DNA of 60,542 nucleotides from Candidatus Kaiserbacteria bacterium RIFCSPHIGHO2_01_FULL_53_31 (GTDB lineage Bacteria > Patescibacteriota > Minisyncoccia > Phycocordibacterales > Phycocordibacteraceae). The notes beneath the pieces were generated by a model. That model was not told the origin of the DNA. It searched no databases and saw only the letters and a list, made by a program, of their open reading frames with translations. This document shows, piece after piece, positions 1-60,542 of this stretch. Both the position numbers and the translations under genes were made by a program. Position 1 is the first letter of the stretch. Each line of letters begins with the position of its first letter. The DNA lies in assembly GCA_001781095.1 (NCBI GenBank), contig MFKU01000006.1, positions 21,999 through 82,540 of the forward strand. The letters are read 5' to 3'.

Positions 1-1239
1 AGCCATTTTCATAATCGGCTCCCAGTCGGGATCGGTCATCGTCGTCACGAGAATTTCGCCCTGCTTAAATTCCTTTATCTGCCGCGGATTCATGATGACC
101 CGCATCGCGCCCGTCGCGACCTTGGAGCCGACTGAGATGCCACGCACGAGCTCCTTCCCCTGGCCGGTGACTTTGTATTCAACGAGTTTGGAATAGTTAC
201 GCTCGGCTTGCACGGTCTCGGGCCGCGCCTGCACGATGTAGAGCTCGCCGGTCGTGCCGTCCTTTGCCCATTCCATATCCATCGGCACCCATGTCTTCGC
301 GCGCTCGGAGTAGTGCTTCTCAACGAGAGCACCCCAGCGAGCGAGCTCTTCTATCTCTGGCTCGGAGAGAACGAAGCTCCTTTGTTCATTTGCCGATGTC
401 TTTACTGTTTTGGTCTGCTTGATGCCGATTTTCCCGAGAGCGTAGAGCATCTTCTTATTTTTCACGCCGAGCGTTTTGCCGATAATGGGCGATTTCACTT
501 TGCCTATCTTCGATTTCATAACGAGATATTCGTCGGGCGTCACGTGACCTTGCACAATGAGCTCGCCCAAGCCCCATGTGGCGTTGATAAGGACCAGATC
601 GCGGAAGCCGCTTTCAGTATCGACGGTGAACATCACGCCGGAAGCGCCCTTATCGGAGCGCACCATCTTCTGTACGCCCACCGAGAGAGCGATCTTAGTG
701 TGCGCAAATCCTTTATCAGCGCGATAAGAAATCGCGCGGTCGGTGAAGAGCGATGCCATCGCCCACACGGTCGCGGTGACGACGTCTTTGCCACCGCGAA
801 TGCCGAGATAGGTCTCATGCTCGCCCGCGAAGGACGCGCCCGGCAAGTCCTCGGCGGTCGCGGAGGAGCGCACAGCGACGTCGACGTTTTTGCCATATTC
901 CTTCTCCATTTGCGCATAGGAATCGAGAATGGCCTTCTCGAGATCGGTGGGGAAGGGCGTCTTGTACATCGTGTCGCGCACGAGTTTCGCGCATCGCGAG
1001 AGTTCTTTCAGATTCTTGGTATTCAGACCAGCGATCGTTTCCGAAATGAATGCATCAAGCCCCGTCTGTGCTAGATAGTAATAGTATGCCTCGGCAGTAA
1101 CGCAGAATCCTTGGGGCACGCGGACGCCCTGCGGGACGAGTGCCTTGATGAGTTCGCCGAGCGACGCATTCTTGCCGCCGACCTGCGCGACATCGTCCAT
1201 ACCGATGTCGCGCATCCAGAGAATGTGTGGGGTCTTCAT
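1..1239 (-). CDS. ppsA: phosphoenolpyruvate synthase (pyruvate, water dikinase), N-terminal 413 codons; C-terminus lies beyond the left window edge
   Basis: Absent from the ORF track because it runs off the window. My reverse translation from ATG at 1239 reads MKTPHILWMRDIGMDDVAQVGGKNASLGELIKALVPQGVRVPQGFCVTAEAYYYY..., later ...AVRSSATAEDLPGASFAGEHETYLGIRG... and ...GELYIVQARPETVQ. Collinear with the PpsA N-domain and open in frame to position 1. Confidence 0.85.
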   Translation of the reverse strand, partial: MKTPHILWMRDIGMDDVAQVGGKNASLGELIKALVPQGVRVPQGFCVTAEAYYYYLAQTGLDAFISETIAGLNTKNLKELSRCAKLVRDTMYKTPFPTDLEKAILDSYAQMEKEYGKNVDVAVRSSATAEDLPGASFAGEHETYLGIRGGKDVVTATVWAMASLFTDRAISYRADKGFAHTKIALSVGVQKMVRSDKGASGVMFTVDTESGFRDLVLINATWGLGELIVQGHVTPDEYLVMKSKIGKVKSPIIGKTLGVKNKKMLYALGKIGIKQTKTVKTSANEQRSFVLSEPEIEELARWGALVEKHYSERAKTWVPMDMEWAKDGTTGELYIVQARPETVQAERNYSKLVEYKVTGQGKELVRGISVGSKVATGAMRVIMNPRQIKEFKQGEILVTTMTDPDWEPIMKMA

Positions 1240-1240
1240 A

Positions 1241-2530
1241 TTAGGTCTTTATAGCAATAATAAGGTCGGAAACGTTTGATCCCGTGTGGCCGGTGTTGAG
1301 AAAGTCTCCCGTGGTAGTAAAGAAATCGTAGCTCGTATGCGCCGAGAGATGTTCCGATATCGAAAGATTCCGCTGTTCCGCATGCTCGCGCGTCACCTGG
1401 TCAGCGATCGCACCCGCGTGATCGCTGTTATCGTGCCCGTCTGAAGCAAAGGGAAGTATGATCTCATCGACGCGGACATCGTCGAGTGTCGCGAGCGCCA
1501 TTTCTTGATTTCGCCCTCCCTTGCCGTGCTCCTCTCCGAGTGTGACAGTGCTTTCTCCCGCATACAGAAACGCGCTCCTCGACGGTGCATCGTGCAGCTT
1601 CGCCGCGACGCTGCGCCCAATGTCCCGTGCTGCGTCCGCGAAGTGTTCGTCGACGACCGTCGCCGCGTAACCAAGTCGCGCCGCTTCGGCGCGCATCGCG
1701 TCGAGTGCATCGCGGCCGGTCACGAGGAGCAGATTCGTCACGCGTTCGAAATACTTTGACTCCTTCGGTGTCTCGATGAATGCCACTCCTGCGGGCGGCT
1801 GTATCTCATAGTGTGCGAGAACCGCGCGCGCGTCAGCAACGGTCGAATCATCCTGCGTCGTTGGTCCCGAGGCAATGTATTGGAAATTGTCGCCCGGCAC
1901 ATCCGAGATGATGAGGCCGATTACTTCGGCGGGGTACGCGGCCTTCGCCAACCCGCCACCGCGCGCTTTCGAAATATGCTTCCGCACAGTATTCAGCTCT
2001 TGGATTGATGCGCCGTGCGAAGTAAGCTCGTCAAAAAGCGTCCGCTCATCGAGACAGGTCATCGGGGCGTCGTGGAGACACAAGAGCGCAGAGCCGCCGC
2101 CCGAGATAAGCATGAGCACAAGATCGTCCTCGCGGCACTGCGACAGGAACCCGACGATGCGTTCGGTCGCGCGCCTGTTCACATCAGAGGGCTCCGGGTG
2201 CGTGCCGATGTATGTTTCTATTTTTGTAAGGCCGCCCTCCATGGCGGACACGTCAAGCGCGACGCCGGCGGTCAAGCGCTCGCCGAGGAGCTGCTCAATA
2301 GTTCTGCCCGCGACGATTGCGCACTTACCGATACCGACGAAGAATACGCGGCGACCGGCGAGCGGATAACGCCGATCTTCGACAACAAGTTCCTCGTTCT
2401 CGATGCGCATCTTCCGCAGAATGGCGTTCTCAGTATTCACGTTCTCGTACCCGGCCTCGGCTATTGCCAGCGCGTCTTCGCGCTCTTTGATCGTCGCGAG
2501 CTCCTCAAAGTTCCGTATGATGTGCGACAC
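1241..2530 (-). CDS. glycerate 2-kinase / hydroxypyruvate reductase-like protein (DUF4147 + MOFRL family)
   Basis: C-terminal 429 aa of the 535-aa ORF: IIRNFEELATIKEREDALAIAEAG..., FFVGIGKCA, LISGGGSALL, GLIISDVPGD, GESTVTL...GKGGRNQE, SDGHDNSDHAGA. Start set at GTG 2530 because the longer ORF overlaps the convergently placed cupin start; the exact start is uncertain. Confidence 0.8.
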   Translation of the reverse strand: MSHIIRNFEELATIKEREDALAIAEAGYENVNTENAILRKMRIENEELVVEDRRYPLAGRRVFFVGIGKCAIVAGRTIEQLLGERLTAGVALDVSAMEGGLTKIETYIGTHPEPSDVNRRATERIVGFLSQCREDDLVLMLISGGGSALLCLHDAPMTCLDERTLFDELTSHGASIQELNTVRKHISKARGGGLAKAAYPAEVIGLIISDVPGDNFQYIASGPTTQDDSTVADARAVLAHYEIQPPAGVAFIETPKESKYFERVTNLLLVTGRDALDAMRAEAARLGYAATVVDEHFADAARDIGRSVAAKLHDAPSRSAFLYAGESTVTLGEEHGKGGRNQEMALATLDDVRVDEIILPFASDGHDNSDHAGAIADQVTREHAEQRNLSISEHLSAHTSYDFFTTTGDFLNTGHTGSNVSDLIIAIKT

Positions 2531-2596
2531 CCTCCCATAGTACTGTGTTTCCACGCTCCGACCAACGTCATTATTCCCATTTGGTATACTGCGAGC

Positions 2597-2992
2597 ATGA
2601 AAGGATATGTAACAAACATCGAAGAACGTGCACTCGCGAACGAGTATTTTCGCGAAGTGCTGTTTACCGATGCGAATCTGCAGCTGGTCGTGATGAGTCT
2701 TCTGCCGGGGGAGGACATCGGAGAGGAAGTGCATGAGCTCGATCAATTTATCCGCGTTGAAAAAGGGGAGGGGAAAGCGGTGCTCGATGGCGTCGAGCAC
2801 GCCATCGCCGACGGCTCGGCAATAGTGATCCCTCGCGGCACATTGCATAACATCATCAACACCTCAGCGACCGAGCAGATGAAGCTCTACACCATCTATG
2901 CGCCGCCGAATCACAAAGACGGCACGACTCATAAGACCAAAGCCGAAGCCGAGGCGAACGAAGAACACTTCGATGGCACGACGAGCGAGTAG
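2597..2992 (+). CDS. cupin domain protein
   Basis: C-terminal part of ORF 2015..2992 from MKGYVTNIEERALANEYFREVLF...GEDIGEEVHELDQFIRVEKGEGKAVLDG...IPRGTLHNIINTS (cupin beta-barrel pattern). TGGTATACT at 2582-2590 sits 6 nt before the ATG. Confidence 0.7.
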   Translation: MKGYVTNIEERALANEYFREVLFTDANLQLVVMSLLPGEDIGEEVHELDQFIRVEKGEGKAVLDGVEHAIADGSAIVIPRGTLHNIINTSATEQMKLYTIYAPPNHKDGTTHKTKAEAEANEEHFDGTTSE

Positions 2993-3001
2993 GCAGATAT
3001 C

Positions 3002-3541
3002 TCACCGCAGGAGTTCGCGACGATAGAATAGCCGACGAAGTATCGATCGAGCGTAATAGTCAGCACCGATGTATCCGGCAACGCGGCGGGCGAGGACGAG
3101 TCCGAGCGCGAGGACAAAAAGTTGGGGATTGATGCTCGTAGTACCCGCGAGCAAGAAGTTAAGGTTCATAAAAAGGCCGAAGAACGCCGCAACGCCCGTG
3201 AGGAGTCCGAGAATAAGTGCGATACCAACAAGTAATTCGCCAACGGCAACGAGGTTAGACCACGCAGTCAACTGCGAGAGCACTGTGCTCTGAAGGAACG
3301 TAGCGTACCAGCTCTGTACGGCGGGGTGGGCGCCGCCGGTTTTCGCCAGCGCTCCTTGAACGAATCCTTGCAAAGATGCTCCGGCGCCTGTGCCGAACCA
3401 TTCGGGATCTAGCACTTTATCCAACCCGGCAGAAAACCATTCCCAGCCGACATAGAGACGGACGACGAGCCAGAACGAGGCGCTTCTCGGATTGGCAAAC
3501 AGGAAATGAGAAAGTGAAGAGACTTGGATTGTGTGAGTCAT
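3002..3541 (-). CDS. DoxX family membrane protein
   Basis: 179-aa ORF with four hydrophobic segments and the DoxX/DoxD-like pattern (VRLYVGWEWFSAGLDKV..., GELLVGIALILGLLTGVAAFFG). Confidence 0.7.
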   Translation of the reverse strand: MTHTIQVSSLSHFLFANPRSASFWLVVRLYVGWEWFSAGLDKVLDPEWFGTGAGASLQGFVQGALAKTGGAHPAVQSWYATFLQSTVLSQLTAWSNLVAVGELLVGIALILGLLTGVAAFFGLFMNLNFLLAGTTSINPQLFVLALGLVLARRVAGYIGADYYARSILRRLFYRRELLR

Positions 3542-3670
3542 ATTGCCATTGTAGAAGAGAATTGGAGCAAAGAAAGTTGAAGGTGTGGAGTACGGTACGC
3601 ATTGTCTCCCGAGGTAGCTTTTGCTAGTGTTTGACTATAGCCCTCCTGCGCATAAAGCCTTGGAGGACAG

Positions 3671-3744
3671 GCCGGGATAGCTCAGGTAGTTAGAGCGAGG
3701 GACTCATAAGCCCTAGGTCGCAGGTGCAAGTCCTGCTCCCGGCA
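3671..3744 (+). tRNA. tRNA with CAT anticodon (Met elongator or Ile2-type)
   Basis: Hand-folded cloverleaf: acceptor GCCGGGA/TCCCGGC, D arm GCTC...GAGC, anticodon loop CTCATAA, T stem GCAGG/CCTGC. Oddities are an A31-G39 mismatch and T-loop TGCAAGT. No encoded CCA. Confidence 0.75.
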
Positions 3745-3784
3745 CAAATTATCCCGACTAAGTCTGTTCTGGCACCAGAACTTT

Positions 3785-4021
3785 TTGATGCGTGAAGTGG
3801 TTATAGTCGGTATGATTGGGCAAATTTCACGCAACGTCTTCTTCCTCTGTCTGTATCCGTGCGCGATTCTCGTCCTCTTTTTCATCTGGAATAGCGGGCC
3901 ACCTTCACCGCTTTGGTTCCAGTCGGCAGCGAGCCTGTTTGTGATTGGCCTCACGGCGTTTCTCACGTGGTTTGTCACGTTCGCCTACAAAACCTTCCGT
4001 AAGGACATCGTGGTGGTATAG
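3785..4021 (+). CDS. small hypothetical membrane protein
   Basis: 78-aa ORF between two tRNAs with two clear hydrophobic helices; no recognisable family. Confidence 0.3.
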   Translation: MMREVVIVGMIGQISRNVFFLCLYPCAILVLFFIWNSGPPSPLWFQSAASLFVIGLTAFLTWFVTFAYKTFRKDIVVV

Positions 4022-4077
4022 GGGACAATTTCGGAAGTTTTTGCTAGGATAGCTCGTACGTACTTCCGTACGTAGAT

Positions 4078-4149
4078 GCGGCTGTAGCTCAACGGTAGAG
4101 CGCTACCCTGTCACGGTAGAGGTCGTGGGATCATCACCCATCAGCCGCG
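4078..4149 (+). tRNA. tRNA-Asp (GTC)
   Basis: Acceptor GCGGCTG/CAGCCGC, D arm GCTC-AACGGTA-GAGC, anticodon stem CTACC/GGTAG with loop CTGTCAC, T stem GTGGG/CCCAT. T-loop ATCATCA is non-canonical. Confidence 0.75.
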
Positions 4150-4161
4150 CATCAATCAGAG

Positions 4162-4188
4162 AAAGCCGGGTTGGTGTCCGGCTTTTTC
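4162..4188 (+). terminator. rho-independent terminator after the tRNA pair
   Basis: 8-bp stem AAAGCCGG/CCGGCTTT with an 8-nt loop, followed by a T-run. Confidence 0.7.
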
Positions 4189-4305
4189 TGTCCCTAATGG
4201 CGCATCCGGGGCGTCGTCTCTCTTCATACCGAATACAGGAATGCATCAGTTATACTTCTTTCTTAATTTGAGGTGCCCGGTACTTACTACGTAATTGAAA
4301 TCTAT

Positions 4306-4659
4306 ATGGCCAAGCCAGAAATGAAGAATTTCAGTGCGCCGGATGAGACAAGAACGCCGTCCAATGCGACAATTGAGGTGGTCAAAGTCGGTGGGAAGAC
4401 CGTGATGAAAGCAACATTTCAACCCGGTTGGAAATGGTCAAAAGACATCAAGCCGACTGCAGGCACCGATGCGTGTGAGGTACATCACTTTGGATACCAA
4501 GCGTCTGGGATAATGCACGTGGTTGCGAACGATGGCACAGAAATAGAGTCAGGTCCTGGAGATATCATCGATATTCCTCCGGGACACGATGCGTGGATAG
4601 TTGGCAATCAACCCGTCGTGTTGATCGATTTCGGGGATATCGAGAGCTATGCAAAGTAG
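4306..4659 (+). CDS. cupin domain protein
   Basis: ORF 4273..4659; ATG at 4306 preferred (MAKPEMKNF...). Pattern EVHHFGYQASGIMHVV...GPGDIIDIPPGHDAWIVG is typical of a cupin. Confidence 0.7.
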   Translation: MAKPEMKNFSAPDETRTPSNATIEVVKVGGKTVMKATFQPGWKWSKDIKPTAGTDACEVHHFGYQASGIMHVVANDGTEIESGPGDIIDIPPGHDAWIVGNQPVVLIDFGDIESYAK

Positions 4660-4676
4660 AAGACGGATTTTCTGCC

Positions 4677-6482
4677 CTATTCAACGGTAACTGATTTCGC
4701 GAGATTGCGCGGCATATCTATGGGAAGTGCACGAGAACGAGCAATATAGTACGCGAGGAGTTGGAGCGGGATGGTCGTGAGTATGGGAAGGAGCGCCTCG
4801 TGTGTTTCAGGAACCGATATAACTTCGTTCATTCCCTGTGGTGTGCTGCCCGTCGTAATTGCAATTATCTTTCCACCTCGCGATCGGATCTCTTCAATAT
4901 TCGAGAGAGTTTTCTCATACACGCTGTCGCGCGGCATAAGGGCGATGGTAGGGAATTCTGGATCTATGAGCGCGAGCGGTCCGTGCTTCATCTCTCCCGC
5001 ACCGTATGCCTCGGCGTGTACGTACGACACCTCTTTTAGTTTGAGTGCACCTTCGTAGGCGATTGGATACTGAAATTTTCTTCCTATAAAGAGGGCGTTT
5101 TGCATTCCGGCATATTTGGCGGCGATTTCTTCGATCTGCTCTCGTTCGCCGAGGATGCTACGCGCGTAGTCGGGGAGGCGAGTAAGTTCTTGAAGAATAT
5201 TTGTCTCGGCCGTACCGTGGCATTGTTTCAGATAGAGAGCAATGAGCGCGAGCACAACGAGCTGTGAGACAAATGCTTTTGTTGAGGCGACCCCAATCTC
5301 AGGACCTGCATGATTGTAGACGCCAGTATCGGTTTCTCGAGCAATAGAGGAGCCGACCACGTTCACGACACCAAGCGTGAATATTCCGTGCCGCTTCGCT
5401 TCGCGTACTGCTTCGAGAGTGTCCGCGGTCTCTCCCGACTGAGAGACCGCGATGAGGATTGCTCCTTCCGGGTCAACGGTGCACCGCCGATATCTGAGCT
5501 CGGATGCAATCTCGGTCTCAACAGGTATTCCGACGATTTCTTCAATAAGAAGTTCACCTATGAGACTGGCATAGTAGGCGCTTCCGCATCCTGTAATGAT
5601 AATGCGTTTCGTTTTTCTCAACCGTTCTTCAGCGTCGGCAAGGCCTCCTAAGTGCACGTGCGAGTTCTCGAGGTCGAGCCGGCCGCGAATTGCGTTCTCG
5701 ATTACCTCCGGTATCTCCAAAATCTCTTTGAGCATGAAATGGTCGTGACCTTTCTTCTTAACTGATTCGATATTCCATTCGAGCGTCTCGATTCCTTTCT
5801 CGATCGGTGCTTGGGTCAGTGAAGTGATGGAATGCCCGTGGGAGGTAAGTACGGCCATTTCTCCATCATCGAGATATATCACTCGCCGCGTGTGGGGCAG
5901 AAGAGGAGTCGCGTCGGACGCGACATAATATTCACGATCGCCCATTCCTATGAGAAGCGGGCTCCCGAGACGAGCAACAACTATCTTATCTGCTTCTCGC
6001 GTCGACATAACCGCGATGCCGTAGGCTCCTCTAATCTCCGAGAGAGCCGCAGCCACCGCGGCCTCAAGGATCGGCAGTTCTCGATATTTCTTACCCACGA
6101 GCTGCGCGAGCGCCTCAGTATCTGTTTCTGAACGGAAGACGACCCCTTCTGCCTCAAGTGAGGCGCGAATCGCCCGATAGTTCTCGATAATGCCGTTATG
6201 AACGAGCCAGATGTTTCCTGTCGCGTCGGTGTGTGGATGCGCATTGTTTTCCGTGGGAGCGCCATGAGTCGCCCAGCGGGTGTGCGCAATACCGGCTGCT
6301 CCAATAAAATCTGACGGGGTGCAACTCTTAAGCACCGAGACCTTCCCGGCTCGCTTCAGGACGCCTTTGCCGGCTACGTAGATGCCTGCGGAATCATAAC
6401 CGCGATATTCAAGCGCCTCGAGCCCTTCGATTAGAAAAGGAGTTGCATTTCTTTTCCCCACATAGCCGACGATGCCACACAT
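4677..6482 (-). CDS. glmS: glutamine--fructose-6-phosphate aminotransferase (isomerizing)
   Basis: MCGIVGYVG N-terminal nucleophile start at 6482, two SIS domains, C-terminal ...PRNLAKSVTVE; 601 aa. Confidence 0.95.
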   Translation of the reverse strand: MCGIVGYVGKRNATPFLIEGLEALEYRGYDSAGIYVAGKGVLKRAGKVSVLKSCTPSDFIGAAGIAHTRWATHGAPTENNAHPHTDATGNIWLVHNGIIENYRAIRASLEAEGVVFRSETDTEALAQLVGKKYRELPILEAAVAAALSEIRGAYGIAVMSTREADKIVVARLGSPLLIGMGDREYYVASDATPLLPHTRRVIYLDDGEMAVLTSHGHSITSLTQAPIEKGIETLEWNIESVKKKGHDHFMLKEILEIPEVIENAIRGRLDLENSHVHLGGLADAEERLRKTKRIIITGCGSAYYASLIGELLIEEIVGIPVETEIASELRYRRCTVDPEGAILIAVSQSGETADTLEAVREAKRHGIFTLGVVNVVGSSIARETDTGVYNHAGPEIGVASTKAFVSQLVVLALIALYLKQCHGTAETNILQELTRLPDYARSILGEREQIEEIAAKYAGMQNALFIGRKFQYPIAYEGALKLKEVSYVHAEAYGAGEMKHGPLALIDPEFPTIALMPRDSVYEKTLSNIEEIRSRGGKIIAITTGSTPQGMNEVISVPETHEALLPILTTIPLQLLAYYIARSRALPIDMPRNLAKSVTVE

Positions 6483-6553
6483 GGTATGTACATATAGTAC
6501 AACGACCCTCTTCATGAAAAGGATGCGTATCAGGTATACTGGAGCCAAGCCAT

Positions 6554-6955
6554 ATGCTTAGCGAATTCAAGCAATTTCTGCTTCGAGGAAATGTCGTAGA
6601 TCTGGCGGTCGGCGTTGTCATCGGTGCGGCCTTCGGCACCGTGGTGACGGCACTCGTTAGAGACCTCCTCACGCCGCTCATCGGCGCGATCGTGAAGACG
6701 CCCGATTTCTCAACCCTTTCTTTCACTCTGAACGGAAGCCAATTTATGTACGGCGACTTTATTAATACGATTATCGCATTCGTGCTTGTTGCAGCCGCCG
6801 TTTTCTTCTTCGTCGTGAAGCCGATGAACATCCTCACCGCTCGTGCGCGTAAGGAGCCGCCCGCAGACCCCACGACCAAGAAATGCCCGGAGTGCATGGG
6901 CGAGATTCCTCGGGATGCTAAACGCTGCAGGTACTGCACTCAGATAATCAGTTAG
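6554..6955 (+). CDS. mscL: large-conductance mechanosensitive channel with C-terminal CxxC...CxxC extension
   Basis: MLSEFKQFLLRGNVVDLAVGVVIGAAFG...LLTPLIG is the MscL signature. The tail is KKCPECMGEIPRDAKRCRYC. Confidence 0.9.
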   Translation: MLSEFKQFLLRGNVVDLAVGVVIGAAFGTVVTALVRDLLTPLIGAIVKTPDFSTLSFTLNGSQFMYGDFINTIIAFVLVAAAVFFFVVKPMNILTARARKEPPADPTTKKCPECMGEIPRDAKRCRYCTQIIS

Positions 6956-6975
6956 GGAAGGGAATGGACGTTTAC

Positions 6976-7003
6976 TTGACTCAATACCCCTAGGGGGTAT
7001 ACT
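6976..7003 (+). promoter_or_regulatory. sigma70-like promoter overlapped by a CsoR-type operator palindrome
   Basis: TTGACT (6976-6981), 16-nt spacer, TATACT (6998-7003). The perfect inverted repeat ATACCCC-TAG-GGGGTAT (6984-7000) spans the spacer and -10, directly upstream of csoR-copA. Confidence 0.6.
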
Positions 7004-7034
7004 AGACGCGTTACTCAATGGTGATGCGCGATAC

Positions 7035-7298
7035 ATGAAACCAACAACGCAGAGACTTGTTCGACGCTTGAAGATAATCGAGGGCCAAGTGCGCGGGTTA
7101 GAGGAGATGCTCGCGAAAGATGCGTATTGCATCGATGTCATCACGCAGACCTCTGCGGTGAAGCAGGCACTCTCCGGCGTCGAGGATGTACTTATGGAGA
7201 ACCACCTTAGGACATGCGTCGTCGATCAGGTGAAAAAGGGCAAGGAGCGCACGGCAGTCGGCGAGATACTGAAAGTGTATAACCTTAAGCGTCGCTAG
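7035..7298 (+). CDS. csoR: CsoR/RcnR-family metal-sensing transcriptional repressor
   Basis: 87 aa: RLKIIEGQVRGLEEML...YCIDVITQTSAVKQALSGVEDVLMENHLRTC has the family W-X-Y-Z ligand pattern (C...H...C). Confidence 0.85.
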   Translation: MKPTTQRLVRRLKIIEGQVRGLEEMLAKDAYCIDVITQTSAVKQALSGVEDVLMENHLRTCVVDQVKKGKERTAVGEILKVYNLKRR

Positions 7299-7325
7299 TT
7301 CGACGCGCTCACCATAAATAATCAT

Positions 7326-9614
7326 ATGCAACTAACGCAAACCTATCGGATACGAGGCATGCATTGCGCTTCGTGCGCGAGCATTATCGAGAAATCACTG
7401 GGGAAGGTCGTCGGCGTCGGTTCTGCAGAGGTGAACTACGGCACTGAGTCGGCAAAGATATTATTTGATAAGACAAAGACGAATCCGCAAGGTTTGTCAA
7501 AGGTAATTGAACCGCTCGGGTATTCTCTCGTCATACCGAGTGCGAGCGATATGGGCATGTCAGAGAGCGAGCACGCGGGACATCTCGGATTAAATCAGTC
7601 CAAACGCGAGAAACTTGCTGAGCTCGCGGCAATGCGAACGAAAATCATCTCCATCATGCCGATGACCGTTATTGCGATCGTTATCATGGCCTGGGGAATC
7701 CTCGCAGAATTCGAGGTGGTGCGCGGTATACCCGAGACATGGAATACCTCATTTAACTGGCTACTTGCGCTCATGGCGACGTATGCGCTCTTCGTCGTCG
7801 GGAAGCCCTACCTCCTCGGCGTCTCACGATTCTTGCGCTACGGCAAGGCGAACATGGACACACTCATCGGCATCGGCACGTCGGCCGCGTTTGTGTACAG
7901 CATCATCGTGATTGCGTTCGCGGTGCAACTACGCGCGTACGTGAACGTCGACGTTACCTATTTCGACGTGGCGATTGTTGTCATCGCATTTATTACGCTC
8001 GGGAAATATCTCGAGACGCGCGCGAAGATTAAAACCGGCGATGCGATAGAGAAATTGCTCAATCTGCAGGCGAAGACGGCGCTCGTCCTTCGCGATGGCC
8101 GAGAAGTTGAAATACCGATTGGCCAGGTCGTGCATGGCGACCTGATTATCGTGAAGCCCGCCGGGAAGATTCCGGTGGACGGCGTTCTCACCGAGGGGAC
8201 GTCCTATGTGGACGAATCGATGGTCTCGGGCGAGCCGATGCCCGTGAAAAAGATCGTGGGCGATTCAGTCGTCGCAGGGACGATCAACACCAGCGGGTCA
8301 TTTACCTTCAAGGCGACAAAAGTCGGTTCCGAGACAATGCTCGCGCGCATTATCCAAATGGTGGAAGAAGCACAAGGGAGCCGCGCGCCGATCCAGGCGC
8401 TTGCGGATAAGATCTCATCAGTGTTCGTCCCGATCGTTCTCGTTATTGCGTTTGTCGCGCTTGGCGTGTGGGTACTCGTCGGGGCGCAGTATCTTGGATT
8501 TTCGCAAGCGCTCTCCTATGGTCTCGTGTCGTTTGTCGGGATTCTCGTAATCGCCTGCCCCTGTGCTCTCGGCCTCGCGACGCCGACAGCCATCATCGTC
8601 GGCGTCGGCAAGGGCGCGCGCGAGGGCATCCTGATAAAAGACGCGGCGACACTCGAGAAACTGCACAAAGTGAACGTAGTGGTAGTCGACAAGACGGGAA
8701 CCCTCACGCGAGGGAAGCCGGAGCTTGTGTCGTTTCAGAATCAGTCTGACAAGAGCGATGCCGATATCATCGTGATTCTTGCGTCGCTCGAAAATAAGTC
8801 AGAACATCCGATCGCGCACGCAGTCGTTTCCTATGCGAAGGAGAAGAATATTGGGCTGGTGCCGGTCGAGCAGTTTGACATGATCAAAGGGAAAGGGATT
8901 TCCGGCATGGTACATGGTGTGCAGTATCATGTCGGGAGCGCGAAGCTCGCCGCAGAGCTCGGCGCACCGCTCGCACCGCTCGAGAAGGATACGCGCGAGG
9001 GGAAGACGCCGGTGATTCTCGCCGCGGAAGGGAAGGTGCTCGCGATCGCGATGGTCGCCGACGCGATTAAGCCGGAAGCTATCGCTGCGGTAAAGGATCT
9101 CCACGCGCTCGGAATCACGGTCGTGATGCTGACCGGTGACGATAAGAACACAGCGCGATTCATCGCGGACATGGTTGGTATTGACGACGTGGTTGCAGAA
9201 GTTCTGCCCGAGGATAAGTTGAATAAAATAAAGGAGCTTCAGGCAGCGGGGAAAGTTGTCGCGATGGCAGGCGACGGAGTGAACGACGCGCCGGCGCTCG
9301 CGCAGGCGGACGTCGGCATCGCGATGGCGACTGGCACTGACGTGGCGATCGAGAGTGCCGGAATCACACTCTTGCACGGCGATATCAGCAAGCTCGTGAA
9401 GGCGATTCGTCTCTCGAAGTTCACGATGCGCGGCATCAAGCAGAATCTCTTTTGGGCATTCGCGTATAATGTAGTCGGCATTCCGCTCGCGGCCGGCGTC
9501 TTCTATCCGCTCTTCGGCTGGCTCTTGAACCCGGTCTTCGCGGGGCTCGCGATGGCAGCGTCGAGCGTGTCGGTCGTGAGCAACTCGCTTCGCCTCAAGT
9601 CGAAAAAGTTGTAG
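7326..9614 (+). CDS. copA: copper-translocating P1B-type ATPase
   Basis: N-terminal HMA domain [18 protein letters not shown] motif ([11 protein letters not shown]), [15 protein letters not shown]; 762 aa. Confidence 0.95.
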
Positions 9615-9623
9615 AATAGACCT

Positions 9624-10025
9624 ATGTCTTTTATGAAGAAAATCGCCTTTCCGCTCATGCTCGCGCCATTTCTCATGGCGGCTTTCTTTGGCTTCGTTGC
9701 TATGACGTCTGGGCCGGACGGACGTATGCAGGGCGATTGCCCATTTTCTGCAACCGGAGTAACGCTCTGTCCGCAGAATGCGGTGGCGATTGCTATGCAC
9801 CACATCTCTGCGTACCAATCATTTCTCAATGTGCCGACCGGGTTCGACCTAGTGGCACTCTTGAGTGCGCTCGGCGGTATCGGCATCGTTGTCGTGCTTA
9901 TCGCGACGAGTCCTCTCGTGCCCTCCACTGTGCCAGTCTCCATATTGTACGAATCGCCGCCACCTATTTCATACAATCGGAAATTAGTTCGCTGGCTATC
10001 TCTTTTTGAAAATTCTCCGTCGTAG
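9624..10025 (+). CDS. hypothetical membrane protein in the copper operon
   Basis: 133-aa ORF 10 nt after copA; two TM segments, Cys/His-containing loop (QGDCPFSATGVTLCPQNAVAIAMHH). Confidence 0.5.
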   Translation: MSFMKKIAFPLMLAPFLMAAFFGFVAMTSGPDGRMQGDCPFSATGVTLCPQNAVAIAMHHISAYQSFLNVPTGFDLVALLSALGGIGIVVVLIATSPLVPSTVPVSILYESPPPISYNRKLVRWLSLFENSPS

Positions 10026-10126
10026 TACCGAGAGCACTTAAGAAGCTGCGGCTTTTTGGGTGCTCGCGACTCGCGTGCATTCGCGGGTCTTTTGCAAGAG
10101 GCGCTTACTCACTTGTTCATATCGCA

Positions 10127-10642
10127 ATGAAATCAAACACACTAAGTATCATCGCCGTTATTCTTGTCATCTTCGTGGGATTATTCCTCTGGGGTTATGC
10201 CGGAAACGGCGCAACAACAGCATCGGTGCAAGGATCAACCGTAGCAGCGAATGCGGCTAGCGGGCTCACCGCTCCGGAAAAGTTCTACGACTTCGGCACG
10301 ATCTCGATGAAAAATGGCAACGTTACCAAAGAATTCGTCGTGACGAATCCGACCGACAAAGACGTTACCGCATCTACGCTCGTTACCTCCTGCATGTGCA
10401 CGGCTGCCTTCTTCGTTTTGCCGGATGGAAGCGCGAAAGGGCCGTTCGGCATGCCGGGTATGGGTTCAGTACCGCCGGTGAATGACGTTATCAAGGCGGG
10501 TGAGAGCCGCGCGATCCGCGTCATCTATAATCCAAACGCGCATGGTCCTGCGGGTGTCGGACAGATCGATCGATTTGTCACACTCACCGATGCCGCCGGC
10601 GCGGCAATTGAGTTCGAAATCAAAGCACTGGTAACACCGTAG
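10127..10642 (+). CDS. DUF1573-like exported protein
   Basis: Signal anchor, then FYDFGTISMKNGNVTKEFVVTNPTDKDV...TSCMCT...AGESRAIRVIYNP, the DUF1573 pattern. Confidence 0.7.
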   Translation: MKSNTLSIIAVILVIFVGLFLWGYAGNGATTASVQGSTVAANAASGLTAPEKFYDFGTISMKNGNVTKEFVVTNPTDKDVTASTLVTSCMCTAAFFVLPDGSAKGPFGMPGMGSVPPVNDVIKAGESRAIRVIYNPNAHGPAGVGQIDRFVTLTDAAGAAIEFEIKALVTP

Positions 10643-10644
10643 AC

Positions 10645-11436
10645 ATGAAGCGGATCATTATTATCGGTATTCCCGTTGCAGCCTTCATCCTCGCGATTCT
10701 TGTTCTAAAATGGAGTCCGGCGACCTCAACGCTCATCTGGAATGTGAGCGAGAGCGGGACATGGCTCTTGCCGCTCGTCCTCGCCTCCTCGCTTCTTGAC
10801 AGCGTGCACCCCTGCTCCTTCTCGATTCTGCTTATCACGATCGCGTTCCTCTTCGGCTTGCAGCTCACCCGTGAGAAAATTCTGAAGATAGGCGGTGTCT
10901 ATATATTCGGCATCTTCGCTTCGTATTTTCTTATTGGGCTCGGCATCTTGAAGGTGCTGCATATCTTCGACACGCCGCACTTCATGGGGAAGCTCGGCGC
11001 GACGCTTCTAATCGCCTTCGGTATCATCAATCTCTTACAACGATTCTTCCCATCCGCTGGTCGGTGGATGCCGATCAAGCTCTCGATGCCGTCATTCACG
11101 AAACGGCCGATGGCAGAGCTCATGGAGCGGACCTCGATGGTGGCCGCATTCGGGCTCGGTGTGCTCGTCGGCATCTGCCAGTTCCCGTGCATGGGCGGCC
11201 CATATCTCATGGTCATCGGGCTCTTGCGCGATCAGATGACGTACACGGCAGGATTCTGGTATCTCGTGCTCTACAATGCGATTCTTATCATTCCCCTCGT
11301 GATCGTCCTCTGGTTCTCCGCGGATAAAGTCGTCGTGGATAAGTTGCAAGAATGGAAGCGCAACCATCTCTCCCGTGTACGGCTTATCGCGGGCATTGCG
11401 ATGATCGTTCTCGGGGCGCTTATTCTCTTCATCTAA
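10645..11436 (+). CDS. CcdA/DsbD-like thiol-disulfide transmembrane electron transporter
   Basis: 263 aa, polytopic, with paired conserved Cys-Pro contexts (DSVHPCSFSILL and GICQFPCMGGPYL). Confidence 0.7.
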   Translation: MKRIIIIGIPVAAFILAILVLKWSPATSTLIWNVSESGTWLLPLVLASSLLDSVHPCSFSILLITIAFLFGLQLTREKILKIGGVYIFGIFASYFLIGLGILKVLHIFDTPHFMGKLGATLLIAFGIINLLQRFFPSAGRWMPIKLSMPSFTKRPMAELMERTSMVAAFGLGVLVGICQFPCMGGPYLMVIGLLRDQMTYTAGFWYLVLYNAILIIPLVIVLWFSADKVVVDKLQEWKRNHLSRVRLIAGIAMIVLGALILFI

Positions 11437-11441
11437 CGCAT

Positions 11442-11891
11442 ATGATTATTACTATTGCGTCCATCTCAATTCTCGCCATCTCTGCTGTCGTATGGCTCGC
11501 GAACCGGGTCCTTCCGATCACGATTTGTCCGATTTGCGCCGGCGTGTTCCTCACGTGGGTCGGACTTGTCGGCGCGAACCTCACGGGTTATCCGGTCGAT
11601 CTCGCTGTTCCCGCGCTCCTTATGGGCGGCACCGTGGTCGGCACTGCGTACCAATTCGAGAAGAAATTCGGCGGCGAGCCCTCAGGCGTGCGGAAGCTCT
11701 GGAAAGTGTTATTCATTCCCACCGGCTTCATCGCGGCATATGCCGTTCTCGAGCAGTCGTGGGTCGTATTTCTCGGCGTCGCGATATTCCTCTGCCTGAT
11801 ATCGCTCGCGCTCGCGTCTACAGTCCGCGCGAAGCCTGCAAACCCAGTGGTGCTGACTGATATCGAGCGGCGGATGAAAGATTGTTGCTAA
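11442..11891 (+). CDS. hypothetical membrane protein with CPIC motif and C-terminal CC
   Basis: Internal ATG of ORF 11352..11891 (MIITIASISIL...). Four TM helices, TICPICAG in TM2, ends KDCC. Confidence 0.5.
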   Translation: MIITIASISILAISAVVWLANRVLPITICPICAGVFLTWVGLVGANLTGYPVDLAVPALLMGGTVVGTAYQFEKKFGGEPSGVRKLWKVLFIPTGFIAAYAVLEQSWVVFLGVAIFLCLISLALASTVRAKPANPVVLTDIERRMKDCC

Positions 11892-11904
11892 TGTAACCTC
11901 ACGT

Positions 11905-12822
11905 ATGGAAACTGAAAATAAATCGAGAACCGCCGAGGACATTGTGCGTGAATATTCGACGCCGCTTAGCATCGTGGCGGCGGGAGCGCTCATCGCGATG
12001 GTGATGTACGCGGGCCCGGCCACCCGCGGCGCCAGCTCGGGGCGAGGAGCAGATACTGAGAGCAGTCTTCAAGAGTTGGTAGTGCCTGCAGATGGCATTA
12101 CGCTGCCGATTATCTGGGGCGATCTCGGCGCGCAAATGGTCGAGGTCGGTGCGATTGACGCGGCCAGAATGGAAGCGCTCTATCAGGACCGAGGCGGATT
12201 CCCGCCGGAATTTCGGAAGATGCTCGAGAAAAATATGAACGAAAAGATCGTCATCACGAGCACGAATTCCGGCTACCTACTGAATCTCCTTTGGGCGCTC
12301 GGCCTCGCGAACAAGAACCCCGTTCTCGCAGACACGACGGAGATGATGAACCCGGCTTACAAAGGAGCGGGCGGATTCGCCTCAACCGGCGGTTGGACAC
12401 TCGCACAAGGTAATCCGATGAACCACTACAACATGCACACGCTCATTACGCTCACGGCCGCTGAGCAAGCGCTCGTAGATCGCGTGTCACGAAATATCTA
12501 TCGTCCGTGCTGCAACAATTCGACGCATTTCCCGGACTGTAATCACGGGATGGCGATGCTCGGCTTCCTCGAGCTCATGGCTTCGCAAGGCGTGAACGAA
12601 CAAGACATGTATAAAGCCGCGCTCGCAGTGAACTCGTACTGGTTCCCGGAAACGTACCTGACCCTCGCGACCTACATGCAGAATAAAGGTGTCGAGTGGA
12701 AAGACATCTCGCCGCAAGAAGTGCTCGGGAAGAATTATTCGAGTTCGTCCGGCTACGCAAACATCGCTTCGCAGGTAACCCTACCGGAGCAGGGAGGCAC
12801 TAGCGGCGGATGTTCAGCATAG
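11905..12822 (+). CDS. conserved-Cys hypothetical exported protein
   Basis: 305 aa; N-terminal anchor; motif YRPCCNNSTHFPDCNHGMAMLGF; C-terminal GGCSA. I do not recognise the family. Confidence 0.6.
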   Translation: METENKSRTAEDIVREYSTPLSIVAAGALIAMVMYAGPATRGASSGRGADTESSLQELVVPADGITLPIIWGDLGAQMVEVGAIDAARMEALYQDRGGFPPEFRKMLEKNMNEKIVITSTNSGYLLNLLWALGLANKNPVLADTTEMMNPAYKGAGGFASTGGWTLAQGNPMNHYNMHTLITLTAAEQALVDRVSRNIYRPCCNNSTHFPDCNHGMAMLGFLELMASQGVNEQDMYKAALAVNSYWFPETYLTLATYMQNKGVEWKDISPQEVLGKNYSSSSGYANIASQVTLPEQGGTSGGCSA

Positions 12823-12868
12823 CGAAAGAGTATACTGTTGGGAGCGATTAGTAACCTAACGATACAGT

Positions 12869-13114
12869 ATGATGTACGGACTCTATAACGACTATGGATG
12901 GGGCGCAGGAAACATGATGGGCTGGTTTGGCGGCGGCATCTTCATGATTCTCTTCTGGGTGCTGTTCGCCATCTTCGTCGTGTGGGTGGTGCGAGAGGTG
13001 GCGGGGAAAAATCTTCGTTCTGGTTCGCAGGCGCTCGATATCTTGAAGGAGCGGTATGCGAAGGGTGAGATCAACAAAGAGGAATTTGAATCGAAAAAGA
13101 AAGACATCTCATAA
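12869..13114 (+). CDS. SHOCT domain membrane protein
   Basis: 81 aa; one TM, then ALDILKERYAKGEINKEEFESKKKDI, the SHOCT signature. Confidence 0.7.
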   Translation: MMYGLYNDYGWGAGNMMGWFGGGIFMILFWVLFAIFVVWVVREVAGKNLRSGSQALDILKERYAKGEINKEEFESKKKDIS

Positions 13115-13131
13115 ACAAAAATGGTAGAGTA

Positions 13132-14172
13132 GTGGTTCGAATGGAGAATCAAAATCAAACACACACCTTCCACGTGCACGGGATGCATTGCCAAGCGTGC
13201 GTACTCCTGACCGAGAGCGAGCTCGCGGACGTGGATTACATCGCGCGGGCGACCTCGACACTCGCTACTCGCACGGTCGAAGTGTGCGGCGACTTCGGCG
13301 ACCGCACACGAGAGGAGATTGCGCTCGAGCTCTCGCAAGTGCTCGCGAAGCACGGCTACTCGCTATCTGTTGACCAACTCGAGCACGAAAAGAATTGGTC
13401 AGACTTCGCCGTCGCAGTGCCAATCGCGCTTCTCTTTGTCGCGGCGTTCGTGCTCCTCCAGAGACTCGGGATCGTGAATCTCGTAAACGCGGGCGACGTG
13501 ACCTACGGTACGGCGTTTGTCGTTGGTATCGTCGCGTCGCTCTCGACCTGCATGGCGGTCGTGGGTGGTCTCGTACTCTCGATGTCAGCCACCTTTGCGC
13601 GAGAAGGGGACAAAGTGCGTCCGCAAGTCCTGTTCCACCTCGGGCGTCTCCTTTCATTCTTCATCCTCGGCGGCGTAATCGGCGCAATCGGTTTGGCATT
13701 CACACTCGGTACGACAGGCACCTTCGTCCTCGGTCTCCTCGTCGGCGTTGTGATGCTACTGCTCGGCGTGAACCTCCTCGACGTGTTCCCTTGGGCAAAG
13801 CGGCTTCAACCAGCGATGCCGAAGTTCCTCACGCGGCACGCGCTCGGCGTCTCGGAGATGAATCATGTCCTCACGCCGCTCCTGGTCGGCGTCGCGACAT
13901 TCTTCCTGCCCTGCGGATTCACCCAGGCGATGCAGGTCTACAGTCTCACAACCGGCAGCTTCTTCTCCGGAGGTCTCACGATGTTCGCGTTCGCACTCGG
14001 CACGCTGCCGGTCCTCGCGCTCATCGGCATGAGCTCATTTAGCATCAAGAACGGCAGGAACGCGGGGATCTTCTTCAAGTCCGCGGGACTCATCGTGATA
14101 CTCTTCGCCGTCTTCAACATCGTGAACAGTCTTGCGGTCATCGGGCTCATTTCACCCGTGTTCAATTTCTAG
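13132..14172 (+). CDS. HMA domain fused to a TauE/SafE-like (CcdA-superfamily) membrane transporter
   Basis: N-terminal HVHGMHCQACV heavy-metal-associated motif followed by about 6 TM helices (SLSTCMAVVGG..., FFLPCGFTQAM). Confidence 0.8.
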   Translation: MVRMENQNQTHTFHVHGMHCQACVLLTESELADVDYIARATSTLATRTVEVCGDFGDRTREEIALELSQVLAKHGYSLSVDQLEHEKNWSDFAVAVPIALLFVAAFVLLQRLGIVNLVNAGDVTYGTAFVVGIVASLSTCMAVVGGLVLSMSATFAREGDKVRPQVLFHLGRLLSFFILGGVIGAIGLAFTLGTTGTFVLGLLVGVVMLLLGVNLLDVFPWAKRLQPAMPKFLTRHALGVSEMNHVLTPLLVGVATFFLPCGFTQAMQVYSLTTGSFFSGGLTMFAFALGTLPVLALIGMSSFSIKNGRNAGIFFKSAGLIVILFAVFNIVNSLAVIGLISPVFNF

Positions 14173-14186
14173 ATAGTATTCGAAAA

Positions 14187-14576
14187 ATGAAAGCAACCTA
14201 TATAGCAATCACCATCGCTGCAGTGTTCATCGGCGGGGCACTCTTGTTCGGCGCCGGTGGTTCGGGAGAATCGGTCGATCCTCCCGGGAACAATGTCAGC
14301 ATTGTCGATGGCAAACAGATTATCGACATGCGAGCCAAAGGCGGCTACTCGCCGCGCTCGGTCACCGCGCGCGCGGGCATCCCGACCATTCTTCGTTTTC
14401 ACACGAGTGGCACCTTCGACTGTTCGTCATCACTGCGCATCCCGAGTCTCGGCGTGAGCCGGTATCTCCCGTCGACGGGCACGACCGATATCACGATCGA
14501 TGATCCGCAAGTCGGACCGCTCCAAGGGATGTGCAGCATGGGCATGTATCGATTCAGAATTAATTTTCAACAATAA
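14187..14576 (+). CDS. cupredoxin-like domain protein (EfeO-type cupredoxin fold)
   Basis: Signal anchor, then GGYSPRSVTARAGIPTILRFHTSGTFDCSSSLRIPSLG...GMCSMGMYRFRINF, matching the Cupredoxin_1 pattern with C...C.MGM ligands. Confidence 0.7.
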   Translation: MKATYIAITIAAVFIGGALLFGAGGSGESVDPPGNNVSIVDGKQIIDMRAKGGYSPRSVTARAGIPTILRFHTSGTFDCSSSLRIPSLGVSRYLPSTGTTDITIDDPQVGPLQGMCSMGMYRFRINFQQ

Positions 14577-14617
14577 TCTCGCGGTGCGCGCAGTCTCGCG
14601 TGCTATAAATAGAAAAC

Positions 14618-14947
14618 ATGAACGGCTTTCATCACATGCGCGCGCGGGCGCGCCACACGAGGGGGCTCGAGCCATTCCCCGCCACGAACGCATGGAAACG
14701 TTCTCTCGACTATCTTATGTATGCCGTGGGCATCCTCGCGCCGCTCGCGCTCCTGCCGCAAATTCTCCAGATATATGAGTCGAAGAGTGCTGAGGGTCTC
14801 TCACTCTCGACATGGGTCTTGCTCGCGCTCTTTAACCTCTTGTGGGTGCTCTACTCGATGGTGCACAAAGACAAGCAACTCTTCATAGCGACCGCGTTCA
14901 TGGTCGCCTTCCATCTCGCGATCGTCGTCGGCATTTTGCTGTATTAG
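14618..14947 (+). CDS. SemiSWEET / PQ-loop family 3-TM transporter
   Basis: Three TM helices with the LLPQILQIY PQ motif. The N-terminal 25 aa are basic and the start may be further downstream. Confidence 0.6.
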   Translation: MNGFHHMRARARHTRGLEPFPATNAWKRSLDYLMYAVGILAPLALLPQILQIYESKSAEGLSLSTWVLLALFNLLWVLYSMVHKDKQLFIATAFMVAFHLAIVVGILLY

Positions 14948-15007
14948 TAGAGCTGACTTGTCCACAGGAGGTGCTTTACTAAATAGACTATAGCTGAGAT
15001 ACTAGCA

Positions 15008-15607
15008 ATGATGGATAAGACATCGTTAGAGCGGTGGTACGTTCGCGACAAGAAATCTGTGCACGATATCGCTCAGGCATTTCGTTGTTCTGACGGGAAG
15101 ATAAATTATTGGATGGAGAAACATTCCATTCCGAAGCGCTCAATTAGTGAGGCGATTTATACGATGCATAATCCGCTCGGCGATCCATTTGCGATCCAAG
15201 CTCCAAAGACAAACAGAGATTCATTCATTCTTGGTCTTGGTCTTGGCCTCTATTGGGGTGAAGGTACGAAAAGGAATCTGGGGCAGGTTCGGCTTGGCAA
15301 CACAGATCCGTATCTTGTGCGTTCATTCATTCTATTTTTACGAAATGCATATGGTATAGATGAATCACGATTGCGCTTCGCGCTCCAAATCTTCAGTGAT
15401 ATGGATCAGGGGAAGGAAGAACGATTCTGGCAAACGTTCTTGAAGATATCTCCGAAGAAATTCTACAAGACTATCAATACCCGATCCGGCAGCATAGGAA
15501 CGTATCGGGAAAAGTCCAAGCATGGTGTACTCACGATTTATTTCAATAATAAAAAATTGCGGAATATTTTAATCAGTGAAATTGAAAAAGTGAAAGAACT
15601 CCGTTAG
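15008..15607 (+). CDS. free-standing LAGLIDADG-like homing endonuclease with N-terminal HTH
   Basis: AT-rich 199-aa ORF; single LAGLIDADG-type motif ILGLGLGLYWGEGTK followed by LGNTDPYLVRSFILFLRNAYG; HTH-like SVHDIAQAFRCSDGKINYWMEKH. Family call is from motif only. Confidence 0.5.
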   Translation: MMDKTSLERWYVRDKKSVHDIAQAFRCSDGKINYWMEKHSIPKRSISEAIYTMHNPLGDPFAIQAPKTNRDSFILGLGLGLYWGEGTKRNLGQVRLGNTDPYLVRSFILFLRNAYGIDESRLRFALQIFSDMDQGKEERFWQTFLKISPKKFYKTINTRSGSIGTYREKSKHGVLTIYFNNKKLRNILISEIEKVKELR

Positions 15608-15629
15608 TATGCGTTGGTGCCTTAATAAA

Positions 15630-15882
15630 GCCGAGATAGCTCAGTTGGTAGAGCAGCGCCATGGTGGGTCGCAAACCCTGCCCACGATTCCCGCGAGGGC
15701 ATCGCGAATCCCGAATAACGGTCAATAGCTCCACAAGCCAAGACCGTGGCCCACAAGGGCCCGAACGACTGACAAGGGTGCCCCTCGTTGGGCAAATATA
15801 CAGTCTAGCCCTCTTTGTTGTGGCAATGAAGAAGAGGTGTAAGCGAAGGCGCAGGTCGTCGGTTCAATCCCGACTCTCGGCT
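15630..15882 (+). tRNA. tRNA-Thr (GGT) interrupted by a group I intron (exons 15630-15665 and 15846-15882)
   Basis: Joined exons give a 73-nt cloverleaf: acceptor GCCGAGA/TCTCGGC, D arm GCTC-AGTTGGTA-GAGC, anticodon stem GCGCC/GGCGC, loop ATGGTAA, T arm GTCGG-TTCAATC-CCGAC. Confidence 0.8.
15666..15845 (+). ncRNA. group I self-splicing intron, ORF-less, about 180 nt
   Basis: P1 GGT|GGG with CCTGCC (T-G wobble at the splice site), P2 with GCGA loop (15685-15704), P4 ACGGTC/GACCGT, P6 GGCCC-ACAA-GGGCC, P7 GACTG(15767-71)/CAGTC(15801-05), P8 GCCC/GGGC, P9 CCTCTT/AAGAGG, terminal G at 15845. Confidence 0.75.
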
Positions 15883-16169
15883 CAAGGTCAGAATGAAAGA
15901 AAAAATCCGCTGTGTTTAAGCCATATGAAGCAGTTCGACCGTCGACTGGTAGAAAGACCCCAAAGAGTAATCCTGCTGACGCCACATGGAATAAACGGCT
16001 CAAACAAAGGTCCTTTTCTTCAGGTTCATGGGTTCGAGCCGATACTTTGGTTTCAGCCCGGTGCACAACATCATTGTCCGCTCATGGTTCTTCCTGTACA
16101 GTTAGGGTGCCTGTGGGGCGTCAGCCCTATTTCGGCTAATACATAAGCCGAAGGCAGGCACTTCAAAGG
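15883..16169 (+). ncRNA. unassigned structured non-coding region downstream of tRNA-Thr
   Basis: No credible ORF. Long-range complements: TGTTTAAGCC(15913-22)/GGCTCAAACA(15997-16006, 9 of 10) and GCTGACGCC(15975-83)/GGCGTCAGC(16117-25). Local junction GTGCCTG(16107-13)/CAGGCAC(16155-61) encloses TTCGGCT/AGCCGAA. Ends at a terminator. Confidence 0.3.
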
Positions 16170-16193
16170 CACCGACATTGCGTCGGTGTTTTT
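16170..16193 (+). terminator. rho-independent terminator
   Basis: CACCGAC-ATTGC-GTCGGTG followed by TTTTT. Confidence 0.7.
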
Positions 16194-16198
16194 GATTT

Positions 16199-16678
16199 TC
16201 AGTCTTCCTCAGGGTTGCCTTTCATCGTGCTGAAGAGCTTGATGTCTCGGTATTTGTTGGTCGTCCATGCTGGCACGATGCTCCAGAAGTGGAGTTGTCC
16301 GTTGTCGCCGATTTTGCGCAGTATGACCTTGATCTTGCGTCCATCGACGATGGCGATGAGTCCCCAATACTTCACTGGCTTACTCTTCCGGACCTTCCTT
16401 TTGTGACTCTTGATCTCGAACTCCTTCAATGTTTCCTCGAATTCCTGATACGTTGTGGAGTGCTCGATGAGCTTTATGGCGATAGGCAACAATTTGAATC
16501 TCAATATCTGCGATGGGCGTTCTCGTTCGCTGCGTGAGCCTTTAAAAACGATGTGGTTGAAACCTTCGGCGGTGAAATGGACATATTCGTTCAGGGCCGG
16601 AGACTTGATCGGGCGCGTGCCCGTATAGAACCTGCGTGCGTCGTCGCGGAGTCTGGCATAGTTGGACACGTCCTCCAT
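16199..16678 (-). CDS. hypothetical protein
   Basis: Internal ATG (MEDVSNYARLRDDARRFY...) of the 177-aa ORF; protein-like composition, no family recognised. Confidence 0.5.
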   Translation of the reverse strand: MEDVSNYARLRDDARRFYTGTRPIKSPALNEYVHFTAEGFNHIVFKGSRSERERPSQILRFKLLPIAIKLIEHSTTYQEFEETLKEFEIKSHKRKVRKSKPVKYWGLIAIVDGRKIKVILRKIGDNGQLHFWSIVPAWTTNKYRDIKLFSTMKGNPEED

Positions 16679-16812
16679 GCAGCGTAGTGTACACTGTCGC
16701 ACCCGATGCGTGTGTAGAGATGTGCTCTGCACAGATCATGCTGCGTGCTGGGCACAGCGTGTCATCTTTAACGAGAATGGAAAAATAGACGGAAGCGGCT
16801 ACTATTCCCATC

Positions 16813-17055
16813 TTGCATCCATGGTTAAGTCTCTTAATCTTTTATGGGGCAGGACGAATCTTGCCTACCAACTCGCACTGCATCGTGCACCATGCAACGG
16901 TGCGACTATCACAGAAGACCATCGAGGAATTCAAAGCGATCGTTCGAGATGAGTTCGAGATCAAATTGAGTGATACAGAAGCAGAGCAGCATGCACTCCG
17001 CGTGCTCGGACTCTTCGATCTCCTTATCTCGTCGGCAGCTAAGGACTCTGATTGA
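16813..17055 (+). CDS. doubtful small ORF
   Basis: Only the C-terminal half (LSQKTIEEFKAIVRDEFEIKLSDTEAEQHALRVLGLFDLL) looks protein-like. Confidence 0.2.
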   Translation: MHPWLSLLIFYGAGRILPTNSHCIVHHATVRLSQKTIEEFKAIVRDEFEIKLSDTEAEQHALRVLGLFDLLISSAAKDSD

Positions 17056-17185
17056 TTACGCCGCCAATCCGGGCAGGCGACCATTCTTATCGGATTGAAA
17101 TGATCCGAGGAGTTTGAGCACCAGTGATTTCCATTTTTGCTTGTAGGTTCGAGACCTGTAATCTTGGCGCAAGCACTTCGGTCAT

Positions 17186-18124
17186 TCACGTGTGGACAAC
17201 ATAGGGAGTGCCGCGTTTCCAGACGGCATAGATTCTTTGAAGAACGTGCCGGGCATTTGCAACCGTAGCTTCCTTGTACCGTTTCCCTTCAGAGCGCTTC
17301 TTTTCATAATACGTTTTGAGAGCCGGATCATATCGTTGAGCGATCGAAGCGGCGATGAACAGTGCTCGACGTAGATACGGAGAGCCTCGTTTGGTTATTT
17401 TGGTATTGCGAGCGAGTGTGATGCCGCTCTGTCGCACCTTTGGATCAAGGCCAGCATAGGCCACCAGAGCCTTGCTGCTCGAGAATCGGTGTACGTCTCC
17501 GATCTCGGAGGCAATCGTTGCGGCGAGTGTCTCTCCGACTCCAGGAATGGAGGAGAGGAGCCCAGAGACTGCCGGATCGGTTGATTGTATGCCTTGCGCC
17601 CGTATCGCTTTCACCGCCGAGGCGATGTGTGTTTCAAGCGCGTGGAGCGTGTCCTGAATAGCTGGTTCTGCTTCCCAGTGCTCCTTAAAACCTTTGCGCA
17701 TATGGCTCACGGAGACGGCGAGACGCGTGAGTTCAGAGGACGTGCGCAACATTCTCTTGGCTGCGCTGAACGAGGCAACGGTGGCCGGTTCTCCCTCGCC
17801 TTGCAGTACACACTTGGCAATGACGTGAGCATCGGTGAGGTCAGTCTTGCGCTTCCGCACGGTGGCCCGCGTGAACTGTTTAGTGACAATGGGATTGAGG
17901 ACGATACAGGGGATGTCTCGCGCAATGCACGCCTTGGCAAGCACGTTGTGGTATTCGCCCGTCGCTTCGCAGCCGATGGTCCCGACGGTCACTAACGAAC
18001 TCAGAAATTCGGTGATACCCGTCTCGGTATTTGGAACAACATACGTCTCCTGAATCTCGCCTCTCTTGTTGATTCGCACTCCAACCAATTCTTTCTTGGA
18101 TACATCAAAGCCAATGATCTGCAT
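17186..18124 (-). CDS. IS110-family DEDD transposase/recombinase
   Basis: MQIIGFDVSKKE..., GCEATGEYH, ...KTDLTDAHVIA..., GVGETLAATIASEIGDVHRF...ALVAYAGLDPKVRQSG...ITKRGSPYLRRAL (DEDD_Tnp_IS110 plus Transposase_20 pattern). Confidence 0.9.
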   Translation of the reverse strand: MQIIGFDVSKKELVGVRINKRGEIQETYVVPNTETGITEFLSSLVTVGTIGCEATGEYHNVLAKACIARDIPCIVLNPIVTKQFTRATVRKRKTDLTDAHVIAKCVLQGEGEPATVASFSAAKRMLRTSSELTRLAVSVSHMRKGFKEHWEAEPAIQDTLHALETHIASAVKAIRAQGIQSTDPAVSGLLSSIPGVGETLAATIASEIGDVHRFSSSKALVAYAGLDPKVRQSGITLARNTKITKRGSPYLRRALFIAASIAQRYDPALKTYYEKKRSEGKRYKEATVANARHVLQRIYAVWKRGTPYVVHT

Positions 18125-18129
18125 ATCAT

Positions 18130-25972: not shown

Positions 25973-27631
25973 ATGGCGAAAGATGGTCACAAATACATAT
26001 TCGTCCTCGGCGGGGTGATGAGCGGCGTCGGCAAGGGTGTGGTCACGAGTTCGGTCGGACTCCTTCTCCAGCAGAAAGGGTATCCCGTGAATCTCGTGAA
26101 GATCGATCCCTATCTGAACGTCGATGCGGGGACGATGAACCCGACAGAGCATGGCGAAGTGTTCGTGCTCCGGAGCGGGATGGAGACCGATCAGGATATG
26201 GGGAATTATGAACGGTTTCTCAATCGCGATCTCACGAACGCCGATTACATGACGAGCGGCATGGTGTACCAGTCGGTTATTGAGCGCGAGCGCTCGCTCG
26301 GCTACGGCGGGAAATGCGTCGAAGCCATCCCGCACGTGCGCGATGAGATCCTGCGAAGAATCGAAGAAGCGGCGACGTACAACGGCAGCCGCGTCTCGGT
26401 CATCGAGATCGGCGGCACGATTGGCGATTTCCAGAACGCGCTCTTTATCGAGGCAGCACGCATATTGAAGATGAAATATCCCGATGATGTGCTCTTCGTG
26501 ATGGTGTCGTACCTGCCGACGCCGGGCACGCTCGGCGAGATGAAGACGAAGCCGACCCAGACCGCCGTGCGCGATCTGAACTCCTACGGCGTCCAGCCGG
26601 ATTTCATCATTGCGCGCTCAAAGGAGCCGGTGGACGAGAAACGCAAAGAGAAGATCGCGATCTGGTGCAATGTGCGTAAGGATCGCATCATTTCCGCTCC
26701 CGATATCTCGAGCATCTACGAGGCGCCGCTCAACTTCGAGAAGGACAAGCTCGGCGATGCGATGCTCGATGCGCTCAAACTGCCCGAGAAGAAGAAAGCC
26801 TCACTTGCTGCGTGGAAGAAGTTCGCACTGGCGGCGGTCGACACGAAGGCACCGGAAGTGTCGATCGCCATCGTGGGGAAATATTTTGATACGGGCGACT
26901 TCATGCTTTCTGATGCGTATCTCTCGGTCATTGAGGCGATTAAATTCTCCGCGGCGAAGCTCGGGCGCCGGCCCAAGATCACGTGGATAAATTCGAAACA
27001 AATTGAGAAGGGTGGGGCAAAAGCGATTGCGGAGCTCAAAAAGTATCAAGGCATCATCGTCCCGGGCGGCTTCGGTGAGAGCGGCATCGAGGGGAAGATT
27101 AAGACCATACAATATGCGCGCGAGCATAAAATCCCGTATTTCGGCCTCTGTTACGGCATGCAGCTCATGGTGATCGAGTACGCGCGCAATGTGCTAGGGC
27201 TCAGGAACGCGCACACGACTGAGATCCAGAAGAATTCAGAAGATCCGGTGGTCGATGTCATGTTCGAGCAAAAGAAGCACCTCGCTGACAATAAATACGG
27301 CGGCACGATGCGCCTCGGAGCGTATCCGGCGTACCTCAAGAAGGGCACGATGGCGCGCGGGGCGTATAAGAAAGAATTGGTAGAGGAGCGCCACCGCCAT
27401 CGCTACGAGATTAATCCGTCTTATATCAAACAGCTCGAGGCCGCCGGACTCGTCTTCTCGGGTACGTCGCCCGACGGAATCTTGATGGAGATCGCCGAGC
27501 TCCCGCGGAAAGTGCACCCCTTCATGCTCGGCACGCAGTTCCACCCGGAGCTGCAAGCGCGTCCACTCGACCCGCACCCTCTCTTCACCGAATTTCTCAA
27601 AGCCGCGATTGCTCAGAAGAAAAAGAGATAA
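25973..27631 (+). CDS. pyrG: CTP synthase
   Basis: KYIFVLGGVMSGVGKG, ...KTKPTQ..., glutaminase domain GLCYGMQ and HRHRYE. Confidence 0.95.
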   Translation: MAKDGHKYIFVLGGVMSGVGKGVVTSSVGLLLQQKGYPVNLVKIDPYLNVDAGTMNPTEHGEVFVLRSGMETDQDMGNYERFLNRDLTNADYMTSGMVYQSVIERERSLGYGGKCVEAIPHVRDEILRRIEEAATYNGSRVSVIEIGGTIGDFQNALFIEAARILKMKYPDDVLFVMVSYLPTPGTLGEMKTKPTQTAVRDLNSYGVQPDFIIARSKEPVDEKRKEKIAIWCNVRKDRIISAPDISSIYEAPLNFEKDKLGDAMLDALKLPEKKKASLAAWKKFALAAVDTKAPEVSIAIVGKYFDTGDFMLSDAYLSVIEAIKFSAAKLGRRPKITWINSKQIEKGGAKAIAELKKYQGIIVPGGFGESGIEGKIKTIQYAREHKIPYFGLCYGMQLMVIEYARNVLGLRNAHTTEIQKNSEDPVVDVMFEQKKHLADNKYGGTMRLGAYPAYLKKGTMARGAYKKELVEERHRHRYEINPSYIKQLEAAGLVFSGTSPDGILMEIAELPRKVHPFMLGTQFHPELQARPLDPHPLFTEFLKAAIAQKKKR

Positions 27632-27633
27632 CT

Positions 27634-28173
27634 ATGGCGGTCGAAATAGTATTCGAGTCACACGGAACAACGTACGATAACGAAGCGCATTTATCGTCGG
27701 GGTGGAATGACATAGAGCTCTCGCCGCTCGGCATCGAGCAATCGAAGCAGATGGGGGAGCGATATAAAGACGACCACTTTGATGCGATTTTTTGTGCAGA
27801 CTTACAACGTGCATATAAAAGTGCAGAAATCGGTTTTGGCGACAAATGGCCAGTCATCAAAGATTCTCGTTTACGAGAGTGTGACTATGGGGATCTAACT
27901 CAAAGTCCAAGCGAGATTGTCGACAAAGAAAAGCCGCAGCACATCAATATTCCTTTCCCAAATGGGGAGAGTTATACGCAAACGACCGCTCGAATGAAAG
28001 ACTTTCTTGAAGAGTTATTGAAAAAATATGATGGTAAACGAGTGATGATTATCGGGAGCCGCGCTACTCAGTTCGGCCTCGAAAATCTCATTAACCATGT
28101 GCCACTTGAACAGCTCACTTCCGCACCTTTTAAGTGGCAACCGGGCTGGTCGTATTCACTCGTGTCAATTTAG
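27634..28173 (+). CDS. histidine phosphatase (phosphoglycerate mutase-like) family protein
   Basis: ESHGTTYDNEAH...LSPLGIEQSKQMG and overall family layout. The first catalytic motif reads SHG rather than RHG. Confidence 0.7.
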   Translation: MAVEIVFESHGTTYDNEAHLSSGWNDIELSPLGIEQSKQMGERYKDDHFDAIFCADLQRAYKSAEIGFGDKWPVIKDSRLRECDYGDLTQSPSEIVDKEKPQHINIPFPNGESYTQTTARMKDFLEELLKKYDGKRVMIIGSRATQFGLENLINHVPLEQLTSAPFKWQPGWSYSLVSI

Positions 28174-28184
28174 ATTGGGAAGAT

Positions 28185-28205
28185 TGTGGAGATCAGACCT
28201 CCACA
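28185..28205 (+). repeat. REP-like hairpin (left copy)
   Basis: TGTGGAG-ATCAGAC-CTCCACA; the shared 24-nt consensus TTGTGGAGNTCAGANCTCCACAGA also occurs at 28927-28950. Confidence 0.7.
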
Positions 28206-28225
28206 GAAGCTGATATAATGGTTAC

Positions 28226-28924
28226 ATGCGAAAAGAACCATATGGTGTCGGATCGTTTGTACACGTCATTAAACGCGGCACACGTGGGGCTTCAATTGTT
28301 CGTGATAATGCTGACAAGAATCGCTTTCTATTAATGCTTGCACATTTCAATGACGAGTATCAGCCCGCAAACTGGTTCAGGGACGTTTCTGATTCAAGGC
28401 TCAAAATATTCGATCGACCTGAAACATGGCCCGAGCAGAAGAAGCTCGTCAATATTATTGCATTTTGTCTTCTGAACAATCATTTTCATTTATTACTCGA
28501 AGAGATTCGGGATGGAGGTATATCGAAATTCATGCAACGAGTAGGCATCGGTATGTCATATCGTTTTAATTTAAAATACAAAGAGCGCGGATCGATATTT
28601 GAAAGCGCGTTCCGCTCGAAGACCATTGATAGTGACGATTATTTGCGGCATGTAATCGCATACATACAGTTAAAAAATACTCTCGACATGTACAAGGGGA
28701 AAGTTGAAGGAAAAGATAATTTTGAAAAGGCATTCACATGGGCTTGCCAATATGAGTTTTCAAGTCTCGGAGATCACGTGGGTGCAATTTCTCGGCCAAT
28801 TGTTGAGAGTTCATTTTTGAATGATCTATTCTCACCAAAAGAGTTCAAGGAATTTGGTAGGGATTTTATGGAAAATCGTATTTCGAGGGAAGACAAAGAC
28901 AACGATATTGTTCGTTTTGAGTAG
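28226..28924 (+). CDS. IS200-like / REP-associated tyrosine (HUH-Y1) transposase
   Basis: HUH motif NNHFHLLLEE and Tyr motif VIAYIQLKN; 232 aa. TATAAT lies 6 nt before the ATG. Confidence 0.75.
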   Translation: MRKEPYGVGSFVHVIKRGTRGASIVRDNADKNRFLLMLAHFNDEYQPANWFRDVSDSRLKIFDRPETWPEQKKLVNIIAFCLLNNHFHLLLEEIRDGGISKFMQRVGIGMSYRFNLKYKERGSIFESAFRSKTIDSDDYLRHVIAYIQLKNTLDMYKGKVEGKDNFEKAFTWACQYEFSSLGDHVGAISRPIVESSFLNDLFSPKEFKEFGRDFMENRISREDKDNDIVRFE

Positions 28925-28927
28925 CGT

Positions 28928-28948
28928 TGTGGAGGTCAGATCTCCACA
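28928..28948 (+). repeat. REP-like hairpin (right copy)
   Basis: TGTGGAG-GTCAGAT-CTCCACA, 4 nt after the transposase stop, same orientation as the left copy. Confidence 0.7.
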
Positions 28949-28974
28949 GATAGACCTCATAGATTTGCTGCAAA

Positions 28975-29751
28975 TTATTGGCGGAGGCCGAGGCCTGTGC
29001 GAATGAAGTACCAGTTAGCGCCAAGAAGGACGAGCATGAGGCCGAGGAGCACTGCGACGCACGTGAGCGGTGAAACGTCGCTCGTGCCGAGGAATCCGTA
29101 ACGGAATCCATTGATGATATAGAAAATTGGATTAAAAAGCGAGACGGTCTGCCATGATGGCGGCAGCGATTTGATCGAATAGAAGACACCGCCCAAATAG
29201 ACGAACGGCGTGAGTACGAACGTAGGAACGATAGAGATCCCGTCAAAGTTCTTGGCGTAAATACCGTTAATAAGTCCCGCGAGCGCGAAGACAAGGCTCG
29301 AGAGGATGAGGAAGAGGATCGCGACGAGCGGATGTGCGATAGAAGGGAGCGCGAAAAATAACGATACGAGCAGGACAAGTATGCCTACTGCCGTACCGCG
29401 CACTACGCCGCTAAGAATGTAGCCAGAAATTATAATGAGTGACGGCGTGGGTGAGACAAGGATCTCATCGATATTACGCGAGAAGAATTTGGAGACGAAA
29501 AAGGTCGTGGCGACGTCCATGTATGCATTCGTGATGACGGCGAGCATCACGAGACCGGGCACGACGAATAGGATATAGGGGACGCCATTAAAATTGCCAA
29601 TGCGTGAACCTAGAATATTGCCAAACACTGCGAAGTAGAGCACTGAGGTGACGATAGAAGGGAGCAGCGTCTGCGGCCAGATGCGCAGAATGCGCACGAC
29701 CCCTTTGCGAAGAATCGTGTAGAGTGCGACGAGTTGTTTATCGAAAGACAT
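28975..29751 (-). CDS. ABC-2 type transporter permease
   Basis: 258 aa, six TM helices, ABC-2 layout; immediately downstream of the ATPase gene. Confidence 0.8.
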   Translation of the reverse strand: MSFDKQLVALYTILRKGVVRILRIWPQTLLPSIVTSVLYFAVFGNILGSRIGNFNGVPYILFVVPGLVMLAVITNAYMDVATTFFVSKFFSRNIDEILVSPTPSLIIISGYILSGVVRGTAVGILVLLVSLFFALPSIAHPLVAILFLILSSLVFALAGLINGIYAKNFDGISIVPTFVLTPFVYLGGVFYSIKSLPPSWQTVSLFNPIFYIINGFRYGFLGTSDVSPLTCVAVLLGLMLVLLGANWYFIRTGLGLRQ

Positions 29752-29752
29752 A

Positions 29753-30523
29753 TCAGGAATTGTTACTCGTCAACTTGATAAATATCTCCTCGAGTTTTCC
29801 GCCGCTATAGCCACCTGCCCCGAGCGACGTCGAGGGGTCGTGGAGCGCAAGAATCTCCTCCATGGTGCCATTCGCAACAATCTCTCCTTTGTTGATGATG
29901 GCGACATGCTTTGCGAGGCGCTCGGCCTCTTCGAGATAGTGCGTCGTGAGCAGAATAGTGATGCCGCCCTTCGTGAGTGTGGTGAGGTACTCCCACATGC
30001 TTCGGCGAAGCTCAACGTCAACGCCGGCCGTAGGCTCATCAAGAACCAGAAACTTTGGTTCGTGGATGAGTGCACGGGCGATCATGAGACGGCGCTTCAT
30101 CCCGCCCGAGAGTTTGAATCCTATCTGATCGAACTTATCACCGAGACCAAGATCATTGAGGAGCTTCTCTGCGCGTGGGATAGCAATCCTGCGTTGGATG
30201 CCATAATAGCCCGCCTGATTCACGAGAATGTCGCGCGGCTTCATAAAAGGATCGAAATTTATCTCTTGTCCGCAGAGCCCGATCATCGACCGCGTGCGTT
30301 CGGGCTCCTCATCGGTGTCGATACCAAAGACACTGACCGTTCCGCTCGTCTTCGTGACGAGGCCCGTGACGATGCCGATGATGGTCGTCTTGCCCGCGCC
30401 GTTCGGGCCAAGGAGCGCGAAAAAGTCCCCCGCGGGTACCGTGAGCGAGACGCCCTTGAGCGCCTCTGGGCCGTCGGCATATTTCTTTTTGAGGTCAGTT
30501 ATCAATAGGGCATCTTGAGCCAT
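29753..30523 (-). CDS. ABC transporter ATP-binding protein
   Basis: Walker A GPNGAGKTT, LSGGMKRR, Walker B LVLDEPTAGVD; start set at MAQDALLITDL. Confidence 0.9.
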   Translation of the reverse strand: MAQDALLITDLKKKYADGPEALKGVSLTVPAGDFFALLGPNGAGKTTIIGIVTGLVTKTSGTVSVFGIDTDEEPERTRSMIGLCGQEINFDPFMKPRDILVNQAGYYGIQRRIAIPRAEKLLNDLGLGDKFDQIGFKLSGGMKRRLMIARALIHEPKFLVLDEPTAGVDVELRRSMWEYLTTLTKGGITILLTTHYLEEAERLAKHVAIINKGEIVANGTMEEILALHDPSTSLGAGGYSGGKLEEIFIKLTSNNS

Positions 30524-30590
30524 AGAGTGAAGAATCCAGTATAGCAAAGGAGGTTGAATAAACAGTGATTTTCAAGTATCTTCACTGTAT

Positions 30591-30661
30591 TGCCGGCTCG
30601 TCTAATGGTAGGACACATCCCTCTGGAGGATGGTATTGGGGTTCGAGTCCCTGGCCGGCAG
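30591..30661 (+). tRNA. tRNA-Gln (CTG)
   Basis: U1-A72 acceptor TGCCGGC/GCCGGCA, anticodon stem CATCC/GGATG with loop CTCTGGA, T-loop TTCGAGT. Confidence 0.85.
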
Positions 30662-30688
30662 CTCGTAAGGTTGAGGTACTATAGAGCC

Positions 30689-31318
30689 ATGAAATTACTC
30701 AAGGAGATTAATTCTATTGAAGTAAAAAGGGCTTTTGTTATTGCTGATCATATTACGCAAAGAAAAAATCTCGGTAACAATCATAAGTTCCTAAAAGATC
30801 TCCCTGAAAAAGCATTTGATAAAAAATTACAGAGCGCGAAGAAAGCCATTTTTAAATTGAAGCCAGCGTCATTAGACAAATTAGTTACTCCCAAGTGGCC
30901 CAAAAGAATTAAAGCGTATAACGAAAGCAGGTGGTTCTTGGCGGAGGCGAGCCCCAAAGAGTTGGGAGTTTGGAGTAAAGCAGGTAGATTGCCCTTAGAG
31001 TGGACACGTGGATCGCTTCTTGAAACCGCGAAGAAAGTCAAAGAGGGTCTTGAGAAAAAATCCAAATTAATCAAAGACAGGCCTCGGCACAGCATCCCAA
31101 ATATTTTAAAGATAAAGGCGCATCTCGACCAAAAGGAGAAATATTTATTCCCGATTGTGTTTAAAACGGACACGGGAACTCGAGGAAGAAAGAGATTGAA
31201 AAGAAAAATGAAAGGAGATATTGACGATGGATGTATGAGATCAATAGCCTTAGCCATAAGCGGGAGGAATCCCATTACTATTTATTTTGGTATTCCGAAG
31301 AAGCGTTTAGCAAAATAG
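30689..31318 (+). CDS. hypothetical Lys-rich protein
   Basis: AT-rich 209-aa ORF starting MKLLKEINSIEV (internal ATG of ORF 30590..31318, whose first part is the tRNA). Confidence 0.5.
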   Translation: MKLLKEINSIEVKRAFVIADHITQRKNLGNNHKFLKDLPEKAFDKKLQSAKKAIFKLKPASLDKLVTPKWPKRIKAYNESRWFLAEASPKELGVWSKAGRLPLEWTRGSLLETAKKVKEGLEKKSKLIKDRPRHSIPNILKIKAHLDQKEKYLFPIVFKTDTGTRGRKRLKRKMKGDIDDGCMRSIALAISGRNPITIYFGIPKKRLAK

Positions 31319-31390
31319 TTCTAACATCGTCTCAGACGACCAGCACTGGGCAGAGGTGTGAGAACACGTATGGCGAGGTGCTGTACTCTT

Positions 31391-31599
31391 ATCAAATGTA
31401 TTTCGTCTACCTTCTCGAGTGCAAAGACGGCTCGCTCTACACAGGCATAACGACCGATGTTGATCGGCGGTTCGTTGACCACAAGAACGGAGTGGGTGGT
31501 AGCTATACCAGATCAAAAGGAGTAAAAAAGGTGGTGTATACCGAGAAGCATCCAGACCGGTCATCAGCGTCAAAGAGAGAAGCAGAAATCAAATCCTGG
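31391..31599 (+). repeat. 209-bp perfect direct repeat, copy 1
   Basis: Identical by eye to 35666-35874; near-identity continues about 20 nt further. Confidence 0.85.
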
Positions 31600-31668
31600 C
31601 GCCGAGAAAAGAAATTGAGATTGATAGGTGCATCTGACCACAGATTAAGACGTATAATAGTTGCGTAG
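31396..31668 (+). CDS. GIY-YIG nuclease family protein (UPF0213-like), copy 1
   Basis: MYFVYLLECKDGSLYTGITTDVDRRFVDHKNG...EAEIKSW is the GIY-YIG signature. Confidence 0.8.
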   Translation: MYFVYLLECKDGSLYTGITTDVDRRFVDHKNGVGGSYTRSKGVKKVVYTEKHPDRSSASKREAEIKSWRREKKLRLIGASDHRLRRIIVA

Positions 31669-31674
31669 CCCTGT

Positions 31675-32064
31675 ATGATTAAAAAAATTGTCGCGACCAT
31701 CTTTCTTCTTTTAGTTGCAGGAGGGATCTATTGGAATTGGCGAGGTGCTCCTCCTTGGGTGCGCATTCCAAATACCGGCATTCTGACGACACAAGGTATG
31801 ATGACTTGTCTACCGCATCGAAGTTTTGAATTGGGTTCAACTATGGAATGTTTATCTGGCTTCAAGGACGACCAAGGACGCTATTTCATGTTGCGAGTCA
31901 CTGACCCGAATTACAAGGATCCTTTGAAATTGCCAGTAAGTGGCCATATCGAGATTGAAGGGATATTTACGCCCATGCCCGATTTTAATGAGAAGTACCT
32001 TTATGTAGGGATACTTGAAGCCACAAAAATCACTAAATTGACTTCAACTAGAACAAGTATCTAA
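31675..32064 (+). CDS. hypothetical membrane-anchored protein
   Basis: 129 aa, N-terminal TM helix, no recognised family. Confidence 0.5.
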   Translation: MIKKIVATIFLLLVAGGIYWNWRGAPPWVRIPNTGILTTQGMMTCLPHRSFELGSTMECLSGFKDDQGRYFMLRVTDPNYKDPLKLPVSGHIEIEGIFTPMPDFNEKYLYVGILEATKITKLTSTRTSI

Positions 32065-32088
32065 GATCCAATTAAAGGCAATTAGCAT

Positions 32089-32610
32089 ATGACCGCTGCT
32101 TTAGAATTCAAACCAATCTCAGATAATCCAGAGCTGGTTAGTGTATCGGTGTTGCAAGCGGTCTTGCCAGACTCGGATATTCTCGTTGCAGAGATTGATC
32201 CACAGTATATGAACGGTCTCGCACTTTCTGAACATTATGGAGTTGCCGCGGATGATGGTGTGAACTGTGTGATTGTGCGAGGAAAGCGTGGAGAGATGAG
32301 GACGACTGCCGCGGTACTCGTACCCGTTGGTTATCGCGCAGACCTGAACGGCATTGTTTGTGAGAAGCTTAATGCGAAGAAAGTGTCGATGGCACCACTC
32401 GAAGATGTCTTACAGGAAACTGGCATGGAGTACGGGAGCATTACTCCGATAGGTCTGCCGAGCACGTGGAAGATATTGATCGATAGTCGATTGATGGAGA
32501 AAGAAAAGGTGATTGTTGGCGGAGGAAAACAGATCTCAAAACTGCTTGTCCCAACAGAGGTGTTTAAAACGTTACCAAATGTTGAGATTATCACTAACCT
32601 TGCAGTATGA
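32089..32610 (+). CDS. YbaK/aminoacyl-tRNA deacylase-like domain protein
   Basis: Pattern ...KKVSMAPLEDVLQETGMEYGSITPIGLP...VIVGGGKQISKL is collinear with YbaK/ProX editing domains. Confidence 0.6.
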   Translation: MTAALEFKPISDNPELVSVSVLQAVLPDSDILVAEIDPQYMNGLALSEHYGVAADDGVNCVIVRGKRGEMRTTAAVLVPVGYRADLNGIVCEKLNAKKVSMAPLEDVLQETGMEYGSITPIGLPSTWKILIDSRLMEKEKVIVGGGKQISKLLVPTEVFKTLPNVEIITNLAV

Positions 32611-33023
32611 AACGACTTTTGATTGTTACGGGGAGCAAGAATGATATACCACTGCTGACAGATACGAAAAAATATCTGAAAAAAGAGAAAATTGGTTTCG
32701 ATGTCAAAGTGATCTCGTGCCATCGAGATATAAAAGGCCTCGTCACTGAATTGGATCCGAAAAGGCTTGCAAAGGAGAATGTTGGCGTCGTGCTCGCGAT
32801 TGCTCACTCAGTCGCGAACTTGCCCGCGATCATTGCTGGATATCTTAAAGAAAGTCCCATTCACGTCATCGGTGTCGGCATTCCAAAGACAGATATTGAT
32901 AAACTCTCGAGTCTATTGTCGGTGATTTCGATTCCAAAAGGTATTCCTTTATTAAATGCTGGTATAGGAGAGGTCGGCCTCCTTAACGCGGTTCTCTGCT
33001 GCGTAAAGATTTTAAGAGCATAA
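32607..33023 (+). CDS. PurE-like (AIR carboxylase fold) protein, divergent
   Basis: GSKND, VISCHRD, AIAHSVANLPAIIAG, VIGVGIP and LLSVISIPKGIPLLNAGIG are collinear with PurE motifs. The start overlaps the upstream stop. Confidence 0.6.
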   Translation: MKRLLIVTGSKNDIPLLTDTKKYLKKEKIGFDVKVISCHRDIKGLVTELDPKRLAKENVGVVLAIAHSVANLPAIIAGYLKESPIHVIGVGIPKTDIDKLSSLLSVISIPKGIPLLNAGIGEVGLLNAVLCCVKILRA

Positions 33024-33245
33024 ACAACTCAAGGATAATGGGGACAGTCACGATTATTTACCACGTCTCGTGTTCCAATGCTTTTCGGTCGCGCGTTGGT
33101 ACTCCACCCTTACCAATCAAATCAAGACACACAATTATCAAAACAATCGTGACCGTCCCCAATTCCCCCTATCTAAATTAGGAAAGGCCTCACGCAACGG
33201 GTGAGCCCTCGTGAGGACACTTTCCCATCGACCGTGAGACCTTGG

Positions 33246-33743
33246 TTACAGGGCTTTCTTTTTCTCAGTTCTGATGATTCGCCACACGGCCCGTTTCCAG
33301 TCCTTGTGGCCGATCAGGATCAAGTACTTCCGTTCTCCGCCGATGTCCTCAGTAGGGCCAATGCACTCATCATCGCCCTCCAGATATGCGTCATGAATCC
33401 AGCTGTATGTCTTGCCGTGATGGCCTGTTCCGTAGTCCGTGTCCATTTCCGTACAAACGGCGACCGGTTTGCCCAGACCTAGAGCGTGGATCACCACGAG
33501 CAGGCCAGATAGCAACACGTCATCCCCCTCATCATGTGCTTCAGGATAGGGACGGAAGTGCAGATCGGTGATGATTGCGTCGGCCGTGCGTATTTCTGGC
33601 AAGAACTCACTGAGCCACTTCGTGCCAGCATGAATACCAACGAACTTGTGACCGGCTGCCTCAACCTCCTTCCTGGCCCGATCCAGCTCTGAGGGTTTGT
33701 CGTCGATACACAATATCCTAAGTACTTTCGAGCCGTTCTTCAT
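33246..33743 (-). CDS. hypothetical protein
   Basis: GAGGAGG 11 nt before ATG 33743; MKNGSKVLRILCIDDKPSELD... has a flavodoxin/receiver-like N-terminus. Opposite strand and higher GC than its neighbours. Confidence 0.5.
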   Translation of the reverse strand: MKNGSKVLRILCIDDKPSELDRARKEVEAAGHKFVGIHAGTKWLSEFLPEIRTADAIITDLHFRPYPEAHDEGDDVLLSGLLVVIHALGLGKPVAVCTEMDTDYGTGHHGKTYSWIHDAYLEGDDECIGPTEDIGGERKYLILIGHKDWKRAVWRIIRTEKKKAL

Positions 33744-33897
33744 TGGTGCCGTAACCTCCTCTGTGTATATATAATGATTTAACTTGTGTGTCAACCGTTT
33801 TCTCGGGCGACAGAACTCAAGCAAAAATATGGGTCAGAAAGTTTCCATGTCGTACCACGCGACCAGCCTTTTTTAAAAGAAATGATACAGTTCTCGT

Positions 33898-34500
33898 ATG
33901 GACGCGCCAGAGGCAGTGCTTGAAGAAGTCGGAAGAGACTACGAGAAGACGTTAGTCGTTCCTGAGGTCAAGCCTTCTCCCCAGTGGATGCTCATGCCAG
34001 TGGGGTTAATTGGCTCAGGAAAGACAACTGTCGTGAAGCCGCTTGCCAAGCACTTTGGTCTTATTCGAGTCTCGACAGACGAAATACGTGAGCAATTAAA
34101 ACAACGCGGCTACACTTACAAAGGTGCTCGGGAGATTGCACACGAGCTGACTAAAAAATATCTCCGGCTTGGTTACAGTATTGCGGTCGACGGCAATACC
34201 GGAAGTATGACAGGTCTTGAGTACAATAAAAAGACCGCAGAGGCATTTCCACACGTACAGCAACTATTTATCCATATCAATCCTCCAGACAAATTTGTCA
34301 TAGATAAACTCAACAAGTATCCTCACACGTGGCTTTATAAAGACGGGTCTCATGCCGTTGATAATTTCCTAACTAATAAAAAGAATTTCACTCTCCCCAA
34401 TCTCTCTTTTGTCTACACCTTTGACACGGCAAAAGAAAACCTACCCAGTCAACTTGATGAAGCAATTAAAACAATTGACGCAGTTCTCAGTTCCAAATAG
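33898..34500 (+). CDS. P-loop kinase-like ATPase
   Basis: Walker A GLIGSGKTT followed by a small kinase-like fold of 200 aa. Confidence 0.6.
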   Translation: MDAPEAVLEEVGRDYEKTLVVPEVKPSPQWMLMPVGLIGSGKTTVVKPLAKHFGLIRVSTDEIREQLKQRGYTYKGAREIAHELTKKYLRLGYSIAVDGNTGSMTGLEYNKKTAEAFPHVQQLFIHINPPDKFVIDKLNKYPHTWLYKDGSHAVDNFLTNKKNFTLPNLSFVYTFDTAKENLPSQLDEAIKTIDAVLSSK

Positions 34501-34549
34501 GGTCCCCTCGTCGTCCCAGAAGGCAACCAAATGAGTTAAACTATTAGAT

Positions 34550-34993
34550 ATGGAAGCACTACGCGAACCGGGGATGATTCATGTTAAGGCGATGTGTGTC
34601 CTCTCGCATAAAGGGAGGATATTGGCAACGGAGGGTTTTGATGATGTAAAGAATGAGAAGTTCTTTCGCCTCATTGGAGGTGGAGTTCATTTCTGTGAGC
34701 TGAGCACAGATGCGCTTAAGCGAGAAATACGAGAAGAATTGAAAACGGAGCTTGAGAATATTTTATTCCTGCACGTTTTCGAGAACGTCTTTATTTATAG
34801 AGGGAATCCTGGCCATGAAATTGTTTTCTTGTATGCAGCTCAAATGGTTCGAAAAGAAATTTATGAAAAAGAAGAGACTCCAATCGCCGACCAACCCTCT
34901 ATAATCGCGAAGTGGGTGCCAATTTCAGACGTACTTTCGGGCGCAAGTAAAATATACCCGGCTGTAGATTATTCGCCGTATCTCAATCTCTAA
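34550..34993 (+). CDS. NUDIX hydrolase
   Basis: Nudix box GGGVHFCELSTDALKREIREELKTEL. Confidence 0.75.
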   Translation: MEALREPGMIHVKAMCVLSHKGRILATEGFDDVKNEKFFRLIGGGVHFCELSTDALKREIREELKTELENILFLHVFENVFIYRGNPGHEIVFLYAAQMVRKEIYEKEETPIADQPSIIAKWVPISDVLSGASKIYPAVDYSPYLNL

Positions 34994-35046
34994 TAGAGGT
35001 TCCCGCGTGCCAGACGATCTGCTCATATACTAATACAATCACAAAA

Positions 35047-35664
35047 ATGAAAAAGAAGCCTCAAATACTGATGGTTCATGGTGGGATGACCTTTAGAAAT
35101 AACAAGGATTATGCGCATTTTCTAAAAACGAGAAAGGTCTCAACTCAAGAGAGACCTTATTGGGAGGCTGATCTCGAGCAGAAGCTTGAGAAAAAATTTG
35201 AAATCATCAGACCACGGATGCCTCTGCAGGATAATGCTAAGTACCGGGATTGGAAGATATTCTTTGATAGGTATGTACCCCTTCTCAGAAAGAATTTCAT
35301 TCTCATAGGTTCTTCTCTGGGTGGGATTTTTCTCGCGAAATATCTTTCCGAAAATAAACTGTCCAAAAAAGCACTGTCTGTATATCTCGTTTGTGCACCT
35401 TTCGATGGATCGCTATCTTCGGAAGATCTAGTCGGTGGGTTTAGGCTTAAAGCCGATATATCTTTGATCGAGAAGAATTGCATGAATCTCCACATTCTCT
35501 TCTCAAAAGATGATGACATAGTACCTGTCTCTCATGCTGAAAAATATAGAAACAAATTAAAGAAAGCACACATCGTCATATACAAAAGCAAAAAAGGTCA
35601 TTTCAACGTGCCGACGTTCCCCGAGATCATTAAACTGATCAACGAGGACGTTAAAGAACGATAG
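35047..35664 (+). CDS. alpha/beta hydrolase (YdeN/RBBP9-like serine hydrolase)
   Basis: ILMVHGG..., nucleophile elbow GSSLGG, C-terminal KKGHF. Confidence 0.65.
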   Translation: MKKKPQILMVHGGMTFRNNKDYAHFLKTRKVSTQERPYWEADLEQKLEKKFEIIRPRMPLQDNAKYRDWKIFFDRYVPLLRKNFILIGSSLGGIFLAKYLSENKLSKKALSVYLVCAPFDGSLSSEDLVGGFRLKADISLIEKNCMNLHILFSKDDDIVPVSHAEKYRNKLKKAHIVIYKSKKGHFNVPTFPEIIKLINEDVKER

Positions 35665-35665
35665 A

Positions 35666-35874
35666 ATCAAATGTATTTCGTCTACCTTCTCGAGTGCAAA
35701 GACGGCTCGCTCTACACAGGCATAACGACCGATGTTGATCGGCGGTTCGTTGACCACAAGAACGGAGTGGGTGGTAGCTATACCAGATCAAAAGGAGTAA
35801 AAAAGGTGGTGTATACCGAGAAGCATCCAGACCGGTCATCAGCGTCAAAGAGAGAAGCAGAAATCAAATCCTGG
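35666..35874 (+). repeat. 209-bp perfect direct repeat, copy 2
   Basis: Identical to 31391-31599; the copies are offset by 4275 bp. Confidence 0.85.
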
Positions 35875-35907
35875 TGCCGAGAGAAGAAATTTAATTTGTT
35901 TCAGTGA
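35671..35907 (+). CDS. GIY-YIG nuclease family protein, copy 2 (78 aa, different C-terminus)
   Basis: The first 68 aa are identical to copy 1; they diverge after EAEIKSW. Confidence 0.8.
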   Translation: MYFVYLLECKDGSLYTGITTDVDRRFVDHKNGVGGSYTRSKGVKKVVYTEKHPDRSSASKREAEIKSWCREKKFNLFQ

Positions 35908-36009
35908 TTGCATGATGGAATAAAGTGTCACATGGGACTGCCCTAGGCATCTGGTTCTGATTAATGTAACCTACGGGCAGGTTGAGGATGAAAACGATTA
36001 GGAGGGTTT

Positions 36010-36294
36010 ATGCTACGACTGATGAACTGCAGCAATCAGTTCGTTCACGGACGGCGATACTGGTTCTTTCCACCAGTCAAGGTTAGGTGCATCTCGATTT
36101 CAGGGAGGCGGCACGTAGAGGGAACCTTCACAGAAGGGCTATGTCTTCCGCATCAGATAAACGCGCAGGTGTGCGTGTTCAGAGGACGGCCTATTGGCCA
36201 CAGAGGCCAGTATTACTTCCGTGTAGCCTATAGCAGTGGTGTCTTTGAGCATAAAGCGAGAAGGATGTCGTCCCATCTGCGAGTGGTGAAGTGA
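36010..36294 (+). CDS. doubtful basic hypothetical protein
   Basis: AGGAGGG 5 nt before the ATG and a long hairpin (36302-36338) after the stop, but the composition is unusual. Confidence 0.3.
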   Translation: MLRLMNCSNQFVHGRRYWFFPPVKVRCISISGRRHVEGTFTEGLCLPHQINAQVCVFRGRPIGHRGQYYFRVAYSSGVFEHKARRMSSHLRVVK

Positions 36295-36400
36295 AGCGGC
36301 AAAAGGGCTGGGTGCGACCATGGTCGCTCCAGCCCTTTAATGCTCTCCACATAATTCGAATCACTTACTCGTTGAGCAAGGACTCCCCTTGCTCCGCATA

Positions 36401-36438
36401 GAGGCCATCGCGTAAGACGCGGTGGCCTCGTTTTGTTA
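36401..36438 (+). terminator. rho-independent terminator
   Basis: 12-bp stem GAGGCCATCGCG/CGCGGTGGCCTC, loop TAAGA, then GTTTTGTT. Confidence 0.6.
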
Positions 36439-36467
36439 TCGGTAATTCTCTAGGGTAGAATGAATTT

Positions 36468-37133
36468 ATGAAGGAGAGGAACAAAGCGATACCAGCCGTG
36501 AAAGATAATTTTATTCTTTTTGATTTTGACGGCGTGATTGCAGATTCCTTTGCGCCCGCGTTCGAAATACAGAAAATGATATGTCCGGCTCTGGACGAAG
36601 ACAGCTACCGCAGAAGGTTTGAAGGCAATATTAATGATTGGGAAGATCCAATTAACACTCATACAGCGGAATGCCGGCACGATATTGATTTCTTTGTAGA
36701 ATACATTCCTCGTATGAGAAATGAAGTACAAATCAAACCCGGGATGACAGAAGTAATAACCCAGCTCGGGAAAGAGTATACGCTCGTGATAATTTCCTCG
36801 ACCATCACGAGCCCGATCCAAGAATTCATGGAGAAACACAATCTCGCATCTCACTTCGTCGAGATTATGGGCAACGACGTGCATACGAGCAAGGTGGAGA
36901 AGATAAAAACGGTGTTTGGAAGGTACGGCACTTCTGCAGGAAATTGTCTGTTCATCACCGACACGCTCGGCGATATGCGTGAAGCAGACAAAATGGGTGT
37001 GGGGACGATAGGAGTGACCTGGGGCTTCCATGCGTCGGAAACGCTCCAAAGGGGAGGTCCATTCTGCCTCGTCGGTGAGCCGCAATTTTTGCCGAACGCT
37101 GTCGCGGATTATTTCGCAAATACATCTCGATAA
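36468..37133 (+). CDS. HAD-superfamily hydrolase (phosphoglycolate phosphatase-like)
   Basis: Motif I ILFDFDGVIADS, motif II VIISSTIT, motif IV FITDTLGD. Confidence 0.85.
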   Translation: MKERNKAIPAVKDNFILFDFDGVIADSFAPAFEIQKMICPALDEDSYRRRFEGNINDWEDPINTHTAECRHDIDFFVEYIPRMRNEVQIKPGMTEVITQLGKEYTLVIISSTITSPIQEFMEKHNLASHFVEIMGNDVHTSKVEKIKTVFGRYGTSAGNCLFITDTLGDMREADKMGVGTIGVTWGFHASETLQRGGPFCLVGEPQFLPNAVADYFANTSR

Positions 37134-37180
37134 AAAACAATCGGGGGCGCTCCGGTTGGAGCGCCCCCATAGTGAGAAAG

Positions 37181-37702
37181 CTAGAACAAACGAGTCACGA
37201 TGCCTCGCCTAAGGCACTCCTCAGCACTGAGATGGAGCCAGTTACTACCGTAGAGTTCCGCCATCAGTTTCGGGTCAGAAGACAAATCACGTTTGACGAG
37301 AGCCTCTTTCAGCGTGGCTTCGTGCCGCCTGAGTAGCGCAAGCGTGGCGTGGTTCGCGACCGAGCCGTTTACCAGGTCGAGATCGCTTGTGTCGAGAATC
37401 ACAGACCCGCGGTGAACGCCGAGAATCGCCCCTTCTCGCATTTCTTTGACCGCGGCGGGAAGCGCGAGAGAGATCAGAGCGGCGGCCGATTCCGCGTTAT
37501 AGATTCTCATGCTCGAGAACACGGTACGCCCGACCCCTACCGAATCGAGCATTTCTTCGACGAAATCGACGGTTGGTTGGAGGTCGCCGCCGAGGCTGTC
37601 GATTACGAGCACGCAAGAATTGTCAAGTCCTCCCCAGATTTCTTCTTGTACGCGACACAGTCGCGCTTCGTCTAAATGACCGGAAAGCAAGACTACAGAC
37701 AT
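37181..37702 (-). CDS. ClpP/crotonase-fold serine protease-like protein
   Basis: VLVIDSLGGDLQP and YNAESAAALISLA resemble ClpP INSPGG and AAS segments; assignment is weak. Confidence 0.45.
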   Translation of the reverse strand: MSVVLLSGHLDEARLCRVQEEIWGGLDNSCVLVIDSLGGDLQPTVDFVEEMLDSVGVGRTVFSSMRIYNAESAAALISLALPAAVKEMREGAILGVHRGSVILDTSDLDLVNGSVANHATLALLRRHEATLKEALVKRDLSSDPKLMAELYGSNWLHLSAEECLRRGIVTRLF

Positions 37703-37770
37703 TGCATCCTCCTTTCGTGCGTTCTAGAATAGGCAGAGTTTCCTTATATAAGATAACATCTACAAACGAC

Positions 37771-38055
37771 ATGTCAATGGAACGCATGAGCGAGCTTCGC
37801 AATGAAGATCAGAAAGCCGCAATGGAACTCCTTCAGTCTGACGAGTTTCTGAGAAATGACAGCTACGCGCAGAGAGTTGTTGAGACTGGGAAAGCCGATA
37901 GCGGCATTCAAGTTGATCTCGGCGAATTTCTCGCCGCGAGAGGCGCCTTCATCAGACAAGAAGTAGCACGAGCGAAACTTTCAAAGATTAATCCTGAAAT
38001 GGTCAGAGTGGTGACGGGTGTGCGACCCGATGTTGAGAAATACACCGAGGAATGA
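37771..38055 (+). CDS. hypothetical protein
   Basis: Internal ATG (MSMERMSELRNEDQKAAMELL...); the stop overlaps the next gene start. Confidence 0.4.
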   Translation: MSMERMSELRNEDQKAAMELLQSDEFLRNDSYAQRVVETGKADSGIQVDLGEFLAARGAFIRQEVARAKLSKINPEMVRVVTGVRPDVEKYTEE

Positions 38056-38405
38056 ATATAAATTGTGGCATGAAAGATGTCATCTCATTCGCGCATTTTG
38101 AAGCGCTTGATTTACGAGTCGGGAGAATACTGAAAGTCGACGATGCAGAGACTAATAAGCCGACGTATCGCATTACGGTTGACTTTGGTCCTGAAATCGG
38201 GACGAAAGTTTCGTGCGGCGCGTATCGAAATTATCCAAAAAAAGAGTTGGTGGGGAAACTAGTGGTCGCCGTTATCAATTTCGGTGTCAAACAGATGGGT
38301 CCCGAGAAGTCAGAAGTGCTCATTCTCGGTGTGCGGAATGAAAAGGGAGAAACAATCTATATCACGCCACAAACTGATGTCCCATTCGGGAACGCGATAT
38401 TTTGA
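38052..38405 (+). CDS. csaA: tRNA-binding domain protein (CsaA/Trbp111-like)
   Basis: FEALDLRVGRILKVDDAE...KPTYRITVDFGPEIG...VGKLVVAVINF is the OB-fold tRNA-binding signature. Confidence 0.8.
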   Translation: MNINCGMKDVISFAHFEALDLRVGRILKVDDAETNKPTYRITVDFGPEIGTKVSCGAYRNYPKKELVGKLVVAVINFGVKQMGPEKSEVLILGVRNEKGETIYITPQTDVPFGNAIF

Positions 38406-38503
38406 CAATAATTACGCAGTCTCTTTCTCTACTTGGTCTAACGGCGGCACCGGTTTGATAGGCGCTTCAACGGGGCCCAGATCGGGCAGTATAATGAGAG
38501 CAC

Positions 38504-38683
38504 ATGACTCTGACCCCCGGCCTCTCGCTCATCCTGTTCGTCATCTATTTCATCCCGTCCATTGTCGCCTTTGCGAAAGGCAAGGGAGACGCGCTCCTCA
38601 TATGCCTTCTTAATCTCGTTATTGGTTGGACCGTCATCGGCTGGATAGCCTGCCTCATCTGGGCGTCAAGCGACAAGATATAA
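38504..38683 (+). CDS. superinfection-immunity-like small membrane protein (59 aa)
   Basis: Not in the ORF track. My translation MTLTPGLSLILFVIYFIPSIVAFAKGKGDALLICLLNLVIGWTVIGWIACLIWASSDKI matches the Imm_superinfect pattern. TATAAT lies 8 nt before the ATG. Confidence 0.6.
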   Translation: MTLTPGLSLILFVIYFIPSIVAFAKGKGDALLICLLNLVIGWTVIGWIACLIWASSDKI

Positions 38684-38762
38684 ACAGGTAAGAAGGGAAC
38701 GGGCCGGGAATCATCCCACCACCATCAACGGGATGATTCTTCGTGCAGAGTAAGAAAGTAAA

Positions 38763-39278
38763 TTACGGAATCAGGATTTGGCGATCGCTCGAAGTCGCGG
38801 TGCGTCCCAAGGCATCCGTAGACTGGACTACATAATGGTAGATCGTGCTCGTCGCCACATCGGGAGTTGGAATGATAATCTGGTGACGTTTCGTCAGTGT
38901 CGCGTCGAGGACGAAGGGCGTACTGCTCGAGGTGAGGTTGAGCGGCGCGGTCAATCCGTAGAAGACCTTGCTGGTCGATGGTCGGTTCGTTCTCCACGTT
39001 ATTGTAGTCGATGACACGTGGGTGCTTGCAGCTATCTTATTAATCTTCACTACTGCGGCTCGACGTGCGCTGCGCGCGGTCGTCGTCGCGGAGCGGCAGT
39101 CGTCGTCGCGGCCGAGGTTATTTTGCTGTCCGATGATGCTGCTCAGACCAAAGCCCATACCCAGGCCCATGTGGTTCCAATCGTCCCTCTGTTCCTGGTT
39201 CGCGAACGCGAACGCCGGCGCGGCAAAAAGCGAGGCGCCAAGGATAAAAGCTGGAATTTGCTTCAGGAGATTCTTCAT
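38763..39278 (-). CDS. secreted protein with FN3/Ig-like C-terminal domain
   Basis: Signal peptide MKNLLKQIPAFILGASLFAAPAFAFA; C-terminal ...TTITWRTNRPSTSKVFYG...YHYVVQSTDALG is FN3-like. Confidence 0.5.
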   Translation of the reverse strand: MKNLLKQIPAFILGASLFAAPAFAFANQEQRDDWNHMGLGMGFGLSSIIGQQNNLGRDDDCRSATTTARSARRAAVVKINKIAASTHVSSTTITWRTNRPSTSKVFYGLTAPLNLTSSSTPFVLDATLTKRHQIIIPTPDVATSTIYHYVVQSTDALGRTATSSDRQILIP

Positions 39279-39416
39279 ACATTGTATGTATTTGATTAGT
39301 GATAATTCGGATATACTATGATTTCCGCACACTCTGTAGACGCAGGCGGTACGCGGTTCTTACATCATTTCTCTCCGGCGTCAGGTAAGATTCTCGGCTT
39401 CGCCTCGTCTTCACGT

Positions 39417-39953
39417 ATGGAATCAGATATTCTAAAAAAACAATTTATACAGTTGTACAACAACGAAGCGGATTCGATCTTTCGATTTTGTTTGCTTCGA
39501 ATATCTGATCGAGAAGCGGCGGTTGACATCGTGCAGGACACGTTTATGCGCTATTGGGAGGTTCTCGCTCGGCAGGAAGAGGAGATACGGAATGGGCGGG
39601 CGTTCCTCTTCGCCATCGCGCGGAACCGCATTATCGATTGGTATCGCAAGAAGAAACCACTGTCTCTGGAGTCGCTTGCCGAGGAATCAGGAGCCGACGT
39701 GGAGATATTTATGGACACGGCGCAGAAGGAAGAAATAGAGATGGCGCACGAAGCGAAGTTTCTCATGGAAAAGATACGAGACATCGATCCGCTCTACCAA
39801 CAGTCAGTCTATTTAAGATTTGTGGAGAGTCTTGGACCGAAGGAAATAGCCGAGATATTGGGACTGTCGGTCAATGTCGTTTCCGTGCGTATCTATCGTG
39901 GTATAAAACAGCTGAGAACACTCGCGGGCTACGATGAAGAAAATGAAAAATAA
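39417..39953 (+). CDS. ECF-type RNA polymerase sigma-70 family factor
   Basis: Region 2 (IFRFCLLRISDREAAVDIVQDTFMRYWE...FAIARNRIIDWYRKKK) and region 4 (YLRFVESLGPKEIAEILGLSVNVVSVRIYRGIKQLR). Confidence 0.85.
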   Translation: MESDILKKQFIQLYNNEADSIFRFCLLRISDREAAVDIVQDTFMRYWEVLARQEEEIRNGRAFLFAIARNRIIDWYRKKKPLSLESLAEESGADVEIFMDTAQKEEIEMAHEAKFLMEKIRDIDPLYQQSVYLRFVESLGPKEIAEILGLSVNVVSVRIYRGIKQLRTLAGYDEENEK

Positions 39954-41055
39954 TCCAATTGACGAAGGAATACAACGGATAAAGAGTGTACGACTTTCTC
40001 GGGAGGAGAAGGTGCTTGTTCTGTCGCACCTTAATGAATACGCCGACGCACATCCGGTGGCCGCTCCGCGCGAGAAGTGGAGTGTCCGCGAGACATATAC
40101 GCATCCATACAAATATGCATTTGAATTCCGCTTTGGTTATGCGCTCACGGGAATTCTGCTCATCGTGCTACTCGCAGGGGGCTCGGTCGCCTCTGCTGCA
40201 GCAGGAGAGGCCCTACCGGGCGATATTCTCTATCCCGTGAAAATCTATATCAACGAGCCGCTTATTGGGGCGACAATATCTGGCGATGTACTAAAAGCCC
40301 GTTATGAGGCCTCGAGGACCATACGCCGTCTCGAGGAAGCAGAATCGCTCGTTGCCGAGGGAAGGTTGAGTCAATCAGCCGTCAAGACGATAACGGAAAA
40401 TTTCGAGAAGAGCTCGGCAGAATTTAACTCGATCGTGACGAGCACGGAAGAAAAAAAGCCGTCAGAAGAAATGGTTGACGCGCGTGTCGATTTTGAGGCG
40501 CAGATAAGCGCTCATTCGCAGATATTGTCGATCATGGAGGATAACGCGGAAACGCCGCAGAAAGACGACATTACCTCACTGCGAGATGTCGTTCAGCAAC
40601 ACGCGCTACGCGCGAGAGAGAAGAGAGCTGATATCGTGGAAGACTTTATACAGAATACCGACGGAGACGCGCAAGCGCAGGTGGATGGGCAGAAGTTGGG
40701 ACCAGATGATAGTAAAAACGCACAGAATCGAGGACGATTTGAGAGCAGACTACAGTCCATCCAGACCATGATTGACGAAACAGAAAGCCGCCTGCGAGAC
40801 ACAGCATCTTCAACGAGCACTGCGAGTTCAACGGTGCAGCAGCATATATTTGAAAACGTTCCCCAGACACTTCGTATGGCGGAGCGGGCGCTCTTAAAAG
40901 CGCAGGAGAAACAAGACTCTGGCGATTCTGATGAGGCGTACTCAGCGCTGCTCGACTCGGAAAGCGCAGCTAAAGAAGCTGATACCTCCCTTACACAAGG
41001 AATGAAATTTGGCAAAGAGCATAAGAATAACGAAGGGGGAAATGGGGGTGATTGA
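39934..41055 (+). CDS. DUF5667-like membrane protein, probable anti-sigma partner
   Basis: Overlaps the sigma gene by 20 nt. Short cytoplasmic N-terminus, one TM, then DILYPVKIYINEPL and a long helical Glu/Ser-rich ectodomain. Confidence 0.6.
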   Translation: MKKMKNNPIDEGIQRIKSVRLSREEKVLVLSHLNEYADAHPVAAPREKWSVRETYTHPYKYAFEFRFGYALTGILLIVLLAGGSVASAAAGEALPGDILYPVKIYINEPLIGATISGDVLKARYEASRTIRRLEEAESLVAEGRLSQSAVKTITENFEKSSAEFNSIVTSTEEKKPSEEMVDARVDFEAQISAHSQILSIMEDNAETPQKDDITSLRDVVQQHALRAREKRADIVEDFIQNTDGDAQAQVDGQKLGPDDSKNAQNRGRFESRLQSIQTMIDETESRLRDTASSTSTASSTVQQHIFENVPQTLRMAERALLKAQEKQDSGDSDEAYSALLDSESAAKEADTSLTQGMKFGKEHKNNEGGNGGD

Positions 41056-41074
41056 TTCGTGCTAGATTAATTTC

Positions 41075-41644
41075 ATGAAGCGCACGATTATTGTGCATGG
41101 CTGGGCGGATCACCCAGAGAATGCTTGGTTCCCATGGCTCAAAACAGAATTAGATAAGAAAGGATACGAGGTTGAGGTTCCTGTCATGCCGGACGCGAAG
41201 CGGCCGGTTATTACTGCATGGGTTGGACACCTTTCTACACTTCTTGATGGCGTGGGTCCGAACGACGAGCTAACGCTCATCGGACATAGCATCGGTTGTC
41301 AGACGATCCTGCGCACGCTTGAAATCACACGCGGGTTAAAAATCAAGAAAGTTATCCTTGTCGCCGGATGGCTCACACTGACAAACCTAGAAACCAGTGA
41401 CGAAGAGAACATCGCTGCTCCGTGGCTTACGGCGCCGATTGATTTTGACAAAGTGCGCAGTGCGGCAGACTCATTCACCGCTATTCTCTCTGACAACGAC
41501 CAATGGGTTCCACTTGAGAAAACCAAAAAAGCATTTGAATCAAAGCTCGGTGCCCGAGTGATCGTCGAACACGGCAGGGGCCACTTCGCTGGCGATGACG
41601 GTGTCACAGAACTGCCGGTGATACTCACAGAAATTCAATCATGA
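41075..41644 (+). CDS. YdeN/RBBP9-like alpha/beta serine hydrolase
   Basis: IIVHGW...PENAWFPWL, nucleophile GHSIGC, C-terminal GRGHF. Confidence 0.75.
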   Translation: MKRTIIVHGWADHPENAWFPWLKTELDKKGYEVEVPVMPDAKRPVITAWVGHLSTLLDGVGPNDELTLIGHSIGCQTILRTLEITRGLKIKKVILVAGWLTLTNLETSDEENIAAPWLTAPIDFDKVRSAADSFTAILSDNDQWVPLEKTKKAFESKLGARVIVEHGRGHFAGDDGVTELPVILTEIQS

Positions 41645-41805
41645 CACCTGAAGAATTACCGTTCGGCGTGTATGAGCACTATAAGGGGGAAACATATGAA
41701 GTTATCAGTGTCGCTCAGCACAGTGAGACGCTCGAGAAGATGGTGGTCTACAAACACCTCGACGACGAAGGGCTCTGGGTGCGCCCACTCGAGATGTTTA
41801 CCTAG
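41641..41805 (+). CDS. DUF1653-like small protein (54 aa)
   Basis: Not in the ORF track. MTPEELPFGVYEHYKGETYEVISVAQHSETLEKMVVYKHLDDEGLWVRPLEMFT; the start overlaps the upstream stop (ATGA). Confidence 0.65.
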   Translation: MTPEELPFGVYEHYKGETYEVISVAQHSETLEKMVVYKHLDDEGLWVRPLEMFT

Positions 41806-41861
41806 CTAGTAGAAATAAAGTGGAAAAAAGTCCCGCGCTTTAGATACATAGGAAAATAAGT

Positions 41862-42398
41862 ATGGGAAAATCCGACAATGACTCAATTACTATCCGCGAG
41901 TTTGGGACTACAAGGGAGAATGAAGAGCGGCGAGACGGCGGCTGTGGGATTGTATTTGATCCACGTACGCAGAAGTACGCGATAGGGAAACAGACAGAAG
42001 ATGGTCTCTTCCGGATTTTTTCGGGCGGTGTTGATTCAGGAGAAGATATTAAAGACGGCGTGTTACGCGAAGTTGTTGAAGAAAGTGGTTTGCACGATTT
42101 CCTCTATGTGGAGAAAATTTCAGAAGCTCTGACTCACTACCACAATAGTTTGAGAAATGTGAATCGTGTCGCCCACGCCACCTGTTTTCTCGTTATCCTC
42201 AAGAGTAGCAACGTCCAGCCGACGAAGCTCGAAGAGCATGAGAAGTTCACGCTTGTATGGGCCACTGCCGACGAGATCCTTGCGAATTGGAATACAAGAA
42301 ACGAGAATAAAGATTTTGACCACTGGATCTACTTTATGACTGAATCTGTTTCCCGAGCGAAAGAGCTTGGCTACGACACATCCTCTATCAGCGGTTAG
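41862..42398 (+). CDS. NUDIX hydrolase
   Basis: Nudix box GGVDSGEDIKDGVLREVVEESGL. Confidence 0.75.
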   Translation: MGKSDNDSITIREFGTTRENEERRDGGCGIVFDPRTQKYAIGKQTEDGLFRIFSGGVDSGEDIKDGVLREVVEESGLHDFLYVEKISEALTHYHNSLRNVNRVAHATCFLVILKSSNVQPTKLEEHEKFTLVWATADEILANWNTRNENKDFDHWIYFMTESVSRAKELGYDTSSISG

Positions 42399-42493
42399 TC
42401 TCGGCAATGACGAGAAATAAGGGAGTGTGGGTTACTTGGATTTGAGCTGAAATAAGGCGCTATACTGAAGCCATTAGCAATTAGTAATTCGCA

Positions 42494-42865
42494 ATGGATA
42501 TTTCACTTGTCGTAGCTCAGATCGTGGGTGCGTACCTCATCATTAGTGGCCTCTTCCTTATCTTCCGCGGGAAGACGCTCCCGCGTTTACTGCAAGACTT
42601 TTTCGGACATCCGGCCGTTGTATATCTCACAGGCATCATCCTTGTTTTCTTGTCGTTGCTCTATTTGCTCCAAAATAATGTCTGGGATAATTCATGGCGT
42701 ACCGTCATCACCGTCGTGGCGTGGCTTGTCCTCCTTAAGGGCTTGGCCTACATCTTTATTCCCGACGCACTTCACAAAATGGTGAACAAAAAGCTGCTCG
42801 ATACGCTGAACGTGTACGGCATCGTTGCGTTTGTCGCCGGCCTTTCATTGTTCTACCTAGGATAA
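42494..42865 (+). CDS. hypothetical four-TM membrane protein
   Basis: 123 aa, strongly hydrophobic, no family recognised. Confidence 0.5.
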   Translation: MDISLVVAQIVGAYLIISGLFLIFRGKTLPRLLQDFFGHPAVVYLTGIILVFLSLLYLLQNNVWDNSWRTVITVVAWLVLLKGLAYIFIPDALHKMVNKKLLDTLNVYGIVAFVAGLSLFYLG

Positions 42866-42922
42866 AGAACTGGAGTTATTCAAAATCAACACCGCATACG
42901 ATGCTATAGTTTAAGCATCAGC

Positions 42923-44197
42923 ATGCCTGATAAGACGTTGCGACAAAAGGTGCAGAGATATTGGTCCGAACTTGGTCCCGGCTTAGTGACCGGAGCCGCC
43001 GACGACGATCCTTCAGGTATCGCGACGTATTCTCAGGCGGGCGCGCGTTACGGACTGCAGCTTATCTGGGTCGCGCTCTTCACGTTTCCATTCATGGCAA
43101 CGGTGCAGGAGATGTGCGCGCGCATCGGACTCGTTTCCGGGCGCGGGCTCGCCGCGAATATTCGTCACTATTATTCCACACGTGCACTTCACGCGGTAAC
43201 CGCACTTCTCTTTTTCGCCAATGTGCTCAATATCGCAGCCGACTTGGGCGCGATGGCCGCGGGTACGCGTTTATTACTGCCCGCGATACGGGCTGAAGTT
43301 CTTGTGGTTTGCTTTGCGCTCCTCTGTCTCGGGCTGCAGATTTTCACTACGTATCGGCAGTATGCGAAATATCTCAAGTATTTGACGTTCGTGCTGCTTT
43401 CGTATGTGATCGTCGCGTTTATCGTACAGCTCGATTGGGGCGACGTGCTCTATCACACGCTCGTACCGTCGATAACATTTTCGCGCGATCAGATATTTCT
43501 GCTGTGCGCGATTCTCGGCACCACTATCTCTCCGTACCTCTTTTTCTGGCAGACGTCTCAGGAAGTCGAGGAGGAAATTTTGCACGGGGAGACTAGCATC
43601 AAGGCGCGTCAACACGATGTGAGCAAACACTCAATACGCGAGATGCGCACTGACGTGTGGAGCGGCATGGCATTTTCTAATCTCATTACCTTCTTCATTT
43701 TTGCCGCGGTTGCGGGGACGCTCTTCACGGGTGGAGCTACAAACATAGCGACCGCCGAGCAAGCCGCGCTCGCATTGCGGCCCTTCGGCGAGTACGCCTA
43801 CGTCTTATTTGCGCTCGGTATTATTGGGACGGGATTGCTGGCGATACCTGTGCTCGCGGGCTCCACCGCGTACGCACTCGCAGAGAGTTTCGGCTGGAGA
43901 TATGGCCTCTACCGGAAATTGAAGCAAGCGCACTCCTTTTATGCAGTTATGATTGCGGCGATGCTTGTCGGCATTGTGCTCAATTTCGTACATCTTGATC
44001 CGATACGCGGCCTCATCTACGCCGCCGCCGCGAACGGCATAATTGCGCCCTTTATCCTCTTTTTTGTGGTGCGCATTTCAGGAAACAAGCACATCATGGG
44101 TGAATATTCGAATCATCCGCTCGTCTCGGCCGTCGGCTGGACAACAATCGCCGTAATGGCCGCATCCGGCCTCGCCGCCGTCCTCTCTTTCTGGTAA
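42923..44197 (+). CDS. NRAMP-family divalent metal cation transporter
   Basis: [24 protein letters not shown] and 11 predicted TM helices. Confidence 0.85.
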
Positions 44198-44214
44198 GCA
44201 GCGGGTATTTGTTG

Positions 44215-44293
44215 TATATTGAATGCACCGACTGCTGAGGTCTTCCCCGACGTGTTAGTCGGGGTCCCGACCGAAGCGTCGGGATTATTTTTT
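44215..44293 (+). promoter_or_regulatory. typA leader: -10-like box plus two tandem hairpins, the second terminator-like
   Basis: TATATT 44215-20; CCCCGAC/GTCGGGG (44245-64); TCCCGAC/GTCGGGA (44265-84) followed by TTATTTTTT, ending 1 nt before ATG 44295. A third CCGAC lies at 44227-31. Confidence 0.45.
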
Positions 44294-44294
44294 C

Positions 44295-46100
44295 ATGGAA
44301 ATTCGCAACATCGCAATTATCGCCCATGTGGACCACGGGAAGACCGCGCTCACTGACGCTATCCTGAAGCAGACGGGTGCGGCGGCCGAGGGCACGACGA
44401 TGGACACGAACGCGCTCGAGCAGGAGCGCGGCATCACCATTTATGCCAAGAACGCCGCGGTAGAGTACAAAGGTACCAAGATCAACATCGTCGATACGCC
44501 TGGGCATGCCGACTTTGGAAGCGAGGTCGAGCGCGTCCTGCGCTCGATCGACTGCGTCCTGCTCGTCGTCGATGCACAAGAGGGCCCGATGCCGCAGACC
44601 CGCTTCGTCTTAAAGAAGTCACTCGAGCTCGGTCTCAAGCCGATTGTCGTGTTGAATAAAATTGATAAGCCAGCTGCCGACCCGGCGCGCGCTGAAGAGC
44701 AGGTTCTCGAGCTCTTTCTCGAGCTCGGTGCCAGCGACGAGCAATCTAATTTTCCCGTAGTCTATGCGATCGGACGCGACGGGCGCGCCGCGATGCATCC
44801 TGATGAATTGCGTATGGGCGGTACCGAAGCCAACCGAGATCTCTCTCCGCTGCTTGATCTGATACTCGAGCATGTACCCGCCGCTTCCGCAGGGCACTCC
44901 GCCACCGCTCCACTCATGGCCCAGCCCTTTAACCTCTCCTACGACAATTTCATGGGCCGCCTCGCCGTCAGTCGTATCTATGAGGGCACGATCACCCCGA
45001 ACCAGAACGTTTTTATAACGCATCCTTCGGGCGAAGTTCGCCAAGGCCGCACGACGAAAATATTTACATTTAAAGGTCTCCAACGTGCGGAGACAGACAG
45101 TGCGGTCGCGGGAGATATTGTTCTCATCGCGGGCCTGCCCGACATCTACATTGGCGAGACCATTACCACTAACAAGGATGCTGTGCCGCTTGCCGCTATC
45201 GCTGTGGACGAGCCGACCATCGTGCTCAATTTCCTCGTCAATAATTCGCCCTTCGCCGGAAAGGAGGGGAAATTTGTCACGACGCGCCAGATACGCGAGA
45301 GGCTCGAGAAAGAGCTCGAGGTCAACGTCGGTCTCAAGGTTGACTTCTCTCAAGGCGACACCTTCGCCGTGTCGGGGCGCGGCGAGCTCCACATTTCAAT
45401 ATTGCTCGAGAACATGCGTCGCGAGGGTTACGAGCTCCAAATTTCTCAACCACAGGTAATCATTCGCGAGGAAAATGGAGTGAAGCTGGAGCCGTTCGAA
45501 GAAGTTGTCATTGACACGCCAAGCGAATTCCAAGGCTCCATCATCGAGAAACTGAGTCAGCGCGCTTTCGTACTCCAGAATCTCACTCAGCACGGTAACA
45601 TCGTCCGCTTGACGCTCCTCGGCCCGACGCGCGGACTGCTTGGGTATAAAAATATGTTCATCATCGATACCAAGGGCGAGGGAATACTCTCGTCGCGCTT
45701 CATCGGCTATAAGCCATATGCGGGCGAGATTAAGAAGCGCCAAGTCGGCTCGATGATCTCGATGGCGACGGGGAAGGCGCTCGGCTACTCACTTTGGTAC
45801 TTACAAGATCGCGGCCAGCTCTATATTAAGCCGGCGGCCGAGGTCTACGAGGGCATGGTCATCGGCAATACGGCGAAGGGCGAGGAAATGAGCGCGAACC
45901 CGACCAAGGGCAAGAACCAGTCAAACGTCCGCTCCTCTGGCATGGATGAAGCACTGACTTTGGTGCCGATATTCGATCTCACGATTGAGCGCGGAATGGA
46001 AATCATGTCGGACGACGAATATCTCGAGATCACGCCAAAGAGTGTCCGCCTGCGCAAGCAATACCTTACTGAAAACGATCGCGCCAAGTCGCGCCGCTAG
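44295..46100 (+). CDS. typA: translational GTPase TypA/BipA
   Basis: [30 protein letters not shown]-like domains; 601 aa. Confidence 0.95.
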
Positions 46101-46144
46101 AATAACTCGTTTTTTCCGCTAGAGTGAGGTATAACGTACGGCAT

Positions 46145-47287
46145 ATGTCTTCCGCACGAACCTTTGCTGAACAGTTGCTCTCAAAAGCGGATATAAAAAT
46201 CGGCGGGAATCGGTCCTGGGATCTTAGTGTTCATGATGAGCGCGTTTTCAATCGTGTTCTTCGGCACGGGACGCTCGGCCTTGGCGAGGCCTATATGGAC
46301 GGCTGGTGGGACGTCGAGAAGCTCGATGAGTTTTTCTGTAAAGTGCTCTCGGCACATCTGGATCGAGAAATTACGTTTAATGCGACCGTCTTCTTCTCTG
46401 TTATAAAAGCGTATTTTTTCAATCTGCAGTCGAACTCACGATCTAAGAGAGTAGGTGAGCAACACTACGATATCGGGAATGATCTCTACGAAGCAATGCT
46501 CGACAAGCGCATGGTCTACACCTGCGGATATTGGGGCGCCCCTTCGACAGGCTCAGGGCAAGCAGCCGCACGTATGCTCGACGAAGCGCAGGAAGCGAAG
46601 CTCGATCTCGTATGCAAGAAAATTGGATTGAAGGCAGGCGACCGAGTGCTCGATATCGGTGGCGGATGGGGGAGTTTTGCCAAGTTTGCAGCTGAACGAT
46701 ATGGCGCGTCGACCGTAGCGATTACTATTTCAAAAGAACAGGCGACGCTCGGGCGAGAACTATGTGCGGACTTACCGGTAGAGATTCGTCTTCAGGATTA
46801 TCGCGAACTTGACGAGAAATTTGATCATATCATCTCGCTCGGCATGTTCGAGCACGTGGGGCCGAAGAATTACCGCGAGTATTTTAAAATTGCGAACCGT
46901 TGTTTGAAAGATGACGGATTCTTCCTCCTCCATACCATTGGGTTTAATCTCTCCGTACCTGCTGCAGAGCCATGGACTGATACATACGTATTCCCGGGCG
47001 GCGTGCTGCCGTCAGTCGCCGAGATAGGGAAGGACACCGAGGGACTTTTCGTCATGGAAGACTGGCATAACTTCGGCGCGGACTATGACAAAACGTTGAT
47101 GGCATGGTTCAAGAATTTTGACGCAGCATGGCCCGCGCTCCGCGACAGGTACGATGATCGTTTCTATCGCATGTGGAAGTACTATCTTCTCATGTGCGCC
47201 GGCGGCTTCCGCGCACGAAATCTCCAACTCTGGCAGGTGGTTTTTTCAAAAGACGGCGTCCCTGGCGGATACAAAAGCGTGCGCTAG
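46145..47287 (+). CDS. cfa: cyclopropane-fatty-acyl-phospholipid synthase
   Basis: LGLGEAYMDGWW, SAM motif VLDIGGGWG, ...SLGMFEHVG..., C-terminal YLLMCAGGFR. Confidence 0.85.
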   Translation: MSSARTFAEQLLSKADIKIGGNRSWDLSVHDERVFNRVLRHGTLGLGEAYMDGWWDVEKLDEFFCKVLSAHLDREITFNATVFFSVIKAYFFNLQSNSRSKRVGEQHYDIGNDLYEAMLDKRMVYTCGYWGAPSTGSGQAAARMLDEAQEAKLDLVCKKIGLKAGDRVLDIGGGWGSFAKFAAERYGASTVAITISKEQATLGRELCADLPVEIRLQDYRELDEKFDHIISLGMFEHVGPKNYREYFKIANRCLKDDGFFLLHTIGFNLSVPAAEPWTDTYVFPGGVLPSVAEIGKDTEGLFVMEDWHNFGADYDKTLMAWFKNFDAAWPALRDRYDDRFYRMWKYYLLMCAGGFRARNLQLWQVVFSKDGVPGGYKSVR

Positions 47288-47306
47288 AGTTGTGCACTAG
47301 TGGCAA

Positions 47307-47335
47307 TTGACAGGCCACTGCGGCAGGCATATTGT
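47307..47335 (+). promoter_or_regulatory. sigma70-like promoter of the non-coding unit
   Basis: TTGACA (47307-12), 17-nt spacer, TATTGT (47330-35). Confidence 0.55.
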
Positions 47336-47341
47336 CAGAGC

Positions 47342-47640
47342 GGATGTGGGGTTGTGTGGTGGAGTCCATATCGAAGGGAGGGCCTAATTAGGGTGGCAGC
47401 TCTGCTCTGGTTTCAAGCTAGACATCTCGGGGTGACGGTGGTGGTGGTATGCGGTATTCGTAAACCGAGTTGCCCGGTGTGTAAACCGGACGCCTTTCAA
47501 AGGGGTTTGCAATGGACAAAGTCTATAAGGGCTGACGCGTGAGCGAAGCCAAGGTGCGCTTTGCGCAACCTTTCGTCTCCTTTCAAAAGTCGAAAAGGTG
47601 TGGGGGTGTGGTCGCGCAAACCACATCCCCGACACCGACC
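47342..47640 (+). ncRNA. structured ncRNA, possibly a divergent/reduced RNase P RNA
   Basis: Promoter-to-terminator unit without a credible ORF. Collinear RNase-P-like motifs: GGAGTCC (47361), TAGGGTGGCAG (47389), GGGGTGACGGTG (47429), GTAAACC twice (47460, 47481), CAAAGGGG (47498), GGACAAAGTC...GGGCTGA (47514-35). 5'/3' complement GGATGTGG/CCACATCC. Identity unproven. Confidence 0.45.
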
Positions 47641-47645
47641 ATGTT

Positions 47646-47669
47646 GCCATCCACGGGATGGCATTTTTT
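47646..47669 (+). terminator. rho-independent terminator
   Basis: GCCATCC-ACG-GGATGGC followed by ATTTTTT. Confidence 0.7.
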
Positions 47670-47731
47670 GTATAAAAAACGGAAAGCCTCGGCGGTGGAG
47701 CTTGCTGAAGCTTCCGTTCGAGACTTTGCGG

Positions 47732-47938
47732 TCATGCCTGGCCCTCCGGACTGATATTGAGGTTCACGAGGGCGAAGAGGAGCTCATCCTTTGTGTGGTA
47801 AAACGAACCCGCGGGAGTTCGTCGAATGAAATCCGACGCCTCTATACTCCACCCCTTACGCTCGTCCTCGTAGACCGGGAAAACTTCGAGCCCGATCTTC
47901 ACGAGGGACGCCTTAATTTCTCCTCGCACGCTGGCCAT
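47732..47938 (-). CDS. hypothetical small protein
   Basis: GAGGAGG 5-6 nt upstream of ATG 47938; MASVRGEIKASLVKIGLEVFPVYEDERKGWSIEASDF... A HicB-like fold is only a guess. Confidence 0.45.
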   Translation of the reverse strand: MASVRGEIKASLVKIGLEVFPVYEDERKGWSIEASDFIRRTPAGSFYHTKDELLFALVNLNISPEGQA

Positions 47939-48128
47939 CGCTTTCCTCCTCTCTATGTCTACAAGCAATCTTCCAGCGACCCACTTACTAGTTTAAGTAT
48001 ACTACAGCGAAAGTCGAAAGTCAATAGCCTGTGGATAACTGTGGAACACCAGTGAATACTTAAAGACGATAAATATATATTGACAAACGATAAGCACTAA
48101 ATTAAGATAGAATCTACAAGAATCTCCT

Positions 48129-48608
48129 ATGAAAAAAAGCTCGACGATATTTCTTCAGGTAGTCATTGTGCTCATCGGCATCGTGGCGCTAGGCATCATG
48201 ATCCGGTTCCCCTTGACCGAGGGGAGAGCCACAAACTTAGACCTTTTTAGTATTTATGCTGACCCGTTCATCATATATGGGTACGCAGTATCTATCGCAT
48301 TTTTTGTTGCGCTGTATAAGGCATTCAAATTACTCGGATATATCGGACAAAATAAAGTATTCTCACTAGGCTCTGTGAAGGCTTTAAGGACTATAAAATA
48401 TTGCGCAATCGTACTGAGCATTTCAATTGTAATGGCAGTACTGTTCATAATGACATCTCATAATAAAGATGACGATCCGGCAGGCTTTATTGCGATGGGT
48501 ATTTTGACTACTTTTATTTCTATCGTAATCGCCACTGCGGCGGCCGTGTTTGAAAAAACGTTACAAAGTGCCGTGGATATAAAGTCCGAGAACGACTTAA
48601 CCGTTTAA
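48129..48608 (+). CDS. DUF2975-like membrane protein
   Basis: Four TM helices; paired with a downstream YozG-type HTH gene, as is typical for this family. Confidence 0.65.
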   Translation: MKKSSTIFLQVVIVLIGIVALGIMIRFPLTEGRATNLDLFSIYADPFIIYGYAVSIAFFVALYKAFKLLGYIGQNKVFSLGSVKALRTIKYCAIVLSISIVMAVLFIMTSHNKDDDPAGFIAMGILTTFISIVIATAAAVFEKTLQSAVDIKSENDLTV

Positions 48609-48612
48609 CGCT

Positions 48613-48819
48613 ATGGCAATCATTATTAACATCGACGTCATGTTGGCGAAGCGGAAAATGAGTGTCACCGAGCTCTCCGAGAAAGTCGGTATCACGATGG
48701 CCAACGTCTCTATACTGAAAAACGGAAAGGCAAAAGCCATTCGCCTCTCAACGTTGGAGGCAATTTGCAAGGCTTTAGGATGCCAGCCCGGCGATATCTT
48801 GGAGTACAAGAAGCCCTAA
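48613..48819 (+). CDS. Cro/C1-type (YozG-like) HTH transcriptional regulator
   Basis: MAIIINIDVMLAKRKMSVTELSEKVGITMANVSILKNGKAKAIRLSTLEAICKALGCQPGDILEY. Confidence 0.85.
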   Translation: MAIIINIDVMLAKRKMSVTELSEKVGITMANVSILKNGKAKAIRLSTLEAICKALGCQPGDILEYKKP

Positions 48820-48897
48820 CATGGAAGAATGTGCACAATGGCACAGGAGTTGATAAATGATTTCCCAATAGGGAAGTAGATTGTTAACATTGCAGAA

Positions 48898-49380
48898 ATG
48901 CCTCCTGCAGAACTGACGTCGGTAGTTTCAGCCGCAAATGTCCACCATGTAGAATCATGGTCATTTGGGAAGTTGTTTAGTGGAAGAATTGGGCGACTGC
49001 GATATTTTGAGGGCGCAGTATTTATACTCATATTTTTCTTCGCATTCATCGCTATAGTCTGGGGACTTGTTAGCGCATTGGGTGGAGTTACCTCCATAGA
49101 TTCGTCGAACGTGCTACTCAACGTATTCGGATCTGTATTGTTCCCAACTATTCTGGCTCTATTTTTTGTCGCGTACCTCGTCACCATTCTTTCTTTAGCA
49201 GTTCGAAGGTGGCATGACATAGGATATTCAGGTTGGATGGTACTTCTACAATTTATTCCATTCGTTAATGTAATCACTGCCTTAATATTGCTTTTCAAGA
49301 AAGGAGAACCTATAGAAAATAAATATGGAACACTTCCAGTAGTCGGTAGGAAATCTCTTGCTGACATATTTAACTACTAG
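48898..49380 (+). CDS. DUF805 family membrane protein
   Basis: GRIGRLRYFEG...AVRRWHDIGYSGWMVLLQFIP is the DUF805 signature. Confidence 0.75.
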   Translation: MPPAELTSVVSAANVHHVESWSFGKLFSGRIGRLRYFEGAVFILIFFFAFIAIVWGLVSALGGVTSIDSSNVLLNVFGSVLFPTILALFFVAYLVTILSLAVRRWHDIGYSGWMVLLQFIPFVNVITALILLFKKGEPIENKYGTLPVVGRKSLADIFNY

Positions 49381-49584
49381 CGAGCTTTATGAAATAGGCC
49401 AATTTTATTGGTGATCGGTGTGCGGGAAATTGGTCATGAGTCGCTAAGCGCATTGCTCCGGGTTTTTGCAATTCGCTAAGCGCTCTCGACCCCGGCTCGC
49501 GGCGCTCGCAGACTCGCGCATCGCTCCGCCATTCAATTCCCCACACGAAACGCGCAGGCGTTTCGTTCCGCCTCCACCAGAAAC

Positions 49585-49610
49585 GCGAAAACCGCCCGAA
49601 GGCGGTTCGC
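49585..49610 (-). terminator. terminator after tmRNA
   Basis: On the minus strand AACCGCC-TTCG-GGCGGTT followed by TTCGCGTTTC, extended by a GCG/CGC clamp. Confidence 0.6.
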
Positions 49611-49618
49611 GATATTTC

Positions 49619-50050
49619 TGGTGGAGGCGGGGGGAATTGAACCCCCGTCCGAATCTGTTATTGAAAGAGAGTCTACGACGCGTAGTCAGCGTTATCCGCC
49701 GAAGCGGTTTAAAGCAGGATGCGAAGAACGCAGACGAAACCATTCCTGCCCGATCCCTAATTTAGATGTCGCGGGCGGGAGACCGGACATCGATTCTACA
49801 GGTAATTCCGCCCATCCTTCCCACTGTAGAAACTGGAGAGGATAGACGTCGCGCTAGGCGACAGCGAGCTTACGCTCGAGCTGTTGCGTAGGCGAACGCG
49901 ATATCGCCGACCTTACCGAAGTAAGGCGACTTAACCGCGCTTGCAAGAGTTGTCTTGGCAAGTTTGTTTTCCCGCTGGATTTAAGTGTCAGCGGGAGAGC
50001 ACTGCGCCGCACATCCTTCAAGGTACAGACCGTCAAAGCCGGTCACCCCC
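49619..50050 (-). ncRNA. ssrA: transfer-messenger RNA
   Basis: Minus strand begins GGGGGTGACCGGCTTTGACGG and ends GGACGGGGGTTCAATTCCCCCCGCCTCCACCA. The acceptor has the G3-U70 wobble. One internal tag frame ends ...QQLERKLAVA-stop. Adjacent to smpB. Confidence 0.9.
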
Positions 50051-50102
50051 GGAGAGAATAGAATACCATTCTGTACTCTCCGCGACTGACCATCCGTGCT
50101 AC

Positions 50103-50546
50103 TTATCTGTTTTTCAAAATTCGCCCAGCTTCGCGCTCGGCATCGCGCTTTTTCAAGTCTTCACGTCGATCTGCTTTCCCTTTTCCTCGAACGATCGCGA
50201 CATGTGCCTTCACGAAGTTGTGTGCAGTATATACTCCAAAAGGTATGCTTGTCAAGCCCTTCTTCGATTCCGCAGCGGCCAGTTCAGCGATTTCTGCCTT
50301 GGCGAGGAGGAGCCGTCGCGGACGCTCAGGATCATAGTTCTTCGGCGCGTTCGCCGCTTGGTACGCGGGTATAGTCATCCCGACAATAAAGGCCTCGCCG
50401 CCGCGTACTACTACTCGTGCACCCTCAAGCGAGCCGAGTTTATTCTTAAGGGCTTTAACCTCTTGGCCAATGAGCTCAATACCCGCCGAGAAATTCTCGA
50501 GCGGGACGTATTTTAAATGGGCCTTTTTATTTTTGATGAGTTCCAT
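50103..50546 (-). CDS. smpB: SsrA-binding protein
   Basis: MELIKNKKAHLKYVPLENFSAGIELIGQEVKALK...GKGKADRREDLKKRDAERE; internal ATG of the 219-aa ORF. Confidence 0.9.
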   Translation of the reverse strand: MELIKNKKAHLKYVPLENFSAGIELIGQEVKALKNKLGSLEGARVVVRGGEAFIVGMTIPAYQAANAPKNYDPERPRRLLLAKAEIAELAAAESKKGLTSIPFGVYTAHNFVKAHVAIVRGKGKADRREDLKKRDAEREAGRILKNR

Positions 50547-50607
50547 GTGAAGAAATATTGTGCGTCCAATCTTTCGCTTCGAACATAGAATAGAGTATAG
50601 TACTTTT

Positions 50608-52590
50608 ATGACAACTGTATCTCCTAAGAAGCCGAAGGGCGCTACCGCTAAGCAGGGCAAGAAGGCAATCTCGGGATGGCGCGGATGGCGCGGATGGCGC
50701 ACGCTCCTTGGCGGGCCATCCTTCTTCGGGAATTTCGTGACTACAGTGCTCATATTCCTCATCCTTATGAGCGCATATTCGCTTATCGCGAATTCGCTTC
50801 AACCGTCGAGTGATGTTCCGCTCTCGGTCGTCGCTGCCGATGTCGCCGCAGGGAAAGTGAGCTCGATCATCGTGGATGGCGATTTGCTGAATCTCACCTA
50901 TACGGACAGTTCAACGAAGACTTCGCGTAAGGATCCGGCCGCTGCACTGCCCGAAACGCTCGCGACGTATGGCATCACGCCAGAAGAATTGCGAAAAGTT
51001 GCGATAACCGTGCAAGGACAATCAGGGTTCCAATTCTGGTTCCTCACGCTAGCGCCAATTATTCTGCCGCTCCTCTTCATCGCCTTCCTTTTCTGGTTCC
51101 TCTCGCGACAGGTCCGAGGTGCGGGGATGCAGGCATTTAGCTTCGGGCAATCGAAGGCACGCGTAACTGATCCGGGCGATTCCTCACAGCGCGTTACCTT
51201 CGCTGACGTGGCGGGTGCCAAAGAGGCGAAAGAGGAATTGCTCGAGATTGTCGATTTCCTCAAGAACCCGAAGAAGTTTCTCGATATCGGCGCACGCATC
51301 CCGAAGGGCATTATCCTCATGGGTGCACCCGGGACGGGAAAGACCTTGCTCGCGCGCGCAGTGGCAGGCGAGGCAGGCGTACCATTCTTCTCGATCAGCG
51401 GTTCGGAGTTCGTCGAGATGTTTGTCGGTGTGGGCGCGAGCCGTGTGCGCGACCTCTTCCAGCTCGCGAAGAAGGCCGCACCGTCGATTATTTTCGTCGA
51501 CGAGATCGACGCGGTCGGCCGCGTGCGTGGTGGCGGTGTGGGTGGCGGCAACGACGAGCGCGAGCAGACACTCAATCAAATCTTGGTCGAGATGGACGGT
51601 TTCGAGCCGCATGAGAAGGTCGTCGTTATGGCCGCGACCAACAGACCCGACGTGCTCGACCCCGCGCTCCTGCGCCCCGGTCGCTTCGACCGCCGCGTGA
51701 CTATTGACCTCCCGGATCGCAAAGATCGCGAGGAGATCCTTGCCATTCATGCGCGCCAGAAGCCGTTTGGGCCGGACGTCGATCTCTCGATAATCGCCGA
51801 GCGTACGCCGGGCTTCTCAGGTGCCGAGCTGTATTCGCTCATGAATGAGGGCGCGATTCTCGCGGCGCGAGAGAACCGTAAGGAGGTGACACAGTACGAT
51901 CTCATCCGCTCTATCGAGAAGGTGATGCTCGGTCCGGAGCGCAAGAGCCACCTGCTCTCGAAGAAAGAAAAAGAGCTCACGGCCTATCACGAGGCCGGGC
52001 ACGCGCTCGTCTCATCGGTGCTCCCGAACGCAGATCCGGTGCATAAAATCTCTATCATTAGCCGCGGCCGCGCGGCAGGGTACACGCTTAAGCTCCCGTT
52101 CGAGGATCGTAGAATGCAATCGAAGAAGCAATTCCTCGATGACATTGCGGCGACGCTCGGCGGCTACGTCGCGGAGGAGATGCTCTTCGACGATGTGACG
52201 ACGGGGCCATCGAACGACCTTATGGTTATCACATCGCTTGCACGCGATATGGTTGTGCGCTACGGCATGAGCGACAAACTGGGGCCCATCGCCTTTGGCG
52301 AGCGGCAGCTCGGTAACGAGCCCTATTCAGAAGAAGTGGCAGCGCAGATCGACGCGGAAGTAACGCGAATTATTGACGAGGCAAAGCTGCGTGCGAAAAA
52401 TGTAATCAGCGAGCACCGAGCGGCGCTCGATGCGATCGCGAAGGTACTCATCGAGAAAGAGACCATCGAGCGCACCGAATTCGAGAAGATTCTCGTGGTG
52501 AACGGCATCACTCCTAAGTCGCGCGAAGAAGAGCAACCAGTTATCATTGCCCCGGGCACCGCCGGTGGCCGCGCCGTCGGTCTTGAATAA
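50608..52590 (+). CDS. ftsH: ATP-dependent zinc metalloprotease FtsH
   Basis: Walker [12 protein letters not shown] motif, HEAGHAL zinc site. TATAGT lies 6 nt before ATG 50608. Confidence 0.95.
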
Positions 52591-52612
52591 CGCACAGACG
52601 TAGGAAGAATCG

Positions 52613-53245
52613 TTAGTCGGTCTCCTTTTCCCAAAACAGGTCCCGGTTCTTCATGTCGACACTAAGTACATTGACGAATTTGCGCATGACAGGAAATCCT
52701 TCGGTCGTTGCGAGCTTCTTTCCGAGATGCAGATCATAGGTGAGTTTTGTTCGCTTGATCGATTTTTCACTTATAGGGTCAAAGAGTTCAAATATCGGTT
52801 CTATCTTATCAAGTGCGTGAACGAAGCGCGCCTCGAGCGTCTTGCGTTCTTCATATTCCTCCCACAATGCTCTCCCGCGCGAATTGAGCGGTGACGGCAG
52901 TGACCCGAAGATGGCCTTTGCGTCTTCATGTTCTCGGATCTTGTCGGCATCGTTCTTGTAGTGGTACGGCATGTCACCATTCAAGATCTCTCCAAAATCG
53001 TGATAGAGGAGCATTTCATATATTCTTGAGCGGTCCATGGTTCCTTTGGGGTCCTCGAGCGGCAGAAAATACTGCGCGAGGAAGAGGAGCGCAAATACGT
53101 GTTCAGCAACTGATTCGCCATGTATGGAGAGATCTCGGGATCCTGCATAGCGTATTGTTTTCTTGAGTTCATACGCCGTCCTCAATTGTTTTGTGATCTG
53201 AAGAACGACGCTATCAGGTGCGGTGAGGAGCTCGGCGGCCTTCAT
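52613..53245 (-). CDS. HD domain phosphohydrolase (YfbR-like)
   Basis: HGESVAEHVF...LLYHDFGEILNGD contains the H...HD...D motif; internal ATG at 53245. Confidence 0.75.
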   Translation of the reverse strand: MKAAELLTAPDSVVLQITKQLRTAYELKKTIRYAGSRDLSIHGESVAEHVFALLFLAQYFLPLEDPKGTMDRSRIYEMLLYHDFGEILNGDMPYHYKNDADKIREHEDAKAIFGSLPSPLNSRGRALWEEYEERKTLEARFVHALDKIEPIFELFDPISEKSIKRTKLTYDLHLGKKLATTEGFPVMRKFVNVLSVDMKNRDLFWEKETD

Positions 53246-53425
53246 GGTGGAAACTATAGCAAATGATACGTGTTGGCCGCGATTGAGTAGCCCACCGCTA
53301 CCTATATTTACGGAGCATAGTGAGATATGATGGCATTCATCCACATCCGTATCGGCTACGATGCTGTGTGGTCACTCGGAGTATCTGAAGACGAACGCAG
53401 ACATTCGTTGCAGATTTCTTCGCTC

Positions 53426-53499
53426 CCGCCCCTAGCTCAGCTGGTTAGAGCATCGAGCTTATACCTCGAGGGTCCTTGGTTCGAATCCAAGGGGGCGGA
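53426..53499 (+). tRNA. tRNA-Ile (TAT)
   Basis: Acceptor CCGCCCC/GGGGCGG (C1-G72), Ile-type D arm GCTC-AGCTGGTTA-GAGC, anticodon stem TCGAG/CTCGA with loop CTTATAC, T arm CTTGG-TTCGAAT-CCAAG. Confidence 0.8.
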
Positions 53500-53588
53500 C
53501 AAACACTGGTATAGATATAATATCTATGGTATAGACAGGACGGACACGAATTCTGACGAGAGGTAGACACATACAGAAAGGAGAGGTT

Positions 53589-54083
53589 ATGAGAAACCCA
53601 CAGAAGCTCGATGGGTGGGAACAGCTCTATCATGACGTTATGGGCAAGCCATCGCGTGGAAAGGCACAAGAAGTTCTCGAGGAACATATTGCGCGACTGC
53701 CGGTTCGATGGAGAAGGACATTGCGTCTGCACTACCGAATCGATGACCCTCAGGACGTTAGAGATTTCTTCGCGGTTGCCGAAGAATATGTTCGCGCACT
53801 CAAAAAGAAGGCTCTGCCTAAATTACGTGAGTGGTTGCGTCCACTCACACCAGCAGAACGGCGAGCCCAGAAGGCGATTCGGGAGTGGTCGATTGCAAAC
53901 AGGTACTTGCCACTTCTCATTTGCGACCAGGAAGGTCTCAGTCTTGTTCAATTGGAAACACTGGTCGATAACAAGAGAATTTTGGCTCGCGCCTTGCGCC
54001 TCGCGCGGAAGAATCTGAACGACTGCGAACAGCGATTCATCTCAGCCTCGCAAGTGATAGCGGACAAGTCGAACACGAGCTGA
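53589..54083 (+). CDS. hypothetical protein
   Basis: 164-aa Arg/Leu-rich ORF next to a tRNA; no family recognised. Confidence 0.4.
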   Translation: MRNPQKLDGWEQLYHDVMGKPSRGKAQEVLEEHIARLPVRWRRTLRLHYRIDDPQDVRDFFAVAEEYVRALKKKALPKLREWLRPLTPAERRAQKAIREWSIANRYLPLLICDQEGLSLVQLETLVDNKRILARALRLARKNLNDCEQRFISASQVIADKSNTS

Positions 54084-54100
54084 CGAAAACAGCCAACAAA

Positions 54101-60542: not shown

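Follow-up and report, generated by a model that had tools for sequence, protein, structure and literature searches.

A compact family of predicted group I introns in the tRNA-Thr(GGU) genes of Patescibacteria

In a 60,542-nt stretch of the genome of Candidatus Kaiserbacteria bacterium RIFCSPHIGHO2_01_FULL_53_31 (contig MFKU01000006.1, positions 21,999–82,540; hereafter the window), two halves of a tRNA gene are separated by 180 nt that contain no open reading frame. The locus raises the question of whether these halves still make a tRNA and, if they do, what kind of RNA lies between them and how it would leave the transcript. Group I introns in the anticodon loops of bacterial tRNA genes, those between nucleotides 36 and 37 included, are classical, and introns of the IC3 type are found there in the tRNA-Ile(CAU) of Azoarcus, the tRNA-Arg(CCU) of Agrobacterium, and the tRNA-fMet and tRNA-Leu(UAA) of cyanobacteria; we take 36/37 to be the insertion site of the Azoarcus and Agrobacterium introns.

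When the two exons (Table 1) are joined, ARAGORN calls a 73-nt cloverleaf, tRNA-Thr(GGU), with the anticodon loop AUGGUAA, which is the structure that the original prediction had assembled from the same two halves. No CCA is encoded in the 3' exon. The predicted spliced junction reads ...GCGCCAUGGU/AAGGCGC..., with the slash marking the point of joining, and the sequence that spans it is GAGCAGCGCCATGGTAAGGCGCAGGTCG. The unjoined gene is missed by ARAGORN without introns, which finds six other tRNAs in the window, and by the Rfam tRNA model at its gathering score; at that score the Rfam search of the window returns the same six tRNAs and a tmRNA.

Table 1. Features of the interrupted tRNA-Thr(GGU) locus, in window coordinates. 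R1 is a covariance model of the intron core, described in the text.
Feature	Position	Strand	Basis or remark
199-aa gene, N-terminal helix-turn-helix and C-terminal domain with invariant GxGxGLYWGEG	15008–15607	+	associated, separable
5' exon of tRNA-Thr(GGU), nucleotides 1–36, ending in anticodon G34 G35 U36	15630–15665	+	ARAGORN on joined exons; stem covariation
Predicted group I intron, 180 nt, no ORF, between nucleotides 36 and 37	15666–15845	+	homologs, covariation, R1 131 bits
P1	15663–15682	+	exon GGU 15663–15665 with internal guide GCC 15680–15682; conserved and covarying pairs
P1 splice-site wobble U36·G	15665/15680		
P1, intron part	15666–15669/15675–15678		GGGU with ACCC; U15679 bulged
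P2 hairpin, GNRA tetraloop GCGA 15693–15696	15683–15706	+	compensatory changes in 9/9 pairs
P3, 5' strand CCC	15710–15712	+	pairs with 15776–15778
J3/4, GAAUA	15713–15717	+	directly after P3 5' strand
P4, ACGGUC 15718–15723 with GACCGU 15742–15747	15718–15747	+	encloses P5
P5, GCU with AGC	15728–15730/15736–15738	+	covariation at 3/3 pairs
P6 hairpin, GGCCC/GGGCC	15748–15761	+	compensatory changes in 4/5 pairs
P7, 5' strand A-[C bulge]-GACUG, presumed guanosine-binding helix	15765–15771	+	pairs with 15801–15806
P3, 3' strand GGG, pseudoknot with P7	15776–15778	+	pair counts
P8 hairpin	15779–15794	+	covariation in all 4 counted pairs
J8/7 AAUAUA and P7 3' strand CAGUCU	15795–15806	+	AUACAGUCU invariant in all homologs
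P9 hairpin, CCUCUU/AAGAGG	15810–15837	+	covariation at 6/6 pairs
Terminal G (omega G) at 3' splice site	15845	+	G in 165/165
3' exon of tRNA-Thr(GGU), nucleotides 37–73	15846–15882	+	joined-exon ARAGORN call

Homologs of the insert and their conserved fold

The insert has many relatives, and they occupy a single position. A 21-mer taken from its core retrieved six CPR metagenome-assembled genomes (MAGs), and a gapped core pattern matched at least 119 genome loci, nearly all of them in Patescibacteria and including Saccharibacteria, Kaiser-, Lipton-, Wolfe-, Jorgensen-, Uhr-, Moran-, Peregrini- and Paceibacteria and others. All 114 complete introns among the core-pattern matches listed lie between nucleotides 36 and 37 of a tRNA-Thr(GGU) gene and are 171–234 nt long; because this pattern places no constraint on the exons, the intron lineage appears to be specific to tRNA-Thr(GGU). 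A second scan, which used exon anchors only and was blind to core sequence, yielded at least about 50 further members with the same core, such that the two scans together give at least about 165 homologous introns of 171–234 nt at this site, nearly all from Patescibacteria (CPR), and place the same intron in the same gene in far more than 100 species of these ultra-small bacteria. Two candidates were excluded, L144 (Caulobacter) and L158 (Verrucomicrobiae), each of them an uninterrupted tRNA-Thr gene with a chance match downstream. With an nhmmer profile of the family, every locus yields a single copy and the rest of the window none; a search of the window for further split tRNAs was likewise negative. 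By sequence comparison, then, this is a compact, phylum-wide family of putative introns in Patescibacteria.

The fold of the family was derived from a MAFFT alignment of 114 homologs, from which RNAalifold independently returned the exon-exon anticodon stem, P1 including the splice-site U·G, P2, and P4–P9; P3, which forms a pseudoknot, and the outer P7 pair were added by hand before pairs were counted. Under this structure 95.5% of the alignment cells are paired, as against 78% in the shuffled control and 33–44% when partners are slid by 1–3 columns, and the covariation score is 0.474 as against 0.142 and 0.067–0.110, respectively. Double compensatory changes occur in 33 of the 52 pairs of the 114-homolog alignment, with every pair covarying in P2, P5, P8, P9 and the anticodon stem, as well as four of five in P6 and the inner pairs of P1. 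The window intron folded by itself has a minimum free energy of −62.5 kcal/mol (z = −2.37), and P4–P9 are recovered in its minimum-energy fold.

P3, P4 and P7 show no variation in the 114-homolog set, in part because the search pattern had fixed one strand of each. In the combined set of 165 sequences, which includes the exon-anchored sample, the middle pair of P3 is CG in 154, UA in 10 and UG in one, and the next pair is CG in 150, UA in four and UG in seven; within the sample gathered independently of the core, CCC/GGG alternates with CUC/GAG (10 cases) and CCU/AGG (4 cases). The outer P7 pair changes from A-U to G-C in two loci of the combined set (L143 and L163), the inner 5 bp being invariant, and P4 is invariant or wobble-compatible in all 165. 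Being free of variation, P4 and the inner pairs of P7 draw no support from covariation. The P1 guide pairs G-C, G-C and U·G are kept in 165, 165 and 164 of the 165 sequences, with a guide G that the search patterns did not force. The terminal G is present throughout (165/165), a count that the patterns used for extraction and scanning imposed in part; in the two complete loci that failed extraction (L027 and L098) it was recognized by eye. L2 is a GNRA tetraloop in 158 of 165 members, which suggests a tertiary dock. For P10, the pairing of the 3' exon with the guide region, no covariation was seen by eye.

The core helices P3–P9 thus follow the canonical order and include the P3/P7 pseudoknot as well as the P4–P6 and P3–P9 domains. 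Each of the elements that the original prediction had folded (P1, P2 with its GNRA loop, P3, P4, P6, P7, P8, P9 and the terminal G) is present, with the sequence it had given where it gave one, and the 5' exon ends in U within a U·G wobble, as it had also proposed. To these the present analysis adds the bulged C15766 and an extra A-U pair in P7, a layout that matches P7 of the Tetrahymena and Azoarcus ribozymes.

Probable assignment to group I

Whether this conserved RNA is a group I intron was examined with covariance models. The Rfam model Intron_gpI (RF00028) gives no match in the window at its gathering score, nor at E ≤ 10 on 15580–15930, and it scores homologs at 15.4–16 bits against a gathering score of 50. 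The match to one homolog nevertheless extends over the full length of the model, lies on the correct strand and coincides with the insert (16 bits, E = 0.048 with a 206-nt query), and is best aligned in J8/7-P7', where AAGAUACAGUCUA stands against the consensus AAGAUAUAGUCU, and in the P9 hairpin; in homolog L007 the J8/7-P7' segment aligns to the Rfam group I consensus. The fit is also apparent at the level of sequence in P7, where A-[C]-GACUG pairs with CAGUCU and a bulged nucleotide lies beside an invariant G-C pair, and in AAGAUACAGUCU when set against that consensus.

The original prediction had named this search as a check and counted the lack of a significant match against itself. Formally the result goes that way, but it is not valid as a refutation, since a control intron fails the same threshold: the Azoarcus-like intron in the tRNA-Thr(GGU) of Paracraurococcus ruber (L161) is detected by RF00028 at 37.6 bits (E = 2.5e-8), again below 50, and the gathering score of the model is therefore insensitive for small tRNA introns.

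A covariance model of the P3–P9 core built from 45 diverse members (R1) leaves a gap of over 100 bits between family members and background. It scores the window intron at 131 bits and a homolog on a contig of Niastella populi CCTCC AB 208238 (L146) at 133.8 bits; the latter is not part of its seed and may reflect either horizontal transfer or contamination. R1 also matches IC3-like introns in alphaproteobacterial tRNA-Thr genes, weakly and in alignments that run through P7-P8-P9 (L170, 21.5 bits, E = 3.7e-5; L149, 16 bits, E = 0.0023). A two-step chain of similarity thus leads from R1 to the alphaproteobacterial introns and from these, through L161 and RF00028, to known group I introns. The group I reading of the original prediction stands on comparative grounds, namely the helix order P1–P9, the P3/P7 pseudoknot, the U·G pair, the terminal G, P7 and J8/7, and we conclude that 15666–15845 is very probably a spliced group I intron.

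Proposed splicing, the upstream gene and the state of the tRNA

The route of splicing that we propose follows from this assignment. The guide GCC would pair with anticodon nucleotides G34, G35 and U36 to form P1, placing the U36·G wobble at the splice site. P7 would bind an exogenous guanosine at its G15767-C15805 pair, beside the bulged C15766, and this guanosine would attack the phosphate after U36. The terminal G15845 would next occupy the guanosine site, and the free 3'-OH of U36 would attack after G15845, joining U36 to A37 and releasing the intron. End processing and addition of CCA would then give a functional tRNA-Thr able to read ACC and ACU. Both the chemistry and its independence of protein are inferred by analogy. 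The smallest self-splicing group I introns known to us are those of Azoarcus, at about 205 nt, and a family of 171–234 nt is as small or smaller; with a P3 of 3 bp in so small an intron, autonomous folding is not assured.

The very small size of the intron and the 3-bp P3 could accordingly be read as signs of a group I-derived intron that is no longer autonomous and needs a protein cofactor, a maturase or chaperone, which might be encoded by the gene that lies upstream. In about 44% of intron-bearing loci this conserved gene precedes the tRNA by 0–50 nt (directly upstream and on the same strand in about 65 of 147), and in the window it ends 22 nt before the tRNA. We consider dependence on such a cofactor improbable. 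In more than half of the intron-bearing loci the retrieved sequence, up to about 8 kb long, contains no copy of the gene; in three syntenic loci (L003, L004 and L005) an upstream 109-aa gene and the intron-containing tRNA are kept and the gene of about 200 aa is absent. Moreover, its linkage to tRNA-Thr genes that lack the intron is equally tight, and more distant paralogs lie directly upstream of uninterrupted tRNA-Tyr(GUA), tRNA-Met(CAU), tRNA-Trp(CCA) and tRNA-Val(GAC) genes. The GNRA loop of P2 and the invariant core, for their part, point to a self-contained tertiary fold.

For these reasons of distribution, the upstream gene was rejected as an intron-specific maturase or homing enzyme; being found beside uninterrupted tRNAs and missing at most intron loci, it is better regarded as a member of an optional tRNA-adjacent family than as a dedicated partner of the intron, and the family is probably selfish. 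None of its 1932 relatives in the database has a name. The helix-turn-helix at the N-terminus is matched by HTH_23/HTH_28 and, in 30 of 30 members, by the DNA-binding portion of two PHROG families labelled as phage 'HNH endonuclease'. The GLGLYWGEG motif resembles that of LAGLIDADG enzymes, there are weak matches to Pfam LAGLIDADG_3 in 4 of 30 members (best E = 0.022), and the matches to viral LAGLIDADG and phage endonuclease models are weak as well. A model of the C-terminal domain (pLDDT 84.8) has no significant PDB match by Foldseek, two AlphaFold models searched against the PDB in the same way gave no LAGLIDADG match and no TM-score above 0.42, and a PDB sequence search with the protein returned spurious nanobody matches and nothing else. 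With weak family matches and no match in fold, we did not assign it to the LAGLIDADG enzymes and kept the label 'endonuclease-like'. A promoter-like TTGAAA-17-TAGTAT lies at 15582–15610; such matches are no commoner here than in shuffled sequence.

The same gene provides a sample of loci that was not chosen by the intron. Of 80 metagenome loci gathered through the upstream protein, 73 have enough downstream sequence, and among these an intron-containing tRNA-Thr(GGU) follows in 51, an uninterrupted tRNA-Thr(GGU) in 20, a tRNA-Thr(CGU) in one and no tRNA in one, so that a tRNA-Thr is present in 72 of 73. The uninterrupted tRNA-Thr(GGU) orthologs, for which the original prediction had suggested looking in related genomes, occupy the same genomic position and have the loop AUGGUAA of the predicted spliced product. 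They establish that the anticodon is GGU rather than GCG, and that the presence or absence of the insert is a polymorphism located exactly at 36/37.

That no tRNA finder or Rfam model gives an intact gene here is what would be expected if the tRNA were dead, its two halves being pseudogene fragments on either side of an unspliced insertion, a reading to which we give very little credence. A perfect cloverleaf is kept in at least about 165 species, and all five pairs of the anticodon stem, which the intron splits, show compensatory changes; covariation across the intron implies that selection acts on the tRNA and that splicing has to take place. What separates the halves is a structured RNA that is conserved in its own right, and the window shows no further tRNA-Thr(GGU) gene.

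The remaining alternative concerns the junction and the enzyme. ARAGORN with introns allowed reports i(35,180), with the junction at 34/35 and the label tRNA-Arg(GCG), a placement that reflects the G/GU repeat at the exon-intron junction. This ambiguity disappears in the 79 homologs whose intron does not begin with G, in which the anticodon reads Thr. A20 is an identity element of bacterial tRNA-Arg, and the joined tRNA has U at position 20; this U20, together with G1-C72, C2-G71 and U73, matches the other tRNA-Thr of the window. The Thr identity and the 36/37 site of the original prediction are thereby upheld and the Arg label is rejected. Removal by protein enzymes, in the manner of archaeal bulge-helix-bulge introns, is, like that label, very improbable, given the tmRNA that marks the organism as bacterial and an insertion at 36/37 rather than at 37/38, the canonical site of archaeal tRNA introns.

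Relation to known introns

As a probable group I intron, the insert shares much with the IC3 introns of bacterial tRNAs: it has no ORF and a length of about 200 nt, it interrupts the anticodon loop on the 3' side of a U, its P1 uses the anticodon and contains a U·G wobble, it has a terminal G and a P2 with a GNRA loop, it carries no P5abc extension, and R1 cross-matches IC3-like tRNA-Thr introns at 16–21.5 bits. There are also differences, and we place the family in no subgroup. The CPR family resides in tRNA-Thr(GGU), unlike the Azoarcus, Agrobacterium and cyanobacterial examples listed above; it has J3/4 GAAUAA, J6/7 CGAAC and a 3-bp P3, and lacks the GAGCCAAGC motif of IC3; some of its members are smaller, down to 171 nt; its nhmmer profile does not detect IC3 introns; and RF00028 gives it 16 bits as against 37.6 bits for the IC3-like control.

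Group I introns in the rRNA genes of CPR/Patescibacteria (Brown et al. 2015, as cited in PMC12641178; Tsurumaki et al. 2024, PMC11270868) are long and often LAGLIDADG-encoding. The family described here is found in the same phylum, is of the same class and is likewise frequently present or absent between relatives, but differs in its tRNA host, its lack of an ORF and its length of about 180 nt.

A further comparison is with 'collaborative homing', in which the free-standing homing endonuclease F-CphI is encoded beside the ORF-less psbA intron of cyanophage S-PM2. At the present locus, too, the intron is ORF-less and the interrupted gene has an endonuclease-like neighbour that is optional; the locus departs from the phage system in that the gene is equally often beside an intron-less tRNA-Thr, paralogs stand beside other tRNAs, and the nuclease is putative.

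The original prediction was aware of no bacterial group I intron in tRNA-Thr. Its claim of novelty was overstated, since group I introns in CPR tRNAs had been remarked upon, without isotype or structure, by Lui et al. 2021 (PMC8172020), and IC3-type introns occur in alphaproteobacterial tRNA-Thr(GGU). The tRNAscan-SE 2.0 paper (PMC8450103) gives bacterial tRNA group I introns for fMet and Ile2 only. Within the searchable literature, whose scope does not extend to a 2025 preprint by Nakagawa et al., no account of a tRNA-Thr with a group I intron came to light. That preprint reportedly deals with group I introns in Patescibacteria tRNA genes, and its title points to a non-classical site; compared by title alone, the 36/37 introns differ in lying at the classical site. 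New here, then, are the host tRNA-Thr(GGU) and a compact, divergent intron family, a modest novelty that the preprint may already cover.

A bolder reading would combine three propositions: that the family (171–234 nt, with a 3-bp P3) includes the smallest natural self-splicing group I ribozymes, that the upstream gene founds a hitherto undescribed class of free-standing, tRNA-targeting homing endonucleases with Thr, Tyr, Met, Trp and Val subfamilies, and that the two together constitute a two-part system of collaborative homing across the Patescibacteria and occasionally beyond (Niastella). Taken jointly we regard this as unlikely. Independently of it, the locus, with its optional upstream gene, offers a tractable case for studying how introns without an ORF, and genes of the endonuclease-like kind, are maintained in reduced genomes, and the family represents a naturally minimised group I core that should be useful in studies of ribozyme folding.

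There is also a practical consequence for annotation. Neither ARAGORN nor the Rfam models for tRNA and for group I introns detect the tRNA-Thr(GGU) gene of these genomes, and intron-aware ARAGORN names it tRNA-Arg(GCG); many Patescibacteria genomes will therefore seem to lack the gene, which distorts inferences of completeness and codon usage. The family adds tRNA-Thr to the few bacterial tRNAs in which group I introns reside, and the same site in tRNA-Thr appears to have been occupied by two unrelated intron lineages, one of the CPR type and one of the IC3 type.

A conserved gene upstream of the split tRNA

The interrupted tRNA-Thr(GGU) lies downstream of a gene for a protein of about 200 amino acids, a family that is conserved among loci yet optional. 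Its N-terminus contains a helix-turn-helix of the same kind as is found in phage HNH endonucleases and the motif GxGxGLYWGEG is invariant; a search of the PDB for a fold matching the C-terminal domain found none. The tRNA begins 0–50 nt downstream of the gene whether or not it carries the intron, and stop-to-tRNA distances suggest that at about 17 loci the stop codon of the open reading frame is a TAG that appears to be made by tRNA positions 8–10. Paralogs also precede tRNA-Tyr, tRNA-Met, tRNA-Trp and tRNA-Val.

Features of the window and of related loci
Feature	Location	Strand	Remarks
~200-aa family gene	window 15008-15607	+	also at L029, L089, L156, L086, ~60 other loci, and L188-L267 (metagenome loci collected via this protein)
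161-aa ORF (mechanical)	window 15661-16146	+	spans 5' exon, intron, 3' exon, then downstream sequence
177-aa ORF	window 16199-16732	-	between tRNA-Thr(GGU) and transposase
IS110-family transposase	window 17186-18124	-	DEDD_Tnp_IS110 and Transposase_20 domains
tmRNA	window 49619-50050	-	432 nt; 100 bits
tRNA-Ile(UAU)	window 53426-53500	+	
tRNA-Thr(GGU) with CPR-type intron	L146:5196-5450	-	Niastella populi CCTCC AB 208238, contig10 (300 kb)
Intron-bearing alphaproteobacterial tRNA-Thr(GGU)	L161:3337-3574		Paracraurococcus ruber JCM9931; also L130 (Magnetovibrio), L149 (SAR116), L170, L175

Introns in tRNA-Thr(GGU) of other bacteria

The intron family of the Patescibacteria (CPR-type) is also present in the isolate assembly of a cultured member of the Bacteroidota, Niastella populi, at a locus of 40% GC; this intron scores 133.8 bits with R1, our covariance model of the family's P3–P9 core, and reflects either contamination or horizontal transfer out of Patescibacteria. 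Several metagenome-assembled genomes labelled Gammaproteobacteria or Pedobacter contain CPR-type introns as well. Azoarcus-like (IC3-type) group I introns of 193–199 nt occupy the same 36/37 site in alphaproteobacterial loci, which yield tRNA-Thr(GGU) when spliced in silico; we found no published report of these in the literature. The P. ruber intron scores 37.6 bits with the Rfam model RF00028, below its gathering score of 50.

Annotation of the split tRNA

With introns allowed, ARAGORN assigns window positions 15630–15883 to tRNA-Arg(GCG) and places the 180-nt intron between nucleotides 34 and 35, and many homologs are likewise called Arg(GCG), or His(GUG); these wrong isotypes could propagate via automated pipelines. 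The 161-aa open reading frame is very probably spurious, judged from indels in the intron loops among homologs.

Other genes in the window

The IS110-family transposase is 1.3 kb downstream of tRNA-Thr(GGU), and the intervening 177-aa reading frame has only a weak match to LPD3. A tRNA-Ile with anticodon UAU is rare in bacteria, in which AUA is usually decoded by a lysidine-modified tRNA-Ile2(CAU); its presence here implies that AUA would be read without that tRNA. Compared with the Rfam model of 374 positions, the tmRNA carries insertions of considerable size.
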